NCBI GenBank assembly: GCA_002869165.1
Contig: PKTK01000013.1
Coordinates: 50,124 to 114,123, forward strand
DNA length: 64,000 nt
Origin: Candidatus Parcubacteria bacterium
Lineage (GTDB): Bacteria; Patescibacteriota; Patescibacteriia; Patescibacteriales; UBA12075
Direction: 5' to 3'
Shown here: positions 1-64,000 of the stretch, one piece after another
Position numbering within the stretch: the stretch's first letter is position 1
Layout: each line of letters opens with the position of its first letter
The notes under the pieces: model-generated
The model's database searches: none
Told to the model about the DNA's origin: nothing
The model's input: only the letters and a program-made list of their open reading frames with translations
Made by a program: the position numbers and the translations under genes

Positions 1-2
1 TT

Positions 3-380
3 ATAGCTATTAACAAACAAAAGAAGATCATCGGTGCTTATCTTTTTACCGCCATTACATCTTTAACAGCTTATGTGATCTTGATTCCAAAGTTTTCTTA
101 TTTTGCTGCTGCTTGGATAACTATTTATTCAGAAGTTTTCATTGCTCTGGCTAGCTTCTATATTGTCTGGAAATTCACCAAATTTATTCCCAATTTTTTA
201 GTAATGCTTAAAAGCTTACTAGCTTCTACAGCCATGCTTGGTTTAATTTATATACTAGAATACCAAGGGATTTTTAATTTAATCTATCTTATAAGCTCTG
301 CTTTTGTATCTTACTTTGTTTTTCTTTTTCTATTCCGAGGAATAAGCAAAGAAGATATCTTAAGTTTAATCAATAAATAA
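3..380 (+). CDS. C-terminal fragment of a polytopic membrane protein (possibly a MOP/Wzx-type flippase); the ORF is open to the left window edge
   Basis: The frame stays open from base 3 to the TAA at 378-380. The product is a run of hydrophobic helices. It lies 2 nt upstream of a glycosyltransferase gene. The family is guessed from context only. Confidence 0.4.
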   Translation: MAINKQKKIIGAYLFTAITSLTAYVILIPKFSYFAAAWITIYSEVFIALASFYIVWKFTKFIPNFLVMLKSLLASTAMLGLIYILEYQGIFNLIYLISSAFVSYFVFLFLFRGISKEDILSLINK

Positions 381-382
381 AA

Positions 383-1522
383 ATGAAAAATATCCTCATA
401 ATAAATACAAATACAAACAACGATTACTGGCTAGAATATTTTGATTATTTAAAAATAAAAAATTGTCAGCTTTTTTTTCTAAGCTCTGACAAAAAACTTT
501 TAGCATCTTTAAAAAAAAGAGGTTACTGGCACAAAAAAATATTTTGTCTTTTTAAAAACAAGCTAAGTTTTTTTAAAAAAATAATTTTTTGCTTATTGCG
601 TCCCCTTGATTTTTTGAAATCTTTTGTAATACTTTCTTATTTTAAATTATCAAAAAAAATTGATACTCTTATTCTTTTTGCAAATTCAGAAAAAATTTCA
701 TACTCAAGAGCTGCTAAACTTCTTGCTTTAAAAGTTTATTGGATAAATTCTCCAGATGCTGAACTCTCCAATACTGGCTTCTGTCCAAAAAACCTATCCA
801 AGCTTTCTCGCTTAGCTCAAGTTATAGTTATGTTAGACAAGCAAAAGAGCAAACTCTTGGAGCAAGGTTACGACGAAACTAATATCAGCAAAATTAATAT
901 CGGTATAAAAAAGAATAAACTAGCAGAACAAAAAAATATTTTTCAAAGCATTGCTCAAAACACCACCCAAGGAAATTACAAAAAATTCTACACCGTTGGC
1001 ACTATCCAGGAACTATCTGGTGATGTCAGTCACATTGAAAAACTACTTCATTCAACAAAAAACTGTCTGGATGTTATACCTCATATTCAATTAATTATTG
1101 CTGGTGAGGGTCCAGAAAGAAAAAGACTTAGCTGGATGGCTAACAAAATGGAAATCAACAATCTTGTTTGGTTTGTTGGCAACCACCGCCACCCCCAAAA
1201 ATGGCTTAGTAACTTTGATGTTTTTATTTCCACCACGCCTAAACCAAATATCAAAGATATTAGCATCTTGCTTATGGCAATGTGTAATGGCTTGTGTGTA
1301 ATTGCACCAAACAATGCCGGACTAAATGAAATAATCGAAAATAATCACTCAGGTCTATTGGCAGACATACCTGAAGGTGATGATTTAACAAGTAAAATTA
1401 TAAACTCTCAACAAAATTTTCAAAAAAGAAAAAAACTAGGTGAAAATGCCAAGCTTTTTGCCAATGAAAATTTCCGTCTACAGGACAGTTTGGAAAAATT
1501 CTATGCCACACTTGAAAAATAA
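383..1522 (+). CDS. Glycosyltransferase, GT-B fold (family 4-like)
   Basis: The C-terminal half carries a GT4-style donor-binding region: IIAGEGPERKRL ... DVFISTTPKPNIKDISILLMAMCNGLCVIAPNNAGLNEIIENNHSGLL. Confidence 0.75.
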   Translation: MKNILIINTNTNNDYWLEYFDYLKIKNCQLFFLSSDKKLLASLKKRGYWHKKIFCLFKNKLSFFKKIIFCLLRPLDFLKSFVILSYFKLSKKIDTLILFANSEKISYSRAAKLLALKVYWINSPDAELSNTGFCPKNLSKLSRLAQVIVMLDKQKSKLLEQGYDETNISKINIGIKKNKLAEQKNIFQSIAQNTTQGNYKKFYTVGTIQELSGDVSHIEKLLHSTKNCLDVIPHIQLIIAGEGPERKRLSWMANKMEINNLVWFVGNHRHPQKWLSNFDVFISTTPKPNIKDISILLMAMCNGLCVIAPNNAGLNEIIENNHSGLLADIPEGDDLTSKIINSQQNFQKRKKLGENAKLFANENFRLQDSLEKFYATLEK

Positions 1523-1547
1523 TTGTTTTTCTGCTTTAATACTATAA

Positions 1548-2261
1548 ATGAAATACGAACTAATAGACAAAACAAAAGACTATCTAGTTATTAACAAACC
1601 AGCTGGCCTACTCACACACGGGGCTCCTCATATCAAGGAGCCTTCTTTGGTTGACCAACTCATCAAAGATTTCCCCGAGATTATAGGTGTTGGAGAGGAT
1701 CCGGAACGACCTGGTATCATGCATCGACTTGATAAAATGGCTTCTGGAATATTGGTTATAGCTAAAAACATGGACAGTTTTGATTCACTCAAAAAACAAT
1801 TCAAAGAAAGAACAGTAAAAAAAGAATACTCGGCCCTTGTGTTTGGCAAACTTGAAAAAGATGAAGATGATATAAATTTCCCTATCAAACGAAGTAGCAA
1901 AGGCTTCAAAATGGCAGCCCTCCCAGCAACCAAAGATGGCAAAGACAATAAAGACGGGCGAAGAGCCATGACTCATTTCTGGGTCAATAAAAGGTTTTTT
2001 CACTATACCCTTATAAATGTAGCCATCAAAACCGGTAGAACTCACCAAATACGTGTACACATGTCAGCTTATGGACACCCACTTGTTGGTGATGATGTCT
2101 ATGGCACCAAAAAAACTCGCATCAAAAACAAAAAAATTAATCTTGGACGAATTTTCCTAGTTGCTCGTAAACTAGAATTTCAGAACTTAAAAGGAGAAAC
2201 TGTTAAATACGAAATAGATTTACCAACAGAACTAAAAGAATTTTTAGATACTATCAAATAA
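1548..2261 (+). CDS. RluA-family pseudouridine synthase (no S4 domain)
   Basis: Contains the catalytic-Asp motif HRLDKMASGILVIAKN and the motif GRTHQIRVHMSAYGHPLVGDDVYG. Confidence 0.85.
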   Translation: MKYELIDKTKDYLVINKPAGLLTHGAPHIKEPSLVDQLIKDFPEIIGVGEDPERPGIMHRLDKMASGILVIAKNMDSFDSLKKQFKERTVKKEYSALVFGKLEKDEDDINFPIKRSSKGFKMAALPATKDGKDNKDGRRAMTHFWVNKRFFHYTLINVAIKTGRTHQIRVHMSAYGHPLVGDDVYGTKKTRIKNKKINLGRIFLVARKLEFQNLKGETVKYEIDLPTELKEFLDTIK

Positions 2262-2262
2262 T

Positions 2263-2364
2263 CCCCTCTAAAAAGAGGGGTGGCCTAAAAGGCCGGGGTG
2301 TGTCTTGCATTAAACGACTTAACACTCCTCCCCCTTCGGGTACTCCCCTTGCTAGGGGAGAATT
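2263..2364. repeat. Composite G+C-rich hairpin repeat (family B), full copy
   Basis: The unit reads CCCCTC-loop-GAGGGG, GGCC-loop-GGCC, then CTCCCCCTTCGGGTACTCCCCT-loop-AGGGGAGAATT. The same composite occurs inverted at 12073-12172, and half of it at 3611-3665. Confidence 0.7.
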
Positions 2365-2375
2365 ATTCTTACTTT

Positions 2376-2417
2376 TGTCATCCTGGGGCCGAGCAGAGCG
2401 AGGAACCCGGGATCCAG
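2376..2417. repeat. Single arm of the TGTCATYCC...GGAATGACA repeat family (family A)
   Basis: TGTCATCCTGGGGCCGAGCAGAGCGAGGAACCCGGGATCCAG is closely similar to the arms at 4415-4462 and 39809-39858. Confidence 0.6.
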
Positions 2418-2517
2418 AAAAAAAATACCCCGCTTTTCATTCAATTTTTCGTCCCCTTCCTTGTTTGAAGGAGAGGCTAGGGGTGGTTTTAAAAATAAAA
2501 TTCTATACCAAAAAACT

Positions 2518-3081
2518 ATGAAAAACATATTTATAATCTCAGGTCCATCAGGAGTAGGAGAAGATTCAATTATCAAGGGACTCAAAAAAATCCTTCCAAT
2601 TGAAGTTATTATTACTACTACAACGAGAGATTTAAGACCAGGTGAATCACAAGGAAATCCTTATTATTTTATTTCAAAAGAAGAATTTAAAAACGGAATA
2701 GAGAATAATGAGTTTTTTGAATATGCCAAGGAATATAATGATAATTACTACGGGGTTACACACAAGGAAATAGAAAGAATAAAAAACAGTGACAAAATCG
2801 GAATTTGGAAGATTGAATATAAAGGAGTGATATATGCCAAAAAAATGTTTCCAAATATTATTGCTATTTTTATTAATGCACCTCTTGATATACTAGAAAA
2901 AAGAATAAGAAATAGAAGCAATGTTAGCGAAGAATATATAAAAGAAAGACTAGACTATACTAGAGAATGGTTGAAAAATATTGATATTTATAACTACAAA
3001 GTGGAAAATGAAGAAGGGAAACTAAAAGATACTATCAAAAAAGTAGCTAATATTATAGAAAAAAACTATATTGACGACTAG
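2518..3081 (+). CDS. gmk: Guanylate kinase
   Basis: Contains the P-loop ISGPSGVGEDS and the GMP-binding region TTTTRDLRPGESQGNPYYF. I placed the start at the ATG at 2518 because the upstream part of the tracked ORF lies in G+C-rich repeat DNA. Confidence 0.85.
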   Translation: MKNIFIISGPSGVGEDSIIKGLKKILPIEVIITTTTRDLRPGESQGNPYYFISKEEFKNGIENNEFFEYAKEYNDNYYGVTHKEIERIKNSDKIGIWKIEYKGVIYAKKMFPNIIAIFINAPLDILEKRIRNRSNVSEEYIKERLDYTREWLKNIDIYNYKVENEEGKLKDTIKKVANIIEKNYIDD

Positions 3082-3092
3082 CGCAGAAATTA

Positions 3093-3121
3093 TTGACAAA
3101 AAAACTAAAATACGTTAATAT
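3093..3121 (+). promoter_or_regulatory. Sigma-70-type promoter upstream of rplS
   Basis: TTGACA (3093-3098), a 17-nt spacer, then TAATAT (3116-3121). A small hairpin TAGAAC-GCTTGT-GTTCTA lies in the leader. Confidence 0.5.
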
Positions 3122-3180
3122 AACGAAAGATAATTAACGACGAAATAGAACGCTTGTGTTCTATTTTTATATTTAATAAT

Positions 3181-3573
3181 ATGTCAGAAGAAAAGAAAAC
3201 TGAATCAGTAGCCACAGCTGAAGAGGTAAAAACTGAAGAAACAAAGAATATTCCTGAATTAAAATCTGGAATGGTTATTCGTGTTTATCAAAAAATTAAA
3301 GAACTTAATATCAAAGGTGAAGAAAAAGAACGTGTTCAGTATTTTGAAGGAAGGATTATTGCTATAAAACATGGCAAGGAAACTGGTGCAACTATCACAG
3401 TTAGAAAAGTTTCTAACGGAGTTGGAGTAGAAAAAATCTTACCACTAAACCTACCAACAATTGAAAAGATTGAAATCAAAAAAGAAGCTAAAATCAGAAG
3501 ATCAAAACTATATTTCCTAAAACGTGGTTTCAAGAGAAAATTGAAAGAAACAATTTTTGCTAACAAGAAATAA
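3181..3573 (+). CDS. rplS: 50S ribosomal protein L19 with an acidic N-terminal extension
   Basis: The L19 core reads VIRVYQKIKE...RVQYFEGRIIAIKHGKETGATITVRKVSNGVGVEKILPLNLP. The start is taken at the ATG at 3181. Confidence 0.85.
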   Translation: MSEEKKTESVATAEEVKTEETKNIPELKSGMVIRVYQKIKELNIKGEEKERVQYFEGRIIAIKHGKETGATITVRKVSNGVGVEKILPLNLPTIEKIEIKKEAKIRRSKLYFLKRGFKRKLKETIFANKK

Positions 3574-3610
3574 AAACCTCATTCAACTCACATAACAAGT
3601 TTAACAATAT

Positions 3611-3665
3611 AATTCTCCCCTAAGCTAGGGGAGTACCCGAATGGAGTGAGGGGGAGGGGTGTGTA
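3611..3665. repeat. Family B G+C-rich repeat, partial copy
   Basis: AATTCTCCCCTAAGCTAGGGGAGTACCCGAATGGAGTGAGGGGGAGGGGTGTG matches, in reverse complement, 2327-2364 and, directly, 12073-12115. Confidence 0.65.
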
Positions 3666-3725
3666 GCCGTGGAGGTTTCCGCCCAAGGCGGACCAGGTCG
3701 GATGACCTGGCAAGTCCATTTTTAT

Positions 3726-3812
<87 letters not shown>

Positions 3813-3844
3813 AAAAAAGATTTTAAAAACAAAATAAATATCAC

Positions 3845-3918
3845 GGATGCATAGCTCAGTTGGCTAGAGCACCTCGTTTACACCGAGGGGGTCCGGGGTT
3901 CGAGTCCCTGTGCATCCA
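3845..3918 (+). tRNA. tRNA-Val (anticodon TAC)
   Basis: Acceptor stem GGATGCA/TGCATCC. D-arm GCTC...GAGC. The anticodon loop is TTTACAC in stem CCTCG/CGAGG. The T-arm is CGGGG-TTCGAGT-CCCTG. CCA is not encoded. Confidence 0.85.
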
Positions 3919-3929
3919 CAACTAAAAAG

Positions 3930-3955
3930 CTACACCGGAAGGTGTAGTTTTTTTG
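3930..3955 (+). terminator. Intrinsic terminator after tRNA-Val
   Basis: Stem CTACACC-GGAA-GGTGTAG followed by T7. Confidence 0.7.
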
Positions 3956-3982
3956 TTGCGGATGCATTGGGAAATCGAACCC
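3955..3982 (-). repeat. Inverted degenerate copy of the tRNA-Val 3' half
   Basis: The reverse complement, GGTTCGATTTCCCAATGCATCCGCAAC, compares with the tRNA 3' end GGTTCGAGTCCCTGTGCATCCACAAC. Confidence 0.7.
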
Positions 3983-4074
3983 CGGATTTGGATGGATCAA
4001 AAGAAGTTCAAAGTTAGTGGCTTGAAAGAAATAACATAAACTACATAATAAACGTATTCGACTGAAGTCGGTGA

Positions 4075-4095
4075 GAGTCCCTGTGCATCCACAAC
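4075..4095 (+). repeat. Direct 21-nt copy of the tRNA-Val 3' end (att-like)
   Basis: GAGTCCCTGTGCATCCACAAC is identical to 3902-3922. The identity starts inside the T-loop. Confidence 0.8.
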
Positions 4096-4099
4096 AAAA

Positions 4100-4130
4100 A
4101 GAACACTCTGAAAAAAGGGTGTTCTTTTTA
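4100..4130 (+). terminator. Intrinsic terminator-like hairpin after the tRNA-Val 3' copy
   Basis: Stem AGAACAC...GTGTTCT followed by TTTTTA. Confidence 0.55.
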
Positions 4131-4155
4131 TTCAAATCTAAGACCTTATAGACTT

Positions 4156-4320
4156 TTATCTACTCCTCAAATCCTTAATCTCCACTCTTCCTCTTCCCTT
4201 ATCTACAATCTCCATTTTTTGCTTTTCTTTCCAGTTGTACTTTTCTATGATCTCTTTGGGAATTACCAAATAGTAGCTATATTTGGATACTTTTGTTAAT
4301 TTTGATATGTTTTTTTTCAT
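4156..4320 (-). CDS. AbrB/MazE/SpoVT-type small DNA-binding protein (antitoxin-like, no adjacent toxin)
   Basis: The 54-aa product contains YYLVIPKEIIEKYNWKEKQKMEIVDKGRGRVEIKD, the swapped-hairpin pattern (x-IPKEI-x ... G-x-V/I-E-I). I used the ATG at 4320; the tracked start at 4338 is a TTG. Confidence 0.5.
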   Translation of the reverse strand: MKKNISKLTKVSKYSYYLVIPKEIIEKYNWKEKQKMEIVDKGRGRVEIKDLRSR

Positions 4321-4342
4321 GATTTTATTATAACACAAAAAT

Positions 4343-4376
4343 AGTACGTACTATAGTACGTACTATGGTACGTACC
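4343..4376. promoter_or_regulatory. Three tandem 10-bp palindromes (candidate operator) upstream of the AbrB-like gene
   Basis: AGTACGTACT is at 4343 and 4355, and GGTACGTACC at 4367, giving a 12-bp period. They overlap the expected -35 region of a minus-strand TATAAT (4331-4326). That TATAAT lies only 5 nt from the ATG, which implies a leaderless mRNA. Confidence 0.5.
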
Positions 4377-4400
4377 AAACCCTTCTAGTTCTTTAAATAT

Positions 4401-4627
4401 TTAGTGTGACATTTTTGTCATTCCCGGCCGGAGCGAAGCGAAGGGGAAGGGAATCCTAGGGGTGCTAGTAAAAATATCAATAAAGAACAAAAAGTAATTA
4501 AGAGATAAGAAATGTTTTATATTAGTATTTTTATTCCTAGCTCTTGCCCCTAGATTCCCTTCCCCTTCGCCATTTGCTCGCTTCGCTTGCAAGGCTTCGG
4601 CCGGGAATGACAAAAATGTCACACTAA
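4401..4627. mobile_element. MITE-like palindromic element (family A): roughly 65-80-bp inverted arms around an AT-rich core
   Basis: The left arm is TTAGTGTGACATTTTTGTCATTCCCGGCCGGAGCGAAGCGAAGGGGAAGGGAATCCTAGGGG. The right arm is its imperfect reverse complement, ending GGCCGGGAATGACAAAAATGTCACACTAA. It has no coding capacity. Confidence 0.65.
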
Positions 4628-4729
4628 ATGTTACAGAGCCGCCCTTCCTTGCAATATTAAAGCACATATAATATACTAACTTTAATTAAATTTTATACAA
4701 ATAGTTCATTGAAAAAAAGGAGAAAAGTT

Positions 4730-5200
4730 ATGGCTGGAAGTGCTGTAGTAGGATTTCATATGGACGACCTGAATAAACCTCGTTATTGTCGACTCTGTGA
4801 CAAAAACCATTCACCAGAGGAACATCCAGAGGTTCCGCCTAGACTGAAAATGCAAATTGAGTTTGAGGAATACGAAGAAATTCTGAAAAAAATTCCCCTG
4901 ACAATTACCTGCCGGAAACAAATCAAAAAAAATCTAGCAGAACTCAGAAAAACCAAAAACATTACAGAAGAAAAAATTACTATTACAACTAAAAGATTCC
5001 TTGAATTAAGTCAAGCTTTTCACAAAGAAAACAATAGTGTTTTTCAATACTACCATAACGAAATGGCATGTTCTGTGGTATCCAATGCTTATAGCAGGAT
5101 TATCTCAAAAATTATCATTAACTGTCTTGAAAATACACCGGTAACTGAAGGGCAGTCTAGGGTTTTACTAGAAATTATCAATTGGCTAAAAAAATTATAA
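4730..5200 (+). CDS. Hypothetical protein
   Basis: An AGGAG Shine-Dalgarno sequence lies 8 nt before the ATG at 4730, and a strong terminator follows. I recognised no family. The N-terminus contains CRLCDKNH. Confidence 0.5.
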   Translation: MAGSAVVGFHMDDLNKPRYCRLCDKNHSPEEHPEVPPRLKMQIEFEEYEEILKKIPLTITCRKQIKKNLAELRKTKNITEEKITITTKRFLELSQAFHKENNSVFQYYHNEMACSVVSNAYSRIISKIIINCLENTPVTEGQSRVLLEIINWLKKL

Positions 5201-5214
5201 CAATCCCCAAAAAA

Positions 5215-5240
5215 CCGTAAGCAAAAAACTTACGGTTTTA
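5215..5240 (+). terminator. Intrinsic terminator
   Basis: CCGTAAG-CAAAAAA-CTTACGG followed by a T-run. Confidence 0.75.
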
Positions 5241-5316
5241 TATTTAAAATTAGCAAAATCGACCTCTCTTCCCTTTTTTAAAAAAATAATATATAATACA
5301 AGCAACAAACAAAATA

Positions 5317-5417
5317 TAAAACCTGGTAGATATGTGGATGTCACTCTTCATTTTATGCCGATGCTATCCAAAATCCCTCTCTTTCTCTCTCCGACAGATA
5401 CTGTTTACCAGGTTTTA
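5317..5417. repeat. Perfect 12-bp inverted repeat enclosing 77 nt
   Basis: TAAAACCTGGTA (5317-5328) pairs with TACCAGGTTTTA (5406-5417). The interior holds a CT-rich tract and no ORF. Confidence 0.5.
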
Positions 5418-5459
5418 TTTTCAATTTAAAAACCAGGAAAAAATTCATGGTTTCTTTTT

Positions 5460-5933
5460 TTAGGCATATCTTTTCTGTTTTTTTCTTCTGTATAGATGTG
5501 CTAAAGATAATACAATTGCCATTGCTACGACCCATTGAAATAAAGTCAGAAGAAAAAATGGTTTTTCTCTGATTGCTTGTTTGATGAGAAGCTCAATTAC
5601 TATAGCTGAGATTGGAGAAAAAGAAATAACTAGTAATATTCTATCTTCAAAGCAGTAGCCAAACCCAGACTGAAGCAAGGGCGAAGCGGAAATTGTGATC
5701 ATCAAAAATAAGAAAAGAAAAGAAAATATTCCTGAATAATTCTCCAAAGTTATTGGAAAAATAATACCAAACATTAAAGTAACAAGCATTGACATAGCAA
5801 CAAAAGAAATAACAAAAAGCGCTTCCATGCCACTATATTCTGGTCCATGATCCTCAAAGTTTTTGGCTGATATAAACAAAAATATCGCACAGATTGCTAA
5901 CAAAACAATTACACTCGAAATGTTTAAAATCAT
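5460..5933 (-). CDS. Hypothetical polytopic membrane protein
   Basis: About 5 predicted TM helices and a basic C-terminal tail (RRKKQKRYA). It overlaps the upstream gene by 4 nt. Confidence 0.5.
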   Translation of the reverse strand: MILNISSVIVLLAICAIFLFISAKNFEDHGPEYSGMEALFVISFVAMSMLVTLMFGIIFPITLENYSGIFSFLFLFLMITISASPLLQSGFGYCFEDRILLVISFSPISAIVIELLIKQAIREKPFFLLTLFQWVVAMAIVLSLAHLYRRKKQKRYA

Positions 5934-6406
5934 TTCTTCACCCTTTTCCTTTTATTTTTACCAAAATAAATACTCATCTCAAAAGTAATAATAGGTAAAA
6001 ACACGACAAAAAACCAAATAGTTAGAAGTCTTTGAAAATCTGGTGCTAAAGAAAAATAAGAACATCGATAAAACTCAAATAAAGTAAGTAAAAACAATGA
6101 AACAAATCCTGCTTGCGGAAACCTAAGACGAAAGTTAGTTCTTTCCTCGTTTGGGAAAAACAGAATCAACACAAACAAAAGAAAACAAAAAACTATTAAC
6201 GTGTAAGAATACATCTCTTCTGAAAGTATTGGTATTTTTGTGGAAACAAAAAAAGTGCCCACGAATACGAATATAGATATTCCAATTGCCCTAAGCGCTT
6301 CTGAATTTCTAAAATCTAAATCTTTTGCTTGCATTCTTTTTTTTATTATTTCTGAAAAAACACCTAGTAAAACCGCAATAATTGCAATATTTAATAATGA
6401 TTTCAT
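5930..6406 (-). CDS. Hypothetical polytopic membrane protein, similar in size and layout to its neighbour
   Basis: About 5 TM helices and a basic tail (KNKRKRVKK). It is translationally coupled to 5460-5933. Confidence 0.5.
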   Translation of the reverse strand: MKSLLNIAIIAVLLGVFSEIIKKRMQAKDLDFRNSEALRAIGISIFVFVGTFFVSTKIPILSEEMYSYTLIVFCFLLFVLILFFPNEERTNFRLRFPQAGFVSLFLLTLFEFYRCSYFSLAPDFQRLLTIWFFVVFLPIITFEMSIYFGKNKRKRVKK

Positions 6407-6540
6407 GTCTTCCTCCTTTTTTTAATGAACGTGCTTACAGAATATCTAATATTTTAGCTAATGTCAAACAATTATTGACAAATAGCGATTCACAAACTAA
6501 ACTATAATAAATACGTTCTTTTTAAAAAAAGGAGATAGAA

Positions 6541-6738
6541 ATGTTATATAATTTTGCAATAGTTATTATAATTATTGGCATATCAAGCTATATTTACAAC
6601 TTAAAAAATAAGCATTATTACGATGAGGAAAATTGCAGTACCTTCAGGTTTGCTTCAGTGATAATTACTGAAATTGCATGGAAGCTTTGTTTGCTTGGTC
6701 TTTTTGTTTGTTTAATCTTTGCTAGTTTTTATAGGTGA
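6541..6738 (+). CDS. Small two-TM membrane protein
   Basis: A GGAG Shine-Dalgarno sequence precedes the start. The 65-aa product has two hydrophobic helices. Confidence 0.4.
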   Translation: MLYNFAIVIIIIGISSYIYNLKNKHYYDEENCSTFRFASVIITEIAWKLCLLGLFVCLIFASFYR

Positions 6739-6741
6739 GAC

Positions 6742-7134
6742 ATGACTAGAAATATCAATAATTCAACAATTGTAAATTGTTTTGAAGCAGCTAGAAGCTT
6801 GCGTGAATACTTGGTTTATGAGGAATATAATGTTTTCTCATTCCAAGCAGAAACCCAACACAAAAAGCACGAGCCTTTTATAGTAATAAATCTACCGTTT
6901 ATGTGTATATTGGATAACTTGCCGGTAAACTGGGATGGTTTTCATGTAAAATATATATTTTGTGAAGACCCTGAACATCAAATCAACGAATATACGATTA
7001 TTACTTCTACCAAAAAAAATCAAGCTGACAAACTACATCTTAATTTGGAGGATTTTGAAAAAGTTAAAACAATTCAAGAAAAATCTGTCAAAATACTATC
7101 AAGTATAGAAAAAAGTTACCGATTTATAAACTAA
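6742..7134 (+). CDS. Hypothetical protein
   Basis: It is coupled to 6541-6738 by a 3-nt gap and a terminator follows. I recognised no motif. Confidence 0.45.
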   Translation: MTRNINNSTIVNCFEAARSLREYLVYEEYNVFSFQAETQHKKHEPFIVINLPFMCILDNLPVNWDGFHVKYIFCEDPEHQINEYTIITSTKKNQADKLHLNLEDFEKVKTIQEKSVKILSSIEKSYRFIN

Positions 7135-7160
7135 AAACCCGAGAAGCATCGGGTTTTTTA
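7135..7160 (+). terminator. Intrinsic terminator
   Basis: AACCCGA-GAAGCA-TCGGGTT followed by T6. Confidence 0.75.
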
Positions 7161-7202
7161 ATTTGACTGGATTTTTTTCTGATTTTTAGCTAATCTATAA
7201 CT

Positions 7203-7625
7203 ATGAAGATTATTACCAATACAAGTGAAGAAACACAAGATGAGGCCATGAAATTTGCCAAAACTTTAAAAGGTGGGGAAATTTTTGGCCTAATTGGCGA
7301 CCTAGGAGCTGGCAAAACTACCTTTTGCCAAGGAATTGCCAAAGGACTAGGGATAAAGCAAAATGTTAATTCCCCTACTTTTGTTATTATGAAACAATAT
7401 AATATTGAAGGTAATAGCAACATAAGCAAGCTAATCCATGTTGATGCTTATAGACTGGATTCAAGTCAAGGACTGGACGCTATTGGTCTGCCTGAATTTT
7501 TTGCTAGAGATGATGTTGTAATTCTAATTGAATGGCCGCAAAACATAAAAACCTCCCTTCCTGCAAAAACCAAATATATCAGTTTTGATAAAGACAAGAA
7601 AAAAAGAATAATTTCTTATAACTAA
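7203..7625 (+). CDS. tsaE: tRNA t6A37 biosynthesis ATPase TsaE
   Basis: Contains the Walker A region GDLGAGKTTFCQGIAKGLG and the motifs SPTF and HVDAYRL. Confidence 0.85.
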   Translation: MKIITNTSEETQDEAMKFAKTLKGGEIFGLIGDLGAGKTTFCQGIAKGLGIKQNVNSPTFVIMKQYNIEGNSNISKLIHVDAYRLDSSQGLDAIGLPEFFARDDVVILIEWPQNIKTSLPAKTKYISFDKDKKKRIISYN

Positions 7626-7653
7626 AAACTGTCACGATGGTGACAGTTTTTTA
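7624..7653. terminator. Bidirectional terminator between tsaE and lspA
   Basis: ACTGTCAC-GATG-GTGACAGT is flanked by an A-run and a T-run. Confidence 0.7.
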
Positions 7654-7668
7654 AATATTTTAAAAATG

Positions 7669-8130
7669 TTATGTTTTTTGTCTATCATTTTTGATAGACA
7701 CAAATAGAAAAATAATCACTCCACAAACTATCATTGTATCCGCCACATTAAAAACCGTAAAATATTTCAAATCTAAATAATCTACCACATAACCATACTC
7801 CAACCTATCATAAAGATTGCTAATTGCTCCTGCAAAAACACATAAAAGAAGTGAGGATTCTAATATTTTTCTTTCTTTGATCAATTTATAAATAAAATAC
7901 AAAAGTGTTAACAGGATTAACAATATTAATATAAGTAAAAAATTGCCTGACAAAGGAATGGAAAAAGCAATAAAATAGTTTTTTACAAAATTAAACTTAA
8001 AAAAATCAGATACTAGATTAATTTCTTTGCCATCTAGACCCAAGGCCAAATATTTTAAATACCGATCTAAAACAAACAAAAAAACAGCTACTAATAAGAT
8101 ATAAGCTGTTTTTTTTATATGTAAAAACAT
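7669..8130 (-). CDS. lspA: Lipoprotein signal peptidase II
   Basis: Contains NLYDRLEYGYVVDYLD and FNVADTMIVCGVIIF. I placed the start at the ATG at 8130 (MFLHIKK...) because the longer tracked ORF runs into the dksA-like gene. Confidence 0.8.
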   Translation of the reverse strand: MFLHIKKTAYILLVAVFLFVLDRYLKYLALGLDGKEINLVSDFFKFNFVKNYFIAFSIPLSGNFLLILILLILLTLLYFIYKLIKERKILESSLLLCVFAGAISNLYDRLEYGYVVDYLDLKYFTVFNVADTMIVCGVIIFLFVSIKNDRQKT

Positions 8131-8134
8131 TTTT

Positions 8135-8524
8135 TTATACTTGGCTTTGCAATTTTGTTTTACAGGCGATACAAGCAGAAGCAACCGGACGCGCTTGCAT
8201 ACGTTTTTTAGAAATAGGCTCTTTGCAGTATTTACAAATACCGTATTCACCTTTTTCAATTCTATCAAGAGCTGAATCAATATCTCTTAATGTTCCTTCT
8301 AACACCTTGTCAGTGGCAAGATTGGTGGTATATTCACCAATTTCCTGGGCATTTTCATCAGATTTATCACCATATTCAGGAAATTTAACTTTTTTCTTTG
8401 CTTCACCATCTTCACTTGTATCTACAATATCTTCCAAATCTTCTAAAATTTGTTTTTTTCTATCTAGAAGCTCTTCCTTAATTTTTTTGATATCTTCTTT
8501 ATTTAATACATCTGTATTTGTCAT
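8135..8524 (-). CDS. DksA/TraR-family C4 zinc-finger protein
   Basis: An acidic coiled-coil N-terminus is followed by CKYCKEPISKKRMQARPVASACIACK (CxxC-N17-CxxC). Confidence 0.75.
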   Translation of the reverse strand: MTNTDVLNKEDIKKIKEELLDRKKQILEDLEDIVDTSEDGEAKKKVKFPEYGDKSDENAQEIGEYTTNLATDKVLEGTLRDIDSALDRIEKGEYGICKYCKEPISKKRMQARPVASACIACKTKLQSQV

Positions 8525-9092
8525 ATTTTTATTTTTTTAAATAAATAAAATCAGGCCTTCCATTGTCTGAAAGTAATTATATTATATGTCAAAACCTAAT
8601 ATTTGGCAAGATAGTCAATATTTTAGGTATTATAAAAGGGCCCATTAGGCCTCCGTAATTTTTATATTATATATGAGTCCTTTAAATGAGCCCTACCTCT
8701 AAAAAATTGTTATAATATCGCTTTTTATAGCAATATCTATAAATCCCTTTTTCAGAGCTCATTTGACTATTCAACTTCTAGTCAATATTTTTTACCAATC
8801 TAGTGGTTTTTTTCAGAAATTTTTTTGTTTTTTTTATTTTCCAGAAAAAACCTTTGTTTTGTTTTTGTTTTTGATCTTTTTAAAGATTTGTATAAATTGT
8901 GTTGAATCCAATTTTACCGATCAGTAAAAAACAGAAAATTATATCAAATTTTTTGATATACTTTTCTTAATTGTGCAAAGAACATTTAACTATTATTACT
9001 ATACCATATAAATACGACTCGGTCAATCATATATTATCATTTTTTTTATACTAAAGTAAGGCAAAAATATGAACACATTTTTTATACACAAC

Positions 9093-9400
9093 TTAAGTCT
9101 ACACTAATGTAGACTTAAGTCTAAATCTTCAACAAACATATCCCCATTTTTTATGCTTTATCCACATATTAGTGTTGATAAGTCCACAATATTGTGGACT
9201 TAAATCTATTACTTATTTTAAACTGTTTAATTTTCCTCAATTTTCTTTCTATTTTAAGTCTACGCTAGCGTGGACTTAAATTAACTATTTTCTAAACAAC
9301 ATCCACGTTATATCATTAATACATTAATAAAAGGAATTGAAAGATAAAAAAACCATTATAAAATATACCCCAACTTAAGTCTATAATAGCGTGGACTTAA
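9093..9400. repeat. Cluster of four 26-bp palindromes, consensus TTAAGTCYAC-N6-GTRGACTTAA
   Basis: Copies lie at 9093-9118 (perfect), 9178-9203, 9254-9279 and 9375-9400. A fifth copy is at 36543-36568. The spacing is irregular (85, 76 and 121 bp). Confidence 0.8.
9158..9166 (+). promoter_or_regulatory. Perfect DnaA-box consensus TTATCCACA
   Basis: This is an exact 9-mer. Nearby degenerate boxes include TTATACACA (9081-9089) and AGTCCACA/TGTGGACT inside palindrome 2. Function is unproven. Confidence 0.35.
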
Positions 9401-9413
9401 ATTTTGACTTTCT

Positions 9414-9439
9414 AGATTCCTGCTTCCATAGGAATGACA
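9414..9439. repeat. Family A short hairpin unit
   Basis: AGATTCCTGCTTCCATAGGAATGACA. Confidence 0.55.
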
Positions 9440-9484
9440 AAAAAAGGAGTAAGGAATAACAGAGGTAGAAGTATTGTTTTGTGA

Positions 9485-9552
9485 AGGCGGCCACTTGCAG
9501 TGACCTACTCTACCTCACGTTCAAGAGATTCCTCGTTTCACTCGGAATGACA
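9485..9552. repeat. Family A long-form unit
   Basis: GGCGGCCACTTGCAGTGACCTACTCTACCTCACGTTCAAGAGATTCCTCGTTTCACTCGGAATGACA is collinear with 52214-52281. Confidence 0.7.
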
Positions 9553-9617
9553 AAAAAATAAGGTCTGGACCGCCCAGTCATCTGACTGGGCAAGGATTCT
9601 TACATTATTAAGTGATA

Positions 9618-9666
9618 TTTGAGGTCTGGACCGGATTCGAAGAGGCGGAAGCCTCACACCCTCAAG
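9618..9666 (-). repeat. Direct copy of the tRNA-Cys 3' end, fused to a 19-nt arm shared with the tRNA-Lys locus
   Basis: Positions 9618-9641 are identical to 9791-9814 (tRNA-Cys T-loop to 3' end plus flank). Positions 9633-9660 are the reverse complement of GGTGTGAGGCTTCCGCCTCTTCGAATCC, also found at 37532-37559 and 37710-37737. A shorter 12-nt copy is at 9561-9572. Confidence 0.8.
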
Positions 9667-9738
9667 AATTTTAATATGATCTTAAAAAATACTGTTTTAA
9701 CATTGGCATCATTTTTTTATCTATTTTTACATCTCAGG

Positions 9739-9762
9739 CACCGGTTCGAACCGATCCAGACT
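9739..9762 (+). repeat. Inverted degenerate copy of the tRNA-Cys 3' half
   Basis: CACCGGTTCGAACCGATCCAGACT compares with the tRNA sense sequence CACCGGTTCGAATCCGGTCCAGACC. Confidence 0.65.
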
Positions 9763-9786
9763 AAAAAAAGAACCCCATCTGGGGTT
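9763..9786 (-). terminator. Intrinsic terminator after tRNA-Cys
   Basis: The minus-strand sense reads AACCCC-AGAT-GGGGTT followed by CTTTTTTT. Confidence 0.7.
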
Positions 9787-9794
9787 ATTTTTTG

Positions 9795-9866
9795 AGGTCT
9801 GGACCGGATTCGAACCGGTGAATAACGGTTTTGCAAACCGTGGCCTTACCACTTGGCGACCAGACC
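9795..9866 (-). tRNA. tRNA-Cys (anticodon GCA)
   Basis: The reverse complement reads GGTCTGG..ACGGT-TTGCAAA-ACCGT..CCGGTTCGAATCCGG..CCAGACC-T. The cloverleaf is consistent. CCA is not encoded. Confidence 0.85.
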
Positions 9867-10041
9867 AGTATATTTATTTCAAAAATTTTAAATAAAAAAT
9901 TTTGAAATTTTTAACTAATTTTACTTTATAAATAATATCAGAAAGATTGATAAAAGACAAGGTTTTGATATTTTTCCTAAAATTAAAAAGGGGTCAAAAT
10001 TTGCCCCTTTTTATTTTAAAATATTTAGCCGTTATTATATT

Positions 10042-10113
10042 TGTCATTCCTGTGAGGGTAGAGATCTCATAGCCTTCTTATTTTACGAGATTCCTGCCTC
10101 CACAGAAATGACA
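10042..10113. repeat. Family A inverted-arm element
   Basis: TGTCATTCCTGTGAGGGTAGAGATCTC ... GAGATTCCTGCCTCCACAGAAATGACA. Confidence 0.6.
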
Positions 10114-10151
10114 CGAGAATGGATAAAAATTATATTTTTAAGCTTATAATT

Positions 10152-10697
10152 TTATTGATTCAATATCTCAATAGTAGCGTACTGAACACAAAAATCTATA
10201 GCATTTTCATGTGACAACAACCATACATCTACTCTGTCAGTATAACGCTTATTCATTCTATCTCTTACGACAAACACTCTATCTCCAAAAAGTTCTGGAA
10301 TACGTACCTGGGTGCCAAATTTTAGAAAATTTGCAGCAATTGTGTATTCAATGCCATGTTCACAAACATTAAAACCATTAGCTGTAATACAAGGGCTGTC
10401 GTCAGTTTGGCCTGGCTCTGAATTATATGCGGTCATAACCACATTTTTAGTCCAAGCTATATCTGATTCCTCTTCTTCGGCTATCATATTTACTGCTGTA
10501 ATATTAGCTGAAACTTCTGATTTTTGGCTATTACTAGCAAATATTTTTAAATCTGTTTTAATCATCTCTTTCATATTAACACCCTCTTTACTAAAACCAG
10601 CGTATGGAAATAATAATAATTCCATAATCATAGCCATCATAACAAATGGAATAACTGGATTTGTGATAAAACTAGATTTTTGATTTAATGTTAGCAT
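10152..10697 (-). CDS. 3D-domain (DPBB/MltA-like) cell-wall protein with an N-terminal membrane anchor
   Basis: The C-terminal half reads AYNSEPGQTDDSPCITANG...IAANFLKFGTQVRIPELFGDRVFVVRDRMNKRYTDRVDVWL. This carries the 3D-domain aspartates. Confidence 0.65.
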   Translation of the reverse strand: MLTLNQKSSFITNPVIPFVMMAMIMELLLFPYAGFSKEGVNMKEMIKTDLKIFASNSQKSEVSANITAVNMIAEEEESDIAWTKNVVMTAYNSEPGQTDDSPCITANGFNVCEHGIEYTIAANFLKFGTQVRIPELFGDRVFVVRDRMNKRYTDRVDVWLLSHENAIDFCVQYATIEILNQ

Positions 10698-10889
10698 TTT
10701 TTTAAATGTTATAATTATACTGTTATCTAATATTAGCTATTTATCTAAAAATTTTTTTGCCTTATTAAATAACATTAAATAATAACATATTTTTCTATTT
10801 TTGTCAATGGTAATACCTTTTAGTCTTTAAAAAAATAATAAACTCCTCACCTTGTGAAGAGTTTATTATTTAATTTAAAATTCTAAGGA

Positions 10890-12062
10890 CTAGTCTTCTT
10901 TTTTCTCCGTTTTTGTTTCCTCTTTTTTGGCTTTTTCTGTTTTTTCTGTTTTTTCTTCTTTTTTATCAGTTTCTTTTCCGTATGAAAGACCTAATCTGTG
11001 TTCTTTGGCCTCGATAGACACTATAGTAAATTCATATTTTTCCTTGGCTTTGAATAGATCAAATATTTTTTGACCTGGAGCTAAGTTTAGTTGAGATATA
11101 TGAGCTAAACCGTGAATATCATCATCTAAAGAAACAAATAAACCAAATGGATTTACCTTAAGCACAGTTACTTCTACTACTTGTCCAACTTTATATTTTT
11201 CTTCTACACCTGACCATGGATCTTTGATAAGATTTTTGGCTGACAAGAAAATCTTTGAATTATCAAGGTTGATAACCTCAGCTTTGATGGTATCACCAAC
11301 CTTATATAAATCATTTGGATCATCGATTCTTTGCCAAGCTAATTCAGAAATATGAATAAGGCCTTCTAAATTTTCGCCAAAGGAAATAAAAATTCCAAAA
11401 TCAGTAATTGCAGTAATATCACCTTCAACTATTGTTCCTACTTTATATTTTGAAATAATATCTTTTTGCTTTTCGTTCCATGCTTCTTTTTCAGAAAAGA
11501 TTATTTTGTCTTCTTTTTCATCAAGAGTCATAAGTCTTACGGTAAATTCTTTACCTACAAAACTTCTAAGTTTTTCTAGAATTCTACCTTTGTCACCACC
11601 ATTAATCCTAGGATAATTCTCAGGAGCTAGCTGTGAAACTGGTAAAAAGCCTGGAATTTGACGATATTTTACTAGCAAACCACCTTTATTAGCGTCCACT
11701 ACTTTAACCTTAATATTGGTTTTATTGTCTCTAGCATCAAATAAACCTTGCCAAGCACGTTCTTGGCCAGCAAATTTAAATGATAGCTCTAATTCACCGT
11801 TTTCATTTTCACCTTCGATTACTGTAGCTTCAACTTCGTCACCTGGTTTTAAATTTGCGTAATCATCATCTTCTTCATATAATTCTGGGCCTCTAACAAC
11901 ACCTGTTAGAACTCCATCAATATCAAGCTTTACTTCAGCTTTTGAAGCAGTAATAACCTTACCTTTTACTAATTCGCCAATTTGGGGAACTTGAAAGTCC
12001 CAATCATCAAGCATTTTATTAAACTCATCATGAGCTTTTGTTTGTTTTTTTTCTTCTGACAT
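10890..12062 (-). CDS. rpsA: 30S ribosomal protein S1 (four S1 domains, K/E-rich tail)
   Basis: Repeated S1 OB motifs are present: GELVKGKVI.., VEGDITAITDFGIFISF.., GQVVEVTVLKVNPFGLFVSL... Confidence 0.8.
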   Translation of the reverse strand: MSEEKKQTKAHDEFNKMLDDWDFQVPQIGELVKGKVITASKAEVKLDIDGVLTGVVRGPELYEEDDDYANLKPGDEVEATVIEGENENGELELSFKFAGQERAWQGLFDARDNKTNIKVKVVDANKGGLLVKYRQIPGFLPVSQLAPENYPRINGGDKGRILEKLRSFVGKEFTVRLMTLDEKEDKIIFSEKEAWNEKQKDIISKYKVGTIVEGDITAITDFGIFISFGENLEGLIHISELAWQRIDDPNDLYKVGDTIKAEVINLDNSKIFLSAKNLIKDPWSGVEEKYKVGQVVEVTVLKVNPFGLFVSLDDDIHGLAHISQLNLAPGQKIFDLFKAKEKYEFTIVSIEAKEHRLGLSYGKETDKKEEKTEKTEKAKKEETKTEKKED

Positions 12063-12072
12063 ATTATTTTAT

Positions 12073-12172
12073 AATTCTCCCTTTTTTAAGGGGAGTACCA
12101 CGAAGTAGGGAGGGGTTTAGTATATAAAACTCCCCGGCCTTCGGCCACCCCTCTTCAAGAAGAGGGGAATTA
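12073..12172. repeat. Family B composite G+C-rich repeat (inverted relative to 2263-2364) inside the rpsA leader
   Basis: AATTCTCCC..GGGGAGTACCACGAAGTAGGGAGGGG ... CTCCCCGGCCTTCGGCCACCCCTCTTCAAGAAGAGGGGAATTA. Confidence 0.7.
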
Positions 12173-12431
12173 TCTCTTTCTTACACTGTTTTAAATTTAC
12201 CCAATAAAAAACAGCTCTTTTAACCTATCCGTCTGTTTTTTCTACGGAATCAGTTCTTTGGCCGCCTTTATTCACCAAAGAATTATATTATAGGCGCTAA
12301 GTTTTTAATATACTTAGTATACTTGATTTTTAGATTTTGTCAATAATCTATTACAATTCTAAAAATATTCTACAAAAACTACAAATTAGGAATAAAAAAA
12401 CCAAACATTTTTATTAATGTTTGGTGATTAT

Positions 12432-12508
12432 TGGTCGGGACGATAGGATTTGAACCTATGACCTCCGCGTTCCGAACACGGCGCGCTACCAAACTGCGCT
12501 ACGCCCCG
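12432..12508 (-). tRNA. tRNA-Pro (anticodon CGG); CCA is encoded
   Basis: The reverse complement reads CGGGGCG-TA-GCGC..GCGC-G-CCGTG-TTCGGAA-CGCGG-AGGTC-ATAGG-TTCAAAT-CCTAT-CGTCCCG-ACCA. Confidence 0.85.
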
Positions 12509-12610
12509 ACTTAAAATAATGATCAATTAATTATTAAAATATATCAATCATTTTCTTTTGTCAAATAAAATAGGCTGTTTTTCCTTTTTCCTGGAAAAAC
12601 AGCCTTGAAG

Positions 12611-12721
12611 CTATTCTTTTTCAAGCAAGTGTTGATTTTCGACAAATGCCTTTACAACGATAATTGACATTGGAAGGGAAACGATTCCTAGCCAAATTGC
12701 GGGGGTAACATTTTCAAACAT
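12611..12721 (-). CDS. Putative 36-aa single-TM peptide
   Basis: A GAGGAGG Shine-Dalgarno sequence precedes the ATG at 12721. The product is MFENVTPAIWLGIVSLPMSIIVVKAFVENQHLLEKE. The longer tracked ORF (64 aa) has no Shine-Dalgarno sequence. Confidence 0.3.
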   Translation of the reverse strand: MFENVTPAIWLGIVSLPMSIIVVKAFVENQHLLEKE

Positions 12722-12845
12722 TTTCCACCTCCTCAAGTCGCCTGCTTTCTTTTCCGGCTGCTTTACACAAACCCAGTACCAGTGTAAATACAAAAACTGA
12801 TACAATCACAACAACACCAACAACAATACTGACAATTATGTTCAT
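12714..12845 (-). CDS. Putative 43-aa single-TM peptide
   Basis: AAGGAG precedes the ATG at 12845. The product is MNIIVSIVVGVVVIVSVFVFTLVLGLCKAAGKESRRLEEVENV. It overlaps the next small ORF by 8 nt. A TTGACA-17-TATTAT promoter lies upstream. Confidence 0.3.
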   Translation of the reverse strand: MNIIVSIVVGVVVIVSVFVFTLVLGLCKAAGKESRRLEEVENV

Positions 12846-12976
12846 TCTATTTCTCCTTTTTTAAATTACAATATTTTGATAATTTTAATAATAACATATT
12901 ATTTAATATTTGTCAACTAAACCAAAAACAGCTCCTTATAAAAAGAGCTGTTTTTTATTTTAAACCTTATATTCAA

Positions 12977-13960
12977 CTAGCTTCCACACTCAGCTGCGGT
13001 TGCTGACCCAGAGCCGTCAAATCCAAATCCAGGAGCTGGAGATACAGCTGATAGTTCTGTATTACATTCACTTGGGGCATTCTCAAAACCAGCACAAATA
13101 GTTCTAAGAAGAGTTGAAGAATCTCTGCCGCTTGAAATCTTAGTACCATTTATGACCAAAGAAGGTGAACCTGATACAGCGTACTTAGCTGCGTCATCCT
13201 CATATATTGGAAAAGTAGGATATGAACCACCCTTCCAAGTATTTCTATCATTATACATCTCTGTAATCTTGTATTCATTGTCGGTTGCAGTCACACATGA
13301 ATCAAGACTGCTTTTGTTTATACCTACACTAGCCACGCACCGCTCACCATCTGCATCCTCTAAGAAACAATACAAATATTCTTTAAGCTTTTCTGGTTCG
13401 TTCTTTTGAATACAGTATTGGGCAATTTGTTCATCAACTTCCTTTTTATCATGCATAGCATAATCACAGAACTTCAGCTCGAAATCAACCTTATCACCCA
13501 AAGTATCTAATACTTGTAAAATACCTTTTTCCATTTGAGTACCATATAGACAATGACTCATCACAAATAGTTCTACTTTTGGAGTTTTTTGTTTAGAAAC
13601 ATCAGCCAAAGTTGCCTCTTGACTAGCATTTTGCGAACTAGCTGATGCTTCAGCTTCACCCTCTACCTCTGCTATATCTAAAGCACTTGGAAAAAATGTT
13701 TTGCCATCCAGTGACAAATAACTTTCAGTTACTTGTCCGCCTGGAACATTCACTGATGCTCGATACAGACTATTTTCTTTTACTACTTCAGAGATAGACA
13801 CCTCTTGACCTTGTTGCATCAGATATTCATTAATAAAATCTGCTATAATAACTTTAGCTTCTTCCAAAGTAACCTCCTTAGCTTCGTTTTTATCTCCGAC
13901 TAAATTACAGCCGCTTAAAAAAACCAAGAAAAATAAGCTTAACACAAATATTTTTTTCAT
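12977..13960 (-). CDS. Lipoprotein with a thioredoxin/DsbA-like region (degenerate CxxC)
   Basis: The lipobox is FLVFLSGC. The region VELFVMSHCLYGTQMEKG resembles a DsbA-type active-site region but reads C-L-Y-G. Several Cys residues lie downstream. Confidence 0.4.
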   Translation of the reverse strand: MKKIFVLSLFFLVFLSGCNLVGDKNEAKEVTLEEAKVIIADFINEYLMQQGQEVSISEVVKENSLYRASVNVPGGQVTESYLSLDGKTFFPSALDIAEVEGEAEASASSQNASQEATLADVSKQKTPKVELFVMSHCLYGTQMEKGILQVLDTLGDKVDFELKFCDYAMHDKKEVDEQIAQYCIQKNEPEKLKEYLYCFLEDADGERCVASVGINKSSLDSCVTATDNEYKITEMYNDRNTWKGGSYPTFPIYEDDAAKYAVSGSPSLVINGTKISSGRDSSTLLRTICAGFENAPSECNTELSAVSPAPGFGFDGSGSATAAECGS

Positions 13961-14117
13961 GAGTTTTGTTATTTGTTATATTATTAATTATACGTCATGG
14001 AAAATGATAAAATTTCTTGCTTACTAACTCTATCATTTTTTAATACAAAGCGTCAAACAAGCACTCTCCTTGTTTAACGCTTTTTTTTTTTTATTTAAAT
14101 TTTTCTTTAATTCAAGT

Positions 14118-16709
14118 CTAAACCCAAGTTACGCAAGCCACATTATCACCAGGGTTTTTAAAACGCATCAATTTCACACCTTGAGTATCACGTCCAGCTT
14201 GATTAATACTTTTGTAAGGAAGTCTAATAACCTGGCCCTTGGTAGAAATAATAATCATATCCTTTTCTTTCATTCCTTCCGAATTTACTACAAAAGCATT
14301 GACCAATTTTCCTGTTTTGGCTGTCACTTTTGCTGTTTTAATACCTGAACCACCTCGACCCTGTACTTTATAGAGAGCCAAATCGGTTCTTTTGCCAAAG
14401 CCTTGTTCCATTACTGTTAAAACCTGATATTTAACATCTTTTTTGTTTTTAGCGACTCCCATGCCAATAAGCATATCATCAGATTTAAGTCTAATGCCAT
14501 GAACACCAGCCGCATTTCTACCCATTTCCCTCACATCAGCTTCTTTGAAACGTATAGCCTGTCCGTTGGCAGTTACAAGCTGGATATCGTCAGAACCTGA
14601 AGTGGGTTTACACCAAATAAGTTTATCTTCGGGTTTAATCTTGATAGCAATCAACCCTGATCTTCTCACTTTTTCAAATTCTTCAATTCTAACCTTCTTA
14701 ACTAAGCCTTTTTCGGTTGCAAAGAAAAGAAATTTAGCTGAGCCAAGCTTATCTAACGGCAATATTGAAGAGACCTGTTCGCCTGGTGACAATTGAAGGA
14801 AATTAACAATTGCTTGTCCCTTGGCAGTTCTTGCTGCTGCTGGTATCTCATGAGCTTGAAGTTGAAACACTCTTCCACGTGTCGTAAAGAAAAGCACATT
14901 GGAATGGGTCATAGTGGTAAACATAAGCTCCACCATATCTTCTTCTTTGGTAGTTAAACCTATAACACCCTTGCCACCACGCCCTTGTACTTTGAAAGTA
15001 TCTGGTACGGTACGTTTAATATAACCATCACGAGTCATTAATACCAAAACTTCTTCATTTGGCACTAAGTCTTCAAGTGAAAAATCCTTCACACCTCTGG
15101 CCACAACATTTGTTTTTCTGTCATCACCAAACTTTTCAGTTAATTTTTCTAATTCATCTTTTACAATTCCCAAAATCTTTTTAGTTGATTTCAAAATAGT
15201 TTCCAATTCCTTGATAAGCTTCTTTTTATCTTTAAGTTCGTTTTCAATTTTCAATCTTTCTAAATTAGCTAGATTTTGTAATCTCATTTCCAAAATAGCA
15301 GTTGCCTGAATTTCTGATAACTTAAATTTCTTCATCAAATTCTGTCTAGCTGTTTCTTTGTCTTTGGAGGTTTTAATTACTTTAATTACCGCATCAATAT
15401 TGTTTAAAGCAATCATTAAGCCCTCTAAAATATGAGCCCTAGCCAAAGCTTTGTCTAATTCATATTGAGTTCTTCTCCTTACCACCACTTGTCTGTGTTT
15501 AATGTATTCTTCCAAAACCATTTTGAGTGTCAAAACCTTTGGCTGAATACCATCAATTAAAGCAAGCATGTTAACATGGAAAGTAACTTGCAATTGTGTT
15601 GACTTGTACAAACTATTTAGGATCTTTTTTGGATAAGCATCTTTTTTTAGATCAATTACAATCCTCACACCATCTTTATCTGATTCATCACGCAAATCTT
15701 TGATGCCGATCAACTTCTTGTTTTTAATCAAATCGGCAATCTTTTCTACCAAGGTTGCTTTATTTACCTGATAAGGAATTTCAGAAATTACGATTGAAAA
15801 GGCACTATTCTTAAGTTCAACAATCTCAGCCTTACCTCGAAGAACGATACCGCCTTTGCCAGTAGCGTATGCTTGTAAAATATCTTTCTTGTTATAAATT
15901 ACACCACCCGTTGGAAAATCTGGACCAGTTACATGATTCATTAGATCTTCAACGGTTGCATCAGGATTTTCAATTAACAAATTAATGCCAGCAGTTAACT
16001 CTCGCAAATTGTGTGGAGGGATATTCGTTGCCATACCAACTGCAATACCCATAGTACCATTGAGAAGTAAATTAGGAAGCTTGGCTGGCATTACTTGGGG
16101 TTCTTTTTGAGAACCATCAAAGTTTGGTGAAAAATCAACCGTATTCTTTTCGATATCAAATAAAAGTTCCTCAGCAATTGCAGTCATCTTGGCCTCAGTA
16201 TAACGCATAGCAGCAGCACTATCACCATCCATAGAACCAAAGTTACCCTGACCATTAACCAAAGTATATCTCATAGAGAAGTCCTGGGCCAAACGAACCA
16301 TGGACTCATAAACTGCAGAATCTCCATGAGGGTGGTATTTACCAAGCACTTCACCAACTACAGTAGCTGATTTTCTAAATTTAGCGCCTGACCTAAGGCC
16401 CAATTGCCACATAGCGTACAAAATACGCCTATGAACTGGTTTTAAGCCATCGCGTACATCAGGCATAGCACGAGTTACAATTACGCTCATTGCATAATCA
16501 AGATAAGACTTCTTCATCTCCTCAGTGATCGCCAATGGTTCAATCAAACCATACAAAGTTTTTTGCTTACCATTTGTTGTTGTAATATTTCCTCCGTCTG
16601 CCACTACTTCTCCCGCTACAGCCTTATCCTCTTTTTTTTCTACTTTCTCTTCTTTTTTTACCTTTTTATTTGGGGCAGCCTTCTTTTTTGTTTCTTTTTT
16701 CTTTGCCAT
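14118..16709 (-). CDS. gyrA: DNA gyrase subunit A (with a Lys-rich N-terminal extension)
   Basis: Contains [38 protein letters not shown], the active-site AAMRYTE, and C-terminal beta-pinwheel repeats. Confidence 0.95.
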
Positions 16710-16727
16710 GTATTTATATTATTTATC

Positions 16728-17600
16728 TTATAAATTATTTTTATTGATTGATTTAATATTATTATCTTCATCAAGTTCAAATATCACATACTTATCATCC
16801 TCTGAGGCTTCGTTTTCATATTTAGCCGAAGTATAATAAGTTAAAGTTCTAGAGATAAATACGCCTCTCCTGTCCTTATTGATCTGATCTGTATCAGGGA
16901 TATCTAAATTATCAATTATTATTTTTATATCATCTCCAATCTCAATTGCCTCCAGTTTATTTGTAAAATCAAGCATTTCATCCTCGCTTAAGTGTTTGAA
17001 ATATTTAAGCTCTCCAGTTTCCGCTTCCAATTTTTCTTTTAGGGCTTCAATTGTTTCACTTGAACTAGTTGCTTGAAGATACTCAAACTTTTCTTCATCA
17101 CCAATCTCTTCTTCTGAGTCATCAATAGAAAAATTACGAATCTCTTCTAAGTCGTTTTTTAGACCCTCTATTTCACCGCTCAAATCATCAGTCATTTTCT
17201 CCCAAGTTCCCAAAGACCCATCATCTAAATCCTGACTAATTTCATTGATGCTACTTTTCAAGCTAAAACTCCAAACAACAATAACAACTAGCATCGAAAT
17301 AAGCACCAAAGTCCACAGAAGTATAATCCTGTTCTTTTCCTCATTTTTTCTCGCTATCAAAGACTGCTTACTTATCACAAAGTTATCATCTTTCTTAACT
17401 TCTTCGATCTTCTCATTAGTAGTAGCTGGCTTTTTTTTGTTGATTACTTGTTTCTTGCTATCTTTTTTCAAAACAATATCACTGTTTCGTCTTGTTCTTT
17501 TAATCGGTTTCTTTTCTACTTTTAAATCTATCTTAGAAACTCTGGTATTTTTTTTAGCAGTTGTTTTTTTTGATTTTTTTTCTTCTTTACTCCTTGTCAT
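16728..17600 (-). CDS. Hypothetical membrane-anchored protein (basic N-terminus, one TM helix, acidic C-terminal domain)
   Basis: The ORF lies 18 nt downstream of gyrA on the same strand. The TM helix is ILLWTLVLISMLVVIVVWSF. I recognised no family. Confidence 0.5.
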   Translation of the reverse strand: MTRSKEEKKSKKTTAKKNTRVSKIDLKVEKKPIKRTRRNSDIVLKKDSKKQVINKKKPATTNEKIEEVKKDDNFVISKQSLIARKNEEKNRIILLWTLVLISMLVVIVVWSFSLKSSINEISQDLDDGSLGTWEKMTDDLSGEIEGLKNDLEEIRNFSIDDSEEEIGDEEKFEYLQATSSSETIEALKEKLEAETGELKYFKHLSEDEMLDFTNKLEAIEIGDDIKIIIDNLDIPDTDQINKDRRGVFISRTLTYYTSAKYENEASEDDKYVIFELDEDNNIKSINKNNL

Positions 17601-17779
17601 ATTTATTTTAAAAACAAAAAAATAGTCTGATTTTGCAAACCTTTATTACTCAAATCTTATCATAATATTAGCCAAAAGTAAAGGCTTTTTTACTTAATTT
17701 TTGTGGTATTTTTTGGCTAAATTTAGACACAAAAAAACAAGTAATTTATTTATAAAAATACTTGTTTTTTTATTGTTTA

Positions 17780-18424
17780 TTATACGCTAAGTATAACTAA
17801 TTCCATATCCTCTACTGGCAGATCTTTTTTGGTAATTTTAAGTTTTTCTTCTTCTGACGGTTTAATGCCAAGCTCTTTGACAAATTTTTCCACTCCTTCT
17901 ATATCGATTTTATTACCTTTAGTTTTGTAATGCATTGGGATAACTATCCTAGGCTCAATTTGAGATACCGCCTCAACGGCTTTTTTGGCCTCCAGGGTGT
18001 ACTTGCCGCCAACTGGTATAAGTAAAATATCTGTGCCTTCCAAAACTTCAAGTTGTTTATTATCAAGTTCATGTCCCAAATCCCCAAGATGCACAACATT
18101 GATATCATCTACAGTAATACGATAGATTATATTATTGCCCCTATCTTTTCCTTCTTTCGTGTCATGATAGGAGGCTACTCCTCTCACTGCTACCCCCTTC
18201 ACGTCATATTCACCAGCTGAATCAATCACAAATGGCTCACCTCGTAAAGACGCAACATTATTGTGATCAGCGTGATCATGACTAACCGTTACTATATCAG
18301 ATTCAAAATTTGGTACTTTGAGCCCAACTGTTTTATCAAAAGGATCAGTGGTTATAGTTACTCCATCCGGTCCTACCTTGTTTTGAATTTTAAAGCATGA
18401 ATGCCCACACCAAGTTATTATCAT
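17780..18424 (-). CDS. Metallo-beta-lactamase-fold hydrolase (UPF0173-like)
   Basis: Contains ITWCGHSCFKI and VSHDHADHNN (the HxHxDH motif). I chose the ATG at 18424 because the tracked start at 18439 lies inside a repeat element. Confidence 0.75.
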   Translation of the reverse strand: MIITWCGHSCFKIQNKVGPDGVTITTDPFDKTVGLKVPNFESDIVTVSHDHADHNNVASLRGEPFVIDSAGEYDVKGVAVRGVASYHDTKEGKDRGNNIIYRITVDDINVVHLGDLGHELDNKQLEVLEGTDILLIPVGGKYTLEAKKAVEAVSQIEPRIVIPMHYKTKGNKIDIEGVEKFVKELGIKPSEEEKLKITKKDLPVEDMELVILSV

Positions 18425-18433
18425 ACATTTTAC

Positions 18434-18566
18434 TGTCATTCCCGGCTGGAGTAGCGAGCGCTAGCAAGCTACGGAAGGGAAGGGAATCTACGTATTAAAG
18501 AATAGCAACGCGTAGATTCCCTTCTCTTCCGCCCTCGCCTTCGGCGGGCTACAGCCGGGAATGACA
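18434..18566. mobile_element. MITE-like palindromic element (family A)
   Basis: TGTCATTCCCGGCTGGAGTAGCGAGCG...GGAAGGGAAGGGAATCTACG / CGTAGATTCCCTTCTCTTCC...CAGCCGGGAATGACA. The termini and inner GGGAAGGGAATC motif match 4401-4627. Confidence 0.7.
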
Positions 18567-18581
18567 AAACTATTTTTATTA

Positions 18582-21293
18582 TTATTTTGCAAAAAAATTA
18601 TCATCTTCTTCTGAATCGCGTGCGAGCGATTCATCCGCCGCACCGGAGGTGCTTTGGGCGGAATCATCAACCTCCTCGTCATCATCGTCTTCCTCTTCAT
18701 TTTCTTCCTCTTCGTCTTCATCTTCTTCATCTTCATTTTCTTCTTCATCTTCATTTTCCTCATCTTCATCGTATTCTTCATCCTCATCTTCTTCATCATC
18801 TTCATCATTTTCTTCTTCGTCTTCATCATCAGAATCTTCTTCTTCGTTGTCATCTTCTTCATCTTCATTTTCATCTTCATCTTCATTTTCCTCATCTTCA
18901 TCGTATTCTTCATCCTCATCTTCTTCATCATCTTCACTACCTTTTAATACTGGAGGTGAATCAGCTTCTTCGCCTAGATAGTTTTCTCTTGGTTCTTCTT
19001 CGTTCATATTATGCATTGCCACTCCACTAACTCCTTGAGCCTCTAGACCAACTAATTGTTCTTTGGTAATCAAAATATCTCTTGCTTTTGATCCATTAGC
19101 AGGTCCTATCACGCCAGCTTCTTCAAGTTGATCCATAATGCTTGCTGCCCGAGCATAACCAATTCGCAATTTTCTTTGCAAAAATGAAGTAGAGGCTTTG
19201 CCCATGTTTACAACAATCTCTCTAGCCTCACCAAGTAAATCATCTCCTCCATCATCTCCGCCACTATCAAGTCCAGCGCCCCCTATACCACTTACTTTTT
19301 GTGAATCAGTAATTCCACCTAGATACTCTATAGTATCTGCGCTTTTCTTAATATAGCTATTTATTTTTTTTATTTCAAGTTCTGACAAGAATGCCCCTTG
19401 TAGTCTGACTGGTTTGGATATTTCGGCTGTTTGAAAAAGCATATCACCTCTACCTAGTAATTTTTCCGCTCCCAGGGTATCCAAAATCGTTCTAGAGTCA
19501 GTGCTTGAAGCTACTGAGAAAGCAATCCTAGCTGGCATATTGGCCTTGATAAGACCGGTAATTACATCCACCGAAGGACGCTGAGTTGCTAGTATCAAGT
19601 GGATGCCAACCGCCCGAGCCATTTGTGCTAATCTAATAACTGAGGCTTCAATCTCCTTGGAAGCTGCTACCATCAAGTCAGCAAGCTCATCAATAATAAA
19701 CACCAAATATGGCATATTAATTTCGTGTGACTCATTATAAGTTTGAATGTTCTTATTTCCACTTTGTTTAAGCACTTCATAGCGCCTATCCATTTCATTT
19801 AGACACCATTTAAGAGCATTGATGGTTTTCTTTACATCAGTTATCACTGGCGTCAATAGATATGGCGAACCATCATAGGGAGTTAGCTCAACCCGCTTTG
19901 GATCAACCATAATAAAGCGTAAATTATCAGGATTGTTCTGATACATCAAAGAAATAATAATTGTATTTAAACAAACTGATTTACCAGAATTAGTTGCTCC
20001 TGCCACAAGCAAATGAGGCATGCGAGTGATATCAGCCAACCATGATTTGCCAGCTACATCCTTTCCTAAAGCAAGCATTGTATTTTCTTTTCTTTCTTTG
20101 TAAGTTTTGGAATTCAAAATTTCTCTAAGACCTACCATAGCCTTGGTTTGATTGGGAACTTCAACCCCCACCAAAGGCTTGCCAGGAATCGGGGCTTCAA
20201 TTCTAATTGGATGAGCTGCTAGAGCAAGAGCTAAATCATTGCTTAGATTAGTAATCTTTGACAACTTAACTCCCTGCGCTGGCCTAAAAGTATATTGTGT
20301 AACTGTTGGACCTACTGCAATTTCTCCCATTTCCACAGGAATATGAAAATCCTCCAAAGTTCTTCGAATAATTTCTTTGTTTTCTTTGATATCTCCACTG
20401 GTTGGCTTACCTTTCTTGCCATTTAGAAGTTTCATGGGTATATCAATTTCAACTCCAGTTGGTTCCATCCACCAAATAGGCTCAGCTTGAGGAACTACTG
20501 GTTTAAGTGGAGCTGGAGCTGGTCTTGGTTTTTCTTCCTCTTCCTCTTCCTCCTCCTCTTCTTCTTCCTCTTCCTCCTCTTCTTCTTCATCTTCTTCGTC
20601 TTCTTCCTCGTCTTCCTCTTCACCTTCTTCGCCTTCCTCCTCTTCTTCTTCCTCATCCTCATCTTCCTCTTCATCTTCCTCTTCATCTTCTTCTTCCTCA
20701 TCTTCTTTATCTAATCTGAATATTTTTGCAATTAAAAAATGAAATGGATAAAAAAGTTTTCCAATAAATGATTCTTGGCCAATAAGATTTTTAAGCGAAG
20801 TGTCAAATATTATCAAAAATGACATAAGAACAAGGCCAAGAGAAATAAAAAATGAAGCAATAAAACCAAGCCAATCAATAAACAAGGCTGCCAACCAAAA
20901 ACCAAGACTTCCTCCTCCTCGTCCTTCTACCACTGCCATACTCCAAGTATTTCTGTCAATCAATAAAGAAAAGAATAAATGAACAGAAACAATAAAAAGA
21001 ATCATACCAAAATATGATGATCTGCGAATTTCAAATCGCTCATCATCATAAAGCATATAGCCCCAGATAATGAAAACAACTGGCAAAATAAATCTACCCC
21101 AACCAAATGACCACAACATAAAGTGATTGATATAAACACCTGATTTTCCCGCCATATTAAAAAGTCCCAAAAAAGAAATTAACCCAAATGCAAATACTAG
21201 CAATATAAAAATTCCTTTTTTTGTCTCTTCATCAAGATCAATACTAGGTATGGTAAAAAATCTTAATAAACCTCGTTTTTTTCGTCTGGCCAT
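18582..21293 (-). CDS. ftsK: DNA translocase FtsK/SpoIIIE with poly-acidic linker and tail
   Basis: Has N-terminal TM helices, the Walker A GATNSGKSV, IDELADLM, and the gamma winged helix SFLQRKLRIGYARAASIMDQLEEAGVIGP. There are two long D/E tracts. Confidence 0.9.
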   Translation of the reverse strand: MARRKKRGLLRFFTIPSIDLDEETKKGIFILLVFAFGLISFLGLFNMAGKSGVYINHFMLWSFGWGRFILPVVFIIWGYMLYDDERFEIRRSSYFGMILFIVSVHLFFSLLIDRNTWSMAVVEGRGGGSLGFWLAALFIDWLGFIASFFISLGLVLMSFLIIFDTSLKNLIGQESFIGKLFYPFHFLIAKIFRLDKEDEEEEDEEEDEEEDEDEEEEEEEGEEGEEEDEEEDEEDEEEEEEEEEEEEEEEEEEEKPRPAPAPLKPVVPQAEPIWWMEPTGVEIDIPMKLLNGKKGKPTSGDIKENKEIIRRTLEDFHIPVEMGEIAVGPTVTQYTFRPAQGVKLSKITNLSNDLALALAAHPIRIEAPIPGKPLVGVEVPNQTKAMVGLREILNSKTYKERKENTMLALGKDVAGKSWLADITRMPHLLVAGATNSGKSVCLNTIIISLMYQNNPDNLRFIMVDPKRVELTPYDGSPYLLTPVITDVKKTINALKWCLNEMDRRYEVLKQSGNKNIQTYNESHEINMPYLVFIIDELADLMVAASKEIEASVIRLAQMARAVGIHLILATQRPSVDVITGLIKANMPARIAFSVASSTDSRTILDTLGAEKLLGRGDMLFQTAEISKPVRLQGAFLSELEIKKINSYIKKSADTIEYLGGITDSQKVSGIGGAGLDSGGDDGGDDLLGEAREIVVNMGKASTSFLQRKLRIGYARAASIMDQLEEAGVIGPANGSKARDILITKEQLVGLEAQGVSGVAMHNMNEEEPRENYLGEEADSPPVLKGSEDDEEDEDEEYDEDEENEDEDENEDEEDDNEEEDSDDEDEEENDEDDEEDEDEEYDEDEENEDEEENEDEEDEDEEEENEEEDDDDEEVDDSAQSTSGAADESLARDSEEDDNFFAK

Positions 21294-21503
21294 AATATTT
21301 ATTTTTTATATATCGTCATTTTTGACGTAAAACAAAATATATCTTGCGGATTTTTGCAAGATTAAATACTTTTAATATATATTTATTATACTACAAAGTA
21401 ATAAATTAACAAAGAAATTGACAAAATAACTAAAATATGATAAAAAATACTATCAAAACTGTTATTTAACAATCTAAAATAATACCTAAAATGGAGAAAT
21501 TAA

Positions 21504-21974
21504 ATGAGGGCTAGGAAATACACAAATGATGAACTCCTTTTTCTAAAAAAGTTAAAAGGAAGACTCAATCGGATGAAATTAGTAAAAAGAACCAGAAATT
21601 CAGTAATTCGCTGGAGCAGTCCTTTTGATAAAAAAAACGGAAAATATGCTTATCACCACACTGTTATCAGTAAATTTGGCAGAGGCACTGAAATCAGTAT
21701 AATTCTCAGACGCCAATCAGATGAAAAAATGATTGAATTCAGTTGCCCGCATGAAATACGCATCCAAGCAACGAACTTTGCGGTTTACCAAGGAAATAAA
21801 ACTGGTTTTGACAAAACCGTAAATCACGATGATATTGGCACTGATATGTATAACTTGTTCATAGAAATATTTTTCAAGGCTTGTACAAAAGCAATTGACG
21901 AATTTCAACCAAGAGGACTTAGCTACAAACCGCGTGTACTAAAATCAATTATAAAAGATTTGGAGAAAATATAA
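21504..21974 (+). CDS. Hypothetical protein, paralogue 1 of 3
   Basis: A TTGACA-17-TAAAAA promoter and a GGAG Shine-Dalgarno sequence lie upstream. It shares its N-terminal pattern with the next two ORFs. Confidence 0.5.
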   Translation: MRARKYTNDELLFLKKLKGRLNRMKLVKRTRNSVIRWSSPFDKKNGKYAYHHTVISKFGRGTEISIILRRQSDEKMIEFSCPHEIRIQATNFAVYQGNKTGFDKTVNHDDIGTDMYNLFIEIFFKACTKAIDEFQPRGLSYKPRVLKSIIKDLEKI

Positions 21975-22427
21975 GTGAGAAAAATGAATACAGAAGAAAG
22001 TGAATATCTGGCTTTTTTGGAAAATCTTTTGCCCAATATCAATCGCTATAAATGGATTTACAGCAATAGAAAGTTTCCTGATATATCAATAAATGAATGC
22101 AATAATTGTGAGTTTAACAAGTCCTTTACCACCATATCAACCAAACTAAAGAATAATCATCGACTTGTGATTACTTTTATTTATGATAACGATGGATACG
22201 AAAATCCATTCTTAAATGATCATTACATTGTAATCAACCTTATATCATACAACTCTCACGGTGAAAGCATTATCAGACATTCAATATATGTTTTTTCTGA
22301 AGACAAAGAAAAGGAACATTATTTACTTCCTTTTGATATTTTACTCAGCAGTTGGAATATAGCTAAAGAAGAAGATGAAATCGATAACTTATATTCAAAA
22401 ATCATAGACTTACACTCACTTCTATAA
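21975..22427 (+). CDS. Hypothetical protein, paralogue 2 of 3
   Basis: The GTG start abuts the previous stop codon. Shared features are E-x-x-F-L, NRYKW and ENPFLN. Confidence 0.5.
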   Translation: MRKMNTEESEYLAFLENLLPNINRYKWIYSNRKFPDISINECNNCEFNKSFTTISTKLKNNHRLVITFIYDNDGYENPFLNDHYIVINLISYNSHGESIIRHSIYVFSEDKEKEHYLLPFDILLSSWNIAKEEDEIDNLYSKIIDLHSLL

Positions 22428-22441
22428 ATAGGAGTTAAAAA

Positions 22442-22924
22442 ATGAAACTAAATAAAGAAGAGATCAAATTTATCACCAAGATATTTTCAAAAATTGCTGA
22501 TAAATACTCTTGGCGGAAATACATCAGATCAAGAGTTCGACCTGTTTATGATGATTATTTTACTGCCAGTTCCTGTCATGATTTGCATCACTGGGTCTTG
22601 AAAGCCACAGTTGAAATTCCTGAGGGTACATATGAATTCGAATTCCGAGTAACCTGTCAACCTAAAAATTATAATGACAATACAGAAAATCCCTTTAACA
22701 GAAAAAATAAAATTTCTTTGAGTATAAGAGATTTTTATCAAGATACGGGAAGAATTGTTGTCTATGATTTTCAGTTAAAAAGCAGTTCCAAAAATATATA
22801 CTATAATCTTCTTAAAGAAGAATTTATCAAACTCTGGGAATTCGCTGTTTATTGCAGGGAATGTGAAAGAACCAGTAAAAAAGATGCTCAAAAACGCTTC
22901 AATAAATTTATTGTAAATTCCTAA
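22442..22924 (+). CDS. Hypothetical protein, paralogue 3 of 3
   Basis: A GGAG Shine-Dalgarno sequence precedes it. Features are EEIKFI, DKYSWRKY, ENPFNR and a C-terminal CRECE. A terminator follows. Confidence 0.5.
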   Translation: MKLNKEEIKFITKIFSKIADKYSWRKYIRSRVRPVYDDYFTASSCHDLHHWVLKATVEIPEGTYEFEFRVTCQPKNYNDNTENPFNRKNKISLSIRDFYQDTGRIVVYDFQLKSSSKNIYYNLLKEEFIKLWEFAVYCRECERTSKKDAQKRFNKFIVNS

Positions 22925-22989
22925 AAACAAAAAACGCCAAAGCTATAAAAGCTACGGCGTTTTTTCTTTTTTTAATGTATATACATTTG

Positions 22990-24543
22990 TTAATACGTAT
23001 AAGTTGCTATTATTTCATCACTTGGATTTAATAAATATGCTTCATCACCTGAATTGTTCCAAATCGCCGAGTAAGTATGACACCAATACAGCTCTTGGCT
23101 AGTATCCTCTCCACAGCCAGTAAATACTTTAAAAGACTCTCCTGAAGCAATACCAAAATCATCAAATACATACGACTTGCCACTTCCATCTCTAATTTCA
23201 TAATCATCCATACTCAAAGCCTCACCATTGTTTTGTATCTCTATATATTCATCCTCCTCTTTATCACTAGCTACCCCATCATAAAATATATTTACAATTT
23301 CAAGTTCTGACGAACTACTTGCCTTCACCAAACTATTCATTCCACCAAATTCCAAGCAAGCACCATCTGCCCATATACCTTTTTTGTTTTCCTTGGCCCG
23401 AGCTTCGGCTAATTTGTAAATCCCCGCATATTTACTAGCTACATTATAAGTATACTCGTTAGCATATCCTTCTTCTATCATAAGCTCAGCAAAATTTTTC
23501 CCATTAGGCATTATTACGTGCCTGAGAAGTCTGTCGTATTTATCTAAATTTCCTTGTGTTTCATCAAACTCAAGTTCTACATAAGTTCCTTCTAATATTG
23601 TCTTGGCGTATTCACTGGCTTCTTCACCAAAGCACTCTTCTGCTCGATATGAACTCATCACCTCTGGTGTATCCATACCTATTACCCTTACACTAGTCTT
23701 CTTACCATTTTCATAAACCAAAAAGGTGTCACCATCAACCACATAGTCAACATAGTACATTCTATTCTCTATAACTGGCTCTACAATATCCTTAGCTCCC
23801 TTTTGTGACTCAAGAAGATCAATAATTTTTACTCCTGTGGTATCAGCTGTTCCAAAACCCGTGATAGTCTCTCCGCCTATCACTGTGAAGGGCACACCTC
23901 GTATTTCTATACCATAAACTTCTTTAAATTTTTCCAAAATATCTCTATTAGCCTCATCATACCATGTCTCCATCATTACGACTTCGATATCATCTCTAGC
24001 AAGCACCAATTCATCCAAAAAGGCTATTTCATTATGACAATGCGGACAACCAGAACCGTAAAACAAATATAGTTTTTGTTTATCGTTATCAATTATTCGC
24101 TCCTCGCTCACTTGATAACTTGAGTTCATAACTATTTCAGAAAGATCACTTGTTCTGATACCAAGCCCCAGATCACGCATAACCTGAAAGGCATCCACTG
24201 GTTTTCCTAGATAATGCAAATGCAAGTCAAGCGGATTTATATAATAGGCCTCCCCAGAGGCTTCTACTCGCAAAACTATTCTTCCCGATAAACTAGCAGG
24301 AGCAATCATTTTCCAGGAAGAAAAATCCTTTTCATTTACCCCAAGCCCAAGCTCTCGCATTATCCTAAAAGCATCTTGAGGTCGAGACAAAAATATCCTC
24401 TCCTTGGTACTAGGCTCAACATACCATGCTTGCCCTTCGTCCTCAACTTGCAAAAGTATCCGTCCAGCCAAGCGTTCTCCCATATCCTGGGCTAAAACAG
24501 GTAAAGCAAAAAATATAAAAATAAATATTAATACTTTTTTCAT
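22990..24543 (-). CDS. Secreted multidomain protein: tandem N-terminal repeats, thioredoxin-like CPHC domain, staphylococcal-nuclease (SNase) domain, lamin-tail domain
   Basis: Has a signal peptide, then YGSGCPHCHNE. The SNase motif is VVDGDTFLV...VRVIGMDTPE. The lamin-tail-domain motif is EDEYIEIQNNGEALSMDDYEIRDG. Confidence 0.75.
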   Translation of the reverse strand: MKKVLIFIFIFFALPVLAQDMGERLAGRILLQVEDEGQAWYVEPSTKERIFLSRPQDAFRIMRELGLGVNEKDFSSWKMIAPASLSGRIVLRVEASGEAYYINPLDLHLHYLGKPVDAFQVMRDLGLGIRTSDLSEIVMNSSYQVSEERIIDNDKQKLYLFYGSGCPHCHNEIAFLDELVLARDDIEVVMMETWYDEANRDILEKFKEVYGIEIRGVPFTVIGGETITGFGTADTTGVKIIDLLESQKGAKDIVEPVIENRMYYVDYVVDGDTFLVYENGKKTSVRVIGMDTPEVMSSYRAEECFGEEASEYAKTILEGTYVELEFDETQGNLDKYDRLLRHVIMPNGKNFAELMIEEGYANEYTYNVASKYAGIYKLAEARAKENKKGIWADGACLEFGGMNSLVKASSSSELEIVNIFYDGVASDKEEDEYIEIQNNGEALSMDDYEIRDGSGKSYVFDDFGIASGESFKVFTGCGEDTSQELYWCHTYSAIWNNSGDEAYLLNPSDEIIATYTY

Positions 24544-24572
24544 AAATAAATTTATTTACTAACTATTATTTA

Positions 24573-27500
24573 TTATACATTCTTAAAAAATAAAAATCTA
24601 ATTAAATAAATAAAAGCTACTAAAAATATTACCCCCACGATAATCAAACCATAAATTTTCAACCTATTGTCTTTTCTTTTTTTAAGTGTCCATTCTTTTT
24701 TTTCAATACTTTCACCAAGCACTTGTCCTTCATTATCGCCTCGCTCAATTAATTCTATTTCATTTTCATTTCTTAGTTGCAAACGTCTGCCTGAACTAGA
24801 ATTCTGCACTATTCCTCTAGCCAGAACTCTATCTCCCAAAGAAAAAGAAGACAAAAAATCGTTACTAGCATTTTTTAAATACACTTGTGTTTCGCCACTT
24901 TCATCACCCAAATATACTTTATCAGTTTGAATATCAATGATTTCTGCTTCTACCTGTGCCAAGCTTGCTTCTTGAATTTTGTCAATTTCCGAACAATTAC
25001 ATTTTTGAGTCTTTAACTCCAATCCATTTTTTATTACTTGAATATTACTTGCTTCCTTGGTTTTGACCCGCAACTCGCTACCTGTTTTAGACACTTCTCC
25101 ATTCACCTCTATCAAATCTCCAATTTCCAAATCTGGAAAATCTTTGTAATAACTATAAATTTGCAAACCAAGAGAGTCATCAGATATATAAAAATATTGA
25201 CTAGACAATTCTCCAGGCAGAGAGCTTACTATTCCTTGAATAGCTATTTTTTTTGATAAATATTCTTGATTTAAATCCTTAATATTTATATTATTTTTCA
25301 GTTCAAACTGACTTGTACCTTGTGCCAAAAAAACACTTCCTCCTTTTTTTTCTGAAACAGATGAATCAACAAGAATTTTATTCAAATTACTAGGACCATA
25401 GACTTCCCCCTCTTTGGTTTTTCCATATTCTTGAAAATCTATCACTTCACCGTTTGGGGCAATTAGCCTGACCTCATCATCAAAATTATTAAGTGCTATA
25501 CCAGAATCCTCTCGACTAAGATTGTAATATTCACCCGCCTTCAAAAAAACATTATCGGTAAACTTGTATGGCCTTGAACCTCCTTCCATATCATCCACAC
25601 TCCAATTCAAAAGATTAATATCATTTTCACTACTATTAAAAAGTTTGATATATTCTCCTTCTTGGTCACTGCCAACTGGATTAGGCAAGAATTCATCAAT
25701 CTTAATATCAGAAAAATCTATTTGCAGATCAGCGCTAGTTGCTTGACTCAAGTCTAAACTCCAATCAAAAACAACCAGTTCTTTTTCAATTTGTTTATCA
25801 AATTCACCATCATTTACAACCAAAGTGACTAAATATTTTCCTGATTTGCCGAAAATATGATCAGGATTGGGAAATTCAGAATAAAAACCATCATCAAAAT
25901 CCCAGAAATATTTAAGTTCGTCCTGATCAGGATCAATCGTATCACTACTATCAAAAATAACTGGCATGCCAACGAATAAATTCTCAACTACTGAAAAATC
26001 AGGAATTGGTTCTCGATTGGGTAATTCTATCTCATTTGTTTCACCTGGTGTCAAATTCGTACTCCAACTACAATCAAGATTAGGCAACACCCCCAAAAGC
26101 TCTAAATCTTTAGTCAAGCAATTCAGACTCATCCCCTCACTTGAATTTTTGTAATTCAAACTATCAATTGCCTTTTTTTTATCGATCTGAAACAAATAAA
26201 CCGTATCACCAGAATTATTCAAAGCTAAATTCGTCTCATCTTTAAAAAAAACTAAATAATCATGTGAATCAATATAAAGATACCTCTCAATTCTATAATT
26301 ATACTCACTCTCATCACCAAGTTGCCAACCATAAAGGTTGATTGCTTCTTCGCTTCTGTTATAAAGCTCAATATATTCTCTATCTGCATCCACTCCATCT
26401 GGATCAGGATATATCTCGCTTATAAATATAGCATTTTTTATATCTGCACTTGTTTTTAACTCATCTTCGCTAATAACATTACTTTTACCCTTGGTCACCT
26501 GACTGGTAACACAAAAATCAACTGAATCATTGCCAGTATTTCTGCCATCTTCTATACGAGCCAAAGAAAATGGATCCTTGGCTACAATTGCATTGTCACT
26601 AGGGTCCTCATCGCTCCAATCTCCATAACACAAAGAGTCAATATATACTCCACTTGAATCACGAAGAATAACAATATCCCCGGTGTTATTTAAATTTCCT
26701 TTTAGTTTTTCAATAACCAAAAACCTTTCACTCCCACTTCTACCAATAGTTCCTGTAAGGGATGTTTTGGCTCCACTTCCTTCTTCCAAAAACCAACCAC
26801 TCAAATCTATATCCTCTATACTTGTATTAAAAAGCTCGACCCATTCATTCTCACCATCGATCGGGTCGCTTACAATTTCGTTTATTACTACAATCCCAGA
26901 AAAATTTATTTCTTCATCACTCGATTTTATTTTGGTATTTTCTCCATTCTCCTCCCTAACAACTTGGTTGTCTGTACTAGTGGCCTCGTTTTCCTCACTC
27001 TGCTCCAAGTCATTACTAGAGTTATCTTCTTCTTGATTACTTTCATTGTTTGAATTATTAATAATATTTTCTTGACCTGGTGTGCCACCAACATCATCAC
27101 TGGTCACCCAAACACCACCAGAATTTAAAGACATTGTTTGTTTGGTGTCATTGTCTCCAGATGACCACGCGGTGCTAGCATTTATTTCATCAATTATCTC
27201 CCCTGAAGAATTTTTTAAAATTAAATACTCTCCGGTGTTGCCCAAAGCACCGGTATAGATTAACTGGGCCTCAACATCATCTACGCTAAAATCATCTGTT
27301 CGCTCAAGTAAATAATATGAATTGACATCAACAAAACCACTTAACTCAATTTCTGGGCTTCCGTCTTGCGCTACTAGCGTCAACCCGCTTAGATCAATAA
27401 CAACTGAGCCAGGGTTATATAGTTCTATCCATTCATCAGAACTTGAATACTCTGTACCCATCCAGGCAATCTCATTTATTCGTAATGAATCAGAGTTAGC

Positions 27501-27596
27501 CTGAACTATAGCCCCAAAATAAAAAATTCCTGAGATTAAAACCCCAAGAATCATGAATAATTTAATAAAATCAATGTTTCCTCCTTGTTTGTTCAT
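24573..27596 (-). CDS. Large surface protein with four lamin-tail domains, a PKD domain, OB-fold-like modules and a C-terminal TM anchor
   Basis: The lamin-tail motif recurs four times: INEI..DEWIELYN, NEWVELFN, REYIELYN and GEYIKLFN. The PKD motif is YFWDFDDG...GKYLVTLVVNDG. The C-terminal helix is IYGLIIVGVIFLVAFIYLI. Confidence 0.7.
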   Translation of the reverse strand: MNKQGGNIDFIKLFMILGVLISGIFYFGAIVQANSDSLRINEIAWMGTEYSSSDEWIELYNPGSVVIDLSGLTLVAQDGSPEIELSGFVDVNSYYLLERTDDFSVDDVEAQLIYTGALGNTGEYLILKNSSGEIIDEINASTAWSSGDNDTKQTMSLNSGGVWVTSDDVGGTPGQENIINNSNNESNQEEDNSSNDLEQSEENEATSTDNQVVREENGENTKIKSSDEEINFSGIVVINEIVSDPIDGENEWVELFNTSIEDIDLSGWFLEEGSGAKTSLTGTIGRSGSERFLVIEKLKGNLNNTGDIVILRDSSGVYIDSLCYGDWSDEDPSDNAIVAKDPFSLARIEDGRNTGNDSVDFCVTSQVTKGKSNVISEDELKTSADIKNAIFISEIYPDPDGVDADREYIELYNRSEEAINLYGWQLGDESEYNYRIERYLYIDSHDYLVFFKDETNLALNNSGDTVYLFQIDKKKAIDSLNYKNSSEGMSLNCLTKDLELLGVLPNLDCSWSTNLTPGETNEIELPNREPIPDFSVVENLFVGMPVIFDSSDTIDPDQDELKYFWDFDDGFYSEFPNPDHIFGKSGKYLVTLVVNDGEFDKQIEKELVVFDWSLDLSQATSADLQIDFSDIKIDEFLPNPVGSDQEGEYIKLFNSSENDINLLNWSVDDMEGGSRPYKFTDNVFLKAGEYYNLSREDSGIALNNFDDEVRLIAPNGEVIDFQEYGKTKEGEVYGPSNLNKILVDSSVSEKKGGSVFLAQGTSQFELKNNINIKDLNQEYLSKKIAIQGIVSSLPGELSSQYFYISDDSLGLQIYSYYKDFPDLEIGDLIEVNGEVSKTGSELRVKTKEASNIQVIKNGLELKTQKCNCSEIDKIQEASLAQVEAEIIDIQTDKVYLGDESGETQVYLKNASNDFLSSFSLGDRVLARGIVQNSSSGRRLQLRNENEIELIERGDNEGQVLGESIEKKEWTLKKRKDNRLKIYGLIIVGVIFLVAFIYLIRFLFFKNV

Positions 27597-27869
27597 TATT
27601 TTTTTAATTTATTTTTTATGTTTCTTTAATATTATCATTTTTTTATATCTATTTCAATTATTGTTTATCAAGAACATAAATAAAAAACATTTGAATTTTA
27701 TTAATATTATTTTAATATAATTATTATAAGATACAAACCATATATAATAAAATATTTTACCAAACAACTATTGACAAATTAAAAAAATTAATGTAAGGTA
27801 TTTTATTGTCCGCTCTTTTATAACTTAATCAAGCGAAAAATTGCTATTATTAAACAAAAAGGGGATGTA

Positions 27870-28328
27870 ATGGAAAGAGGAAATAAGCGTTCTAATCTAT
27901 TATTTTTGCTTTTATTGTTATTTTTGTTCTGCTTTTCCGGTTGTGCTACCCCCACGGGGTTAAGATACAACTATGGTATCTTTGCGGTTGATCAGACCAT
28001 TAGCGACAGCGATGGTAATGTATACGATATTTATGATGACATCAAGGTGCCAAAGGATAAAAAATGGTTGTCATTGAATTTAGCTGTACACAACCCTGAT
28101 AATCTAAGATTGTTCATTGTAATTCATGATTATGATGGGGAAAAAATTAGCAAAAAGCCTTTGTGGAATGTGGAAGCATTCCAGGAAAAGCCTAAAAGTT
28201 CGGTTGTCAAATTTAGTTTTAGCTGTCCTGATAGAGGATACAAAAACACCTTGATAACCGAGATAGTTAATGATGAGGGGGAAACTTTGAAAGAATTATT
28301 CCCTATAACCTATCAATTTACTAACTGA
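27870..28328 (+). CDS. Lipoprotein, unknown function
   Basis: The signal peptide carries the lipobox CFSGC. A TTGACA-17-TAAGGT promoter and a GGGG Shine-Dalgarno sequence lie upstream. Confidence 0.55.
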   Translation: MERGNKRSNLLFLLLLLFLFCFSGCATPTGLRYNYGIFAVDQTISDSDGNVYDIYDDIKVPKDKKWLSLNLAVHNPDNLRLFIVIHDYDGEKISKKPLWNVEAFQEKPKSSVVKFSFSCPDRGYKNTLITEIVNDEGETLKELFPITYQFTN

Positions 28329-28404
28329 TAGAAAGTGGAGGTCAATGCTATCATTGCAGACACAAAAAAAACAAAAAACAAAAAAAGAAGAAAGGAGGCT
28401 TTAA

Positions 28405-29307
28405 ATGAAAAGTAAGATTCTTGCAATTTTTGGTGCACTTCTGCTCACTTCTGGATCAGCTTTTGCAACAGGTGGACCCGGTGGATGTAATGGTTGTCAG
28501 GATGACTTCGCATTTGTCCAGGTCGGTCAGGATCAGGTTCAGACTTATGACGGCATTTCCTTTGGAACTCCAATGGGTGGGTTAACCATTCATGGTGGAA
28601 TGCAGGCCCAGGAAAACAGTGGTATAGCGTTCAACGGGAATGGTGCAGCCTATCAATCCGAAGAGCAGGGACATGAATATGGCGGATCAGCTTACTCGCC
28701 ATTTGCATTTTCCGAACAAACCGGTAGCAGCCTCATGACTGCCGATAACTTCGGAACAGTTAATAACTGCGGCTCATTTACCTCGAATGCCGAGCAGCTC
28801 TATGATGCAAAAATCGAAAATTTCAACACGATAAACTTTACAGCTTCCGGAATCAAAGAAGGCTTCGGCCAGAACATTTCCGGTTTTGCTACTCCTGGCG
28901 CCGAAGTCGGCAACAGCCTTGGGCTGAATTCCTATAATTCATATTCATCCGGTTCTTATTTTGGCAATGACTATGTCTACAACGATGGCATGGCTTATAC
29001 CAATTCCTATCTCAACGGTGAAGTTGCCAACAGAGGCATGGGAATGTACGAAGGATCGATTTCCGGTTTCCAGGAAGGCAATACAATGACTGCTCAGGAT
29101 GGAAATGGTACTTTCCAGATGGCCGGTCAAACTGCCATAGCTGAACTCAGTCTGGATGCTTGCGCCATGGGGAGAGCCCACATAGAAGGTGGCGCCGATA
29201 TGTTCCAGGGTTACGGATATGAACAGTACAACCAGGGCAAAAACGGCTTCCAGTATCAAACTGGCTCAGTCTCAACCCAGGTGGAAGTAAGCACACACAT
29301 TCACTGA
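28405..29307 (+). CDS. Secreted G/N/Q/S/Y-rich protein, unknown function
   Basis: An AGGAGG Shine-Dalgarno sequence precedes it. The signal peptide ends AFA-TG. The composition is low-complexity and rich in G, N, Q and Y. The DNA is about 50% G+C in the sampled stretch. Confidence 0.55.
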   Translation: MKSKILAIFGALLLTSGSAFATGGPGGCNGCQDDFAFVQVGQDQVQTYDGISFGTPMGGLTIHGGMQAQENSGIAFNGNGAAYQSEEQGHEYGGSAYSPFAFSEQTGSSLMTADNFGTVNNCGSFTSNAEQLYDAKIENFNTINFTASGIKEGFGQNISGFATPGAEVGNSLGLNSYNSYSSGSYFGNDYVYNDGMAYTNSYLNGEVANRGMGMYEGSISGFQEGNTMTAQDGNGTFQMAGQTAIAELSLDACAMGRAHIEGGADMFQGYGYEQYNQGKNGFQYQTGSVSTQVEVSTHIH

Positions 29308-29382
29308 TATTTCAAAATGTTTCGGGGCTCTACCAATCCTGGTAGAGCCCATATATAACCTACCAAAAAGGAGAGAAAAACT

Positions 29383-30249
29383 ATGAAGTATCTCAACACC
29401 CTGTTAGCATTATTCGCAATTTTACTTTTTACAGGAACTGCATTTGCTGGTGATATCTCCAACAATGTTGGTGCTAAATCTGATGCTAGCCAGGGCCAAA
29501 GTCAAGGCCAGACCAGCATGAATGTAAATGCCCCATCGCAAAGCACCTACGTCGACAACAAACCGACATTCGTTCAGTCTTTCGTATCCAAAGGCTCACC
29601 AACCCACCATATTCCAGCTGATATAACCTTTCCTGGTATGGTTGGAAACCTGACTTCCGGAAACGATAAAGGACCGAACTTCACCAGCATGTACGATCTG
29701 CTCAAATACAAATCAGTCGAAGTTGGTGGACCAGCAACTTTTACCCGTGAAGAACTCGAAAACATCGCTGAAGATGCCGAGAACTGGCTCGGAAATGATC
29801 CAGGGCTGGAAGCAAGGTACTATGGAGGGCAAAAACGTGAAGCCGTAGACGAAATCACTGTTCTCTTTTCCCCCACCATTATTGCAAAAACCAAAGACGG
29901 TCGTGTAAACGTATTCGTCGGCAAAAAACTTCCAGGCATGAAAGTCGCCGGCCAAATCCATTCCAGTGCTTGGGATGAGGATATTGTTTCACTTGACGTT
30001 CTAGCAGTTGCTTTGATCGATGCCATGAATAATGGTTGTAACGCAGCAGACGTTACCACTGAAGACGTAGTTGATGTTCTCAAAGTTGGGAGCTGGGGTC
30101 TCGGTTTTAACATGAGCGCAGCAAGTGCAACCATGGACTCTGGTCACAGTGCAATTTCCAGCGCAGGTGGCGGTGGAACAGGCGTTTCAGAAAATGAAGC
30201 CTATCATGCAAAGAAACCTTATCTGCAAATGGCCGTTGGAGTCAAATAA
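29383..30249 (+). CDS. Secreted protein, unknown function
   Basis: An AGGAG Shine-Dalgarno sequence precedes it. The signal peptide ends AFA-GD. The DNA is about 50% G+C. A terminator follows. Confidence 0.55.
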   Translation: MKYLNTLLALFAILLFTGTAFAGDISNNVGAKSDASQGQSQGQTSMNVNAPSQSTYVDNKPTFVQSFVSKGSPTHHIPADITFPGMVGNLTSGNDKGPNFTSMYDLLKYKSVEVGGPATFTREELENIAEDAENWLGNDPGLEARYYGGQKREAVDEITVLFSPTIIAKTKDGRVNVFVGKKLPGMKVAGQIHSSAWDEDIVSLDVLAVALIDAMNNGCNAADVTTEDVVDVLKVGSWGLGFNMSAASATMDSGHSAISSAGGGGTGVSENEAYHAKKPYLQMAVGVK

Positions 30250-30298
30250 ATAAATTTCGCATAATAATTTTAAAAGAAGTAGCCAATCACTACTTTCC

Positions 30299-30329
30299 AA
30301 GAGGTAACAAACAGTTACCTCTTTTTTAT
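30299..30329 (+). terminator. Intrinsic terminator
   Basis: AGAGGTAAC-AAACA-GTTACCTCT followed by T6. Confidence 0.75.
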
Positions 30330-30392
30330 TTTCCCTTGAAAAAATAAACAATCTCCTTTAATATAATAATAAACAATAACAAAGGAGAGAAA

Positions 30393-30719
30393 ATGAGGAA
30401 TATTTTTCCAAGTCTAGAAGAAACAGTTCTTTCTAAAATAAAAGAAATTGATAATTTGATTCAAATCTTAGAAAATATTAAACAACAAGAGGAAGAAATA
30501 AAGAGCATAGCAAGCAAATTATTAAATAGTAAACTGAAAGCTCATAAAAATGAAATTAAAAAGTATTATTTGCATTCCAAAAATACTTACAAAGAACTTC
30601 TTTTAATCTGCATAAAAATACTACTTGACGAAACTAGAAAACAAGGCCAAGTTGCAAAATCAAATATTGATTTTGAAACAAAAATCAAAAAACTTGAAGA
30701 AAAACTTGCAGAAATTTAA
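30393..30719 (+). CDS. Hypothetical coiled-coil protein
   Basis: An AGGAG Shine-Dalgarno sequence precedes it. The sequence is K/E-rich with a heptad character. A terminator follows at about 30729-30757. Confidence 0.4.
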   Translation: MRNIFPSLEETVLSKIKEIDNLIQILENIKQQEEEIKSIASKLLNSKLKAHKNEIKKYYLHSKNTYKELLLICIKILLDETRKQGQVAKSNIDFETKIKKLEEKLAEI

Positions 30720-30930
30720 AATTCAAAAAACCCGTAAAAAAAATTCGGGTTTTTTTATTTCCTTTGTTATTTCTTTAGATATTAACTAATTAAATAACAA
30801 CTCCATTATTGAGGAGACTTGATTGCCAAAAAAATTAATCTTGTGTCAATCTATCGCCTAATAGTTATCTCAAAACAAACATGCTAGGGGTGTGTTATAT
30901 GTCTTAAGAATTGTACTTTTCACAATCTAA

Positions 30931-30978
30931 CACCACTTCCTCCAACAAACTGGAGTACTCTCCTCAAGGGGGTGATTT
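30931..30978. repeat. Degenerate family B repeat copy
   Basis: CACCACTTCCTCCAACAAACTGGAGTACTCTCCTCAAGGGGGTGATTT aligns with the reverse complement of 3611-3665. Confidence 0.4.
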
Positions 30979-31189
30979 TTATTAGTAAATTTTTTAACAC
31001 ATACAAATCTAAATACCGAAAACGATTCAAAGAAAATAAATTTCAAAAAAAAGCAACCAGCTTTTTCAAGCTGATTGCTTTATATTTTTTTCATTTATGT
31101 TTTTAGCTTATTTTTCTTAGTTCCCCACTAATCTTTTATAAGACTAATTCTATTATATACAAAGAAAATTAAAACAATATTAATTTAAG

Positions 31190-31498
31190 CTACTTAATTG
31201 TTGCTTCAACCAAAGAATTCAAGACAAAATTGGCAATAGAATAAGAAGACAGAACTATTATTAGACCAGTCACTGCATTTACAAGTGTTTTTTTAGCCTT
31301 GGTGACTTTCACTACATTACCAGCCGATGTCATCCATACAAAACCGGCATAAATCACCAAACATAAGAAAATTATACCAAGTAAAGACAAAACAACCGCA
31401 ATCAAACCACCTACTATAGCTCCAATTCCTTGAGGTTCACCAAACCCAGCCACTCTGGCGGTTTGCTCTAACATTTCCATTATTAAACTTGTATCCAT
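31190..31498 (-). CDS. TrbC/VirB2-like small pilin-family membrane protein
   Basis: A two-TM hairpin with IYAGFVWMTSAGN..KVTKAKKTLVNAVTGLIIVLSSYSI. This is the pattern of the small type IV secretion pilin-like family common in Patescibacteria. It starts 2 nt after the smc stop codon. Confidence 0.5.
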   Translation of the reverse strand: MDTSLIMEMLEQTARVAGFGEPQGIGAIVGGLIAVVLSLLGIIFLCLVIYAGFVWMTSAGNVVKVTKAKKTLVNAVTGLIIVLSSYSIANFVLNSLVEATIK

Positions 31499-31499
31499 A

Positions 31500-34130
31500 T
31501 TATCTTGTTTTTACTTCATCTAACTTAACTGACAAAAGCTTAGAAATACCATCATCTCCCATAGTAACACCATACAGAATATTTGCCCTTCGCATGCTAG
31601 CACGATTGTGAGTAATCACAATGAACTGAGTTTTGTGAGATAGCTCATCTAGAATCTTAGCTAGCCTTTCTGAATTAGCCTCATCAAGTGCTGCATCCAC
31701 CTCATCCAAAACTACAAACGGAGATGGGTTGGATGAAATAATAGCACAAATCAAAGCAATTGCAGTTAAGGCTCGCTCACCTCCAGAAAGCATAGAAATA
31801 GAAGTAATTTTCTTGCCTGGAGGAGTGGCTTTGATTTCAATTCCAGCTAGACCTGTAGCGTTATGTTTTTGTAAAAACTTAATTTTTTTAAGATCCGTCA
31901 AGTTTACCTGTTCATCTTTTTTCTTTTCTTCAGCTTCAGTCTCTTTTTCTTTAACATTTTGCTCTTCCATTACCTTGTCAATCCGAGCAGATCCTCCATT
32001 GAAAAGAACCTTGAAATATTCCTCAAATTTCTTAGCAATCAATTTAAATTCCTTGTCAAATTTATCCCTGATCACTATATCTAACTCCTTGATCACCTTT
32101 TCAAGTGAATCAATAGTTTTACTCAAGTCACTAGTTTGATTTTCCAAAAAGTCATATCTCTCTTTTGTCGATGTGTATTCATTTTCAATAGCTGGATCAA
32201 TTCCGCCAATTTGCTCAAGTTGTCTTTTGATATAAGTGATTTTTTCCTTAGCTTCTGCTAGATTATCCATTTTCTCGTCTGTGTCTTTTTTTAGGGCCTC
32301 CATACTGCCTAGCTCTTCTCGAATCTCAATTTCCAAATCTTCAAGCTTGGTTTCATGACGAGTTGAATCAATTTTAATAGCTTGTAAATTATTATTCAAA
32401 CCATTGATCTCATTTTGCAGATTTTGCAAATCTTTTTGCAGGGCAAAAAGTTTTTGCTTTTGTTCATCTTCTTTTTGTGATACTTGAGATAGTTTTTCTT
32501 TAACCCCTGCAATCACCTCTTCTTGTTTTGTTAATTCTTTATTTAAGTCTTCTAATTCTTTTTCTTGTTTGCCATCTCCGACCTCACCAGAATAAGTGCT
32601 AATCTTTTGTGTGATAGCTGTTTCTTCGCTTTTTAGACTGGCTAATTTTTCATTTTGTAGTTTGATTCTTTCTCCTTTTGAACCAATTTGCAAATTTAGC
32701 TCGGTTATTCTTGCGCTTAGTCCTTCCTTTTCTTCACTAGCTTTTTCAAGGGAAAGATGAAGCTTGGTCCATTCTTCATTTGGACTTTCATCACTTTCTT
32801 CTTCTTCGGTTAATTTAATAGCTTTTTCAATTTCCTCCTCAAGTTCTCTGGCAACTCTCTTGATCTCCTCAATATCATCAAGACTTACTAATGTTTTTAA
32901 CTTGGCTGAAATTACAGCTAGCTGCTCCTTGATGTCCTCGCTCTCTTCAGTGTCTGCTTCAATCCCAATCTGCCTTAAGTCATTATTTATTTTTTGGATA
33001 TTTTTGTTTATTGTTTCTTTTTCACTATTAAGTTCAGTCATTGCTCTTTTTTCCTTTTCTATTTCTTGCTCAAGAGACTGAACATCGCTGGCGATATCAG
33101 TCATGCTTTGTCTAATATCTTCTTTTTTATTCATAAGGAATGATAAATCAAACTTTCCTTCGGCTTCTAGTTTTACTTCAATTTGTGCTTCAATTTTGGC
33201 AATTTGCCTAGTTAGCTCGTTCCGCTTGCTTTGCTCTCTGGATAGCTCAGCTTGTAATTCCTCAAATTCACTGCTTCCCAAACTCTCATTTTTCATTTTT
33301 TCAAGATCAGCGTTTAGTCCTGCAAGTTTCTTGTCTTTGGCAATTTTATCTTTTTCAATTTCTAGATATTCATCATTAGCCTTTTTAAACTTGGCACGTA
33401 AATCGTTCCATATTTCTGAATAATACGCAGTTTGCAAATCTTCAAGCTCTGTTTCAAGCTCACCTCTTTTTCTTAGTTTATTAACTTGTCTGGTTAAACT
33501 TTTAATTCGTGGCTCAATCTCCTGAACCAACATCTGAGCTTGTAGTAAATTCTCATAGCTGTTGCGCAATTTATTCAAAGCTTCATCACGCTTGATCTGA
33601 TACTGCTTTACTCCAGTGGCTTCATCAAAAAATTCCTTTCTCTCAGCCAGAGAAGTGTTCAAAAATCTCTCCACCATACCCTGACCAATCACTGAGTAAG
33701 TCTTTTGTCCAAAACTAGCCTTGGCAAGTAGCATCTGAATATCAGCCAATCTTACCTTGGAGTTATTGATTAAATATTCAGAATCTCCGTTTCGATACAA
33801 ACGACGAGTCAAAACAATTTGCGAATAATCAATTGGTGCTTTCTTGTCTTCATTATTTAAATGTAAAGAAACCTCGGCCATACCGAGTTTACCTTTCTTG
33901 TCGGAACCAGAAAAAATAACATCTTCGCTTTTTTTACCACGAAGTGTTTTCATACTTTGTTCACCAAGTGCCCAACGAACTGAATCAGCTACATTTGACT
34001 TGCCTGATCCATTTGGTCCAACTACTGCGGTGATTCCCCGCTTGGTTCCATCCAACATTCCAGGAAAAATCAAGGCGTTCTTATTGGCAAATGATTTAAA
34101 TCCTTGTACTTCAAGTTTTTCTAAAAACAT
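31500..34130 (-). CDS. smc: SMC-family chromosome condensation ATPase, short form (876 aa) with no recognisable hinge
   Basis: The N-terminal head is FLEKLEVQGFKSF...VVGPNGSGKSNVADSVRWALGEQS. The C-terminal head is LSGGERALTAIALICAI...VLDEVDAALD. The middle is continuous coiled coil with an acidic loop (TEEEESDESPNEEW). Confidence 0.85.
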   Translation of the reverse strand: MFLEKLEVQGFKSFANKNALIFPGMLDGTKRGITAVVGPNGSGKSNVADSVRWALGEQSMKTLRGKKSEDVIFSGSDKKGKLGMAEVSLHLNNEDKKAPIDYSQIVLTRRLYRNGDSEYLINNSKVRLADIQMLLAKASFGQKTYSVIGQGMVERFLNTSLAERKEFFDEATGVKQYQIKRDEALNKLRNSYENLLQAQMLVQEIEPRIKSLTRQVNKLRKRGELETELEDLQTAYYSEIWNDLRAKFKKANDEYLEIEKDKIAKDKKLAGLNADLEKMKNESLGSSEFEELQAELSREQSKRNELTRQIAKIEAQIEVKLEAEGKFDLSFLMNKKEDIRQSMTDIASDVQSLEQEIEKEKRAMTELNSEKETINKNIQKINNDLRQIGIEADTEESEDIKEQLAVISAKLKTLVSLDDIEEIKRVARELEEEIEKAIKLTEEEESDESPNEEWTKLHLSLEKASEEKEGLSARITELNLQIGSKGERIKLQNEKLASLKSEETAITQKISTYSGEVGDGKQEKELEDLNKELTKQEEVIAGVKEKLSQVSQKEDEQKQKLFALQKDLQNLQNEINGLNNNLQAIKIDSTRHETKLEDLEIEIREELGSMEALKKDTDEKMDNLAEAKEKITYIKRQLEQIGGIDPAIENEYTSTKERYDFLENQTSDLSKTIDSLEKVIKELDIVIRDKFDKEFKLIAKKFEEYFKVLFNGGSARIDKVMEEQNVKEKETEAEEKKKDEQVNLTDLKKIKFLQKHNATGLAGIEIKATPPGKKITSISMLSGGERALTAIALICAIISSNPSPFVVLDEVDAALDEANSERLAKILDELSHKTQFIVITHNRASMRRANILYGVTMGDDGISKLLSVKLDEVKTR

Positions 34131-34311
34131 ATTTCTTTAGCTTTTAGCTTTTAGGTTGTAGCCTTTAGGTAGAATATTAAAATAATTGCCCATAAAAGCT
34201 AACAGCTAATACCTAGAAGCTAATTCTAATTATACAATATTTAAGAAAAAAATAAAAACAAAATAAAAAAACGGTAATTTCTGCAAAGAAATTACCGTTT
34301 ATTGAATTTTT

Positions 34312-35685
34312 TTAGAGTATTGTTGCTCCAAGTTCAGCAAGTTCGGATCTTTCACCCTTTTTAAGCTCAATATGAGCATAAAGCCTTTGGTCTTTCATTT
34401 TATCAATCAAGACACTTAGGCCATTGGAATTAATTCCCAAATATGGATGATCAATTTGACAAATGTCTCCTGTAAAAATAATCTTGGTTCCTTCACCTGC
34501 TCTTGTGACAATTGTTTTAACTTCATGAGGTGTCAGATTTTGCGCTTCATCAACTATCATATACATCTTCACAAGAGACCGGCCTCTAATATAAGCCAGT
34601 GGTTCAATGATTAACTTTTCCTCATCCAACATCTTTTGAAGTCTCTGAAACATTTCGGACTTCTCAGGAAATTGACTCCTTATCACAGCCAGATTGTAAT
34701 ACAAAGGCTGCATATAAGGCTTAATCTTGCTGTTTATATCTCCAGGAAGAAATCCAATGTCTTTGTTTGACAAAGGAACAATTGGACGTGCTAAAACTAT
34801 CTGACGATAGGAGCTCCTAGCTTCAAGCGCCGCTGCCAAGGCCATTAATGTTTTACCTGTGCCGGCTTTCCCACTAATAGTGACCAGCTTAACCTCGGGA
34901 TTTAATAAAGCGTGGACAGCAAATGATTGTTCGGCGTTTTTTGGAATAATCCCATATGCCTGTCTTTTAGAAACATGACGAAAAAAATGTCCTTCCCGCT
35001 CACCATCAGATTTAACAAAAGTTGCCAATGCAGATTTCTTGCCATTTTTCAATACAATAAACTCATTACAAGAAAACGAATTGGATTTTAGATTAAAATC
35101 ATCTACAGGAACACACTTACCTTCTTCATACAGACTATCAATTGCTTGAGAATTTACCCCTTCCTCCAGTCGACTTCCCGAATACAAATGCTCTACATCA
35201 ACATTGTCATTCGAATAATCTTCAGCATTTATCCCAAGCATGCAAGCTTTCATCCTGAGATTCACGTCTTTTGAAACCAAAACAACTTCCTCGTATTCTT
35301 TCTCTTTTGGATCAGCAGAAAAGCAATAAACAAAATTTAATATTTCGTTATCGTCTTTTTTCTTTCTAGGGAATGCCTTACTTAGATCATTATGGTATTC
35401 ATACTTATTGGGTTTGAGACGAATACAACCTCTGCCCTTACCAAGACTTACTCCTCCATTAAACATTGCCTTATCGTCAAAACTAGCAATGCGTCTGGTG
35501 AATGCTCTGGCATTATAGTTGTTTGTTACATTTCCTTTCTTAAAATCATCAAGTTCCTCCAAAACATGAGAACAAATAATAATATCATGCTCTTGAAAAT
35601 GTTCAGTACAAGAACTATCATGAAGGATTACATTTGTGTCAAGGATGAAAACCTTTTTCTTGCTACCACCTTGTTTCTTGGGCAT
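34312..35685 (-). CDS. PIN-domain plus PhoH-like ATPase (PhoH2/YlaK type)
   Basis: The PIN domain is VFILDTNVILHD. The PhoH Walker A is ISGKAGTGKTLMALAAA. Also present are VDEAQN and IIFTGDICQID. Confidence 0.85.
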   Translation of the reverse strand: MPKKQGGSKKKVFILDTNVILHDSSCTEHFQEHDIIICSHVLEELDDFKKGNVTNNYNARAFTRRIASFDDKAMFNGGVSLGKGRGCIRLKPNKYEYHNDLSKAFPRKKKDDNEILNFVYCFSADPKEKEYEEVVLVSKDVNLRMKACMLGINAEDYSNDNVDVEHLYSGSRLEEGVNSQAIDSLYEEGKCVPVDDFNLKSNSFSCNEFIVLKNGKKSALATFVKSDGEREGHFFRHVSKRQAYGIIPKNAEQSFAVHALLNPEVKLVTISGKAGTGKTLMALAAALEARSSYRQIVLARPIVPLSNKDIGFLPGDINSKIKPYMQPLYYNLAVIRSQFPEKSEMFQRLQKMLDEEKLIIEPLAYIRGRSLVKMYMIVDEAQNLTPHEVKTIVTRAGEGTKIIFTGDICQIDHPYLGINSNGLSVLIDKMKDQRLYAHIELKKGERSELAELGATIL

Positions 35686-36172
35686 TTTTCTTCCTTTGGG
35701 CTATAGGTTTTTGATTTTTCAGCCGTTTTATCCTCTATTTAATTGCCCGCTCCCGGCGAGCATTTGTTATCAATGAACTATTTTTTTCTTAATATTAGCA
35801 TAACATAAACATTAAAAAAAATCAATACAAAAACACCGCCCAATTTAAGAGTCCTGGCGGTGTTTTTGTTTCCTGCCTACAGTTCCTAAAAAACGTATAG
35901 GCAGGTTATTATCCCCATGCTCACCTATTTTCAAAGAAAATAGGTAAGAAAGAGAGGGCTTGTGAATGTTTTTCTTTTACGTTCTATCTTCTATTACTTC
36001 TTTTGCTTGTTGTTCGTTTTAGTATCTCCAACTTAAAACAAGCCCTTTTAATAGCTTTTTTAGCTATTTCTTGCTTCCTTTTTTTAAAGAACAGTTTGTT
36101 TTTTAATCTTTTGCGTTCAAATTTTACTGGAACGACTTATTTTTTATTTTATTTTACTAAAATAAGCTAACA

Positions 36173-36514
36173 TTAAACAATTTCTGATTTTTTTTCTATT
36201 ATTAGGGTATTTACTCCAATTTCTGAATGATTTATATAATTTTTAAAATTTCTTGTATTGATATTCTCTAACATATATATCTGAAAACTTCTAGAATTTT
36301 GACTAATTTTAGTACTTTCAAGTGACTGATAGGTAAAACTAAGAACTAAGGCTGAACTTATTACAATAAAAAAAGCAATGGACAAACTAAGGAAAAGTCC
36401 AGACCAACTGAACTCCTGCTCCATTGCTTTCTTTTTTATTGTATTGTAATACTTCCAGCCAATGTGACCAATAACTTCACCTTGGTTTTCAGTAATATTA
36501 GTGTATGCGTTCAT
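36173..36514 (-). CDS. Hypothetical single-TM membrane protein
   Basis: I used the ATG at 36514 (MNAYTNI...) because the promoter and palindrome occupy the upstream part of the tracked ORF. The TM helix is LFLSLSIAFFIVISSALVLSF. Confidence 0.4.
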   Translation of the reverse strand: MNAYTNITENQGEVIGHIGWKYYNTIKKKAMEQEFSWSGLFLSLSIAFFIVISSALVLSFTYQSLESTKISQNSRSFQIYMLENINTRNFKNYINHSEIGVNTLIIEKKSEIV

Positions 36515-36542
36515 TTTTGTGTTTTTGTGTTTATTTTTGCAC

Positions 36543-36568
36543 TTAAATCCACAATACTGTAGACTTAA
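36543..36568. repeat. Fifth copy of the 26-bp palindrome TTAARTCYAC-N6-GTRGACTTAA
   Basis: TTAAATCCAC-AATACT-GTAGACTTAA. It shares the extended flank TAATAGATTTAAGTC with copy 2 (9178-9203). Confidence 0.75.
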
Positions 36569-36578
36569 ATCTATTATA

Positions 36579-36607
36579 ATTGTATCAAATATTAGTATTT
36601 TTGTCAA
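36579..36607 (-). promoter_or_regulatory. Sigma-70-type promoter for 36173-36514
   Basis: The minus-strand sense reads TTGACA (36607-36602), a 17-nt spacer, then TACAAT (36584-36579). The palindrome starts about 4 nt after the predicted transcription start. Confidence 0.55.
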
Positions 36608-36625
36608 TGTGCATAACTTAAATAA

Positions 36626-36654
36626 TTGACATATTTTAAATTATTTATTATAGT
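36626..36654 (+). promoter_or_regulatory. Divergent sigma-70-type promoter for 36667-36909
   Basis: TTGACA (36626-36631), a 17-nt spacer, then TATAGT (36649-36654). The TTG start lies 12 nt downstream, so the mRNA is nearly leaderless. Confidence 0.5.
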
Positions 36655-36666
36655 ATTTACAATAAC

Positions 36667-36909
36667 TTGTTCTTTTTTAATAATAATTTGGAGCTAAAAA
36701 TTAAAATAACAGATGCACTAATTATAGGAATTTTCTTATTTTTTTTAAGCTATGCAACGGCTTATAGTGTTGAAATAATTGTTGAATTCTTTGGAGGGAC
36801 TATAAATTTTAATGGGTTCTTAAAAATGATGATGTTTGTAATATACACACCTTTCTTTTATATATTTGCAATACATAATTCAATAGAACCAAAAAATAAA
36901 GAGCTGTAA
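36667..36909 (+). CDS. Small two/three-TM membrane protein (TTG start)
   Basis: An 80-aa hydrophobic product. A terminator-like hairpin AAAGAGC-TGTAAAAG-GCTCTTTTTT overlaps the stop codon. Confidence 0.35.
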   Translation: MFFFNNNLELKIKITDALIIGIFLFFLSYATAYSVEIIVEFFGGTINFNGFLKMMMFVIYTPFFYIFAIHNSIEPKNKEL

Positions 36910-37061
36910 AAGGCTCTTTTTTATAAAATACATAAAATTTATTTTACTAAATATCCCAAAAAAGCCCTTGAATAGCGTTTTTCAAAAACTTTATTTTCTT
37001 TTAAAAAGGTGATATAGTTTTTGAAAGGAAATTTGTCTCCTTTTTTTGTTTTTCAAAAATT

Positions 37062-37135
37062 GTATCTGTAGCTCAATTGGATAGAGCACTTGGCTTCGGA
37101 CCAAGGGGTTGTGGGTTCGAGTCCTACCAGATACA
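37062..37135 (+). tRNA. tRNA-Arg (anticodon TCG)
   Basis: GTATCTG..GCTC-AATTGGATA-GAGC-A-CTTGG-CTTCGGA-CCAAG..GTGGG-TTCGAGT-CCTAC-CAGATAC-A. Confidence 0.85.
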
Positions 37136-37163
37136 CAAGTTTTTATACTTAAAATTCATAAAA

Positions 37164-37237
37164 GGCTGGGTAGCTCAGATGGTTAGAGCGCGGCACTCAT
37201 AACGCCGAGGTCGAGAGTTCAATCCTCTCCCCAGCCA
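37164..37237 (+). tRNA. tRNA with CAT anticodon (elongator Met, or Ile2 if lysidine-modified)
   Basis: GGCTGGG..GCTC..GAGC-G-CGGCA-CTCATAA-CGCCG-AGGTC-GAGAG-TTCAATC-CTCTC-CCCAGCC-A. It lacks initiator features (positions 1:72 are paired, and there is no GGG/CCC in the anticodon stem). Confidence 0.75.
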
Positions 37238-37318
37238 CATACTTAATTCGGATTTTTGATTGTGGATTGCGGAGCTACAAATTCCGAATTCCAAAATCAG
37301 AAGTCCGAATTTTGATAA

Positions 37319-37391
37319 GCGCCCATAGCTCAGTTGGTAGAGCAGTTGCCTCTTAAGCAAATGGTCGCAGGTTCGAATCCTGCTGGGCGCA
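37319..37391 (+). tRNA. tRNA-Lys (anticodon CTT)
   Basis: GCGCCCA..GCTC-AGTTGGTA-GAGC-A-GTTGC-CTCTTAA-GCAAA-TGGTC-GCAGG-TTCGAAT-CCTGC-TGGGCGC-A. Confidence 0.85.
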
Positions 37392-37785
37392 CAAAATAAA
37401 GCGCCGCCTGAATAGGGCGGTGTTTTATTTTGTGTGACTAGCAGATGAGAACCTGCTCTGAGGTGCAGGGGAAGAATAAAAGACAAGCTATTTGCAAAAA
37501 TATTATCAAAAACTAAACATGTTATTTTGATGGTGTGAGGCTTCCGCCTCTTCGAATCCTGCTGGGCGCACAAAATAAAAGACGTCTCGAAGAGGCGTTT
37601 TTTGTTTTGTGTGACTAGCAGATGAGAACCTGCTCTGAGGTACAGGGGAAGAATAAAAGACAAGTTATTTGCAAAAATATTATCAAAAAACTAAACATGT
37701 TATTTTGATGGTGTGAGGCTTCCGCCTCTTCGAATCCTGCTGGGCGCACAAAATAAAAGACGTCTCGAAGAGGCGTTTTTTGTAT
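37372..37785 (+). repeat. Tandem array of about 179-bp units, each beginning with the tRNA-Lys T-loop-to-3'-end segment (att-like)
   Basis: TTCGAATCCTGCTGGGCGCACAAAATAAA occurs at 37372, 37551 and 37729. The two intervening units are near-identical and end in GGTGTGAGGCTTCCGCCTC. Confidence 0.85.
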
Positions 37786-37799
37786 TTAAAAAAATTTTG

Positions 37800-37838
37800 C
37801 AAAAAAAAAGAAGGGCCGTACATTTTTGTACGACCCTT
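37800..37838 (-). terminator. Strong intrinsic terminator (minus strand)
   Basis: The minus-strand sense reads AGGGTCGTACA-AAAA-TGTACGGCCCT followed by TCTTTTTTTTT. Confidence 0.8.
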
Positions 37839-38408
37839 GCACCAGTTATGTTTTATGTTAGAGTCAGAGCATTTTACCTCCATTTTTCTGGGCAGATTCC
37901 AGGCGCTTTTCGTTTGGCCTGGATTGGATTTATGACATTTTTCTATGACCGCTGCAATGACCTCGTCTTATCGCGGCTCCCTGCTCCAATACCTCTATGG
38001 GTATGGGGGGGAGCAAGCGCATCATTTTTGACGTTCCAGTTCATCGCAGTACTTCCGAAATGGTGCCGAATTTACTTATCGACCGGTGACTTGAGATTTT
38101 CAAAGTTTTTAGATGGTCAGTCGCATCTGTTCTCCTCTTTCGCCGGAAGAATTGTGCCAGAGCAATTCGTTGCTCCCGAGCACAGGAATGAAAGATTACC
38201 GGGACTATCCAAGGTGCTGTATGGAGCAGTTCCATGACAGCGGGCTTAATCCAGTTCTTCTTCAGGTATTGTCTGCTTAAATCTTTACGGCGGGTCTTTG
38301 TTTGGCACGATTGCCTCTTTGTTGAGGTTAAGGTTTTTTGCGGTTTCTTTAAATGTACTTACATCTTTTTCTTATCGCGGCCCTCTTGGCCTGCATCGAT
38401 GCATAATT
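37803..38408 (-). ncRNA. Candidate large (about 600 nt) structured non-coding RNA of unknown class
   Basis: It is bounded by a canonical promoter and terminator. Two hand-counted 60-nt samples gave 45-52% G+C, against about 22% in a flanking sample. All frames are broken and no Shine-Dalgarno-led ORF exists. There are several 5-9-bp local hairpins. The class is not identifiable by eye. Confidence 0.45.
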
Positions 38409-38414
38409 GTTTTC

Positions 38415-38443
38415 ACTATATCATATATAAGTATATTTGTCAA
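38415..38443 (-). promoter_or_regulatory. Sigma-70-type promoter driving the candidate ncRNA
   Basis: The minus-strand sense reads TTGACA (38443-38438), a 17-nt spacer, then TATAGT (38420-38415). This is the same architecture as promoters upstream of several genes in this window. Confidence 0.6.
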
Positions 38444-38480
38444 GTATTTAATTTTTAAATTTAGGTTATTAGCTAAAATT

Positions 38481-38521
38481 AAAGAAAAAATGCCTTGATT
38501 ATTTTATAAATCAAGGCATTT
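38481..38521 (-). terminator. Intrinsic terminator-like hairpin (better T-run on the minus strand)
   Basis: AATGCCTTGAT-N10-ATCAAGGCATT. In minus-strand sense it is followed by TTTTTTCTTT. Confidence 0.5.
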
Positions 38522-38740
38522 TAGTTTGAATCACAAAAAAATAATTCCCTAAAACAAATACTGTCTTTTTGTGAAAAAATAATCTATTTTTTTCATACTC
38601 CTTGTTCAGCACTTTTAAGCTTACTCCCAGAATACTAAAAAATAAAAATATTTGCTTTATTTCCTTATTATTTTGGATTCTTTATTAACAAACCATAACT
38701 AAACCTTATCGAATACTTCCGCCCAGAATAGCTGATTTGT

Positions 38741-38773
38741 TAATAAAACGCGGAAGTTTTTGAAACTTCCGCG
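38741..38773 (-). terminator. Intrinsic terminator (minus strand) inside an ORF-free stretch
   Basis: The minus-strand sense reads CGCGGAAGTT-TCAAAA-AACTTCCGCG followed by TTTTATT. Confidence 0.55.
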
Positions 38774-39093
38774 ACTACGTGATGGATTTAGCCAATAATT
38801 TATCTTGGTATCCGGTCAAGTACCTTGAAAAACTACTGACAGACAGAGGAAATTTTAGCCAAATAAGCTCTTCCGCACTGGTTTGTGTATACGCTTTTCT
38901 ATCATGAATTCTTTTTTTTGTTTAAAATTAACATTTTTTCCTTAACCTCCTCCAAGGTTGTTTTCTCTATTGATATTTTTATTATGTGCGTCAATAGAGC
39001 GCACTTGAATCAGGTAACCATAGTCACTCCCGTTTTTGTTTTGGAAAGAGCTTTTTAATATTTTAGCCGATTTTTTTTATTTTGTAAAGTTAG

Positions 39094-39798
39094 CTATTTT
39101 GTTAAGACTAAATAATAATTGTATTTATCTGTAAAAATCTTTTTTTTCTTAAAACCAGCTTTTTTGGCAATTTTTTTGAGTTGTTTTTTGGAAAAAGCAT
39201 GATAATATCTTTGTGATACTCGCTCACCTGCTTGATTCTTCCAATCCCACAAAATATCTCCAAAATCCATTTTATTTTTTCTAATCAATTTAAGGAAAAA
39301 AAAGCGCCAAATTAGTTTTCCGTATGTTTCATGACGCCAGAGATTCCAAACTGTGACTACCACGGTTCCACCTTTCTTGGTCTTGTTCCACAGCTGTCGC
39401 AGAGCCTGAGTTTGCATTTCCTGCCCTGGCAAATGATGTAAAACAGCAATTGAAAATACAAAGTCAAAGTCATACTCTTTGACTTCGCCCAAATTTAATA
39501 TATCTCCTTTTCGAAAATCTGCATCTTTATAATTTTCCTTAGCATGACTCAATAATTTTTCGCAAGTATCCAGGCCAATATATTTTACTTCTTTCCCTAT
39601 AAAAGCTTCTTGGAGTCTACCATTACCACAACCAACATCAAGAATCTTGTCACCTGATTTAACCTGTTTGGTGATTTTGATAAGCTCATTCCAAAGAGGA
39701 AACATATTCTTCTTTCTAGTTTCGTTGTACTGATCTGCTATACTGTCATAGTTTCTCTCAACAATCTTGAGTAACTCTTTTTGTGTTTGTTTATTCAT
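39094..39798 (-). CDS. Class I SAM-dependent methyltransferase
   Basis: Contains motif I ILDVGCGNGRL, and later the post-I and motif II-like stretch FDFVFSIAVLHHL. Confidence 0.75.
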   Translation of the reverse strand: MNKQTQKELLKIVERNYDSIADQYNETRKKNMFPLWNELIKITKQVKSGDKILDVGCGNGRLQEAFIGKEVKYIGLDTCEKLLSHAKENYKDADFRKGDILNLGEVKEYDFDFVFSIAVLHHLPGQEMQTQALRQLWNKTKKGGTVVVTVWNLWRHETYGKLIWRFFFLKLIRKNKMDFGDILWDWKNQAGERVSQRYYHAFSKKQLKKIAKKAGFKKKKIFTDKYNYYLVLTK

Positions 39799-39808
39799 TT
39801 ATACAATT

Positions 39809-39858
39809 TGTCATCCTGGGGTTACGAAGCGAATACGAAGGAGAGCCTCAAAATGACA
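39809..39858. repeat. Family A repeat unit
   Basis: TGTCATCCTGGGGTTACGAAGCGAATACGAAGGAGAGCCTCAAAATGACA. Confidence 0.6.
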
Positions 39859-39882
39859 AAGAATAATATTTTTTAAATAGTA

Positions 39883-41970
39883 TTATAAATGGAGTATTAA
39901 TTTAATTGTATCATAGTCAACTGTTTCTCCCAATTCTTCATAAATTGGTTTCAACTTTTCGTCTCCTACTTTTTTAATAGCTTTTTTAACTGCCTTGATA
40001 TCAGCATCATTTACTAATTTCTTGATTTCTGTTTTTGGCAATACTTTTTTGTCTACTAAGTAAGAAATATGGTCTACTACAGTAGATTTTTTGATTCCTC
40101 TTTCACTAGCAATCTCATCAAGACTTAGACCGCGGTTATAAAGCTCTAATGTTTCTAATTGAGTTAGCTTGGTGCCAAGCATGGATCCGCCTGATTTGCT
40201 TTCAATTTTTTCTTTTCGTTTTTTTATATATTCACTTCTTTCTTCTGAGTGATAAGAGTTCAAACATACATCACATCTTCCACACTTACCGCTCATTTCT
40301 TCACCAAAATAATCAAGCATATACTTCTGTCGACATATTGTCTCATATACATAATCTTCCATTCGGTCTAACTTCTCATAAGCTTCTCGCAATTTTTTCT
40401 TGAGCCCGAGATCCTCTAATTTTATTTTCTTTGGTTCTTCTTTTTGTAGTATCCTAATCTCACTTCCTCGAAAAGGAGGTTTGTACTCGAACAAATTTTG
40501 CTCAACCATTTTTTTAATAACCCGTAAAAGCGAATCCTTCTTTATTTCCAGGGTATCAGCTGTTAATTCAAGATTGATGTCCCAACCATTTTCTAGTTCA
40601 CTGGTGTATTTATCTTTGAGCTTAGAAAATATTTCTTTTTGTTTTTTTGCTCTGGGACTTATCTGATCCATTATGTAATCAACATTCTTGAGTGCTTTAA
40701 TATAAGCTGAACCTGTTTTTTCACTAGAACGAGAAACCAGACCAAGTTTTTCCAAAATCTTAATACTTGTACCAATCGCCATATCAGGTACTGTTCCCAA
40801 TAACATCTCGGCGATTTCAGCATAAGTGATCATTACGATGTCAGTTTCGTAAGAAAGCAAGATATTATAAATCTCTCTAATTATTTCAGGTGGCGGATTA
40901 TCCCCTTTGATAAAAAATTCATGCAAATGCCTGTCACGCGAATTAAAAAGAAGCATGCACAAACTAGCCTTACCATCTCGACCTGCCCTACCTGCTTCTT
41001 GATAATATGCCTCAACTGTTCCTGGCATATCATAATGCACTACATAACGCACATCCCTCTTGTCAATTCCCAAGCCAAAAGCATTGGTAGCGACGATTAC
41101 TCGAACATCAGACTGAAGAAATCTATTCTGTACCCACTTTCGATCATTTGCTTCCATGCCAGCATGGTATGATACTGCTTCAATATTGTTTTCTAATAAA
41201 ATTTGCGTCAATTCATCTACTCTTGATCTGGTGCTAGCATAAACTATACCCGTTTCCGTAGGAAAAGAATTTACCACATCCATGACTAGTTGTGGTTTTC
41301 TTGCTTCCTTGGCCTGAACTACACCAAACTGCAAATTTGGTCTCCTAAAACCAGTTATTACTCTTTGTGGATTTTTCAAATCAAGTTGTTTTATAATATC
41401 TTCCTTTACTTCAGGTGTAGCAGTAGCTGTAAGTGCTACCACGGTGGGATTGTTTAAGTGATCAATAGCAAATTTGAGCCTGGTGTAACTAGGACGAAAA
41501 TCATGACCCCATTGACTAATACAATGCGCTTCATCAACGGCAAATAAACCAACTTTAATATTTTTCAAACTATCTAAAAAATGCTGATTATAGAATCTTT
41601 CAGGGGCAATATAAAGCAATTTAAAATTTCCCAGTTTAACCCCTTCTAGTCTCTTTCTTGTTTCATCCAGACTGATAGATGAATTAATAAATGTTGCTGG
41701 AATACCAATATCAGTCAGTGAATCGACCTGATCCTTCATGAGAGCGATTAAGGGAGAAATTACAATAGTAACACCTTCCATTACCAAGGCTGGCAGTTGA
41801 TAACAAAGCGACTTTCCACCTCCAGTTGGCATGATCACTAAAGTGTCATTTTGCGTTAACAAATTATCAATAACGTTTTCCTGCCCAGGTCGAAAATCAT
41901 CATAACCCCAATGAAGTTTAAGTAATTCTTTAGCTTGTTGTTTTTTGTCATTTATATTCATAATACTCAT
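39883..41970 (-). CDS. recQ: ATP-dependent DNA helicase RecQ (C-terminal HTH-like module in place of a clear HRDC domain)
   Basis: Contains [37 protein letters not shown], and the zinc-binding CGRCDVC. I placed the start at the ATG at 41970; the tracked GTG at 42003 adds a hydrophobic leader. Confidence 0.85.
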
Positions 41971-42141
41971 ATTAGCAATAATAAAAAATATTAGCAATTT
42001 CACTTGAAATTAGCTAAAATTATTGCTAAAATAGTATAACATTAATTATAGATTCTTGAGACTATTAAGACCATTGGGATCCTTGCTCAATCTTAAGGGT
42101 TCCAAAAATCACAAATATCTCAAGAATCCTAACGCAATTAT

Positions 42142-43800
42142 ATGTCTAGTGATATCCAAATAGCTCAGAGAGCTAAAATGCAAAAAATAAAGGAGATAGC
42201 TAAAAAAATTGGCATTAATGAAGATGAATTAGAGCTTTTTGGTGATTATAAGGCAAAATTGTCTGATAAGCTCTGGAATAGAGTTAAAGACAAACCAGAT
42301 GGGAAACTAGTACTAGTAACAGCTATTAATCCAACTCCAGCTGGAGAAGGAAAATCAACCACTATGGTAGGGCTCGGTCAAGCCATGTGGAAAATAGGTC
42401 AAAAATCAATTGTGGCAATTCGTGAACCAAGCATGGGTCCAGTTTTTGGTATCAAAGGTGGTGCTGCTGGGGGTGGACATGCACAAGTTGTTCCTATGGA
42501 AGATATCAACCTTCACTTTACAGGTGACATGCATGCCATAAGCTCTGCTAACAATCTTCTCTCAGCTATGATTGATAACCATATTCAACAAGGAAATGAA
42601 CTAGGAATTGATACTCGACAAATTACCTGGAAACGTTGCGTTGATTTGAATGACAGAAGCTTGCGTAATGTTGTAGTGGGTCTTGGTGGCAAAATGCAAG
42701 GAGTGCCAAGAGAAGATGGTTTTAATATTACTGTTGCTTCAGAAATCATGGCTATTCTTTGTTTGGCTAATGATTTGGATGATTTAAAAAATCGACTAGC
42801 AAATATTATTGTCGGCTATAATCATGACGGAGAAAAAATTACTGCCAAGGACCTACGCGCTGAAGGTTCTATGGCTGTGATCCTGAAAGATGCTATCAAG
42901 CCCAATCTAGTTCAAACTTTAGAAAATACTCCAGCCATCATGCATGGTGGGCCTTTTGCTAATATTGCTCACGGTTGTAATTCTGTCCAAGCCACACGTC
43001 TAGCGCTCAAATTGTCTGATATTGTCTTAACCGAAGCTGGTTTTGGAGCTGATCTTGGGGCGGAAAAATTCCTAAACATCAAATGCAATCTTGCCAAGCT
43101 AAAACCTAATGCTATAGTTTTGGTAGCCACACTTAGAGCACTTGCTTATAATGGCAAAAACAATGAAGACAAAACCAGACTTGAGTCTATAAAAAAAGGG
43201 ATAGTAAATCTAGAAAGGCATATTGAAAATTTACAAAAATTTGGTGTACCTGTAGTAGTTACTCTAAACGCTTTTACCGAAGACGAATCAGAAGAAATCG
43301 AATTTGTAAAAACTTTTTGCGAAAAACTCGGTGCTGACTTTGAAATATCCGAAGTTTGGGAAAAAGGTGGTGAGGGCGGGGTCAAGCTAGCAAAAAAACT
43401 AGTTACTACGCTTGAAAATAAAACATCAAATTATGCGCCACTTTATGACATTAACTTAAGTATTCAAAATAAAATTGAAATAATTGCAAAAGAAATATAC
43501 CGAGCAGAAAAAGTAAACTTCTCTCAAAAAGCACTTAAAAACATTGAACAAATCAAAAAACTAGAAAAAGACAAGTTACCGATATGTATGGCCAAAACCC
43601 AATATTCTTTTTCTGACGACCCCAAGAAACTAGGTGCTCCTAAAAACTTTGAAATCACCATCAGAGAACTTAGATTATCGGCTGGGGCTGGATTTATTGT
43701 AGCTCTAGCTGGTGATATTATGACCATGCCCGGGCTACCAAAAAAACCAGCCGCTGAAGAAATTGGTATTAACAATGAAATAATTGAAGGATTATTTTAA
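42142..43800 (+). CDS. fhs: Formate--tetrahydrofolate ligase
   Basis: Contains [34 protein letters not shown], and the C-terminal [14 protein letters not shown]. Confidence 0.95.
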
Positions 43801-43813
43801 TTTATTATTTCAT

Positions 43814-43838
43814 CATCCCTGCCTCAACAGGAATGACA
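43814..43838. repeat. Family A short hairpin unit
   Basis: CATCCCTGCCTCAACAGGAATGACA, located between fhs and folD. Confidence 0.5.
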
Positions 43839-43848
43839 AAAAATAATC

Positions 43849-44685
43849 ATGACAAACATAATAGACGGTAAAGCCGTTGCACAAAAAATTAAAGATCAAG
43901 TGAAAAATGAGATAAAAGAAAATAATCTCGACCCAGGACTCGCAGTTGTTTTAGTTGGTGACAATCAAGCTTCTCAGGTATATGTTAAAAATAAAAAAAA
44001 GGCTTGTGAATATGCTGGTATAAAATCTTTTTCTTTTAATCTGCCTAAAGAAACAGACGAAGAAGAACTTTTAAAATTAATTGAAAAATTAAACAAAGAC
44101 AAAGCAATAGATGGTATCTTGGTACAGCTCCCTTTACCAAAACATATCAATAGTACAAAAATATTACTGGCAATCAATCCTGACAAGGATGTCGATGGTT
44201 TTCATCCTGTAAACGTTGGCAAGCTTTACACTGGAGCTAAAGGGCTTAAGCCATGTACACCCGCAGGTATAATAGAACTTCTAAAAAATTATAATATTAA
44301 AATCTCAGGCAAACATGCTGTTGTTTTAGGTAGAAGCAATATTGTAGGTAAACCTGTAGCACAAATGCTACTTGAAAACAATGCTACAGTTACGATTTGT
44401 CATTCCCGCACAAAAGCTCTAGAAAAAATAACCAAAAAAGCGGATATTCTAATAGCTGCTATTGGAAAAGCTAAATTTGTAAAAAAAGAGATGCTAAAAA
44501 AATATGTGATAGTTGTTGATGTTGGCATGAATCGTGATGAAAATAACAAGCTCTGTGGTGATGTTGACTATGAGCAAGTCAAAAAAGTCTCCTCCTACAT
44601 CACACCTGTTCCCGGAGGAGTTGGCCCCATGACAATTGCCATGCTTATAAAAAATTGTTTAGAAGCACACAAAAACCTACATTAA
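43849..44685 (+). CDS. folD: Bifunctional methylenetetrahydrofolate dehydrogenase/methenyl-THF cyclohydrolase
   Basis: Contains [54 protein letters not shown] and [10 protein letters not shown]. Confidence 0.95.
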
Positions 44686-44688
44686 AAA

Positions 44689-44716
44689 AACTCTTGGATG
44701 AACCAAGAGTTTTTTA
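44689..44716. terminator. Bidirectional terminator between convergent folD and the folD-N-like gene
   Basis: ACTCTTGG-ATGAA-CCAAGAGT is flanked by A7 and T5. Confidence 0.7.
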
Positions 44717-44729
44717 TTATTTAAAAATA

Positions 44730-45197
44730 TTATTGACTATTTTTTTCTTTATCTTTCATTATATCTATACAATACCTAAAAAGCTTAGCTATTTTTATTT
44801 CTTCATTATTATTTTCAAGACTAGAATTTAAATTTTTACTTGTCTCAATTGTAGAAATAATTTTTTCATAATCAAATTCTTCTGGGACTTCCTCGTATAG
44901 ATAAATACCATCGATCAACTCATCCTCATTTAAACACTCTGTCATTGCTTCGATTTCTTCCATGTCAGAATCAAGAGGACAAATATAACTATGAATATCA
45001 ATACCCACTTTCTTTGCTTCTTTTTCAAGATTGGCTAATTTGTTTTTGCATTCCATTTCATCTCCAATAATAAGCACTGCCATATTTGGCCTAAGCTGAG
45101 CATCCCCAGCCTTGCCTTTATTTATAGCTACTATGTCTTTTACTATCTCATCTTTTATTATTGTAGCTTCATTAGCTTGGGGATTTTTTTTATTCAT
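44730..45197 (-). CDS. FolD N-terminal (catalytic) domain-like protein lacking the NAD(P)-binding domain
   Basis: PNMAVLIIGDEMECKNKLANLEKEAKKVGIDIHSYICPLDSDMEEIEAMTECLNEDELIDGIYLY parallels FolD LAVILVGD..S.VYV..K.KA.E..GI......L......EL...I..LN.D..V.GILVQ. It ends before the Rossmann domain. Confidence 0.45.
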   Translation of the reverse strand: MNKKNPQANEATIIKDEIVKDIVAINKGKAGDAQLRPNMAVLIIGDEMECKNKLANLEKEAKKVGIDIHSYICPLDSDMEEIEAMTECLNEDELIDGIYLYEEVPEEFDYEKIISTIETSKNLNSSLENNNEEIKIAKLFRYCIDIMKDKEKNSQ

Positions 45198-45825
45198 TTA
45201 TATAAGTTAAAAGTTTGTTAATGATTTTTTCCATTGACTGTGGGTGAGGAAGTAATACAAAATATGAATGAAATAATTTATCAGCTTCTTCCATTTTGGT
45301 ATTAAATATTAAAGCAGTACTAATGTCTTTTACTTTCTCTCTAATTTGCCCAACTACAGATCCTGGTAGGTCTTCTTTGAGTTCTGGAGGAGTTAGCAAC
45401 ACTTTTGATTCAACAAAGTCCCCCAATGCGTTTGCATAAGCAGATACAATAATATTGCCAACCTCCATAATTGCAGATTTCTCCATATCACCAAGCTTCT
45501 TTGAAGATCCAGCCTCTCTACCCATCAAAATATCAGACAAAGCAAGCGCTGATGGTTGAGAAAAAATATAGAGAATAGACCCAGAGAACTCATCGGTTAA
45601 CTCCAAATAAACTCCAGTTGCTTCAATAGAATCATCTATGAAACCAGCTAAATGTAATTTAAAATCATCAATTGGCGCAAAACGAATCTCGGGTACAGAA
45701 ATATTAATACGCTTATTTATCATTTGTGAAACAGCAGTAGCTGCATGACTAGAGCCAATATTACTAGTTTCTTTCAAGATATCAATCTCTAAATCATTTA
45801 GCTTTTTTACAATATCTTTATCCAT
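45190..45825 (-). CDS. cheC: CheC-type CheY-P phosphatase family protein (both active-site motifs intact)
   Basis: There are two exact matches to D/S-x3-E-x2-N-x22-P. The first is DILKETSN followed by 22 aa then P (..INISVP). The second is SAIMEVGN followed by 22 aa then P (..VLLTPP). At 211 aa its size is typical of CheC. Confidence 0.7.
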   Translation of the reverse strand: MDKDIVKKLNDLEIDILKETSNIGSSHAATAVSQMINKRINISVPEIRFAPIDDFKLHLAGFIDDSIEATGVYLELTDEFSGSILYIFSQPSALALSDILMGREAGSSKKLGDMEKSAIMEVGNIIVSAYANALGDFVESKVLLTPPELKEDLPGSVVGQIREKVKDISTALIFNTKMEEADKLFHSYFVLLPHPQSMEKIINKLLTYINE

Positions 45826-45829
45826 ATAT

Positions 45830-47071
45830 TTAATTTATAGGTAAAAGAAATTCCTTACATATTTCCCTAACCTCTTTTTTTATAATATCTATATTATCAT
45901 TATTTAATGCTCTATCAATTAAATCTGCTAATTTTTTAATTTCTTTTTCCTTCATGCCTCTGCTTGTTAGGGCTGGTGTGCCCAAGCGAATTCCACTTGG
46001 ATTCATTGGTGGTTTCAAATCATTGGGAATCGTAGAGCGAGAAACAGAGATACCAACTTTTTCTAGCAAAACCTCAGCATCTTTACCTCCAATATTTTTA
46101 TCTGACAAATCTACTACCACTAAATGGTTGTCTGTTCCACCAGACACTATTTGATAACCTTTTTCAATCAAACATTTACTTAACTCCTGAGCATTCAAAA
46201 TAACTTGCTTGGCGTATTCTACAAAATCATCCTGCAAAGCCTCTCCAAAAGCTACTGCCTTAGCAGCAGTAATATGATCATGCGGTCCACCCTGCATACC
46301 CGGGAAAACTGCCCTATCAACTTGTTTGGAAAATTTTTCTTTACACATTATCATCGCCCCTCTTGGACCTCTTAAAGTTTTGTGAGTTGTTGTTGAAACT
46401 ACATCAAATATTGGTACAGGGTTTTTCATTTGCTTACCAGCTATTAAACCAGCTGTGTGAGCTATATCTGCAAATGTATAAGCTCCTACTTCATCAGCTA
46501 TTTCTTTGAAACGTTCCCACTCAATCTCACGAGAGTAGGCTGAAAATCCAGCAACTATCATTTTTGGTTTTTCTTTACGAGCAATTTCTGCCACCTTGTC
46601 CATATCAATAAAACCTGTTTCTGGGTCTACTTCATATTGAACAAAGTCATACAACATACCTGAAAAATTCACCGGATGACCATGAGACAAATGTCCTCCA
46701 TGATCTAGCTTCAATCCCAACACCTTATCTCCAGGACGCAAAAATGCAAAATATACTGCCGCATTAGCCGGACTACCTGAAAGTGCTTGTACGTTTACAT
46801 GTTCAGCCTGAAAGAGTTTCTTGGCGCGCTTGATTGCTAGCTCTTCAACATCATCAATTAGTGCATTACCACCATAATATCTTTTACCAGGATATCCTTC
46901 TGAATATTTGTTTGTCAAAACCGAAGCCATAGCTTCCATAACAGCACTAGATACATAGTTTTCAGAAGCAATTAACTCAAGTTCGTTCTTCTGTCTTTCC
47001 TCTTCTTTTTGGATTGCTACAAAAACTTCTTTGTCTTGTTTTTCTAAATTTTTATAATCCATATTAGCCAA
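45830..47071 (-). CDS. glyA: Serine hydroxymethyltransferase
   Basis: Contains LIASENYVS, the PLP-lysine region VVSTTTHKTLRGPRGAMI, and GSPANAAVY. Confidence 0.95.
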   Translation of the reverse strand: MANMDYKNLEKQDKEVFVAIQKEEERQKNELELIASENYVSSAVMEAMASVLTNKYSEGYPGKRYYGGNALIDDVEELAIKRAKKLFQAEHVNVQALSGSPANAAVYFAFLRPGDKVLGLKLDHGGHLSHGHPVNFSGMLYDFVQYEVDPETGFIDMDKVAEIARKEKPKMIVAGFSAYSREIEWERFKEIADEVGAYTFADIAHTAGLIAGKQMKNPVPIFDVVSTTTHKTLRGPRGAMIMCKEKFSKQVDRAVFPGMQGGPHDHITAAKAVAFGEALQDDFVEYAKQVILNAQELSKCLIEKGYQIVSGGTDNHLVVVDLSDKNIGGKDAEVLLEKVGISVSRSTIPNDLKPPMNPSGIRLGTPALTSRGMKEKEIKKLADLIDRALNNDNIDIIKKEVREICKEFLLPIN

Positions 47072-47222
47072 TTAATAGCACGAAAACGAGACAAACAAAG
47101 TCCCGTTTATTACTAATATTTTAGCTTTTTTTGAGTTTTGTGTCAAAAGATTTTAAATAACTATATTGTCATATTGCTAAATTGTTATATTTTGTAATCA
47201 CACTCCTCCAGTTAATAAAATA

Positions 47223-47612
47223 TTACTTGATATATTCAAAATATCTTAAAGTTGGAATAATATTTGGGGCTATATCAGTAGGCAAATCATTCACATTAAA
47301 CCACTTCCACTCTATTACTTCTTTTCCTGCTTTTATTTTACCTTCAAAATCTGCTAAATAATGCGCCAACAACACATCTTTTTCCTCGTCTCCAAGTTTT
47401 TTAACATGTATAATAAAAGGTTTTTTGTTTAATATTTTTATTTCCGCTCCCATTTCTTCTCTAAATTCTCTTGTGGCCGTTTCTTCTAAATTTTCATTTT
47501 TCTCTACTTTTCCACCACAAAATTTCCAAAAATCATCACTACCTGATTTATTTAGAAGTACTTTTTTATCTCTAACAATAACAGGCCCTGAGGCAATAAT
47601 TACTTTTTTCAT
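47223..47612 (-). CDS. NUDIX hydrolase
   Basis: The Nudix box is GGKVEKNENLEETATREFREEMG. Confidence 0.8.
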   Translation of the reverse strand: MKKVIIASGPVIVRDKKVLLNKSGSDDFWKFCGGKVEKNENLEETATREFREEMGAEIKILNKKPFIIHVKKLGDEEKDVLLAHYLADFEGKIKAGKEVIEWKWFNVNDLPTDIAPNIIPTLRYFEYIK

Positions 47613-47693
47613 ATTTTTGATTATACTCTATAATAATTATAACAAATAAACATTAAAAAAACACTCGTTTTTTAAAAACGAGTGTTATAGACT

Positions 47694-48635
47694 TTAAATA
47701 AACAGACTGCTTACACTATCCTCCTTATAAATCCTGTCTATTGCTTCAGCCACGATGTCTGAAGCTGAAACAACTTTTATGTTTGGGCACTTCTTTGCTT
47801 TTCCTTTCAAGGGAATGGTGTTTAAGACCATCAAAGATTTTATTTTTGATTTTCTCAATCTTTGAATGGCCGGGCCTGACAAAACAGGATGAGCACAGCA
47901 AGCATGAACTTCTTTGGCGCCACATTTTAACAATTCATTTGCGCCACCACACAAAGTACCTGCTGTATCCACCATATCATCACAGAGTATAGCAATTTTT
48001 CCCTTCACATCACCAACAACATTTATTTCTTCTATTGAATTTGGCTTGTCTCGACGTTTGTCAATGATAGCAAATCCAACATCAAGTGCTTTAGCGAAAT
48101 GTCTTGTACGTTCAACGCCTCCGGCATCAGGAGATACCATAATAATTTTTTTCTTTCGAAATTTCTTTTTAATGTGAGGTATAAATACAGTTGATGAATA
48201 CAAATGATCTACTGGGATATTAAAAAATCCTTGAATCTGGCCAGCATGTAGATCAACGCTTAAAACTCTTCTAACCCCAACTGCGGTTAGCATATCTGCA
48301 ACTGCTTTGGCTGAAATAGGTACTCGAGGGGCTTTCTTTTGGTCCTGTCTAGCATAACCATAGTACGGCATTACAGCCGTAATTCTTCTCGTTGAAGCTC
48401 TCCTTAGGGCATCTACCATAATAAGAAGCTCCATAAGATTGTCATTTACTGGTGAACATGTTGGCTGAACAATAAAAACATCACAACCCCTAACATTTTC
48501 ACCAATTTCTACAAATATCTCACCATCACTGAATTTTTTTACAGTTGCTTTTCCTAAAGGAATTTTTAAATACTCTACAACTTCTTTTGCCATTTCTTTG
48601 TTTGCATTCCCAGAAAAAACTTTAATCTTCTTCAC
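47694..48635 (-). CDS. prs: Ribose-phosphate pyrophosphokinase
   Basis: Contains [10 protein letters not shown], the PRPP loop DDMVDTAGT, and [13 protein letters not shown] chose the GTG at 48635, preceded by AAGGGGGA; the longer tracked ORF overlaps the elp3-like gene. Confidence 0.9.
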
Positions 48636-48663
48636 TGCACAATCCCCCTTTTTTTTAAGATCA

Positions 48664-50235
48664 TTATAATTTCTTTTCCATATAGGTATTTTTAAGCCTG
48701 TATCCAAGCCTTCTATAATACCCTCTAACACCAACTCCAGAAATCACTTTTATCTTACTACAATTGTTATTTTTGGCAAGTTTTTCAGTTTTTTCCATTA
48801 ATTTCCGCCCAATTCCTGTGTGTTGAGTCTTTTTTTTGCCTCCAATACTTGCTAGTTCCCCATAAACATGAAGTTCACGCACATAAGCAGTTTTTTTATC
48901 ACTTGCTAACCTAAGCCGACAAAAACCAAGGAGCTTTCTCTCTTTATTGATAATTTGAATAAAAAATTCCTCACCGCCTGAAGCCTGATACCTAATAATG
49001 TCTAAAATCTGGTTTTTAATATCTATTTTTTCATTCTTCACTTCTCGACAACGAATACAGGAGCATTTCACCCCACGCTGTTGCATTACCTGACGTAGAT
49101 TGGTCACCTTATTTCCTGCTTCAATCGACTCACCAGTAATATCACGAATCAAACGAATTATTCGAACATACTCAGGTGTGTTGGTTTTACAATGTACTAT
49201 CAAATCTTCAAGTTTCTTGGTGGTATAGGGCTTGAAATTTCCTTGTTGCCACCATTTATACATTTCTGATCCTTTGGTAACTACTGTCGGATAGAACTTA
49301 ATCTGATCTGGTTGAAATCTCGCATCACTAAAAAGTTGGTCATACATTTCTTTGTCACGTTTAACCGTTGCTCCAGGAAGTCCTGGCATCAAATGATAGG
49401 TAATCTTAAATCCATATTCCTTCAACAAGCGAGTAGCTTCAACAATTCTATCAACACCATGTCCTCTTTTGTTCTTTTTTAATATTTTATCATCAATTGC
49501 CTGCACACCTATCTCCACTCGAGTACACCCAAGCTCTCTCATCTCTTCTAACTCTTTCTCATCAATATAATCGGGTCTAGTCTCAAGAGTCAGGCCAATA
49601 ATTTTGTATTTGGCTTTTTCATTCTTTTTCTGTTCTGAAATCAATGCCTCTTCTAATTTTTTGATAGACATTGAATATTTATATTTTTCCTTAATTCGTA
49701 ATTCGTAATTTTTAATTGAAAATTGATTTGCTGCCGCAAATAAATTAGTCACATACCACAGTTTATATTTTCTTGGTAATACTGACCATGTTCCGCCAAT
49801 CACAATCAATTCTATTTTAGTTGGTTCATGTCCATTGGCAATTAATGCTCTTAGCCTGTCTTGCACTTGAACATAAGGATTATAAGCACATCTAATCGCT
49901 CTCATTACAGCTGGTTCATTAGATAGGTATGATGTAGGTACATCATTTTCACGAGGACAATAAGCACAAGTTCCTGGACAATCATAAGGCTTGGTGAGAA
50001 CCGCTACTGGGGCAATTCCTGACATTGTTCTAATGGCTCGTTTACGAAGAAGCATAGGAAATCCTGAAATTTCCTTGATTTTACCTTTTTTTAAGGCTTG
50101 ATTATAATATTTCAAAATTTCTGAATTATCAATCAAACCACAAGCAAATTCCCGCGCAATTTTCCTCTTGGCCATCATTAGATCATTACGTGATTTTATC
50201 TTCATTTTTAATAGTTTTTTTATTGCTTCTTGCAT
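48664..50235 (-). CDS. elp3: Elp3-like radical SAM / GNAT acetyltransferase (tRNA wobble-uridine modification family)
   Basis: The radical-SAM cluster motif is CPGTCAYCP. The Elp3-type central region is [20 protein letters not shown]. The C-terminal GNAT region reads RELHVYG...[10 protein letters not shown]. Confidence 0.8.
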
Positions 50236-50299
50236 TTGTTTTATGATATTATTACTAGTATACTATAACTAATATTAATTTATTACAAGTAAAATATAT

Positions 50300-51646
50300 A
50301 TGAAAGTAAATCCTAATATTTTCAAAGCTTATGACATACGAGGAGTTTATAAAGTAGACTTTGGTAGGCGCACGACTTACAAAATCGGTCGAGCTATCGC
50401 TACCTATACCAAAGCTGAAACCATAGTTGTTGGCAAGGATATGCGAACAAGTTCTGATGAAGTAGAAGAACACTTGATCAAAGGTTTGATTGATCAAGGT
50501 TGTAATGTCATAAAAATCGGTATGTCAACTTCACCCATGCTTTATTATGCCAGTGGTTGTTTGCCAGTGGACGCTGGCATCATAATCACAGCTAGTCACA
50601 ATCCCGGCGAATATAATGGCTTCAAGATGTGTAGAAAAAATGCTGTGCCAATCGGTGAAGGAGCGGGCATGGAGGAGATCAAAGCCTTGGCTGTCAATGG
50701 AGTATTTGAAGAACAAAAAGAAAAAGGTAAAATTACTGAAAATGAAGACTTTGTTAACCAATACCGTGATCATATCAAACGTTTCTTTAGTACTAAAACC
50801 AACAAAAGAAAAAAGGTTGTTTTTGACTACGCCAATGGTATGGGCATTCTGGATAAAAAAGTTTTTGATGAATTAGAGGCCTATATCGAGTCAATCCCAA
50901 TGTTTGATGAATACGACGGAAATTTCCCAAATCACGAAGCCAATCCCCTAAAAACCGAAACCCTAAAACCTCTTCAAGAAAAAACAGTTCTAGAAAAAGC
51001 AGACTTTGGTGTTTCTTATGATGGTGATGCTGACCGGGTTGGTTTTGTGGATGAATTGGGCTACGTGGTTCCCATGGACTATATCACTGCTTTGATAGCT
51101 GAAGAAATTCTCAAAAAGTATCCAGGCGGACTAGTGCTAGTTGATCTTAGAAGTTCTAATGCTGTTTTTGAACATATTCATAAGGCTGGTGGCAAAACCA
51201 ATCTTTGTCGAGTAGGGCACTCACTCATCAAAAAACAAATGCGTGACGAGGGTGCGGTCTTTGCTGGCGAACTAAGCGGGCACTACTACTTTGAAGAAAA
51301 TTACCACGCAGAATTATCTAGCCTAGCAATTATTATGATAACGAATCTACTTAATGAAACTGGCAAAACATTGTCTGAACTAACTAAGTCGCTTAAAAAA
51401 TATCATCACTCAGGAGAAATTAACTCACAAGTTGAATCGCGTGAAAAAACTCTAGCTAGAATCAAGCAAAAATATTATGATGGAAAACTAAATGAACTTG
51501 ATGGCGTACGTATCGACTATGATGACTGGTGGTTCAATGTTCGCCAATCCAACACCGAACCAATCATCCGACTAAACCTAGAAGCAAAGACTAAAGAAAA
51601 AATGAGAGAAAAAAGAGATGAACTACTATCTATTATTCGGGCGTAA
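50300..51646 (+). CDS. Phosphomannomutase/phosphoglucomutase (alpha-D-phosphohexomutase)
   Basis: The active-site loop is TASHNPGEYNGFK. The metal loop is DGDADR. The sugar loop is GELSGH. Also present is FKAYDIRG. Confidence 0.85.
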   Translation: MKVNPNIFKAYDIRGVYKVDFGRRTTYKIGRAIATYTKAETIVVGKDMRTSSDEVEEHLIKGLIDQGCNVIKIGMSTSPMLYYASGCLPVDAGIIITASHNPGEYNGFKMCRKNAVPIGEGAGMEEIKALAVNGVFEEQKEKGKITENEDFVNQYRDHIKRFFSTKTNKRKKVVFDYANGMGILDKKVFDELEAYIESIPMFDEYDGNFPNHEANPLKTETLKPLQEKTVLEKADFGVSYDGDADRVGFVDELGYVVPMDYITALIAEEILKKYPGGLVLVDLRSSNAVFEHIHKAGGKTNLCRVGHSLIKKQMRDEGAVFAGELSGHYYFEENYHAELSSLAIIMITNLLNETGKTLSELTKSLKKYHHSGEINSQVESREKTLARIKQKYYDGKLNELDGVRIDYDDWWFNVRQSNTEPIIRLNLEAKTKEKMREKRDELLSIIRA

Positions 51647-51869
51647 ATAAAATAACTTATTTATATAATTAAAACCAGTGAAACTATCACTGGTTTTAAA
51701 TTTTGTAATTTTTAATTTCTTAATTTAAAAAATCACACAGACATCATTTATCTGTTAAGCTTACCTTGAAGATTAAACAAGAATATCTACTATCTTTACA
51801 TCTGTGCAATATTATGATAATTTTCTTTTAATACGTTCTTTTTAAAAAATTACAAAAAGAGGTGAAACA

Positions 51870-52145
51870 ATGTTCCACTTATGGCTAGATATTAAAATAC
51901 TTTTTCTTCTTATTGTTCTGTTTATGATTCCGGCATTTTTCTTTTATGCATTTATGTTTATTTTTCTTAGCTTTTTATCAACCAAACATCGATACCTGCA
52001 CTTTCTTGAAATATCAGATTGCAATTATGCTCGTCCAGGAGATACATACTATGCATTTAAAAAAGAATTTGATATCCTGGTTTATAAATCTCTTAAATTT
52101 TTAGAAACACACCCGAGACTAGAACATCTTGTATATCATTTCTAA
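51870..52145 (+). CDS. Hypothetical small membrane protein
   Basis: A GAGGTG Shine-Dalgarno sequence precedes it. It has one or two N-terminal TM helices. A strong terminator lies at 52150-52181. Confidence 0.4.
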   Translation: MFHLWLDIKILFLLIVLFMIPAFFFYAFMFIFLSFLSTKHRYLHFLEISDCNYARPGDTYYAFKKEFDILVYKSLKFLETHPRLEHLVYHF

Positions 52146-52202
52146 AACAAAACCCTTGTCAGATAAGACAAGGGTTTTTTAATATAATATTTTGTTTGGC
52201 TT

Positions 52203-52281
52203 ACCATTCCAGATGGCGATCACCTGCGGTGACCTACCTCTTTCCACATTTAAGGGATTCCTCGCTTCGCTCGGAATGACA
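52203..52281. repeat. Family A long-form unit
   Basis: ACCATTCCAGATGGCGATCACCTGCGGTGACCTACCTCTTTCCACATTTAAGGGATTCCTCGCTTCGCTCGGAATGACA. It is collinear with 9485-9552. Confidence 0.7.
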
Positions 52282-52319
52282 CTTAAAGTGAGACATTCTT
52301 AATTCTTAATTCTTAATTC

Positions 52320-53306
52320 TTATCTCACTCCAATCTTCTTCTTCACATCTCCCATAACCCTCTCAGCAATAGGTTTAATTTTTTTCGCACCATCGTCAAG
52401 AATCTTTCTCACTTCTTCGTCGGTTATTGCATTGTACTTTTCCTGAAAGTTAATCAAAAATTTCTCAACTGCTTCTGCTACGCCTTTTTTGAAGTCACCA
52501 TACATCTTGCCTTCGTATTTCTTTTCCAAGTCTTCTATGGAAGTTTTGGTCAGCAGTGATTCGATCACTAGTAGATTGGACACGCCTGGCTTTTCTTCTG
52601 GATCGTATTTAACTTCAGCACCTGAATCAGTGGTTGCTTTCATAATCTTCTTCTTGGCAACAGCTGGATCATCTGTTAGGGCGATGAAGTTGGCTTCTGA
52701 GCTAGCGGACTTACTCATCTTCTTGGTCGGATCATCTAGCCCCATGATACGAGCTCCCTCCTTTCTGATACGAGCTTCTGGTATAACTAACACATCACCG
52801 AATCTACTATTAAATCTTCTAGCTAGATCACGAGCAAGTTCTACATGTTGTAACTGATCATCTCCCACAGGTACCACTTCAGTGTCATAAAGTATAATAT
52901 CAGCAGCCATTAAAACTGGATAATCAAACAAACCAACTGATACATTTTCTTGATTATCCCCTGACTTATCTTTGAACTGAGTCATTTTATTCAAGTCACT
53001 CATTCTAGCAGTAGTGCAATTCAATACCCAGGCAAATTCTGTATGTTCTTGGATGCTTGATTGTTGAAATATTACCGACTTTTCTCGATCAATTCCTGAA
53101 GCTAAATAAATTTTAGCAATTTCAATTATCTTCTTTTTTAATTCTTCTGGATCTTGTTCAACGGTAATCGCATGATAGTCAACTACACAAAAAATACTCT
53201 CAAATTCATCCTGCATGTCCACCCATTGGCTAATTGCCCCTAAATAATTACCAATATGCAAGTTTCCACTTGGCTGTACTCCAGAAAAGATTTTCTTTTT
53301 GCTCAT
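52320..53306 (-). CDS. trpS: Tryptophan--tRNA ligase
   Basis: The HIGH-type motif is GNLHIGNYLG. Also present are KMSKS and VPVGDDQLQHVEL. Confidence 0.95.
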   Translation of the reverse strand: MSKKKIFSGVQPSGNLHIGNYLGAISQWVDMQDEFESIFCVVDYHAITVEQDPEELKKKIIEIAKIYLASGIDREKSVIFQQSSIQEHTEFAWVLNCTTARMSDLNKMTQFKDKSGDNQENVSVGLFDYPVLMAADIILYDTEVVPVGDDQLQHVELARDLARRFNSRFGDVLVIPEARIRKEGARIMGLDDPTKKMSKSASSEANFIALTDDPAVAKKKIMKATTDSGAEVKYDPEEKPGVSNLLVIESLLTKTSIEDLEKKYEGKMYGDFKKGVAEAVEKFLINFQEKYNAITDEEVRKILDDGAKKIKPIAERVMGDVKKKIGVR

Positions 53307-53504
53307 ATTTTTAAAACAATAAATAATAATAACTATAGTATAGCCCTAAAAATAGATAAATTCAAGTTATTACCCTAAAAATAGCCAAAAACTAGTCTAT
53401 ATCATTGACAAAAATACATAAATATGCTATTATATAAGAGAGTGAAAGATACACTTTTTAAAAATGACATTTAAATACAATAAAAATAGAAGGAGATAAT
53501 TATT

Positions 53505-53705
53505 ATGAATGAAAATGGAATGGCAGTAAAATGTGAAAAAAGCGAAAACATTTATTCCCAATGGGGATGGTTGAAAATTTTTCGCCGCTATGTAACAACA
53601 AAAGTTATTTGCGGTAACTGCGGTAAAGTTTTCGCTTCAGACAAATCAAAAAAAGAAATGTATGTGATTTGCCCCGGTTGTAAAATCAGCAACAAAATCC
53701 AATAG
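53505..53705 (+). CDS. Small zinc-ribbon protein
   Basis: Contains CGNCGK...CPGCK (two CxxC pairs). An AGGAG Shine-Dalgarno sequence and a TTGACA-17-TATTAT promoter (53406-53434) lie upstream. Confidence 0.45.
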   Translation: MNENGMAVKCEKSENIYSQWGWLKIFRRYVTTKVICGNCGKVFASDKSKKEMYVICPGCKISNKIQ

Positions 53706-53714
53706 AGGTAAGAT

Positions 53715-54116
53715 ATGTCTGATATAAATAAAGTTAGTGATGAAATTATGATTTGTCATGTATGCGACGAGTTGCACTTCCTTACATTTAAACCAGGTGA
53801 AACAGCTAAAAAGCTTAAGTGTCATGGAATAACAATGTATGCACGGAGAGGAAGTGAAACTCTCCAGTTCCATTATCAAGAAATAATCAGCAAAAAGAAC
53901 ATGGTTTTCGGAAGGTGGAATGACTACAAAATGATCAAAGTAGAGTTTGCTGAAGAGGATCGTGCTGCCGGAGGAAAGGTTGTTTATATTGACAACCAGC
54001 CCTACTGGGCTGCGTTCAACAAGTCGATACGCCTGATATCGACTCTCAAAAGCGCTGGAAAATCTGATCCAAGAGGCAATCTCAAATCCCTGGATCAACA
54101 AACTTCCTTTTGCTGA
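53715..54116 (+). CDS. Hypothetical protein with an N-terminal CxxC...CH motif
   Basis: It starts 9 nt after the previous stop codon. It contains CHVCDE..KCHG. A 60-nt sample is about 47% G+C. A terminator lies at about 54124-54159. Confidence 0.45.
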   Translation: MSDINKVSDEIMICHVCDELHFLTFKPGETAKKLKCHGITMYARRGSETLQFHYQEIISKKNMVFGRWNDYKMIKVEFAEEDRAAGGKVVYIDNQPYWAAFNKSIRLISTLKSAGKSDPRGNLKSLDQQTSFC

Positions 54117-54280
54117 TTCTTCAAACCGCAGTAAGATATATATCCTACTGCGGTTTTTAAATAACAATTAAAATCAAAAAACATACTTTCAAACATTTAA
54201 AATACCTGAATTTACATTATCTAAGCTAAAACATTGACTAAATTGAAAAAATATCTAATAATACATATAAATAAAGATAT

Positions 54281-55114
54281 ATGAATTTTTTACATACATT
54301 TACACCAAATTCAGTTCTAATCTCATTTGGGCCATTTACCATTTACTTTTATGGCTTTTTTATTGTTTGTGGAATATTACTTGGATCTACCATTGTTTTA
54401 AAACTGGCCGAAAAATACCATATAGAAAAAAATACTATTATTGATATGGCTTTTTGGGTAATTATTGTCTCAATTGCTGGTGGTCGTTTATATCATATAT
54501 TTCTAGAACTTCCTTATTATCTTGAGCATCCTTTGCAAACCGTTATGATCTGGCGTGGGGGCCTAGCCATTCATGGAGCTATAATTGCTGGATTTTTTAC
54601 TACCTATTTTTTGGCTAAAAAAAACCAGGTCAATCCCATACAACTACTAGCAATGTTTGCTCCAGCCTTGGCTTTGGGACAGGCTCTGGGGAGATGGGGA
54701 AATTATTTCAATCAAGAACTTTTTGGTTTGCCAACTAACCTACCTTGGGGTATCCCAATTGAATACCAAAAAAGAGTAGCTGGTTTTGAATTTTATGAAT
54801 ATTTTCACACTACTTTTTTGTATGAATCTATTGGTAGTGTTTTCATAGTAATATTTCTATTATATTTACATAGAGTATTTATTAAAAACAAAATTGATAA
54901 ATACGAAATAATCGTTGCCTTTTACTTGTTATTATATTCTATACTGAGATTTAGCCTTGAGTTTGTTCGAATCGACAAAACACCTGAACTTTTAGGTCTG
55001 CGCTTTCCGCAAATTGCCAGTATTATTTTAGCAATCATTTCTTTATACGTAATTTTTAAGAATAAAAAAACACTTTGCTCTTTAATCAAAACCAAGGAGA
55101 GAAAAAATGCCTGA
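54281..55114 (+). CDS. lgt: Prolipoprotein diacylglyceryl transferase
   Basis: Contains GRLYHIF, WRGGLAIHGA and GRWGNYFNQELFG. Confidence 0.9.
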   Translation: MNFLHTFTPNSVLISFGPFTIYFYGFFIVCGILLGSTIVLKLAEKYHIEKNTIIDMAFWVIIVSIAGGRLYHIFLELPYYLEHPLQTVMIWRGGLAIHGAIIAGFFTTYFLAKKNQVNPIQLLAMFAPALALGQALGRWGNYFNQELFGLPTNLPWGIPIEYQKRVAGFEFYEYFHTTFLYESIGSVFIVIFLLYLHRVFIKNKIDKYEIIVAFYLLLYSILRFSLEFVRIDKTPELLGLRFPQIASIILAIISLYVIFKNKKTLCSLIKTKERKNA

Positions 55115-55367
55115 TTATGACTACCTGGTTGAGTATGTTGACAATTCCAGCCTACCCTCTTCAATGCCTCACTCTTACCCGTTTTCCTTTTCTGCCTCAG
55201 AGGATTTAGATCCTGACGAAACGGCTAAACACATCATTGAAGAATTTTTTAGAGTCGAAGGCAAGCTTACTTCTGATAACTGTGGAAAATTTGGAATTAT
55301 AAATCTCTACAGAGTTGAAGAAAAGCTGAATAAAGTTTTTCCAAACAATGACCAATCAACAAACTAG
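55107..55367 (+). CDS. Hypothetical acidic protein
   Basis: An AAGGAG Shine-Dalgarno sequence lies inside the lgt 3' end, giving an 8-nt overlap. A terminator lies at about 55374-55401. Confidence 0.4.
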   Translation: MPDYDYLVEYVDNSSLPSSMPHSYPFSFSASEDLDPDETAKHIIEEFFRVEGKLTSDNCGKFGIINLYRVEEKLNKVFPNNDQSTN

Positions 55368-55489
55368 AGTAAAAAGCCCTGTAAAATTCAGGGCTTTTTT
55401 ATTACAAAGGGGACTTGCCAAAAACAAAAAAACATGTTAGTATTTTCTAGTAACTCTCACACCTATTTTATTAAATATATTAGTAGAAT

Positions 55490-55759
55490 ATGCCAAATAT
55501 CAAATCAGCAAAAAAAGAGCTAAGAAAAAGTAAAAAAAAGGCTCTAGAAAATAAAAAAGTAAAGGATAGCATGAAGTCTTTTATCAAAAAGACCACGAAA
55601 GCAATTGAGGCTAAAGACAAAAACGCCAAAGAACTTTTAGATAAAACTCTAAAAACTATTGATAAAGCTGCCCAAAAAGGCATTATCAAAAAAAATACTA
55701 GAGACAGAAAAAAGTCTAGACTTCATACCAAATACAACAAATCAGAGGCCAAGGCCTAA
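55490..55759 (+). CDS. rpsT: 30S ribosomal protein S20
   Basis: MPNIKSAKKELRKSKKKALENKKVK... is a basic helical protein typical of S20. Confidence 0.85.
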   Translation: MPNIKSAKKELRKSKKKALENKKVKDSMKSFIKKTTKAIEAKDKNAKELLDKTLKTIDKAAQKGIIKKNTRDRKKSRLHTKYNKSEAKA

Positions 55760-55930
55760 AACAAAAAACTGTAATACCTGTTTTTATTTTTCGTATTACA
55801 GTTTTTTGTTTGCTCACATTTTCATTAATGCGAGCTATTAGCTCTTTGATTCCCTTGCTCTTTTTTTAAAATATTAATTGCAATTATAATACAAAAGCCT
55901 CATCGAATAAATATGATTGAGGCTTTTGTA

Positions 55931-56914
55931 TTATAATTTCATAAATAATAGATCAATAGTGATTTTAAAATCACTTTGGCCGGTTTTTAATTCTTTATCC
56001 AATTTAAGTAATTTAGAAAAGATTATTTTAAGTTTTTGCTCTGTGAAATTACCAGCTTGTTGAATGCTCTTTTGCACTACATAAGGATGCAATTTAAGCT
56101 CAGTAGATATTTTTCTTTGACTGAGCCCGTCATCAAGTGCTCTTCTGACTTGAATAAGAATACGAAACTGTCTTGTTATCATGTGCATCAAATAAGTAGG
56201 CGCTACTCCAGCTTCAAGTTCATTTTCTAGTAACATCACTGCTTGGCTTTTGTTTTTGTTAGCAATCGCATCCGAAAAAGCAAAAATATTTTCATCCACA
56301 TTCCCTCTACACATAAGTTCTATATCATCATCCTTTATTTCTGTTACGGAGTCTAGTAGCTTTGATACTTTGGCATTTTTATAGTTGATTAACTTATTTA
56401 ACTCACTATCCAGCTTCCACAGATCACTACCAAATAAAGCAGTAAGTTTTAGACTAGCGTTCCTGCTTATATGTGCCTGCTTATTTTTTGCTCGTTCAAC
56501 CACCCAAGCACTAGCCGCAGTGGCACTGAGTAATTCAAATTCCTGAACAAACTTCTGACTACTTAAATATTTCCACAACACACTACGTTTATCAATATTT
56601 CCTGAATGTATGATAACAAATATATTTGAATTCTCATCTTGTTTTTTTTCTTGTTCTTCAAAATAAGTTTTGAGCTCTTTTAAAATTTCCTTATTTTTAT
56701 TTTCAAAAATATTTTCAATTATTATCAGTCTTTTTTTAGAAAATAAAGAACCCGCTCCGCTAGCTTCATTTATCTCGTTTATATCCGCTTTTTCACCATC
56801 AATAAACATAATAGCAGAACCAGTTTTATCAACCTCTCGCTCGAATTTGTTCTTTATTTCATTTAGTTTTTCCTTACACCTAAATGTATCTTGTCCGTGT
56901 ATAAAAAATAACAT
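55931..56914 (-). CDS. holA: DNA polymerase III delta subunit
   Basis: It has the length and pattern of HolA: FIHGQD.F....L..I.......D......F.G......EI......GSLFS.KRLIII.N. It lies 1 nt downstream of murD. Confidence 0.75.
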   Translation of the reverse strand: MLFFIHGQDTFRCKEKLNEIKNKFEREVDKTGSAIMFIDGEKADINEINEASGAGSLFSKKRLIIIENIFENKNKEILKELKTYFEEQEKKQDENSNIFVIIHSGNIDKRSVLWKYLSSQKFVQEFELLSATAASAWVVERAKNKQAHISRNASLKLTALFGSDLWKLDSELNKLINYKNAKVSKLLDSVTEIKDDDIELMCRGNVDENIFAFSDAIANKNKSQAVMLLENELEAGVAPTYLMHMITRQFRILIQVRRALDDGLSQRKISTELKLHPYVVQKSIQQAGNFTEQKLKIIFSKLLKLDKELKTGQSDFKITIDLLFMKL

Positions 56915-56915
56915 C

Positions 56916-58262
56916 TTACAATTTTTTTACTTCTTCTTGAAACTTATCTCCTCGTTCTTTATAGTTATTAAACATTCCAAAACTAGCACAAGCAGTAGAC
57001 AAAAGTACTACAAAACCTGCTTTTGAAATAGCTTGGGCTTTTTTCACAGCTTCAGTCATAGACTTTACTTTATAAATCTTGTGAGACGGGAAACCAGCCG
57101 ACAAAAGCTCCTGGTTGATGTGTGGACTTGCTTCTCCTAATAATAAAATTACTGAATCAACATTTTTCTTGGCTGTTTCTTTACCTAAATTTTTAAAACT
57201 TGATCCCTTGTCTGCTCCACCAAGAATTAATATTATAGGCTCTACAAAACAATTTATATCATTAATAGTAGCTACGGGAGTTGTAGCAAAACTATTGTCA
57301 TAATATTTTACACCTGCCACCTCTTTTACGTACTCGATTCTATGAGGAAGACCGTGAAAATTTGCCACTGCTTTTTTGGTCAGACTTGGTTTGATCTTCA
57401 AAATTTTTGCTACTTCTGTAGCTGCGCCAATATTTTCCTTATTGTAAGCCCCGATTAATTTTGAACTATACTCAGATTTGGAAAAATATATTCGTTTAGC
57501 ATTACCTAATTTATTCTCTTTACCTCGATAGAAAAATGGCGCCTTATCCTTTAAATTTTCATTTATTACTGCCCAATCGCCTTTTACTTGATGTCTTAGA
57601 ATAGTTAATTTAGCTCTAGCGTAATCATCGATTGATTTATGATAATTAGGATTCATTGGATCAGCTGGACGTAAATGCTCTTCGGTAATATTGGTTATAA
57701 CTGCTATGTGTGGAGAGTTCTCTAAATCCTCCAACTGAAAACTGGAAAGCTCAAGCACCACCCAACTATCTTCTCTAATCTCATCTATAAATGAAAATGG
57801 TGCCACGCCAATATTTCCACCTAATAAAACAGGAATTTCTGCTTGTTCTAATATATTAGCAATTAACGACGAAGTAGTTCCCTTGCCCTTTGAGCCAGTC
57901 ACTCCGATCGTATTCTTGCTTGGACAAAGTTCAAAAAATAATTTCATTGCTGAACTAATAATCACCCCTGCTTCTTTTGCTTGAACTAAGTTTTCTTTAA
58001 AAAGTGGAAAGCCTGGAGAACGGAAAATAATATCATAGGTAGAAAAATTATTTTCATCACTCTGTTTGATTAGTTTATACTTTTCGTTTTTCTCAAGGTT
58101 TTTTATTCTACCATTTAATTCTTTTTCTGGGCGCATATCAAAAATATCAATTCTAGCCTCTAAGCCTTGTTTTTCAAAATATTCAAGCATAGCCAAATTC
58201 TCAATCCCAAGCCCCAGAATCGCTATTTTTTTCTTATTTAATTTGGCTAATATTTCATTCAT
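56916..58262 (-). CDS. murD: UDP-N-acetylmuramoyl-L-alanine--D-glutamate ligase
   Basis: Contains IAILGLGIEN, the P-loop GVTGSKGKGTT, and GLPHRIE. Confidence 0.9.
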   Translation of the reverse strand: MNEILAKLNKKKIAILGLGIENLAMLEYFEKQGLEARIDIFDMRPEKELNGRIKNLEKNEKYKLIKQSDENNFSTYDIIFRSPGFPLFKENLVQAKEAGVIISSAMKLFFELCPSKNTIGVTGSKGKGTTSSLIANILEQAEIPVLLGGNIGVAPFSFIDEIREDSWVVLELSSFQLEDLENSPHIAVITNITEEHLRPADPMNPNYHKSIDDYARAKLTILRHQVKGDWAVINENLKDKAPFFYRGKENKLGNAKRIYFSKSEYSSKLIGAYNKENIGAATEVAKILKIKPSLTKKAVANFHGLPHRIEYVKEVAGVKYYDNSFATTPVATINDINCFVEPIILILGGADKGSSFKNLGKETAKKNVDSVILLLGEASPHINQELLSAGFPSHKIYKVKSMTEAVKKAQAISKAGFVVLLSTACASFGMFNNYKERGDKFQEEVKKL

Positions 58263-58296
58263 AAATATTTATAAATACATAAAATTTTATTTAAAA

Positions 58297-61095
58297 TTAG
58301 CTAAAATCCTCCATTTCATTCCAGTTTTTACCGATTTTCACATCAACTTTCATTTCTACATCTAATGCAACTATATTTTCCATTATTTTTTTAATTTTGG
58401 CAATACATTCCTTTTCCTTGTTCTTTTTTATCTCAAACACCAATTCATCATGTACTTGAAGTAACATTTTGGCATTTTCTCCAAAATCCTCTTCTGAAAC
58501 TTTTATCATAGCCATTTTTATAATATCAGCAGCCGTTCCCTGAAGCGGTGTATTAATCGCTACTCTCTCCGCTGCTTTTTTTACCATGACTACACTAGAA
58601 TTTATATCAGGAAGATTTCTTACTCGACCAAACATAGTCTTGATATACCCATGCTCACGAGCAAAATCAATATTTGAATCCAAATATTTTTTAACCCCAG
58701 AATAAACAGTAAAATATTGATCAATGAATTGCCTAGCTTCAAAATACGAAATATCTGCTGTTTGTGACAAGCCATGTGGACCCTGACCGTAAAGAATTCC
58801 AAAATTTATTGCCTTGGCCTCTCTTCTTTTATTTTTATCTACTTCATCAATTGGGATATCATTTATATTAGCTGCTGTTGAGGCATGAATATCTTCTCCA
58901 TTTTTAAATGCAGCAATCATTTTTTTATCTCCTGACATATGAGCAGCTAATCTAAGCTCGATCTGTGAATAATCAAGTGACACAAGAGAATAGCCACGTT
59001 TAGCTACAAATGCTTTTCTTACTAATCTGCCTAGTTCGGTTCGAATTGGAATATTTTGAAGATTCGGATCTGTACTTGAAAGTCTGCCAGTAGCGGCAAT
59101 AGTTTGATTAAAACTAGTATGAATACGCTTAGTTTTTTTGTTTACCAGCTTAGGCAAGGCTTCAATATATGTACTCTGAAGTTTAGTAAGCTCTCGATAT
59201 TCCTGAATAAACTTAATGACTTTATGCTTGTCTTTGATTTTTTCTAATTCATCAAATGCAGTTGAAAAGCCAGTTTTGTTTTTCTTGATCCCTGCTGTAG
59301 AAATTCCCAAGTCTTCAAAAAGCACTTGAGATAATTGCTGAGTTGATTTAATATTAAACTCTTTATTTGCAAGCTCGAATATTTTCTTTTCATGTTTGTT
59401 AATATTGGTTTGCACCTTTTTCTGAAGATCTTTCAAAAAACCTGTATCAAGTTCTATGCCCTCATTCTCCATCTTAGCTAAAACCAAAATCAAAGGAACT
59501 TCTATTTCTTCAAATATCTTATCAAGTCCTTCCTCTTTTAATCTTGGTTTGAGTTTCTGATATAAACGTTCAGTAAAATCAGCATCTTCACAGCTATATA
59601 TATACATTCTCTCTGTTTCAACCTGAGAAAAAACTAGTTTGTTTTTGCCCGTGCCTAGCAAATCGTCTTTGTTAATCTTTTCGAAAGCAAATTCTGTAAA
59701 AGTCATAGCATCCAAGCTATTTTGTCTAGCGCCTGGATTGAGTAAATATCCTGCAATCATTGTATCAAATTCAAGTCCTTTAAGCTCAATATTATTAGCT
59801 GCTAAAACCTTGATATCAAATTTGGCATTGTGAGCATTTTTTTTGATTTTTTCATCTTTAAAAATTGGTGCTAATCTAGTTAGCCAGGGATGAGTTTGTA
59901 GTTTTTTAGTATCATCCGCAAAATCAAATAAATTGCCTTGTTCTTGGGTTGGAACTTTTTCCTCGAGCTTGTTTTTGAAATTTAAATAATATGCCTCACC
60001 CTCATTCCAAGAAAATGAAATACCAAGTAAGCTACATGTAAAAAAATCAAAGCCAGTGGTTTCAGTGTCAAAGGAAAAATGTTTTTGTTTTTTAAGTTTT
60101 GTAAAAAATTTTTCAAAAGCCTTATCGTCATCAATTAAAACATATTTAAAATCTTTTTTGTTGCGTTCAAATTTATTTATCTTTTCACTAACATCAAGTC
60201 TCTCATCCGCTTTGCCAAAAAGCTCATGTGCTCGTGTTAGTAAAGACCTGAATTCATATTTAGAAAGAGTAGAAATAATTTTTTCTTTATCAAAATCATG
60301 AATCTGAGCTTTTTTTATATCAAAATCAAGCGGAACATCACATTTGATAGTTGCTAGATCTTGCGATATATAAGCCTCTTTTTTGTGTTCAAGTAATAAA
60401 TTTCGAATTCGATCTTTTATCTTGTCTGAATTTATATTTTTATAAACTCCATCCAAATCCTTGAAATTAATAAGCAAATCAGTAGCTGTTTTTTCACCTA
60501 CTCCTTTGACACCTGGAATATTATCTGATGGATCGCCTCGCAAGGCTTTGTAATCAATTACTTGATCAGGAGAAAAAGAATATTTTTCCTTAACCTTCTT
60601 AGTGTCATAAATCACTGAGTCTGACATGCCCCTACTCATGGTATAGACATGAGTATGAGAATTTACCAGTTGCAAAGTATCCATATCACCGGTCACCACA
60701 ACTTTTTCGATATCTTCGGGTACCAATTTAGTAATCGTACCAATTAAATCATCTGCCTCGAAACCATCCTGTTCAAAAATTGGAATATTAAAAGCCTTTA
60801 CTATTTCCTTAACTGCCGGAATTTGCATATACAGTTCATCTGGAGCTTTGGTTCTAGTAGCTTTGTATTCCTTATATTTTTTATGCCTAAAAGTAGGCCC
60901 CTTCTTATCAAATGTTACCACTATATAATCAGGTTTCAAATCCTTGATAGAACGAAGCAAAACTGAAGTAAAGCCAAAAACAGCATTTACAGGACTTCCG
61001 TCTTTAGTAGTCATAGTTGGAGGTAAAGCATGAAATGACCTATGGATTAGGGCATTTCCATCAATTATGGCTAATTTTTCTTTTTTCTTTGTCAT
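58297..61095 (-). CDS. polA: DNA polymerase I (5'-nuclease, 3'-5' exonuclease-like and polymerase domains)
   Basis: Contains LAIIDGNALIHRSFHA, GVKGVGEKTA, FSFDTETTG, DYSQIELR, RREAKAINFGILYG and QVHDELVFE. Confidence 0.95.
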   Translation of the reverse strand: MTKKKEKLAIIDGNALIHRSFHALPPTMTTKDGSPVNAVFGFTSVLLRSIKDLKPDYIVVTFDKKGPTFRHKKYKEYKATRTKAPDELYMQIPAVKEIVKAFNIPIFEQDGFEADDLIGTITKLVPEDIEKVVVTGDMDTLQLVNSHTHVYTMSRGMSDSVIYDTKKVKEKYSFSPDQVIDYKALRGDPSDNIPGVKGVGEKTATDLLINFKDLDGVYKNINSDKIKDRIRNLLLEHKKEAYISQDLATIKCDVPLDFDIKKAQIHDFDKEKIISTLSKYEFRSLLTRAHELFGKADERLDVSEKINKFERNKKDFKYVLIDDDKAFEKFFTKLKKQKHFSFDTETTGFDFFTCSLLGISFSWNEGEAYYLNFKNKLEEKVPTQEQGNLFDFADDTKKLQTHPWLTRLAPIFKDEKIKKNAHNAKFDIKVLAANNIELKGLEFDTMIAGYLLNPGARQNSLDAMTFTEFAFEKINKDDLLGTGKNKLVFSQVETERMYIYSCEDADFTERLYQKLKPRLKEEGLDKIFEEIEVPLILVLAKMENEGIELDTGFLKDLQKKVQTNINKHEKKIFELANKEFNIKSTQQLSQVLFEDLGISTAGIKKNKTGFSTAFDELEKIKDKHKVIKFIQEYRELTKLQSTYIEALPKLVNKKTKRIHTSFNQTIAATGRLSSTDPNLQNIPIRTELGRLVRKAFVAKRGYSLVSLDYSQIELRLAAHMSGDKKMIAAFKNGEDIHASTAANINDIPIDEVDKNKRREAKAINFGILYGQGPHGLSQTADISYFEARQFIDQYFTVYSGVKKYLDSNIDFAREHGYIKTMFGRVRNLPDINSSVVMVKKAAERVAINTPLQGTAADIIKMAMIKVSEEDFGENAKMLLQVHDELVFEIKKNKEKECIAKIKKIMENIVALDVEMKVDVKIGKNWNEMEDFS

Positions 61096-61195
61096 GCTTA
61101 TATTACATCATATTGGCTGTTTTTAAGCAAATTGACTCATTCTTTTTGTTATTATAAAATTCATATAAGAAATATTAATAAAAATGGAGGGGAAA

Positions 61196-61540
61196 ATGGC
61201 AAAACAACCAATCAGCACAGAACTTGGTGAGCTTAATTTAAATTGTGATATAAGGGCAATTGACGACTACGGAAGAGAAATTATAATTGAATCTAAAAAA
61301 GCTCTAAGAGTTTTTGGCGCTAGAGATGTTTCAAAGTTTGGAACTGTACTTTTAGCTAAAGTTAAAAATAACTGCATTGCTATTGGTTGTCCAATTTTTA
61401 TTCGCTCAAACAACAAAGAAATCCAAGATGAAATTGCCAGTCTAGAAATTGAAAGAGAAAGAATAAACATTGCTCTAGCTAATGAAAAAGTTGGTATTTG
61501 TCTGCGAAACACTGACATTTATTACCTGCAAAATCTCTAA
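61196..61540 (+). CDS. Hypothetical protein
   Basis: A GGAGGGG Shine-Dalgarno sequence precedes the ATG at 61196. A terminator-like hairpin GGTCAACT..AGTTGACC follows. Confidence 0.4.
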   Translation: MAKQPISTELGELNLNCDIRAIDDYGREIIIESKKALRVFGARDVSKFGTVLLAKVKNNCIAIGCPIFIRSNNKEIQDEIASLEIERERINIALANEKVGICLRNTDIYYLQNL

Positions 61541-61593
61541 ATCAAAAAAGGTCAACTCTAAAAAGTTGACCTCTTTTTTATATTTTGGTGCTA

Positions 61594-62568
61594 CTATATT
61601 TTTTTTACAAAATCCTTCATAAATTTCAAATATTTCTTAGCAAGTTCGGCTTTTTTACTATCTGCTTCGCCTAATTTAAACAAAGTCGGAATTGACACAA
61701 GCCCACCATACAAAAGATAGAAATTTTCATTATCCTTGTTTAATTTAAAATTAGAAATATTCTCAAAAGTTCTTTTAAGCTCTTCGTAATTTGCTTTACC
61801 CGACAAAGCCAGTATATCTATCGCACATCGATAAAAATTTAAATTCATATCAGCTACAACCCATTCTTTTTTGGGCATATAGGAGTCAATGATCAATAAT
61901 TGCCCATCAGTATAAATTAGATTTTCTAAATGAATATCCAAACAAGGGCCAAAAGCCTGATTTTTATGAATAGTTTTTGCGTACACCTTGTATAATTCTT
62001 CAAATTTCTTTTTGAATGAACTTAAGGTTTTACCTTTTACATGTTCGGGCACTGAAGATATCCAATCCAAAGTGGTTTGTCTTCTGACTTCCATAGCCTC
62101 AGCAAAACTAAGCTCTGCCTGAACCTCAGGTAAACGATTTAATTGAATAGCCAATTGGCTACCAATATCTCCTGCTTTACTTTCATCAATTTTATCATTA
62201 TAAAGAAGTGCGGCTAGACCGTTCTCGGTGTCAATCTTGTTCATTACCACTACCAATTCTTCAGCGATTTCATGATTTACAAAAACGATCTCACCGTCTT
62301 TGAGTTTGCACCCAAACAAATCAGTGTAAACATTTGGAGTAAAAAAATTATTCCAATCAAAATCTCTTTTGGAAAAATCAAAACGATTATCTTTCTTAGA
62401 AAGATCAAAAAATAACTCATTAAAAAATTCACAATCATCCTTGTAAATTTTATAAACTTGGGTTTCAAAAATAAAAACATTGGAAATAGTTGTTTCTACG
62501 TGCTTTGGCTTAGATTTTTCACTTTCCAATTTTCCATCTTTAAAAGCCTTAATTAATTCTTTTTGCAT
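61594..62568 (-). CDS. Kinase-like (aminoglycoside/choline-kinase fold) protein, tentative
   Basis: LDIHLENLIYTDGQLLIIDSY resembles the H-x-D-x4-N ... IDf catalytic and metal loops of APH-fold kinases. The rest is unrecognised. Confidence 0.35.
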   Translation of the reverse strand: MQKELIKAFKDGKLESEKSKPKHVETTISNVFIFETQVYKIYKDDCEFFNELFFDLSKKDNRFDFSKRDFDWNNFFTPNVYTDLFGCKLKDGEIVFVNHEIAEELVVVMNKIDTENGLAALLYNDKIDESKAGDIGSQLAIQLNRLPEVQAELSFAEAMEVRRQTTLDWISSVPEHVKGKTLSSFKKKFEELYKVYAKTIHKNQAFGPCLDIHLENLIYTDGQLLIIDSYMPKKEWVVADMNLNFYRCAIDILALSGKANYEELKRTFENISNFKLNKDNENFYLLYGGLVSIPTLFKLGEADSKKAELAKKYLKFMKDFVKKI

Positions 62569-62569
62569 A

Positions 62570-63307
62570 TTAAAAATTTATTTCTCTTGTATCACGATCA
62601 AAAACCACTTGTCTTTTTTCTCCCCGAAAACTCACAGTCATTGGCACTTTACTCTTGTCGAGTGAGTATTCAAAATCAATATCAACGTCTTCTACATAAT
62701 CTAAAATATTATCCTTAGTAATTTCCAAATCAAATATCTCAAACACCAAAGGACTAATCACTTCAAAATGACTAGCAGCAAAAACATGTGGAATTTTATT
62801 AGTTAAATTCTTATCAAATGACCTAATCAAAAACTCTATAGCTCTGGATGCTCTTTTTCTTACATTGCTTTGTGGTTCAACTACATCTGGTCTGTTTTCA
62901 AATCTTTCATCCTCTTTTACTATTTTAGCAAAATTTTCTGGATTTTGATAATTATTGCTAATTTCTACAAACCACTCTTTGACCAACTCCTTATTATTCA
63001 AGTCAAACGCTCTAATAGAGTCACTAAAATGCGTTTCTTTGCCTTCACCAAATGAATCTTTGACTTGATCTAGGGTAGCTTCAGCTCTTGGTCTGGGAGA
63101 AGAAACAAAGAATAATTCCTCTTCACCCTTGGAACTTTTATGCTTTTCGGTGATTTCTTTGGCTCTTTTTTGAGCTAATTCCATGCCCTCATCAGTCAAA
63201 TCTGGATATTTTTCTGTATATTTAGTCTTAGAATGCCGTAAAACAGTAAGTCGTCCGAGCAGTACCCGAGGATTCTCCTTTTTTTCAAAACTTATTTGTT
63301 CTTTCAT
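62570..63307 (-). CDS. Histidine phosphatase superfamily (phosphoglycerate-mutase-like) protein
   Basis: The N-terminal LTVLRHSKT matches the RHG-type motif. The later FAASHFEVI supplies the second His. It lies 1 nt upstream of the kinase-like gene. Confidence 0.55.
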   Translation of the reverse strand: MKEQISFEKKENPRVLLGRLTVLRHSKTKYTEKYPDLTDEGMELAQKRAKEITEKHKSSKGEEELFFVSSPRPRAEATLDQVKDSFGEGKETHFSDSIRAFDLNNKELVKEWFVEISNNYQNPENFAKIVKEDERFENRPDVVEPQSNVRKRASRAIEFLIRSFDKNLTNKIPHVFAASHFEVISPLVFEIFDLEITKDNILDYVEDVDIDFEYSLDKSKVPMTVSFRGEKRQVVFDRDTREINF

Positions 63308-63565
63308 ACTTTAATTGTAGAGAAATATTAGAAATTAGGCAAATAAAAAAATACCTAATTTAAAATAGGTATTTTTGTACATTTTTTTATATTTTTTAAT
63401 TATTATAATTCCATTATAACAAAAATCGCCATTTCTGACGATTTTAAATTTGCATATTTATAGTGCATGTTACTCTGAATAAACCAAATATGACAAATAA
63501 ACAATAAAAAGATATAATAAAATAAGAAAATTATATTCAATGCTAAAATAATTATAAAGCAATAT

Positions 63566-63940
63566 ATGATTAAAAAAAATTCCGATTATATTTTAATTTT
63601 AGTAAACTTAGCTCCAGTTTCCTGGGCATTATACAAAATTGTTTTGTCTGTCAAAATCACATTATTTGCCATAGTATTTTTTATCATATTTTCAATTATC
63701 TTTGCCCTCTTCATAAAAGCAGACCATGATCCAAAACTTTACAAAGCAAAAAACTGGGAAAAGGTATACCTCTCACTTTTTGTGATTCTGATAATACTAA
63801 ATAGCAATTATATCCAAGAACAATTCATTCATCAAAACTTCAAAGACTGGCTAATGATCTTCAACTCCTTCTTCATCACTATCGGTATGTATGTTCTATT
63901 TTTAAGAACAGGAGATACTCTAACTAAAAGAATTAAGTAG
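63566..63940 (+). CDS. Hypothetical four-TM membrane protein
   Basis: The hydrophobic helices span the ORF. I recognised no family. Confidence 0.4.
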   Translation: MIKKNSDYILILVNLAPVSWALYKIVLSVKITLFAIVFFIIFSIIFALFIKADHDPKLYKAKNWEKVYLSLFVILIILNSNYIQEQFIHQNFKDWLMIFNSFFITIGMYVLFLRTGDTLTKRIK

Positions 63941-64000
63941 TCACACACAACTCTTAAATACAAACAAAAAAACACTGATTTACTGTCAGCGTTTTTTTAA

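Follow-up and report, generated by a model that had tools for sequence, protein, structure and literature searches.

A compositionally atypical three-gene cassette for predicted exported proteins in a Candidatus Parcubacteria genome, shared with huge phages

A GC-rich islet in a Candidatus Parcubacteria contig encodes a predicted lipoprotein and two predicted secreted proteins, which raises the question of where these genes came from and what their products do. The islet was analysed within a stretch of 64,000 nucleotides, here called the window. Our preferred reading, to which we give a probability of about 0.45, is that the islet represents a horizontally acquired copy of a three-gene cassette for Sec-exported envelope proteins, which is mobile and circulates among cellular contigs and huge phages. 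The three proteins lie outside all described families, yet their linkage is among the stricter ones for small modules definable from metagenomes, and the module connects two poorly understood groups, the huge phages and the Candidate Phyla Radiation bacteria. Loci are cited by our own numbers (L001 and so on) where they have to be told apart.

Gene organisation and regulatory signals

The features of the islet are listed in Table 1. The Shine-Dalgarno sequences reported for each gene in the first-pass annotation were found as AGGGGA, AAGGAGG and AGGAGA for genes 1, 2 and 3, respectively.

Table 1. Features of the islet, with positions counted from the first nucleotide of the window
Feature	Position	Strand	Basis and remarks
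Candidate promoter	27771-27799	+	Read by eye; perfect -35 TTGACA (27771-27776), 17-nt spacer
Gene 1, predicted lipoprotein, 152 aa	27870-28328	+	ORF
Gene 2 (P2), predicted secreted protein, 300 aa	28405-29307	+	ORF
Intercistronic stem-loop GGGCUCUACCA-AUCC-UGGUAGAGCCC, between P2 and P3	29325-29350	+	Folding; no U-run after
Gene 3 (P3), predicted secreted protein, 288 aa	29383-30249	+	ORF
Distal hairpin of P3, residues 235-271	30085-30195	+	Column statistics, 134 sequences
Intrinsic-terminator-like hairpin, operon end	30299-30333	+	10-pair stem (30299-30323), then T-run TTTTATTTTC

The cluster had been credited with a promoter of its own. A consensus promoter scan found none upstream of gene 1 on the forward strand, but the perfect TTGACA read by eye, followed by a weak -10 element (TAAGGT, 27794-27799) with TG just before it, was retained as a candidate. 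The segment between P2 and P3 folded with -23.6 kcal/mol (z -3.9), and a strong hairpin occupied the same position in L001, L002, L007 and L018 (z -4.1 to -5.3); that of L005 was weaker. The terminator placed at the end of the cluster was confirmed as a terminator-like hairpin followed by a T-run.

Gene 1 encodes a predicted bacterial lipoprotein. Its signal peptide ends in LFCFSGC, and the lipobox FSGC read in the first pass was borne out by 12 family members from cellular and phage loci in which Cys25 (12 of 12), N75 and P120 are invariant. The approximately 125 aa beyond the signal look like an all-beta domain, in which an N-P motif is conserved. The family had no match in Pfam, NCBIfam, PHROGs, PADLOC or the PDB.

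Composition and codon usage

The sliding-window GC and codon analysis over the full window showed a significant deviation at the islet (z +2.9 to +4.2). Positions 28400-30250 were the GC peak at 46-48% compared to a window mean of 34%, with values of 0.45-0.515 in 200-nt windows between 28400 and 30200 (window mean 0.34), and the top of the whole 1-kb profile was 29001-30000 (0.465). The P2 gene had a GC of 0.475 and a GC3 of 0.455 and the P3 gene 0.463 and 0.408, while the mean GC3 of the window genes was 0.276 (sd 0.066). The earlier description of a three-gene islet with 42-52% G+C held for P2 and P3 but not for the lipoprotein gene, in which GC is ordinary (0.355) and GC3 alone is raised (0.38); the GC-rich part therefore begins at about 28400 and not at 27870. 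The background of about 25% taken from fhs was too low, as the G+C of the whole gene is 37%.

With the host codon table, the amino-acid sequences of P2 and P3 gave a predicted G+C of 0.41 each compared to 0.333 for the mean of the other genes, and approximately 55-60% of the GC excess is therefore due to the amino-acid composition of these Gly/Ala-rich proteins. The locus is a clean case of a GC island of which over half has this source. The remaining excess is synonymous, with GC residuals of z +3.9 for P2 and +3.1 for P3 and GC3 residuals of z +4.2 for P2, +3.1 for P3 and +2.9 for the lipoprotein gene, so that base and codon composition depart from the host beyond what the proteins require. 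High-expression codon bias was ruled out as the source of the raised GC3 because the highly expressed ribosomal protein S1 gene deviates the opposite way, with a GC3 below average; the GC3 of fhs is average.

Distribution of the module

The order lipoprotein, signal-peptide Gly-rich protein(s) and P3 was found in all 21 loci with enough flanking sequence. In all 21 loci whose upstream sequence was long enough, the lipoprotein and P3 HMM matches were on the same strand with 0.55-2.6 kb between them, and at least one signal-peptide protein was encoded between them in every locus. This protein was Gly-rich (13-22% Gly) in 20 of the 21, the exception being L016 with only 7% Gly. Six cellular contigs carried the module, each in a different context, and three of them are named Parcubacteria or Patescibacteria in their records. 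All three ORFs were intact in at least four other cellular loci; the P2 gene of L004 was split over two frames.

The module was also present on IMG/VR predicted viral contigs of 31-223 kb and on a phage-like contig of 248 kb with a baseplate spike, PAAR, amidase and phage-type RNA polymerase. Viral contigs predicted at 113-223 kb were among the loci other than the cellular ones. Adjoining PHROGs matches included UvsX, DnaB helicase, SSB and a moron glycosyltransferase. The module lies amid early/replication genes and morons in L014 and L017 and adjoins Amidase_2 and baseplate genes in L011 and L018, and a position beside lysis genes was not kept across phages. L011 and L018 belong to related huge phages whose flanks are 58-62% identical, while the module proteins share only 28-31% and P2 similarity was undetectable, and the pair represents cassette replacement at a fixed site. 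GC3 of the L011 module was 0.66 against a background of 0.22 (z +12), whereas module composition matched the phage background in L007, L012, L014 and L017.

No P3 domain turned up by tblastn among GenBank phages or PLSDB plasmids, where the only matches were OmpA_C matches of a fusion protein (see below). Searches with Patescibacteria-specific peptide patterns added no loci from the genome, metagenome and viral collections, and a 36-sequence alignment was too diverse to serve as a scan seed.

The secreted proteins P2 and P3

The AFA signal-peptidase I sites read on P2 and P3 are both present, after residue 21 in P2 and in the signal peptide of residues 1-22 in P3. P2 contains 16.7% G, 9.3% S, 9.0% A, 8.0% N, 7.3% Q and 5.7% Y and is poor in Lys/Arg. 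The first-pass view of a G/N/Q/S/Y-rich low-complexity product agrees with this composition, but not with the comparison between loci, in which 37-40% identity with the orthologues of L001 and L002 points to a conserved ordered family and not to generic low complexity. BLAST also tied P2 to L005, L004 and phage L017. A self-match by hhalign (35-206 with 124-298, probability 60%, E 8e-5) indicated a weak threefold internal repeat with a unit of about 90 aa. P2 is the most variable component of the module; it had no Pfam match at E ≤1 and no NCBIfam, PHROGs, PADLOC or PDB family.

In P3 the signal peptide is followed by a Gln/Gly-rich linker (about 23-72), an alpha/beta domain (about 95-220) and a C-terminal beta-hairpin (221-287). 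The family comprised 222 representative clusters at E ≤10−3. AlphaFold2 with a three-sequence alignment was unusable (pLDDT 34), and an alignment of 134 homologues was used instead, which gave a model with a mean pLDDT of 79.4 in which the alpha/beta domain carries a long hairpin with strands 221-249 and 259-287. The consensus of the distal hairpin is G-W-G-I-G-F-N-T-T-G-A-T-I, a polar turn, and S-G-V-G-S-G-G-T-G-Y-S-S-G. Across the 134 sequences the charged fraction was approximately 0 in columns 235-250 and 259-271, Gly reached at least 88% in columns 237, 239, 241, 265 and 267, and Trp 77% in column 238, while column 240 was mostly Ile/Val/Leu and column 242 mostly Phe/Leu. One face of the distal hairpin is thus hydrophobic/aromatic (Trp/Ile/Phe). 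This face is short (about four residues on each strand), Gly/Ser make up most of the second strand, and the pLDDT of the distal hairpin was only 54-82. The uncharged Gly/Trp/Ile/Phe tip in the model suggests an oligomeric beta-barrel.

The searches placed none of the three products in a known family. No Pfam match was found in 53 P3 family members, nor for the P3 of the window at E ≤1, and no NCBIfam, PHROGs, PADLOC or PDB family was found for P3. Six module proteins had no match at E ≤0.1 to the PADLOC anti-phage defence models, and no description of the family was found in the literature. In the PDB, sequence and profile searches with the lipoprotein, P2 and P3 yielded signal-peptide matches only, apart from a weak lead to YdgH (4evu), a member of the YdgH/BhsA/McbA (DUF1471) proteins, in which the P3 strand-helix-strand G-x-I-T-V...S...A-x-x-A-L-x-x-A-x-x-x-G-A-N...I-T was aligned by profile search over about 44 residues with a non-significant E of 0.17; it is a lead and not a classification. 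Foldseek of the P3 model against the PDB and BFVD gave nothing significant (best E 0.02) and no known channel or toxin. FvfA (5evg; probability 0.93, E 0.3), the single partial match of high probability, was set aside as it spans only part of the alpha/beta domain.

One homologue, P0119 from Draconibacterium, has the P3 domain followed by OmpA_C (PF00691, E 1.3e-16), and the C-terminus of P3 is therefore placed beside peptidoglycan. In P0119 the P3 module stands where OmpA-family anchors have their N-terminal membrane anchor; unlike these, the P3 of the window has no OmpA_C, and the P3 module differs from the 8-stranded barrel of OmpA.

Proposed working and alternative functions

An exported envelope or surface function is supported at the level of targeting signals. 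The surface or adhesion role proposed in the first pass gains from the lipoprotein, the two signal peptides and the OmpA-domain fusion, while its adhesin or amyloid part found no such backing. In the mobile cassette as we picture it, Sec would carry all three products across the cytoplasmic membrane. The product of gene 1 would be lipid-anchored and may tether the assembly or pilot it. P3 would be the conserved core, and the hairpins borne by the alpha/beta domains of several protomers would combine to form a ring or pore of beta-barrel type within the envelope. The stem-loop between the genes would cause P2 to be made in excess over P3, and P2 would be the exposed, rapidly evolving partner, exported, anchored or presented by the P3 ring as a coat or fibre on the surface. 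We infer the oligomerisation and membrane insertion of P3 from the predicted model; the roles given to P2 and to the lipoprotein are likewise putative. Patescibacteria are generally regarded as being without an outer membrane, which makes it less evident into which membrane P3 would insert in this organism.

Patescibacteria are thought to be episymbionts. A bolder version, which we hold to be doubtful, is that the cassette is a new Sec-dependent envelope machine in which a single-hairpin P3 beta-barrel ring works with a lipoprotein and an exported, hypervariable partner, and that huge phages and Patescibacteria trade it and use it at the parasite-host interface, for instance as a pore or conduit into a host envelope or as a variable surface cloak. 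Use at this interface is proposed because huge phages and Patescibacteria both parasitise other cells. Should P3 prove to be a barrel former of a new hairpin type, the few known building plans of oligomeric beta-barrel channels and toxins would gain one, and P3 would be a testable candidate for envelope change by ultrasmall episymbionts or phage-infected cells.

A pore-forming toxin with its immunity protein is an unlikely alternative, in which the secreted P3 barrel would enter another cell (the host of the episymbiont, or a competitor of the host of the phage), the lipoprotein would protect the producer and P2 would be a second component or targeting factor. P3 has a Sec signal, a soluble-looking alpha/beta head and a single Gly-rich, uncharged hairpin with alternating hydrophobic residues, reminiscent of the glycine-rich stem in toxins of the alpha-hemolysin type. 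Of the PDB entries, only pore-forming toxins (CytK, LukGH, alpha-hemolysin, Epx4 and aerolysin) aligned along this hairpin, at non-significant E values of 0.2-0.5 and probabilities ≤0.12. Cassette swapping and fast evolution suit conflict genes, and pore-forming toxins borne by phages are known, PVL of the alpha-hemolysin/leukocidin group among them. However, the head of P3 is alpha/beta where the toxins have a beta-sandwich with a rim, Pfam matched none of the 53 P3 members to Leukocidin, aerolysin or MACPF models, and the OmpA_C fusion to a peptidoglycan-binding domain better suits a resident envelope protein than a released toxin. Moreover, this alternative gives no role to the Gly-rich partner that always accompanies P3 and the lipoprotein, or to the stem-loop after the P2 gene.

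Quite unlikely is a curli-like functional amyloid or adhesive fibre, in which P2 would polymerise, P3 would be the secretion channel or nucleator and the lipoprotein an accessory. The composition of P2, its internal repeats and its predicted excess suit this, and the set of a lipoprotein, a hairpin-bearing alpha/beta protein and a Gly/Asn/Gln/Ser-rich secreted beta-protein parallels CsgG, CsgA and the curli accessories of type VIII secretion, with Sec export and a protomer whose hairpins would, by prediction for P3, pool into an oligomeric barrel. A QxQxQ motif near the N-terminus was found in 50 of 134 P3 proteins compared to 6.6 expected, and also in several P2 proteins. In contrast, curli homology was rejected as hhalign of P2 with E. 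coli CsgA reached a probability of 6% over the signal peptide only, and Pfam CsgG (PF03783), Curlin_rpt (PF07012), Fap and TasA models were unmatched in P2, P3 or the 53 P3 homologues. The P2 repeats are weak units of about 90 aa and not the 19-23-aa strand-loop-strand units of the curlin type, and the amyloid or adhesive fibre type suggested by the first-pass annotation was not upheld. Known amyloid subunits are comparatively well conserved, whereas conservation in the cassette is lowest for P2, whose similarity between related phages falls below detection. The cassette further differs from curli in having separate genes for the lipoprotein and the hairpin protein, one hairpin per protomer and not two, and phages and Patescibacteria as hosts.

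Origin of the islet

Horizontal acquisition of the cassette by this Candidatus Parcubacteria genome is supported because of the atypical synonymous codons, the absence from a collinear relative, the differing contexts of the six cellular copies and the occurrence in phages. In the nearest collinear relative, L020 (FtsK 70.5% and LactB 73% identical), the series SMC-SNase-FtsK-LactB has about 1 kb in place of the roughly 9 kb of the window, and the module is absent. L019 and L021 are also without it, so that syntenic orthologues are not present in all relatives; the comparison covers distant relatives (SMC 62-69% identical), and loss of the cassette in their lineages is possible. Neighbouring genes encode two proteins of the types LTD/PKD and SNase-LTD, a T4SS-pilin-like protein and SMC. 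Neither an integrase nor a tRNA or flanking repeat was found at the islet; the repeat and inverted-repeat search gave AT-rich chance matches, and the nearest tRNAs are at 37062-37392. An assembly chimera is unlikely, as two contigs are on record with the identical proteins and the sequence on either side is from one and the same genome.

It is very unlikely that the genes are native, shaped by their Gly/Ala-rich products and by codon or mRNA selection on abundant envelope proteins, and repeatedly lost elsewhere. The large share of amino-acid composition in the GC excess and the flanks without mobility genes or repeats are in line with this. The orthologues of L001, L004 and L005, at 37-47% identity, have the same GC pattern, with P2 highest and the lipoprotein gene low, where amelioration would be expected after long divergence; the raised GC that they keep could reflect selection on composition and not recent transfer. 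Against native origin, the synonymous deviation of z +3 to +4 is opposite to that of S1, the module is missing from three relatives, every cellular copy has a different context, and phage genomes carry the module, including the extreme compositional mismatch of L011 and a divergent cassette at a fixed site in related phages.

Least probable of all is that the islet is the remnant of a degraded prophage, a superinfection-exclusion or lysis accessory that remodels or blocks the envelope of the infected cell and has no bacterial role here, since, despite the phage neighbourhoods of L011, L018, L014 and L017 and weak PHROGs matches of the L007 lipoprotein to an Rz-like spanin (E 0.024) and Cor (E 0.063), both over the N-terminal signal-peptide/lipobox region only, no other phage gene is nearby in the window, lysis-gene adjacency varies among phages, the three ORFs are intact with their signals, Shine-Dalgarno sequences and terminator, and the intact ORFs of the other cellular loci argue for selection in cellular hosts.

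Phage lipoproteins that block receptors are well known, which suits an exclusion function. The mobile cassette may be compared with phage morons (lambda Bor lipoprotein and Lom OMP, T5 Llp, Cor). It differs from these in that PHROGs showed no homology and that its three components form a fixed module whose conserved core family has 222 clusters. Like the morons, it is a small accessory cassette in phages for exported lipoproteins or outer-membrane proteins, its composition can be distinct from the phage backbone, and it is swapped between related phages; the L017 cassette also holds a true OMP beta-barrel (PF13505, E 4.9e-19).

Gene organisation and linkage of the islet

The islet comprised three forward-strand genes encoding a lipoprotein, P2 and P3 (see table). 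A strong Shine-Dalgarno sequence was found ahead of each of the three ORFs, and the FSGC lipobox, the two AFA sites and the terminator described in the first-pass annotation were all recovered, the last as a terminator-like hairpin. The three proteins had no match in Pfam or NCBIfam. A word-indexed search with P2 returned only itself while P3 returned two homologues. Database proteins identical to those of the window are recorded as Candidatus Parcubacteria. Both P3 homologues were preceded by genes for a lipoprotein and for a Gly/Asn/Gln-rich protein, and all three proteins could be aligned across the window and these two loci with 24-47% identity. At E ≤1e-3, an exhaustive profile search expanded the P3 family to 222 representative clusters, of which 66 reached E ≤1e-10; no Pfam domain was present in the 53 members scanned.

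Fetched locus contexts were then scanned with HMMs built from our own alignments. In 21 out of 21 distinct loci with enough upstream sequence, a lipoprotein-family gene preceded P3 on the same strand at a distance of 0.55-2.6 kb; loci without a match each end within ~1.4 kb of P3 and were left out of this count. Every locus had at least one signal-peptide protein between the lipoprotein gene and P3. This middle protein was Gly-rich in 20 loci (13-22% Gly, G+A+S+N+T ~50-65%, K+R 1-7%), the exception being L016 with only 7% Gly. Phage versions frequently had two or three middle genes of this kind, and in a single case also a gene for a genuine 8-stranded OMP barrel (PF13505, E 4.9e-19). In the cellular contig L004, the P2 gene was broken up into two ORFs that overlap in different frames, as a result of either a frameshift (pseudogene) or an error in sequencing.

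Positions of the islet genes and of other features in the window and in compared contigs
Feature	Sequence	Position	Strand	Description
LTD and SNase-LTD protein genes	Window	22990-27596	-	1007 aa (four LTD domains, PKD domain, OB fold) and 517 aa (SNase-LTD)
Lipoprotein gene	Window	27870-28328	+	ORF, 152 aa, lipobox FSGC
P2 gene	Window	28405-29307	+	ORF, 300 aa, AFA signal-peptidase site
Stem-loop	Window	29325-29350		Between P2 and P3 genes; z -3.9
P3 gene	Window	29383-30249	+	ORF, 288 aa, AFA signal-peptidase site
Terminator-like hairpin	Window	30299-30323	+	3' of P3 gene
T4SS-pilin-like gene	Window	31190-31498	-	102 aa; PF18895, E 3.4e-5, below Pfam cut-off
tRNA-Arg/Met/Lys cluster	Window	37062-37392
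GC-elevated stretch	Window	37400-38300		~0.45 G+C
GC-elevated stretch	Window	53646-54167		~0.38 G+C
Inverted repeat	L002	1-130		Near-perfect palindrome, ~130 nt
Split P2 gene	L004	7033-7915		106 aa (with signal peptide) and 230 aa
Cassette	L011	7329-10921		Same site as in L018
P0055 (P3 homologue)	L011	10001-10921		C-terminal extension
Cassette	L018	7825-10591		Same site as in L011
PagL-like protein	L021	20509-21117		PF09411, E 7e-13

Predicted structure of P3 and proposed function

AlphaFold2 modelled P3 with a pLDDT of 79.4 when 134 homologues were supplied and only 34 with three sequences. Residues 24-72 were disordered, with a linker rich in Gln/Gly in which QxQxQ occurred in 50 of 134 family members (6.6 expected). 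Residues ~95-220 formed a predicted alpha/beta domain, followed by a long predicted hairpin of two 29-residue strands (221-249 and 259-287) with pLDDT of 90-97 at the base and 54-82 in the distal part. Family columns 235-250 and 259-271 were practically uncharged; Gly made up 88-98% at columns 237, 239, 241, 265 and 267, while the alternate columns 238, 240 and 242 held Trp (77%), Ile/Val/Leu and Phe/Leu, respectively. The hairpin had a polar turn and was closed by a P-W-x-Q motif. A subset of P3 homologues (among them P0055, P0036, P0065, P0094 and P0102) continued past this motif in a C-terminal extension that terminates in a conserved Q-T-G-N-H motif.

Such a modelled hairpin would be sensible only if several copies associate in a barrel-like manner with the hydrophobic face buried. 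That P3 forms a barrel is possible, at somewhat less than an even chance. An independent clue came from P0119, a Draconibacterium homologue with an OmpA_C domain (peptidoglycan-binding; E 1.3e-16) C-terminal to the P3 module; in this diderm, the P3 part would take the position of a membrane anchor with its C-terminus towards the wall.

The islet was best explained, with a rough probability of 0.45, as a mobile Sec-exported envelope cassette in which P3 would oligomerise into a barrel or ring of hairpins, the lipoprotein would tether or pilot this assembly, and P2 would be an abundant, fast-evolving exposed cargo or coat, a function that we infer. The main weakness of this reading is the target membrane for P3 in this organism, since Patescibacteria are generally thought to be without an outer membrane. 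The cassette was rated as a putative mobile accessory envelope cassette with a predicted hairpin-barrel core, made of three undescribed protein families. Its three-gene linkage, its sharing between phages and Patescibacteria and the predicted P3 fold are both surprising and testable.

The P3 hairpin is similar to that of alpha-hemolysin-type toxins. Foldseek searches of the P3 model against PDB and BFVD gave nothing significant, pore-forming toxins appearing only at E 0.2-0.5 via the hairpin. A pore-forming toxin with the lipoprotein as immunity protein was considered an unlikely alternative.

P2, lipoprotein and intercistronic stem-loop

P2 identity among the cellular loci was 37-40%, and BLAST links to the phage versions were only patchy. 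A weak threefold internal repeat of ~90 aa was detected (probability 60%, E 8e-5). The lipoproteins of cellular and phage loci formed one family with invariant Cys, Asn and Pro, for which searches of PDB and PADLOC found no known relatives. A stable stem-loop between the P2 and P3 genes was also present at the equivalent position in L001, L002, L007 and L018, with a weaker one in L005, and the sequences were not alike. In operons for abundant structural subunits, stem-loops of this kind lower read-through or make the upstream transcript more stable; by likeness to these operons, the stem-loop after the P2 gene hints that P2 may be needed in excess of P3.

The cassette is similar in logic to curli/type VIII secretion. 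P2 was rejected as a relative of CsgA as no relationship was seen on comparison, and none of the curli and alpha-hemolysin-type toxin membership tests run (Pfam, Foldseek, comparison with CsgA) placed the cassette in either system. A true curli-like amyloid was considered decidedly unlikely.

Base composition and evidence for transfer

The mean G+C of the window was 34%, and the 1-kb profile showed 0.414 at 28001-29000 and a peak of 0.465 at 29001-30000. At 200-nt resolution, G+C was 0.12-0.21 in the upstream spacer (27600-27900), 0.45-0.515 at 28400-30200 and down to 0.22-0.30 past 30250. The first-pass annotation had regarded the whole islet as GC-rich. This held for the P2 and P3 genes (GC 0.475 and 0.463; G+C at third codon positions, GC3, 0.455 and 0.408) but not for the lipoprotein gene (GC just 0.355; GC3 0.379), so the observation was good for two of the three genes. 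GC3 across the window genes averaged 0.276 (sd 0.066). The background of 25% sampled from fhs was understated because the whole gene has 37% G+C.

Every gene was recoded using synonymous codon frequencies taken from the window itself to obtain the G+C expected from its protein sequence. From amino-acid sequence alone, 0.41 was predicted for both P2 and P3 compared to 0.333 for the average gene, thus ~55-60% of their GC excess is due to Gly/Ala-rich proteins and the remainder is synonymous. The former share would suit native genes with GC driven by composition. The residuals after this correction were z +3.9 (P2) and +3.1 (P3) for GC, and z +4.2 (P2), +3.1 (P3) and +2.9 (lipoprotein gene) for GC3. 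For Phe, Tyr, Asn, His, Asp and Ile, codons ending in C accounted for 0.41-0.48 in the islet vs 0.15-0.29 in neighbouring genes, and P2 used 18 CAG and 4 CAA codons for glutamine. Native genes were considered a still less probable explanation than a curli-like amyloid. Ordinary expression-linked codon bias was rejected since the ribosomal protein S1 gene deviated oppositely (GC3 z -1.8) and fhs was average.

Two more GC-elevated stretches had GC3-type residuals of z +3.4 to +5, the first of them directly downstream of the tRNA cluster. Their longest ORFs gave implausible proteins without a Pfam match, and Rfam gave none at E ≤0.1; these stretches may be unannotated structured RNAs.

The module was not present in relatives with SMC 62-69% identical, distant relatives on which this absence comparison rests. 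Contig L020 was collinear with the window (FtsK 70.5% and LactB 73% identical) with an SMC-to-SNase distance of ~1 kb vs ~9 kb in the window, where this interval holds the pilin-like gene, orf108, the islet and the 1007-aa LTD protein. The L020 SNase gene was merely 188 aa and the 1007-aa gene was not there, so the SMC-to-FtsK interval is variable throughout. Module GC3 was outlying in the window, L004, L005, L013 and L018, extreme in L011 (0.66 vs phage background of 0.22, z ~+12), and equal to background in L007, L012, L014 and L017, of which L007 and L012 have backgrounds of ~43-45% G+C.

Huge phages L011 and L018 shared flanking genes with 58-62% identity (VgrG-like, PAAR, amidase, PfkB and a 467-aa protein). 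At this shared site, the lipoproteins were 31% and P3 28% identical, and similarity between the P2 proteins was not detectable. Judged from these sequences, the divergence points either to an exchange of cassettes or to very rapid evolution. Around the islet, neither an integrase nor a tRNA was found, and no repeats flanked it. With all lines together, the horizontal acquisition proposed in the first-pass annotation was well supported. A mobile conserved cassette acquired in this genome is highly probable, with a small residual share left to composition-maintaining selection.

Hosts and neighbourhoods of the module

Six cellular contigs carried the module, each with a different neighbourhood: SMC, T4SS-pilin-like and LTD/PKD surface protein in the window; sigma-70, flavodoxin-like and DUF5652 in L001; TatD and ATP synthase in L004; ECF sigma, CBS, ArsB and L25 in L005; RuvX in L022; and none informative in the 3.1-kb L002. 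The window, L001 and L004 are Parcubacteria or Patescibacteria according to source records. The module was also found on predicted viral contigs from IMG/VR, 11 to 223 kb in length, and on the 248-kb L011, which carries a baseplate spike, PAAR, Amidase_2 and split RNA polymerase. Further module contigs consisted of small same-strand ORFs with amidoligase, GGACT and CCA-adding genes. PHROGs assigned UvsX, DnaB-type helicase, SSB and a moron glycosyltransferase next to the module, and the cassette itself behaves like a phage moron. The P3 family was not found in GenBank phages or PLSDB plasmids by tblastn. A phage exclusion or lysis remnant was considered the least probable of the alternative readings.

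The pilin-like gene is directly downstream of SMC, and the pair was kept in the related Parcubacteria-like contig L021 (57% identity), being accompanied by the cassette only in the window. L021, with SMC 62% identical, also encoded a protein with a match to PagL, a beta-barrel lipid A deacylase of the outer membrane; this was unexpected for a lineage generally regarded as having no outer membrane. The 1007-aa LTD protein adjoins a 517-aa SNase-LTD protein, and the two look like a nuclease or DNA-binding pair that acts outside the cell. Finally, the palindrome at the start of L002 could be an assembly artefact or the hairpin end of a linear element.

Follow-up and report, generated by a model that had tools for sequence, protein, structure and literature searches.

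Textbooks define SMC proteins in part by the hinge, which is credited with dimerization, DNA binding, and gate functions. In Rad50/SbcC, RecN, and the MukB/MksB/JetC group, the heads are of the ABC type, the coiled coil folds back, and the tips dimerize by means other than an SMC hinge. In Bacillus subtilis, the zinc hook of Rad50 can stand in for the Smc hinge (PMC5344682). The engineered zinc-hook Smc and Mini-Smc indicate that an Smc with joined tips can do without the hinge fold and that function is limited to particular arm lengths; natural Smc arm lengths are multimodal, at 163, 238, and 341 (PMC5344682). A hinge-less SMC clade was described in 2025 from ocean metagenomes as one small monophyletic cluster assigned to Actinobacteria (PMC12153180). 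We found no literature report of a hinge-less SMC in Patescibacteria.

The DNA analyzed here is a stretch of 64,000 nucleotides from Candidatus Parcubacteria bacterium (the window), which encodes an 876-aa Smc protein in which no hinge was found. The open reading frame of 2631 nt starts with ATG and runs without interruption. Its features, all on the minus strand, are the following.

31500..34130, minus strand: gene of the hinge-less Smc, 876 aa plus stop codon (ORF list, TIGR02168 score, and identical NCBI protein).
33621..34130, minus strand: N-terminal head half, residues 1–170, including Walker A and the Q-loop region (alignment with 5XG3, the head of B. subtilis Smc, begins at residue 1 of both and scores 193.5 bits).
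33993–34019, minus strand: Walker A GPNGSGKSN, residues 38–46 (motif position).
32970..33620, minus strand: N-terminal arm helix, approximately residues 171–387, with breaks at 284–286 and 324–326 (AlphaFold DSSP and pLDDT; a/d hydrophobic pattern visible).
33123..33179, minus strand: conserved arm discontinuity LEAEGKFDLSFLMNKK, residues 318–336 (family alignment; E318, L321, G325, and D328 invariant).
32769..32969, minus strand: tip module in place of the hinge, residues 388–454 (family alignment; AlphaFold fragment model with pLDDT 83.7).
32769..32810, minus strand: acidic loop TEEEESDESPNEEW, residues 441–454, the junction of the tip and the C-terminal arm (motif position and family alignment).
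32031..32768, minus strand: C-terminal arm helix, approximately residues 455–700, with breaks at 515–519, 607–623, and 642–646 (alignment and AlphaFold models).
32646–32708, minus strand: conserved island ITELNLQIGSKGERIKLQNEK in the C-terminal arm, residues 475–495 (family alignment).
32175–32210, minus strand: joint motif IGGIDPAIENEY in the C-terminal arm, residues 641–652 (family alignment).
31500..32030, minus strand: C-terminal head half, residues 701–876 (124.3 bits in the alignment with the same part of B. subtilis Smc).
31848..31979, minus strand: head insertion of about 44 residues relative to B. subtilis Smc, residues 718–761 (gap between the aligned segments 611–717 and 762–874).
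31752–31790, minus strand: signature motif LSGGERALTAIAL, residues 781–793 (motif position).
31683–31712, minus strand: Walker B VLDEVDAALD, residues 807–816 (motif position).

The protein scores 634.6 bits against TIGR02168 (SMC_prok_B), above the NCBI curated equivalog cut-off of 567.35; the match is split in two and leaves out the part of the profile that models the hinge. Pfam returns only SMC_N (residues 2–863) and generic P-loop families. The head halves of B. subtilis Smc align with it end to end at roughly 50 to 60% identity, with all motifs kept; in addition to those listed, RWALGEQS lies at residues 52–59 and the H-loop THN at residues 840–842. With every motif placed and the head scores given above, the two ATPase halves are as canonical as the initial annotation had them. 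The B. subtilis joint and neck align with residues 611–717. What the C-terminal head half adds is the insertion, which contains the conserved helix KKIKFLQKHNATGL, is conserved in the family alignment, and forms a helix at 738–755 in the AlphaFold model. The heads of the full-length AlphaFold model are poor (pLDDT < 50) and uninformative about head geometry.

Scores against other families are far under their cut-offs. Rad50 models reach about 30 to 42 bits (cut-offs 700–1087), RecN (TIGR00634) 37.3 bits (cut-off 407.85), and the ASRP family 72 bits (cut-off 300). A CxxC zinc hook at the apex, which the initial annotation did not see either, is impossible because the only cysteine of the protein, C795, lies in the head. 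Neither is there a MukB-type hinge, and the arms are much longer than those of RecN. Among the PADLOC defense models, mad3 scores highest (191 bits), followed by LmuB (77) and JetC (26), and JetA, JetB, JetD, and LmuA are not found among the neighboring ORFs of the window; an assignment to a defense system was rejected on these scores and on the lack of defense-operon neighbors.

A further possibility is that the gene is a paralogue whose product has a different role, for instance in DNA repair, in defense against plasmids or phages, or in DNA uptake, and that a canonical Smc–ScpAB is encoded in another part of the genome, of which only 64 kb are in view. The mad3 score and the surroundings lend themselves to this, as PIN-PhoH and pilin-like genes here and comM-like and recA genes in relatives hint at DNA uptake or repair. 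However, the curated threshold for chromosomal SMC is passed, the protein is far nearer to B. subtilis Smc than to the defense and repair SMC-like families, and a second SMC gene is found in 0 of 90 loci. Moreover, hinge-bearing and hinge-less proteins interleave in the head tree, as expected of orthologues with domain loss. Apparently no regular SMC co-occurs in the marine clade either (PMC12153180), a likeness to the Patescibacteria family. A paralogue is therefore improbable, and the protein likely still serves Smc-type chromosome organization.

The initial annotation had seen no hinge, and none was recovered by any profile or structure method. SMC_hinge was not found in the protein by Pfam, even at E ≤ 1. 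A custom hinge HMM, built from 11 sequences and run with --max, detected a distant Bacteroidota hinge as a positive control (E = 9e-8) and returned E of about 10 for the 876-aa protein and E > 0.4 for every hinge-less protein. Alignment of the tip with the hinge by hhalign had a probability of 0.1%, equal to that of control arm segments, and a PDB sequence search with the central 241 aa gave no hinge chain at E ≤ 10. The centre of neither of two AlphaFold models contains strands or a globular fold. Pfam, motif searches, and Foldseek recognized no hinge, hook, or other dimerization domain, where Foldseek with the full-length model tells nothing about the centre, as its poorly modeled heads dominate. 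A separate hinge-only ORF was found neither in the window nor in 10 related loci.

The source is a metagenome-assembled genome, which raises the matter of an error in assembly or annotation or of a gene in decay. This is effectively refuted by the uninterrupted reading frame, by the recurrence of the architecture in hundreds of independent assemblies, and by the family alignment, in which conservation is strong in the heads and the neck and extends to the tip motif. An identical NCBI protein comes from Candidatus Parcubacteria bacterium on a 124-kb contig, 119 further clusters from NCBI, ENA, JGI, and Logan (867–931 aa, 57–70% identity) share the architecture, and 75 of the 78 complete genes from independently assembled genomic and metagenomic loci are hinge-less. 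These data exclude the deletion in the assembly that the initial annotation had allowed for. About 260 database relatives have the same hinge-less architecture, and its sharing by hundreds of independent sequences is more than chance. We conclude that the protein is very likely a genuine hinge-less Smc.

The place of the hinge is taken by about 65 residues, consisting of a variable, flexible loop (388–398), a helix of about 18 residues (399–416), a tight turn with a conserved ExDI (417–419), a helix of about 22 residues (420–441), and a second variable, flexible loop, which is acidic (442–454). This tip occupies the exact place of the approximately 190-residue hinge in the hinge-bearing Patescibacteria relatives P0147, P0153, and P0185. 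Together with L005 and L078, these relatives (995–1076 aa) are 40 to 47% identical overall to the 876-aa protein and share its arm anchors and arm lengths: GxFDLSxL lies equally far from the head, the N-terminal arm ends near residue 388 in hinge-bearing and hinge-less proteins alike, and the C-terminal arm extends about 190 residues from the hinge or tip to IGGID. However, exactly at the position of the tip, they have a hinge that is detectable by Pfam (PF06470, E = 9e-26). Because a small conserved helical hairpin sits at the former place of the hinge, “minimal hinge” is a better description of the protein than “nothing.” A hinge relic was also considered, as MAFFT put LKTLVSLDDIEEIKRVARE under the C-terminal “TLIVDtlEdAKeIG” of the hinge, and was rejected on the control-level hhalign probability.

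The centre had initially been described as an uninterrupted coiled coil with one short acidic loop. This description has to be revised, as two variable loops (approximately 388–398 and 441–454) flank a conserved helix-turn-helix (399–441), and more breaks occur at 284–286, 324–326, 515–519, and 607–623. The acidic loop TEEEESDESPNEEW is present at 441–454 but is neither the sole loop nor the turning point; its length and sequence vary across the family, and pLDDT is low at 440–449. It was rejected as the apex because 417–419 is favored by the place at which relatives carry the hinge, by the way the arm lengths add up, by the AlphaFold prediction, and by the 412–424 coupling. The AlphaFold fragment model (pLDDT 83.7) places the apex near residue 418, and the best Foldseek matches of this fragment are antiparallel coiled-coil hairpins, including the Smc arm fragments 5XG2 and 5NNV. 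Likewise, covariation couples residue 412 with 424/425, which fits a hairpin apex; this is the only usable contact from mutual information and mean-field DCA, in which phylogeny and gap–gap couplings of indel-prone loops dominate the signal sought for the arm register.

Although the centre as a whole is variable, its best-conserved motif lies in the tip, where the conserved residues include I420, I423, L430, and I434. Its a/d positions are all hydrophobic, with additional hydrophobic e/g residues at 408, 426, and 438, and the fraction of hydrophobic columns is 0.29–0.33 compared with 0.25 in the arms, a small excess. The conserved motif and the a/d pattern indicate at the sequence level that the tip is under selection.

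Compared with B. subtilis Smc, the protein has the same head motifs, a conserved neck and joint (IGGIDP..EY), fold-back arms, and discrete arm-length classes. However, a hairpin of about 65 residues replaces a hinge of about 190, and each strand of the arms is shorter by about 100 residues. The arms are predicted to run out and then back as helices of about 220 to 245 residues each; the AlphaFold models are all-helical over residues 175–710 with a turn at 417–419, and the fold-back rests on this prediction. The discontinuity LEAEGKFDLSFLMNKK is shared with hinge-bearing relatives and absent from the class of about 745 aa described below.

An early model of SMC proteins was a long antiparallel intermolecular coiled coil. 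If two chains of the hinge-less Smc paired in this manner, with a composite head at each end, no hinge would be needed; the arrangement is topologically possible, and nothing points to it directly. The predicted turn at 417–419 between confident helices and the coupling of 412 with 424/425 fit a hairpin instead, and all solved SMC-family arms are intramolecular, which makes such pairing very improbable.

Hinge-less proteins fall into three discrete size classes, at about 745, 880, and 1070 aa. The span between the arm anchors is quantized at about 314, 439, and 608 residues, echoing the multimodal Smc arm lengths (PMC5344682). In the class of about 745 aa, the tip sequence is not recognizably the same motif as in the 876-aa protein. 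The indels between the size classes are symmetric about the centre, an observation that fits intermolecular pairing and fold-back equally and does not discriminate between them.

With both the hinge and the zinc hook absent, the initial statement that the protein must dimerize differently stands. We propose that the hinge-less Smc would act as a homodimer on DNA, in which the two tip hairpins may pack as a small four-helix bundle, for which the ROP protein offers a comparison. The loops flanking the tip could supply the flexibility that the hinge normally gives, and further links would come from lengthwise arm–arm contacts, ATP-driven head engagement, and the kleisin ScpA, if present. From the strictly discrete arm lengths, we infer the same mechanical coupling of heads and tip as in canonical Smc. 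Arm contacts aid the dimerization of hinge-less Smc (PMC5526789). The natural proteins fit both lessons of the engineered Smc of PMC5344682, which, however, is artificial and has a known zinc-dependent dimerizer, whereas the natural tip is without metal-binding residues. That the tip mediates dimerization is a plausible but tentative proposal.

Alternatively, the arm tips of a genuine hinge-less Smc may not be joined at all. The dimer would then form only through heads engaged on ATP, through a kleisin that bridges them, and perhaps through loose contacts between the arms. The result would be an open-ended clamp with no closed ring, in which DNA is handled solely in the compartment of heads and kleisin and the tip hairpin is just a stable cap. 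ABC-type heads dimerize on ATP by themselves, and this arrangement agrees with the lack of a recognized dimerization domain, with a centre that is less conserved than any other part of the protein, with a tip that differs among size classes, and with a marginal hydrophobic excess. However, a mere cap needs no pair of flexible loops flanking a conserved helix-turn-helix, and the arm lengths are tightly quantized, which in B. subtilis reflects coupling of the heads to a joined tip and rod formation (PMC5344682). Engineered Smc also required some dimerization domain at the tip, for which the zinc hook was enough (PMC5344682). Unjoined tips are thus unlikely. Taken together, we lean modestly toward the reading that the protein is the Smc of this organism, a condensin-type chromosome-organizing ATPase derived from an ordinary bacterial Smc by loss of the globular hinge, with the tip mediating dimerization.

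In a bootstrapped head tree, hinge-less proteins are never monophyletic, and hinge-bearing and hinge-less proteins interleave, which suggests repeated hinge loss among the Smc proteins of Patescibacteria. The marine Actinobacteria clade and the hinge-less Smc both have SMC-type heads and a fold-back coiled coil and lack a hinge and a CxxC hook (PMC12153180 for the former). The two differ, when their descriptions are compared, in that the Patescibacteria family belongs to another phylum and habitat, is very large, comprises three size classes, and apparently has more than one origin. SMC surveys that locate the arms via the hinge, such as PMC5344682, would have left such proteins out.

The hinge-less family is large and natural; it retains the textbook heads, neck, joint, and quantized arms and yet has 65 helical residues in place of the hinge. 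It thereby extends to nature what engineering had shown, namely that an Smc can do without the hinge fold as such. The family is a natural experiment on whether SMC motors need a hinge, with an architecture common to many relatives in the candidate phyla radiation, and its very small members, some of only about 745 aa, are probably tractable subjects for structural studies and single-molecule experiments. It also bears on the organization of chromosomes of about 1 Mb in ultra-small bacteria with reduced genomes and raises the questions of how the tips are joined, whether a closed SMC compartment is needed, and whether ScpAB is still used. It is possible, although somewhat doubtful, that Patescibacteria dropped the hinge several times independently and that their Smc arms either stay open or are joined by nothing more than a tiny bundle of helical hairpins without metal, possibly in the absence of ScpAB. 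If so, the hinge would be dispensable in nature, although it is regarded as a hallmark of all SMC complexes and has been proposed as their DNA gate, and a whole bacterial radiation would offer minimal SMC machines with three discrete arm lengths, on which models of how SMC complexes extrude loops and entrap DNA could be tested.

ScpA and ScpB were not found among the 30 window ORFs scanned with Pfam, and no ScpA or ScpB gene adjoins smc in any locus. A motif search of the window and 1.23 Mb of related loci, which has low sensitivity and covers a small part of each genome, found none either. For S. epibionticum, a cultivated Saccharibacterium, the annotation tables contain no KEGG or Pfam identifiers of ScpA or ScpB, nor any of SMC. 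The scpAB genes usually do not follow smc directly. The genes on either side of smc are the following.

31190..31498, minus strand: downstream pilin-like small membrane protein, 102 aa, a neighbor with no demonstrated part in the SMC system (ORF list, Pfam, and NCBIfam).
34312..35685, minus strand: upstream PIN-PhoH ATPase, 457 aa, a partly conserved neighbor (Pfam PhoH and PIN_4).

The pilin-like ORF begins 1 nt past the smc stop codon, as the initial annotation noted in calling it a VirB2-like mini-pilin. The gap and the pilin-like character hold, but the scores are below the curated cut-offs (Pfam T4SS_pilin, 24.3 versus 26.6 bits; NCBIfam Mbov_0395 pilin-like, 33.5 versus 40). The gene does follow smc, and scpA/scpB do not, but it is no substitute for scpAB; rather, the conserved order of smc, comM-like, solute-binding protein, pilin-like, RodZ-like, and recA genes is compacted in this window. 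The same adjacency is repeated in two related loci (L009 and L010), and the pilin-like gene lies 1.45 or 3.0 to 3.2 kb downstream of smc in about 24 others. On the other side, the PhoH gene is directly upstream of smc in three related loci (L001, L017, and L023).

The gene at window 31500-34130 (-) is a single unbroken ORF of 876 codons with an ATG start, and all of the canonical SMC head motifs quoted in the initial annotation lie where an SMC head predicts them:

Residues 38-46: Walker A, GPNGSGKSN
Residues 52-59: RWALGEQS
Residues 781-793: signature motif, LSGGERALTAIAL
Residues 807-816: Walker B, VLDEVDAALD
Residues 840-842: H-loop, THN

Over their full length, the first 217 and the last 113 residues match the B. 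subtilis Smc head (5XG3), scoring 193.5 and 124.3 bits, respectively, and the neck and joint (residues 611-717, including IGGIDPAIENEY) are also alignable to B. subtilis Smc. With TIGR02168, the NCBI equivalog for chromosomal SMC, the protein reaches 634.6 bits, above the curated threshold of 567.35; the match comes in two stretches and skips the hinge part of the profile. RecN, Rad50, and an archaeal SMC-related family reach 37-72 bits against cut-offs of 300-1000 and defence-system SMC-like models at most 191 bits. This pattern identifies the protein, at the level of sequence, as a bacterial Smc rather than an SMC-like cousin. A Rad50-type CxxC hook, reported absent at first reading, is indeed impossible because C795 is the sole cysteine. 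Compared with B. subtilis Smc, ~44 extra residues (718-761, window 31848-31979 (-)) are inserted in the C-terminal half of the head; the insertion is rich in acidic residues and lysine and terminates in a conserved helix, KKIKFLQKHNATGL. Insertions at this site also occur in other Patescibacteria SMCs, without this motif.

While the protein is an Smc by descent, head, neck, and arms, it lacks the hinge that defines the SMC architecture. Pfam returned SMC_N and generic P-loop families, with SMC_hinge absent even at E<=1. A PDB sequence search matched the heads and arms of many SMC proteins and no hinge-only chain, and the central 241 residues searched alone matched only spectrin-repeat proteins, weakly. 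A custom hinge HMM built on 11 hinge-bearing Patescibacteria relatives found a distant Bacteroidota hinge as positive control (E=9e-8); for the query and every other hinge-less relative, it gave E>0.4 at scattered positions. Likewise, profile-profile comparison of the tip region (residues 388-454, in hinge position) with the hinge alignment gave 0.1% probability, equal to control arm segments. The full-length AlphaFold model (pLDDT 68.7; arms 75-89, heads poorly modelled) is entirely helical over residues 175-710, and a second model of residues 290-530, made from 119 sequences, contains helix only (pLDDT 83.7). The top Foldseek matches of the latter were antiparallel coiled-coil hairpins, including the Smc arm fragments 5XG2 and 5NNV and an Smc5/6 arm; no match had E<1e-3 and none was a hinge.

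An identical NCBI protein belongs to a Candidatus Parcubacteria bacterium (locus tag C0583_06685; contig of 123,882 bp). After it come 119 clusters from NCBI, ENA, JGI, and Logan assemblies, with lengths of 867-931 aa and identities of 57-70%; PF06470 appears in the precomputed Pfam column of none of them (0/119). Hinge-less proteins made up 140 of the best 150 matches in a search of 1.84 billion cluster representatives. Scanning metagenomes with the family alignment as seed added another 80 loci. Complete SMC genes occur in 78 of all loci combined, and only three of these encode a hinge, namely two from Patescibacteria (L005 and L078) and a canonical Bacteroidota gene (L007). The hinge-less Smc family is large; as the samples were seeded by a hinge-less query, the counts speak to its size and not to the fraction of Patescibacteria that carry it. 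Named sources are Parcubacteria, 'Patescibacteria group', and one Saccharibacteria MAG (L003, 896 aa). An assembly deletion is excluded, since the same form recurs across NCBI, ENA, JGI, Logan, and the loci. With all six hinge tests negative and the architecture shared by independent assemblies, neither a concealed hinge fold nor a deletion accounts for the short protein. The initial observation is thus confirmed and its interpretation supported, with corrections to the reading of an acidic loop and of the neighbouring gene. Nothing on hinge-less SMC in Patescibacteria, CPR, or Parcubacteria was found in full text across the portion of journals covered; new here are the breadth of the family, its division into three classes of arm length, the presence of a 65-residue hairpin exactly in place of the hinge, and the apparent recurrence of hinge loss.

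Close relatives that kept the hinge (P0147, P0153, and P0185, 40-43% identical to the query) allow the site of change to be located exactly. In hinge-bearing and hinge-less proteins alike, the arm motif G-x-[FQ]-[DN]-L-S-[FW]-L lies 121 residues past the neck motif EIEPR, the N-terminal arm ends near residue 388, and the C-terminal arm reaches ~190 residues back from the joint motif IGGID. Residues 391-580 of P0147, a ~190-residue hinge (Pfam SMC_hinge 414-531, E=9e-26), correspond to query residues 388-454:

Residues 388-398: polar loop containing glycine, of variable length
Residues 399-416: first helix
Residues 417-419: turn, conserved pattern E-x-D-I
Residues 420-441: second helix
Residues 442-454: acidic loop, of variable length

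The central acidic loop described initially is present; given this mapping, it is not the turning point and instead forms the junction of the tip with the C-terminal arm. An apex near 418 is supported by the turn predicted by AlphaFold and by the coupling of 412 with 424/425, the sole non-gap coupling in mean-field DCA of 244 family members. The same DCA showed that the two tip-flanking loops co-vary in length, as expected if they oppose each other across a hairpin, although common ancestry could have the same effect. Within a centre that otherwise varies, conservation is highest in the tip helices. Their a/d positions are all hydrophobic, with additional hydrophobic positions at 408, 426, and 438; strongly hydrophobic columns are slightly more frequent in the tip (0.29-0.33) than in the adjacent arms (0.25). 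Two islands in the variable arms are also strongly conserved, LEAxGQFDLSFL (residues 318-336, window 33123-33179 (-); G325 and D328 invariant) and NLRISARxER (residues 475-495, window 32646-32708 (-); E487 invariant). Both lie at the same distance from the apex, are common to hinge-bearing relatives, and may be an elbow-like break or a partner-binding site.

The ATPase heads are intact, neck and joint are strongly conserved, the fold-back arms are constrained in length, and a small conserved helical hairpin replaces the hinge; the protein is very probably a real, functional, hinge-less Smc. We infer that it would still be a homodimer in chromosome organisation, with the tip hairpin as the best candidate for the lost dimerisation site. 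Two helix-turn-helix units of this size can make a four-helix bundle, which might be likened to the ROP protein, and the flexible flanking loops would give hinge-like articulation. We propose dimerisation through the tip only tentatively; it is plausible because, for example, arm-arm contacts add to the dimerisation of hinge-less Smc in vivo (PMC5526789). In the main rival model, the tips are unjoined altogether, and the heads and kleisin hold the complex together as an open clamp. Overall, we regard a hinge-less Smc that would dimerise through its tip hairpin as the best explanation, with moderate confidence.

The distance from EIEPR to IGGID is sharply quantised in hinge-less proteins:

Short class: ~314 residues, n=29, ~715-780 aa
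Mid class (that of the query): ~439 residues, n=165, ~840-930 aa
Long class: ~608 residues, n=10, ~1040-1110 aa

In hinge-bearing relatives it is ~576, equal to mid-class arms plus a hinge. The long class (P0121-P0133; loci L060-L066, ~1040-1110 aa) arose by two routes, with paired insertions of 74-90 residues in both arms on either the head or the tip side of the GxFDL break. The short class (P0143, P0144, P0197, and P0208; loci L084-L088, ~740-750 aa) lacks this break, and its tip has a distinct pair of short helices flanked by loops; with ~715-750 aa, these proteins may rank among the smallest of SMC type to have real Smc heads. Arm lengths of natural hinge-bearing Smc are multimodal (238, 341, and 515, with minor modes at 163 and 423), and only particular lengths function in B. 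subtilis (Burmann et al., PMC5344682). The query arms, ~217 and 246 residues per strand, are near the 238 mode. Relative to the mid class, the short and long classes have ~62 fewer and ~85 more residues per strand and would fall near the 163 and 341 modes, although the two analyses do not define boundaries in the same way.

A tree was built by neighbour joining from the heads and proximal arms (441 columns, 153 sequences, Bacteroidota Smc as root). The hinge-less proteins were not monophyletic in any of 100 bootstrap replicates, and hinge-bearing Patescibacteria sequences (n=11) were split among no fewer than three clades, usually four or five. Read literally, this crude tree with one outgroup implies several losses of the hinge. 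The short class appears polyphyletic in this tree.

As the initial annotation stated, scpA/scpB do not follow smc: none adjoins it in any locus, and a Pfam scan found neither among 30 window ORFs. A motif search of 1.23 Mb of related loci also found none; all three are weak tests covering a small part of each genome. There is no second SMC gene in the 90 fetched loci and no separate hinge-like ORF in the window or in 10 loci examined. The pilin-like gene does start 1 nt 3' of smc (window 31190-31498 (-)), as described; it is not a stand-in for scpAB. Many relatives share the order smc, comM/ChlI-like ATPase, solute-binding protein, T4SS-pilin-like, RodZ-like HTH_25 protein, and, in L002, recA (L002 8688-13889, L004 9451-13497), and the two intervening genes, the ATPase and the solute-binding protein, are absent from the window and from L009/L010 (8687-9001). 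The pilin-like gene is immediately 3' of smc only in these and lies 1.45 kb or 3.0-3.2 kb 3' in ~24 loci. Directly 5' of smc on the same strand is a PIN-domain and PhoH-like ATPase gene (window 34312-35685 (-)); PhoH occupies the same upstream position in L001, L017, and L023. Some Patescibacteria may have lost the SMC system altogether, an annotation-level hint from the cultivated Saccharibacterium Southlakia epibionticum, whose tables S1/S2 have no entries for SMC (K03529), ScpA (K05896, PF02616), ScpB (K06024, PF04079), or hinge (PF06470), while ParA and ParB are present and essential (PMC10633639).

Elsewhere in the window, two adjacent genes (28405-29307 (+) and 29383-30249 (+)) encode G/N/S/Q-rich proteins with signal peptides and no Pfam match, within 2 kb of DNA whose G+C is unusually high (0.44 versus ~0.33 elsewhere). 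At 22990-27596 (-) lies a gene for a 1007-aa protein (four lamin-tail domains, one PKD domain, one OB fold), and after it one for a 517-aa protein with staphylococcal-nuclease and lamin-tail domains; together they look like a surface DNA-binding/nuclease pair. A CheC/CheX-like phosphatase gene lies at 45190-45825 (-) in a genome from a group that is usually described as non-motile. A full-length FolD gene (43849-44685 (+)) adjoins an opposite-strand 155-aa ORF (44730-45197 (-)) that matches the FolD catalytic domain only and may be a remnant or split paralogue. Finally, the ORF called mechanically at 37175-37663 (-) shares its position with part of a tRNA cluster (Arg-TCG, Met-CAT, Lys-CTT; 37062-37392 (+)) and is therefore unlikely to be a gene.

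Follow-up and report, generated by a model that had tools for sequence, protein, structure and literature searches.

Tandem units built from copies of the tRNA 3' end downstream of tRNA genes in Patescibacteria

Organization of the tRNA-Lys array and related units

In the 64-kb stretch of DNA analysed here (the window), a tRNA-Lys gene is followed by an array of short repeats (Table 1). The end of the gene opens the first of three exact copies of a 29-mer, TTCGAATCCTGCTGGGCGCACAAAATAAA (starting at 37372, 37551 and 37729), which delimit two units, A and B, of 179 and 178 nt. TRF reports the same array (37372-37783, period 178, 2.3 copies, 94% matches). No fourth copy of the 29-mer was found with up to 3 mismatches allowed (0 matches in 100 shuffles), and no copies of this sense segment (S) occur elsewhere in the window. 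S1 starts at T54 of the T-loop, takes in the acceptor 3' strand and the discriminator and ends with 8 nt of trailer; identity among the copies starts at T54 because copies 2 and 3 have GCCTC in place of the T-stem 5' strand, which is GCAGG in the gene.

Units here and elsewhere share one order: S, a perfect but variable hairpin (T1), a degenerate antisense copy (S'), a linker, a near-invariant hairpin (hairpin 2) and the next S. Units A and B differ in the top of T1, which is GCGCCGCCTGAATAGGGCGGTG in unit A (37401-37422) and AGACGTCTCGAAGAGGCGT in unit B (37580-37598), and otherwise by three substitutions and one extra A. The GC top of T1-A is confined to unit A; AGACGTCTCGAAGAGGCGT occurs a second time at 37758-37776, and S3 with the terminal hairpin B repeats S2 with T1-B across 57 nt. 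A sequence-only reading of the locus had described the repeat positions and their period, the exact start of identity in the T-loop, the near-identity of the units outside one hairpin and their four-part anatomy, and exact pattern search, TRF and the features in Table 1 agree with it on each of these points. Sequence inspection places T-runs after the GC hairpin tops (37401-37431, 37580-37608 and 37758-37783); of these, a terminator consensus scan lists only T1-A, read on the minus strand.

Table 1. Features of the tRNA-Lys array and of the tRNA-Cys and tRNA-Val units in the window
Feature	Coordinates	Strand	Evidence	Remarks
tRNA-Lys(CTT)	37319-37392	+	ARAGORN; Rfam tRNA, 75 bits	Last gene of Arg-Met-Lys cluster; last 21 nt are the start of S1
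S1, sense copy 1 (29-mer)	37372-37400	+	Exact pattern search	
T1-A, long hairpin	37390-37434	+	Inverted repeat I2; folds	CACAAAATAAA-GCGCCGCC..GGCGGTG-TTTTATTTTGTG
S'-A, degenerate antisense copy	37432-37456	+		Copy of acceptor 3' strand and T-arm (GTGTGACTAGCAGATGAGAACCTGC)
Unit A linker	37457-37524	+	Alignment, composition	A-rich; little conservation between loci
Unit A conserved module	37525-37550	+		Arm ending GGTGTGAGGCTTCCGCCTC: TTTTGATGGTGT plus hairpin 2
Hairpin 2 of unit A	37537-37550	+		GAGGC-TTCC-GCCTC; abuts S2
S2, sense copy 2 (29-mer)	37551-37579	+	Exact pattern search	
T1-B, hairpin	37569-37611	+	Inverted repeat I4	Top AGACGTCTCGAAGAGGCGT (37580-37598)
S'-B, antisense copy	37609-37633	+		
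Unit B conserved module	37703-37728	+		Arm ending GGTGTGAGGCTTCCGCCTC; hairpin 2 at 37715-37728
S3, sense copy 3 (29-mer)	37729-37757	+	Exact pattern search	Closes array
Terminal hairpin B and T-run	37758-37785	+		Terminator-like array end
tRNA-Cys unit	9618-9814	-		tRNA-Cys at 9794-9866
Cys S1	9791-9814	-		
Cys T1	9763-9792	-		
Cys S'	9739-9762	-		
Cys hairpin 2	9642-9655	-		GAGGC-TTCC-GCCTC
Cys S2	9618-9641	-		
Cys extra copy	9561-9591			Degenerate, partial
tRNA-Val unit	3902-4129	+		tRNA-Val at 3845-3919
Val S1	3902-3922	+		
Val T1	3923-3955	+		
Val S'	3957-3985	+		
Val variant hairpin	4058-4071	+		TCGAC-TGAA-GTCGG
Val S2	4075-4095	+		
Val terminator	4096-4129	+		

Similar units lie 3' of tRNA-Cys and tRNA-Val, and three of the four tRNA operons in the window end with a unit. 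The tRNA-Cys unit is identical to Lys unit A in hairpin 2 and the 3' junction, and its whole module differs at 4 of 26 positions. About 25 further units were found in other Patescibacteria, after Lys, Ala, Glu, Arg and Leu tRNAs. Across the family, units measure 106 to 190 nt and hold no genes, the A-rich linker is optional, and hairpin 2 takes the form GGGGC-TTCC-GCCCC (GAGGC..GCCTC in this genome). Arrays of at least two units also occur in L055, L038, L026 and L069, and in the strain represented by the ENA assembly at tRNA-Val and tRNA-Cys; several units have a decayed look. These tRNA-end units apparently form a widespread family in Patescibacteria that has so far gone undescribed.

The units are tied to tRNA genes. 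A search for hairpin 2 joined to the T-loop and local tRNA 3' end gave 19 matches in the 64-kb window and about 450 kb of loci, all of them 3' of a same-strand tRNA gene except one (L061), whose contig holds only about 260 nt of sequence 5' of the copy. The same 64 kb and about 450 kb contained no orphan module, the L061 match lying at a contig start. A direct copy of the gene's own 3' end was present within 450 nt of 28 of 126 tRNA genes, in loci partly chosen for this repeat feature; one of the 28 is an artefact of adjacent sequence and a few may be neighbouring tRNA genes.

We compared the array with several simpler categories. As a 2.3-copy tandem repeat of 94% identity it could pass for a neutral, functionless and immobile duplication of the tRNA 3' flank, which we consider extremely improbable: the same architecture and hairpin recur at tRNA-Cys and tRNA-Val here and in many distant genomes, units are kept at orthologous loci with concerted change, and substitution in S' is directional and preserves wobble pairing. 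A simple tandem duplication, as a unique local event, also falls, since units occur at tRNA-Cys and tRNA-Val and in many other genomes. A miniature inverted-repeat transposable element (MITE) was rejected on the grounds that the inverted segments are copies of the local tRNA, differ from locus to locus and leave no orphan module; a CRISPR array, on the grounds that the two "spacers" are 96 to 99% identical to each other outside the hairpin top. By reasoning only, CRISPR-like, CAST and TnpB guide-RNA systems were set aside for lack of an effector gene, transposon ends and unrelated spacers.

Rfam searches of the locus (E ≤ 1), the window (gathering threshold), the GC-rich neighbour (E ≤ 10) and eight related loci returned tRNAs only, and Rfam 15 run on the units gave nothing at E ≤ 1 save noise and no match to a curated RNA family. 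No sigma-70-like promoter was found inside the units at the scan threshold, and we therefore dropped the idea of a separately transcribed small RNA.

Inheritance at orthologous loci and change in unit number

Three loci in other genomes (L066, L069 and L071) are orthologous Arg-Met-Lys clusters beside RecQ and a methyltransferase, the latter with 60 to 71% amino-acid identity to that of the window, and each carries one unit or more. The T-arm and acceptor of tRNA-Lys differ among the window and these three loci, and in all four the distal S equals the local tRNA over the full 21 to 22 nt compared. Because the downstream copy matches a diverged local tRNA over this length, it is not a fossil of a displaced tRNA end. 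L066 keeps the flank TTTGATGGTGT together with hairpin 2, while L069 and L071 keep hairpin 2 alone. A unit also follows tRNA-Lys beside a DnaB and/or MiaB-like gene in lineages whose DnaB proteins are 69 to 76% identical (these neighbours were identified from N-terminal sequences, without a domain test). Units are inherited at orthologous loci while S and S' track the local tRNA, a pattern of vertical inheritance with concerted evolution. Two further orthologous loci (L008 and L072) have no unit, a unit is present in roughly 30% of the tRNA-Lys genes sampled with the core sequence, and units are dispensable. S copies that mismatch the adjacent tRNA occur in L026, L055 (copy 3) and L017 and look like movement or exchange between loci.

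Unit number also differs between close relatives. Three assemblies are 99.8 to 99.9% identical to the window, and their unit counts differ: at the Val, Cys and Lys loci, respectively, the window has 1, 1 and 2 units, the JGI assembly 1, 1 and 1, and the ENA assembly 2, 2 and 1. At the Lys locus the JGI assembly has unit A only and the ENA assembly unit B only; the Logan contig breaks inside the repeat, in copy 3. The duplicates at Val and Cys in the ENA assembly are exact 173-nt tandems and are probably real, because a repeat of 24 to 28 nt cannot give a junction at the usual assembler k-mer sizes. Thus unit number changes between one and two, by whole units, at three loci; zero-unit states are seen only in the distant orthologues L008 and L072. 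Homologous recombination and slippage both produce this whole-unit pattern.

The doubling at the Lys locus alone could be an assembly artefact in which single-unit strains of type A and type B were chained. The window appears to come from a metagenome-assembled genome (MAG). A chimeric A+B path is possible because S plus hairpin B forms a 57-nt shared stretch; the module-S-hairpin B context extends this to 101 nt at 99%, and 57 to 101 nt is at or above typical metagenome k-mer sizes. Contigs with A only and B only do exist in other samples, and the Logan break falls within copy 3. We nevertheless think this explanation quite unlikely. Arrays of at least two units exist independently in L055, L038, L026 and L069 and at Val and Cys in the ENA assembly, the latter over a repeat too short for chaining. 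Furthermore, the divergence between A and B, in which the hairpin top is replaced, is far above the 0.1 to 0.2% divergence between strains and therefore fits two old paralogous units, one of which was lost in each single-unit strain.

Strand asymmetry of the antisense copy and a structured trailer

Among 22 curated S' segments, C has changed to T at 31 of 80 C positions and G to A at 2 of 104 G positions (Fisher P = 2.7 × 10−11). With C-to-T changes so far in excess, pairing is kept through G·U, and on the tRNA strand only; in S'-A, for example, such changes leave G·U pairing with S intact. The linkers next to S' are rich in A, not in T (A 257, T 181), evidence against a simple C-to-T mutation bias on the sense strand. 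In 20 of 25 units the sense strand folds more stably than the antisense strand; the sense folds contain 114 G·U pairs and the antisense folds 46 (P = 1.4 × 10−4). S' is adapted to each local tRNA.

In hairpin 2, the second base pair is G-C in 13 sequences, G·U in one, A-U in two and C-G in one, and the other four pairs show no covariation. The hairpin is conserved in sequence and not just in structure, a pattern that hints at a protein, perhaps a recombinase, that recognizes it. RNAalifold on the compact units recovered hairpin 2 as the sole structure. A UUYGR:UCGAA helix, for which we make no claim, can form in about 10 of 18 units. Covariation cannot tell pairing in hairpin 1 from pairing in the T-stem, since one strand is a copy of the other. 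Within the otherwise paired stem, mismatches repeatedly open a bubble at the T-loop, and hypervariable hairpin tops sit between conserved flanks (unit A compared with unit B; L014 compared with L030).

The explanation we favor, with a probability of roughly 40%, is that the units are a structured trailer element of tRNA operons, selected on the sense strand and expanded and contracted unit by unit through their S copies. The units would be part of the tRNA operon transcript, and selection on the folded sense strand would retain them. S' could pair either with the 3' end of the tRNA itself, extending T1, or with the downstream S, which would serve as a decoy in cis and prevent S' from binding the tRNA; S' and the downstream S would then close a pseudo acceptor/T helix capped by hairpin 2. 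The reiterated S copies (22 to 29 nt, or 57 to 101 nt with flanks) would also be substrates for recombination, such that whole units are gained or lost by unequal exchange or slippage between copies, a process that also holds every S copy identical to the tRNA (concerted evolution). The two-unit Lys array (A+B) would be one state of this exchange, with no need for an integrase or a foreign element.

In favor of this explanation stand the recurrence of the family, its inheritance with concerted change, the sense-strand pairing, hairpin 2, the changes in unit number and the finding of no recombinase nearby, along with the position of some units and their folding. At three loci (L014, L030 and L057) the unit sits between tRNA-Lys and the tRNA that follows on the same strand, with which it is presumably co-transcribed, and the T1-equivalent hairpin there is AT-rich. 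When the downstream copy is removed in silico, S' invades the tRNA 3' end in the minimum-energy fold. In the equilibrium fold predicted for the full precursor the cloverleaf is not regained, and the decoy idea therefore needs kinetics or processing. Other points also weigh against a trailer element: T1 may end most transcription before S'; selection on a sense-strand DNA hairpin that tolerates G·T would produce the same asymmetry; the boundaries, at T54 on the left and shortly beyond the tRNA end on the right, are those of the classical att pattern; the units are dispensable, some arrays hold S copies that mismatch the adjacent tRNA, and hairpin 2 is conserved in sequence; and any benefit of the units to the cell would be hypothetical.

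Folding of the DNA strand is the basis of a second explanation, in which the sense-strand hairpin S-T1-S' is itself a recombination site, analogous to attC, and the tRNA T-arm plays the role of attI. The T-stem would then correspond to the R box, the T-loop bubble to the unpaired spacer, the acceptor to the L box and T1 to the variable terminal structure. We judge both this analogy and its detailed mapping to be very unlikely. Pairing on one strand with G·T tolerated, the recurrent T-loop bubble, the hypervariable tops on conserved flanks and the same-orientation tandem sites with short cassettes between them are all as expected for such sites. However, these parallels are structural analogies throughout; we found no IntI-like or other recombinase and no GTTRRRY or RYYYAAC boxes, the cassettes lack ORFs, and units are conserved over long periods at orthologous loci. 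An integron cassette array was rejected as an identification for the same lack of boxes, ORFs and recombinase.

More broadly, and tentatively, the units might represent an undescribed class of tRNA-3'-end element that is propagated through a folded single strand, as either an RNA switch on tRNA maturation or an ORF-less integron-like system; we see this as possible, if somewhat doubtful. In the RNA-switch version, wobble-paired S' would toggle between the tRNA 3' end and the identical decoy copy. Either version would explain the G·U (or G·T) compensation, the hypervariable tops, the concerted evolution and the unit-precise counts.

Recombinases, known systems and consequences

The sequence-only reading interpreted the array as att-flanked units accreted by a tyrosine recombinase, and in a fuller form this is a serious rival to the trailer element: miniature att-bounded cassettes would be inserted and excised at the T-loop by a tyrosine recombinase encoded elsewhere and would accrete there, with hairpin 2 as a core or arm site. 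Elements that target tRNA genes are known to leave partial tRNA copies and tandem junctions as hallmarks (bioRxiv 10.1101/2020.12.28.424599), and identity here extends from T54 to just past the tRNA 3' end. The tandem arrangement, the whole-unit changes at three loci (including two exact duplications in one strain), the heterologous S copies in L026, L055 and L017, and a hairpin 2 that is near-invariant across deep lineages and forms an inverted repeat with a 4-bp spacer all speak for it.

We searched for a recombinase at several levels. As the earlier reading had stated, none is encoded in the 64-kb window; nor does any lie beside the approximately 25 units in other Patescibacteria loci. A degraded integrase at 37800-38460 was sought in six frames, with no Pfam match at E ≤ 10. 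Viral contigs gave 0 exact matches to the tRNA-Lys core, to the core plus S' pattern or to the hairpin 2 junction, and blastn of 37395-38460 (the Lys units and downstream flank) against phage and plasmid collections gave no match. A metagenome scan with a gapped pattern of the core plus GTGTGACTA returned 0 matches, and the ungapped pattern returned 11 informative loci. A 541-bp contig (L043) carries the C terminus of a tyrosine recombinase (PF00589) beside the same tRNA-Lys core and is the sole integrase-linked relative. There the core is followed by GTGTGACTA, the same degenerate 9-mer as in the window's S', and hairpin 2 is absent; a protein homologue search with the integrase fragment returned only the fragment itself. 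The prediction that a related unit would be found next to an integrase is thus matched only by this fragment, which lacks hairpin 2.

Beyond these searches, several properties of the units are hard to reconcile with att cassettes. Movement between tRNAs would make chimeric tRNAs, and yet S and S' match the local gene, whether Lys variants, Cys, Val or Ala. At orthologous loci the distal copy follows later changes in the tRNA and does not retain an older sequence. Nor would a duplex att site be expected to show the strand-specific G·U pattern found in S'. Units at tRNA-Lys, tRNA-Cys and tRNA-Val of this genome have the module in common but not the linker, which argues against a recent burst, and a double-stranded circle of 106 to 180 bp would be an awkward intermediate. 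On this evidence we consider att cassettes unlikely. What stands of the earlier interpretation is that the repeat boundary falls exactly at the T-loop and that the units are discrete, gene-less, tandem and variable in number between near-identical strains; accretion by a tyrosine recombinase is not supported, given the lack of a recombinase at about 25 units, the tracking of the local tRNA and the strand-specific G·U pairing of S'. The data fit recombination between reiterated ends and do not demonstrate integrase-driven accretion of foreign DNA.

The closest known systems include remnants of tRNA-targeting integrative elements, such as CIMEs and tycheposon islands (bioRxiv 10.1101/2020.12.28.424599). 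Like them, the units have a direct repeat of the tRNA 3' end (the 29-mer in three copies from T54) of which the proximal copy completes the tRNA, a T-loop boundary, tandem stacking downstream and strain-variable number. Unlike them, the units have 106 to 190 nt and no genes between repeats, an antisense copy in every unit and a conserved hairpin shared by different tRNAs. No integrase was found in the window or at unit loci. A cognate recombinase was absent from the window, the Patescibacteria unit loci and the viral contigs, the exception being L043 without hairpin 2; and the distal copy, far from being free to diverge, changes together with the tRNA and matches the local gene without a difference over the 21 to 22 nt compared in the window, L066, L069 and L071. 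Integron attC arrays resemble the units in having same-orientation imperfect palindromes with conserved outer arms, an internal bubble and a hypervariable top, in strand-specific folding, and in tandem, unit-wise gain and loss, a likeness that is structural only. The units differ from integrons in lacking an R/L box consensus, IntI and ORF cassettes, in having arms that are copies of the adjacent tRNA, and in being long-lived at orthologous loci.

Partial tRNA copies 3' of tRNA genes are routinely taken as integrase scars. Here a scar-like signature passes down at orthologous loci, changes in step with the tRNA, is always accompanied by a wobble-compensated antisense strand and a near-invariant hairpin, and varies between near-identical strains with no visible recombinase. 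If the RNA explanation is true, the units would be a new layer of tRNA operon architecture in a huge, little-studied radiation of minimal genomes; if the DNA explanation is true, they would be a new cassette system with tRNA genes as docking sites. In practical terms, MAG assemblies are broken or mis-chained by the units at tRNA loci, and the units are open to mis-annotation as pseudo-tRNAs or island boundaries.

Other short repeats and RNA structures offer partial parallels. BOX elements of pneumococci (with a variable number of boxB modules), Correia elements of Neisseria and REP/BIME sequences are likewise short modular repeats that lack genes and form hairpins; they are found in transcribed intergenic DNA, vary between strains in module number, and are dispersed over many unrelated sites with fixed ends of their own. 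The tRNA-end units, in contrast, are confined to tRNA 3' ends, and both their sense and their antisense ends derive from the local tRNA.

Attenuators of the trp type and the T-box antiterminator rely on alternative pairing among three segments. The units have a comparable layout, with S' as segment 2 pairing with the tRNA 3' end (segment 1) or with the identical downstream copy (segment 3). They differ in that segment 1 is part of a mature tRNA and in having no evident leader peptide, specifier or regulated downstream gene and no known sensing input.

Finally, tRNA-like minihelices of the mascRNA type are processed from longer transcripts, and bacterial tRNAs have 3' external transcribed spacers. 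The S':S helix mimics stacked acceptor and T stems, contains the T-loop sequence and lies in the tRNA trailer. In contrast to minihelices, it is rich in G·U pairs, its trailer is paired and so leaves no free NCCA-type end, its T-stem 5' strand is replaced by hairpin 2, and the Rfam tRNA model gives no match to the units. At two of the related loci (L052 and L060), for which a tmRNA was considered and ruled out, the upstream gene is an intron-containing tRNA.

Reiterated tRNA ends and the unit family

The 3' end of the tRNA-Lys gene is reiterated downstream of the gene itself. A pattern search of the window located exact copies of the 29-mer TTCGAATCCTGCTGGGCGCACAAAATAAA at 37372, 37551 and 37729; no further copy was found in the window at up to three mismatches, and 100 shuffles gave no match. 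TRF reports a period of 178 nt, 2.3 copies and 94% matches, and the description of this array in the sequence-only reading is accurate. Identity between the copies and the tRNA begins at T54, since GCCTC stands in copies 2 and 3 for the T-stem 5' strand GCAGG. What separates units A and B is replacement of the hairpin top, together with three substitutions and an additional A.

Searching with GGGGCTTCCGCCCCTTCGAATCC (arm plus T-loop, up to four substitutions) revealed a third window copy; it follows tRNA-Cys on the minus strand, and there the arm leads into the 3' end of tRNA-Cys and not of tRNA-Lys. A variant unit follows tRNA-Val and only a terminator follows tRNA-Pro; of the window's four tRNA operon ends, three thus have a unit.

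Features of the window at and around the tRNA-associated units
Feature	Position	Strand	Remarks
tRNA-Lys(CTT)	37319-37392	+	final gene of the Arg-Met-Lys cluster
Unit A	37372-37550	+	
Unit B	37551-37728	+	
Val-locus unit	3845-4129	+	period exactly 173 nt
Cys-locus units	9561-9866	-	period exactly 173 nt
Third, degenerate copy at the Cys locus	9561-9591		hairpin GCCCAGTCAGATGACTGGGC then GGTCCAGACCT
Short hairpin repeat downstream of the Cys units	about 9400-9550	- (as read)	TTTTTTTGTCATTCC(N10-11)GGAATCT, two copies
Inverted repeat in the tRNA-Met/tRNA-Lys spacer	37245-37311		29 nt, imperfect, 83% complementary, AATTCGGATTTTTGAT... / ...TCCGAATT
GC-rich segment	37800-38443	-	44-47% GC (window, 34%); longest ORF at most 66 aa; convergent with the tRNA array
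Near-consensus promoter of the segment	38443-38415	-	TTGACA-17-TATAGT, upstream TG
Intrinsic terminator of the segment	37838-37811	-	

When species-representative genomes were scanned with the tRNA-Lys core, 48 loci were recovered; the majority bear Patescibacteria titles (Parcubacteria, Saccharibacteria or a related group) and the remainder are filed under other labels. A scan of metagenomes with the arm/T-loop junction returned 11. The same architecture also follows Ala, Glu, Arg and Leu tRNAs and an intron-containing tRNA in the scanned loci, and the tRNA-Lys genes that bear units have several different acceptor stems. The anatomy is constant across loci: a sense copy of the tRNA 3' end (S), running from T54 to 2 to 8 nt beyond the tRNA end; a perfect palindromic hairpin (T1) whose sequence is unlike in nearly every unit; a degenerate antisense copy (S') of the local tRNA's acceptor 3' strand and T-arm; a linker of 10 to 100 nt; and a GC hairpin (hairpin 2), which in the main type reads GGGGC-TTCC-GCCCC and lies directly against the next S. 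Compact units repeat every 106 to 113 nt and long units, with A-rich linkers, every 173 to 188 nt. The Lys array is one member of a widespread, seemingly undescribed family; no account of such units in Patescibacteria was found in the full-text literature searched, whose coverage is incomplete, and this argues weakly for novelty.

The unit on two retrieved contigs, L060 (reverse complement, about 880-1215) and L052, is preceded by a tRNA with an anticodon-loop insertion of ~230 nt (GCACTCGTAGCTCAGTCGGATAGAGCAACGGCCTTT ... TAAGCCGTAGGCCGCAGGTTCGAATCCTGCCGAGTGCACCA), presumably an intron. This insertion was recognized by neither an Rfam gathering scan nor ARAGORN; an assignment of the gene as a tmRNA was dropped.

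Orthologous loci and changes in unit number

Orthologous Arg-Met-Lys loci were reached through homologues of the adjoining methyltransferase. The locus at 71% amino acid identity (L066) has one unit, with the flank TTTGATGGTGT as in the window and the hairpin GGGGC-TTTC-GCCCC; that at 62% (L071) also has a single unit, with the hairpin GGGGC/GCCTC, a G·U intermediate on the path from GGGGC/GCCCC to the GAGGC/GCCTC of the window or the reverse; that at 60% (L069) has one full and one truncated unit; and no unit is present in two others (L008 and L072). The tRNA-Lys genes of the window and of the three unit-bearing orthologues are unlike one another in T-loop, T-stem and acceptor, and in each of the four genomes the downstream copy equals the local tRNA over the full compared length (21 or 22 nt). 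The copy thus tracks its local tRNA, as a fossil att copy would not. Units also follow tRNA-Lys beside a putative DnaB and/or MiaB-like gene (neighbors called from their N-terminal sequences) in lineages that share no more than 69 to 76% identity in DnaB.

In one Taylorbacteria MAG, the two tRNA-Lys loci (CTT and TTT isoacceptors; L017, about 640-900, and L038, about 6720-7063) both continue into one and the same stretch, longer than 200 bp, which starts with the TTT-type S copy; in L017 this copy is not a full match to the adjoining tRNA (18 of 20 agree). This suggests movement or exchange between the two loci.

Three further assemblies, 99.8 to 99.9% identical to the window, were retrieved via exact proteins. 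Compared with one Val, one Cys and two Lys units (A and B) in the window, JGI 3300007102 has one of each (Lys A), and ENA ERZ794999 has two Val, two Cys and one Lys (B); in Logan contigs, breaks fall within the repeats. The Val and Cys duplicates of ERZ794999 are exact 173-nt tandems, and their junctions are probably real because the flanking repeat, at only 24 to 28 nt, is shorter than the usual final assembler k-mers. The Lys doubling is less certain: the window appears to come from a metagenome-assembled genome, NCBI listing its methyltransferase under 'Candidatus Parcubacteria bacterium', S and hairpin B are common to both units over 57 nt, and co-occurring strain variants could be chained across this stretch. 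We nevertheless consider such an artefact unlikely, a judgment independent of those on mechanism, given that A and B diverge far more than the strains do. That divergence fits an old two-unit array from which the single-unit strains each lost one unit through recombination between S copies.

Related short-read contigs repeatedly end in or near units (L003 ends at window position 37754, the Cys S copy is where L065 begins, and L067 ends 189 nt beyond the methyltransferase), and the repeats are therefore a systematic source of assembly breaks at the tRNA loci of these genomes.

Recombination substrates and a predicted strand-specific fold

The array had been likened to the accretion of att-flanked units in integrative elements. 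Whole units are gained and lost and copies change in concert: the reiterated ends do behave as recombination substrates, and to this degree the earlier interpretation, which is supported in part, is borne out. No recombinase was found beside the units, and the distal copy is not a fossil. Pfam scans of most larger window ORFs found housekeeping proteins only (GyrA, FtsK, PolA, RecQ, SHMT, FTHFS, MurD and others), and no tyrosine recombinase turned up when the window and the unit-bearing Patescibacteria loci were screened for motifs; both results agree with the earlier statement that the window has no integrase gene. Viral contigs contained no exact match to the tRNA-Lys core or the hairpin 2 junction, and phage and plasmid collections gave no blastn match to the Lys units plus downstream flank.

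The only integrase link encountered is L043, a 541-bp contig labelled as a Deltaproteobacteria MAG, which encodes the C terminus of a PF00589 protein (tyrosine recombinase) with no detectable homologues in a word-indexed protein search. A partial tRNA-Lys 3' half is flanked on either side by four GTGACTACA motifs in all, and the contig shares the window's tRNA-Lys core, followed there by GTGTGACTA, a 9-mer that is the same degenerate sequence as in the window's S'. This contig looks like attP or an att junction of an element targeting this tRNA-Lys. It demonstrates integrase targeting of this tRNA in some relative, but it lacks hairpin 2 and does not link integrases to the units. We regard classical att cassettes as a somewhat unlikely origin.

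Separately, a 325-aa ORF on L058 (359-1333, minus strand; matching HTH_38 and the DDE integrase core, rve, weakly and in an IS30-like arrangement) is inserted in a unit, cutting its downstream S copy after CCTGTTGGGC; the related L055 has two intact units.

Relative to a perfect complement of S, S' shows C-to-T changes at 31 of 80 C but G-to-A changes at 2 of 104 G (22 curated units; Fisher P = 2.7e-11), so on the tRNA-sense strand pairing survives as G·U, where the other strand would have A·C. A plain C-to-T mutation bias is an unlikely cause because the same-strand linkers adjoining S' are A-rich (A, 257; T, 181). The sense-strand fold is the more stable in 20 of 25 units, by a mean of 8.3 kcal/mol, and contains 114 G·U pairs versus 46 in antisense-strand folds (25 units; P = 1.4e-4). 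Hairpin 2 is near-invariant in sequence, with covariation only at pair 2 (GC in 13 sequences, AU in 2, CG in 1 and GU in 1). T1 is replaced wholesale: the hairpins of A and B, and those of the retrieved loci L014 and L030, are unalignable between flanks about 97 to 99% identical.

An operon element constrained on its folded sense strand fits better than att cassettes because units are conserved at orthologous loci, S and S' are adapted to each local tRNA, wobble compensation is directional and some units sit between co-oriented tRNA genes. Most simply, the constrained strand is RNA, and we favor, at a probability of roughly 0.4, an RNA-constrained tRNA trailer element whose copy number changes by recombination; neutral duplication receives little weight. 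In minimum-energy folds S' invades the tRNA 3' end when the second copy is absent, and identical S segments compete for S' and the tRNA 5' strand when it is present. We thus propose that three segments compete: the downstream S would hold S' away from the tRNA and would also close a pseudo acceptor/T helix, with the conserved hairpin as its cap. Because the equilibrium fold alone does not restore the cloverleaf, this mechanism would depend on processing or on folding during transcription.

The same strand asymmetry would be explained equally well if folded sense-strand DNA served as an integron-like recombination site, which would also better account for the boundary at T54, for the presence of heterologous S copies in three loci (L026, L055 and L017) and for the conservation of hairpin 2 at the sequence level; no recombinase was found, however, and we hold this variant to be quite improbable. 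The candidate mechanisms are thus a trailer of structured RNA and a recombination site specific to one strand.

The units miss at least one defining feature of every closest known system. They lack the cognate recombinase and fossil distal copy of the partial tRNA genes of integrative elements, the R and L boxes and ORF cassettes of integron attC arrays, and the fixed ends and dispersed copies of small structured repeats (BOX or Correia elements, for example); there is no evident regulated gene, as attenuator-type alternative pairing would have; and no Rfam model matches them, tRNA-like minihelices being also among the closest systems.

Sequence adjoining the Lys array

The GC-rich segment of ~600 nt beside the array has no Rfam match and no Pfam similarity in any frame. 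Its 613-nt RNA has a fold z score of -3.45. All three sister assemblies have it at 100% conservation, whereas L066, the orthologous locus, is without it; the segment may be a lineage-specific noncoding RNA (~600 nt) or an unrecognizable gene remnant, inserted directly after the array. On the other side of tRNA-Lys, the tRNA-Met/tRNA-Lys spacer is filled by the inverted repeat with its AATTCCG-like short repeats, and the spacer of the L066 orthologue is unrelated.
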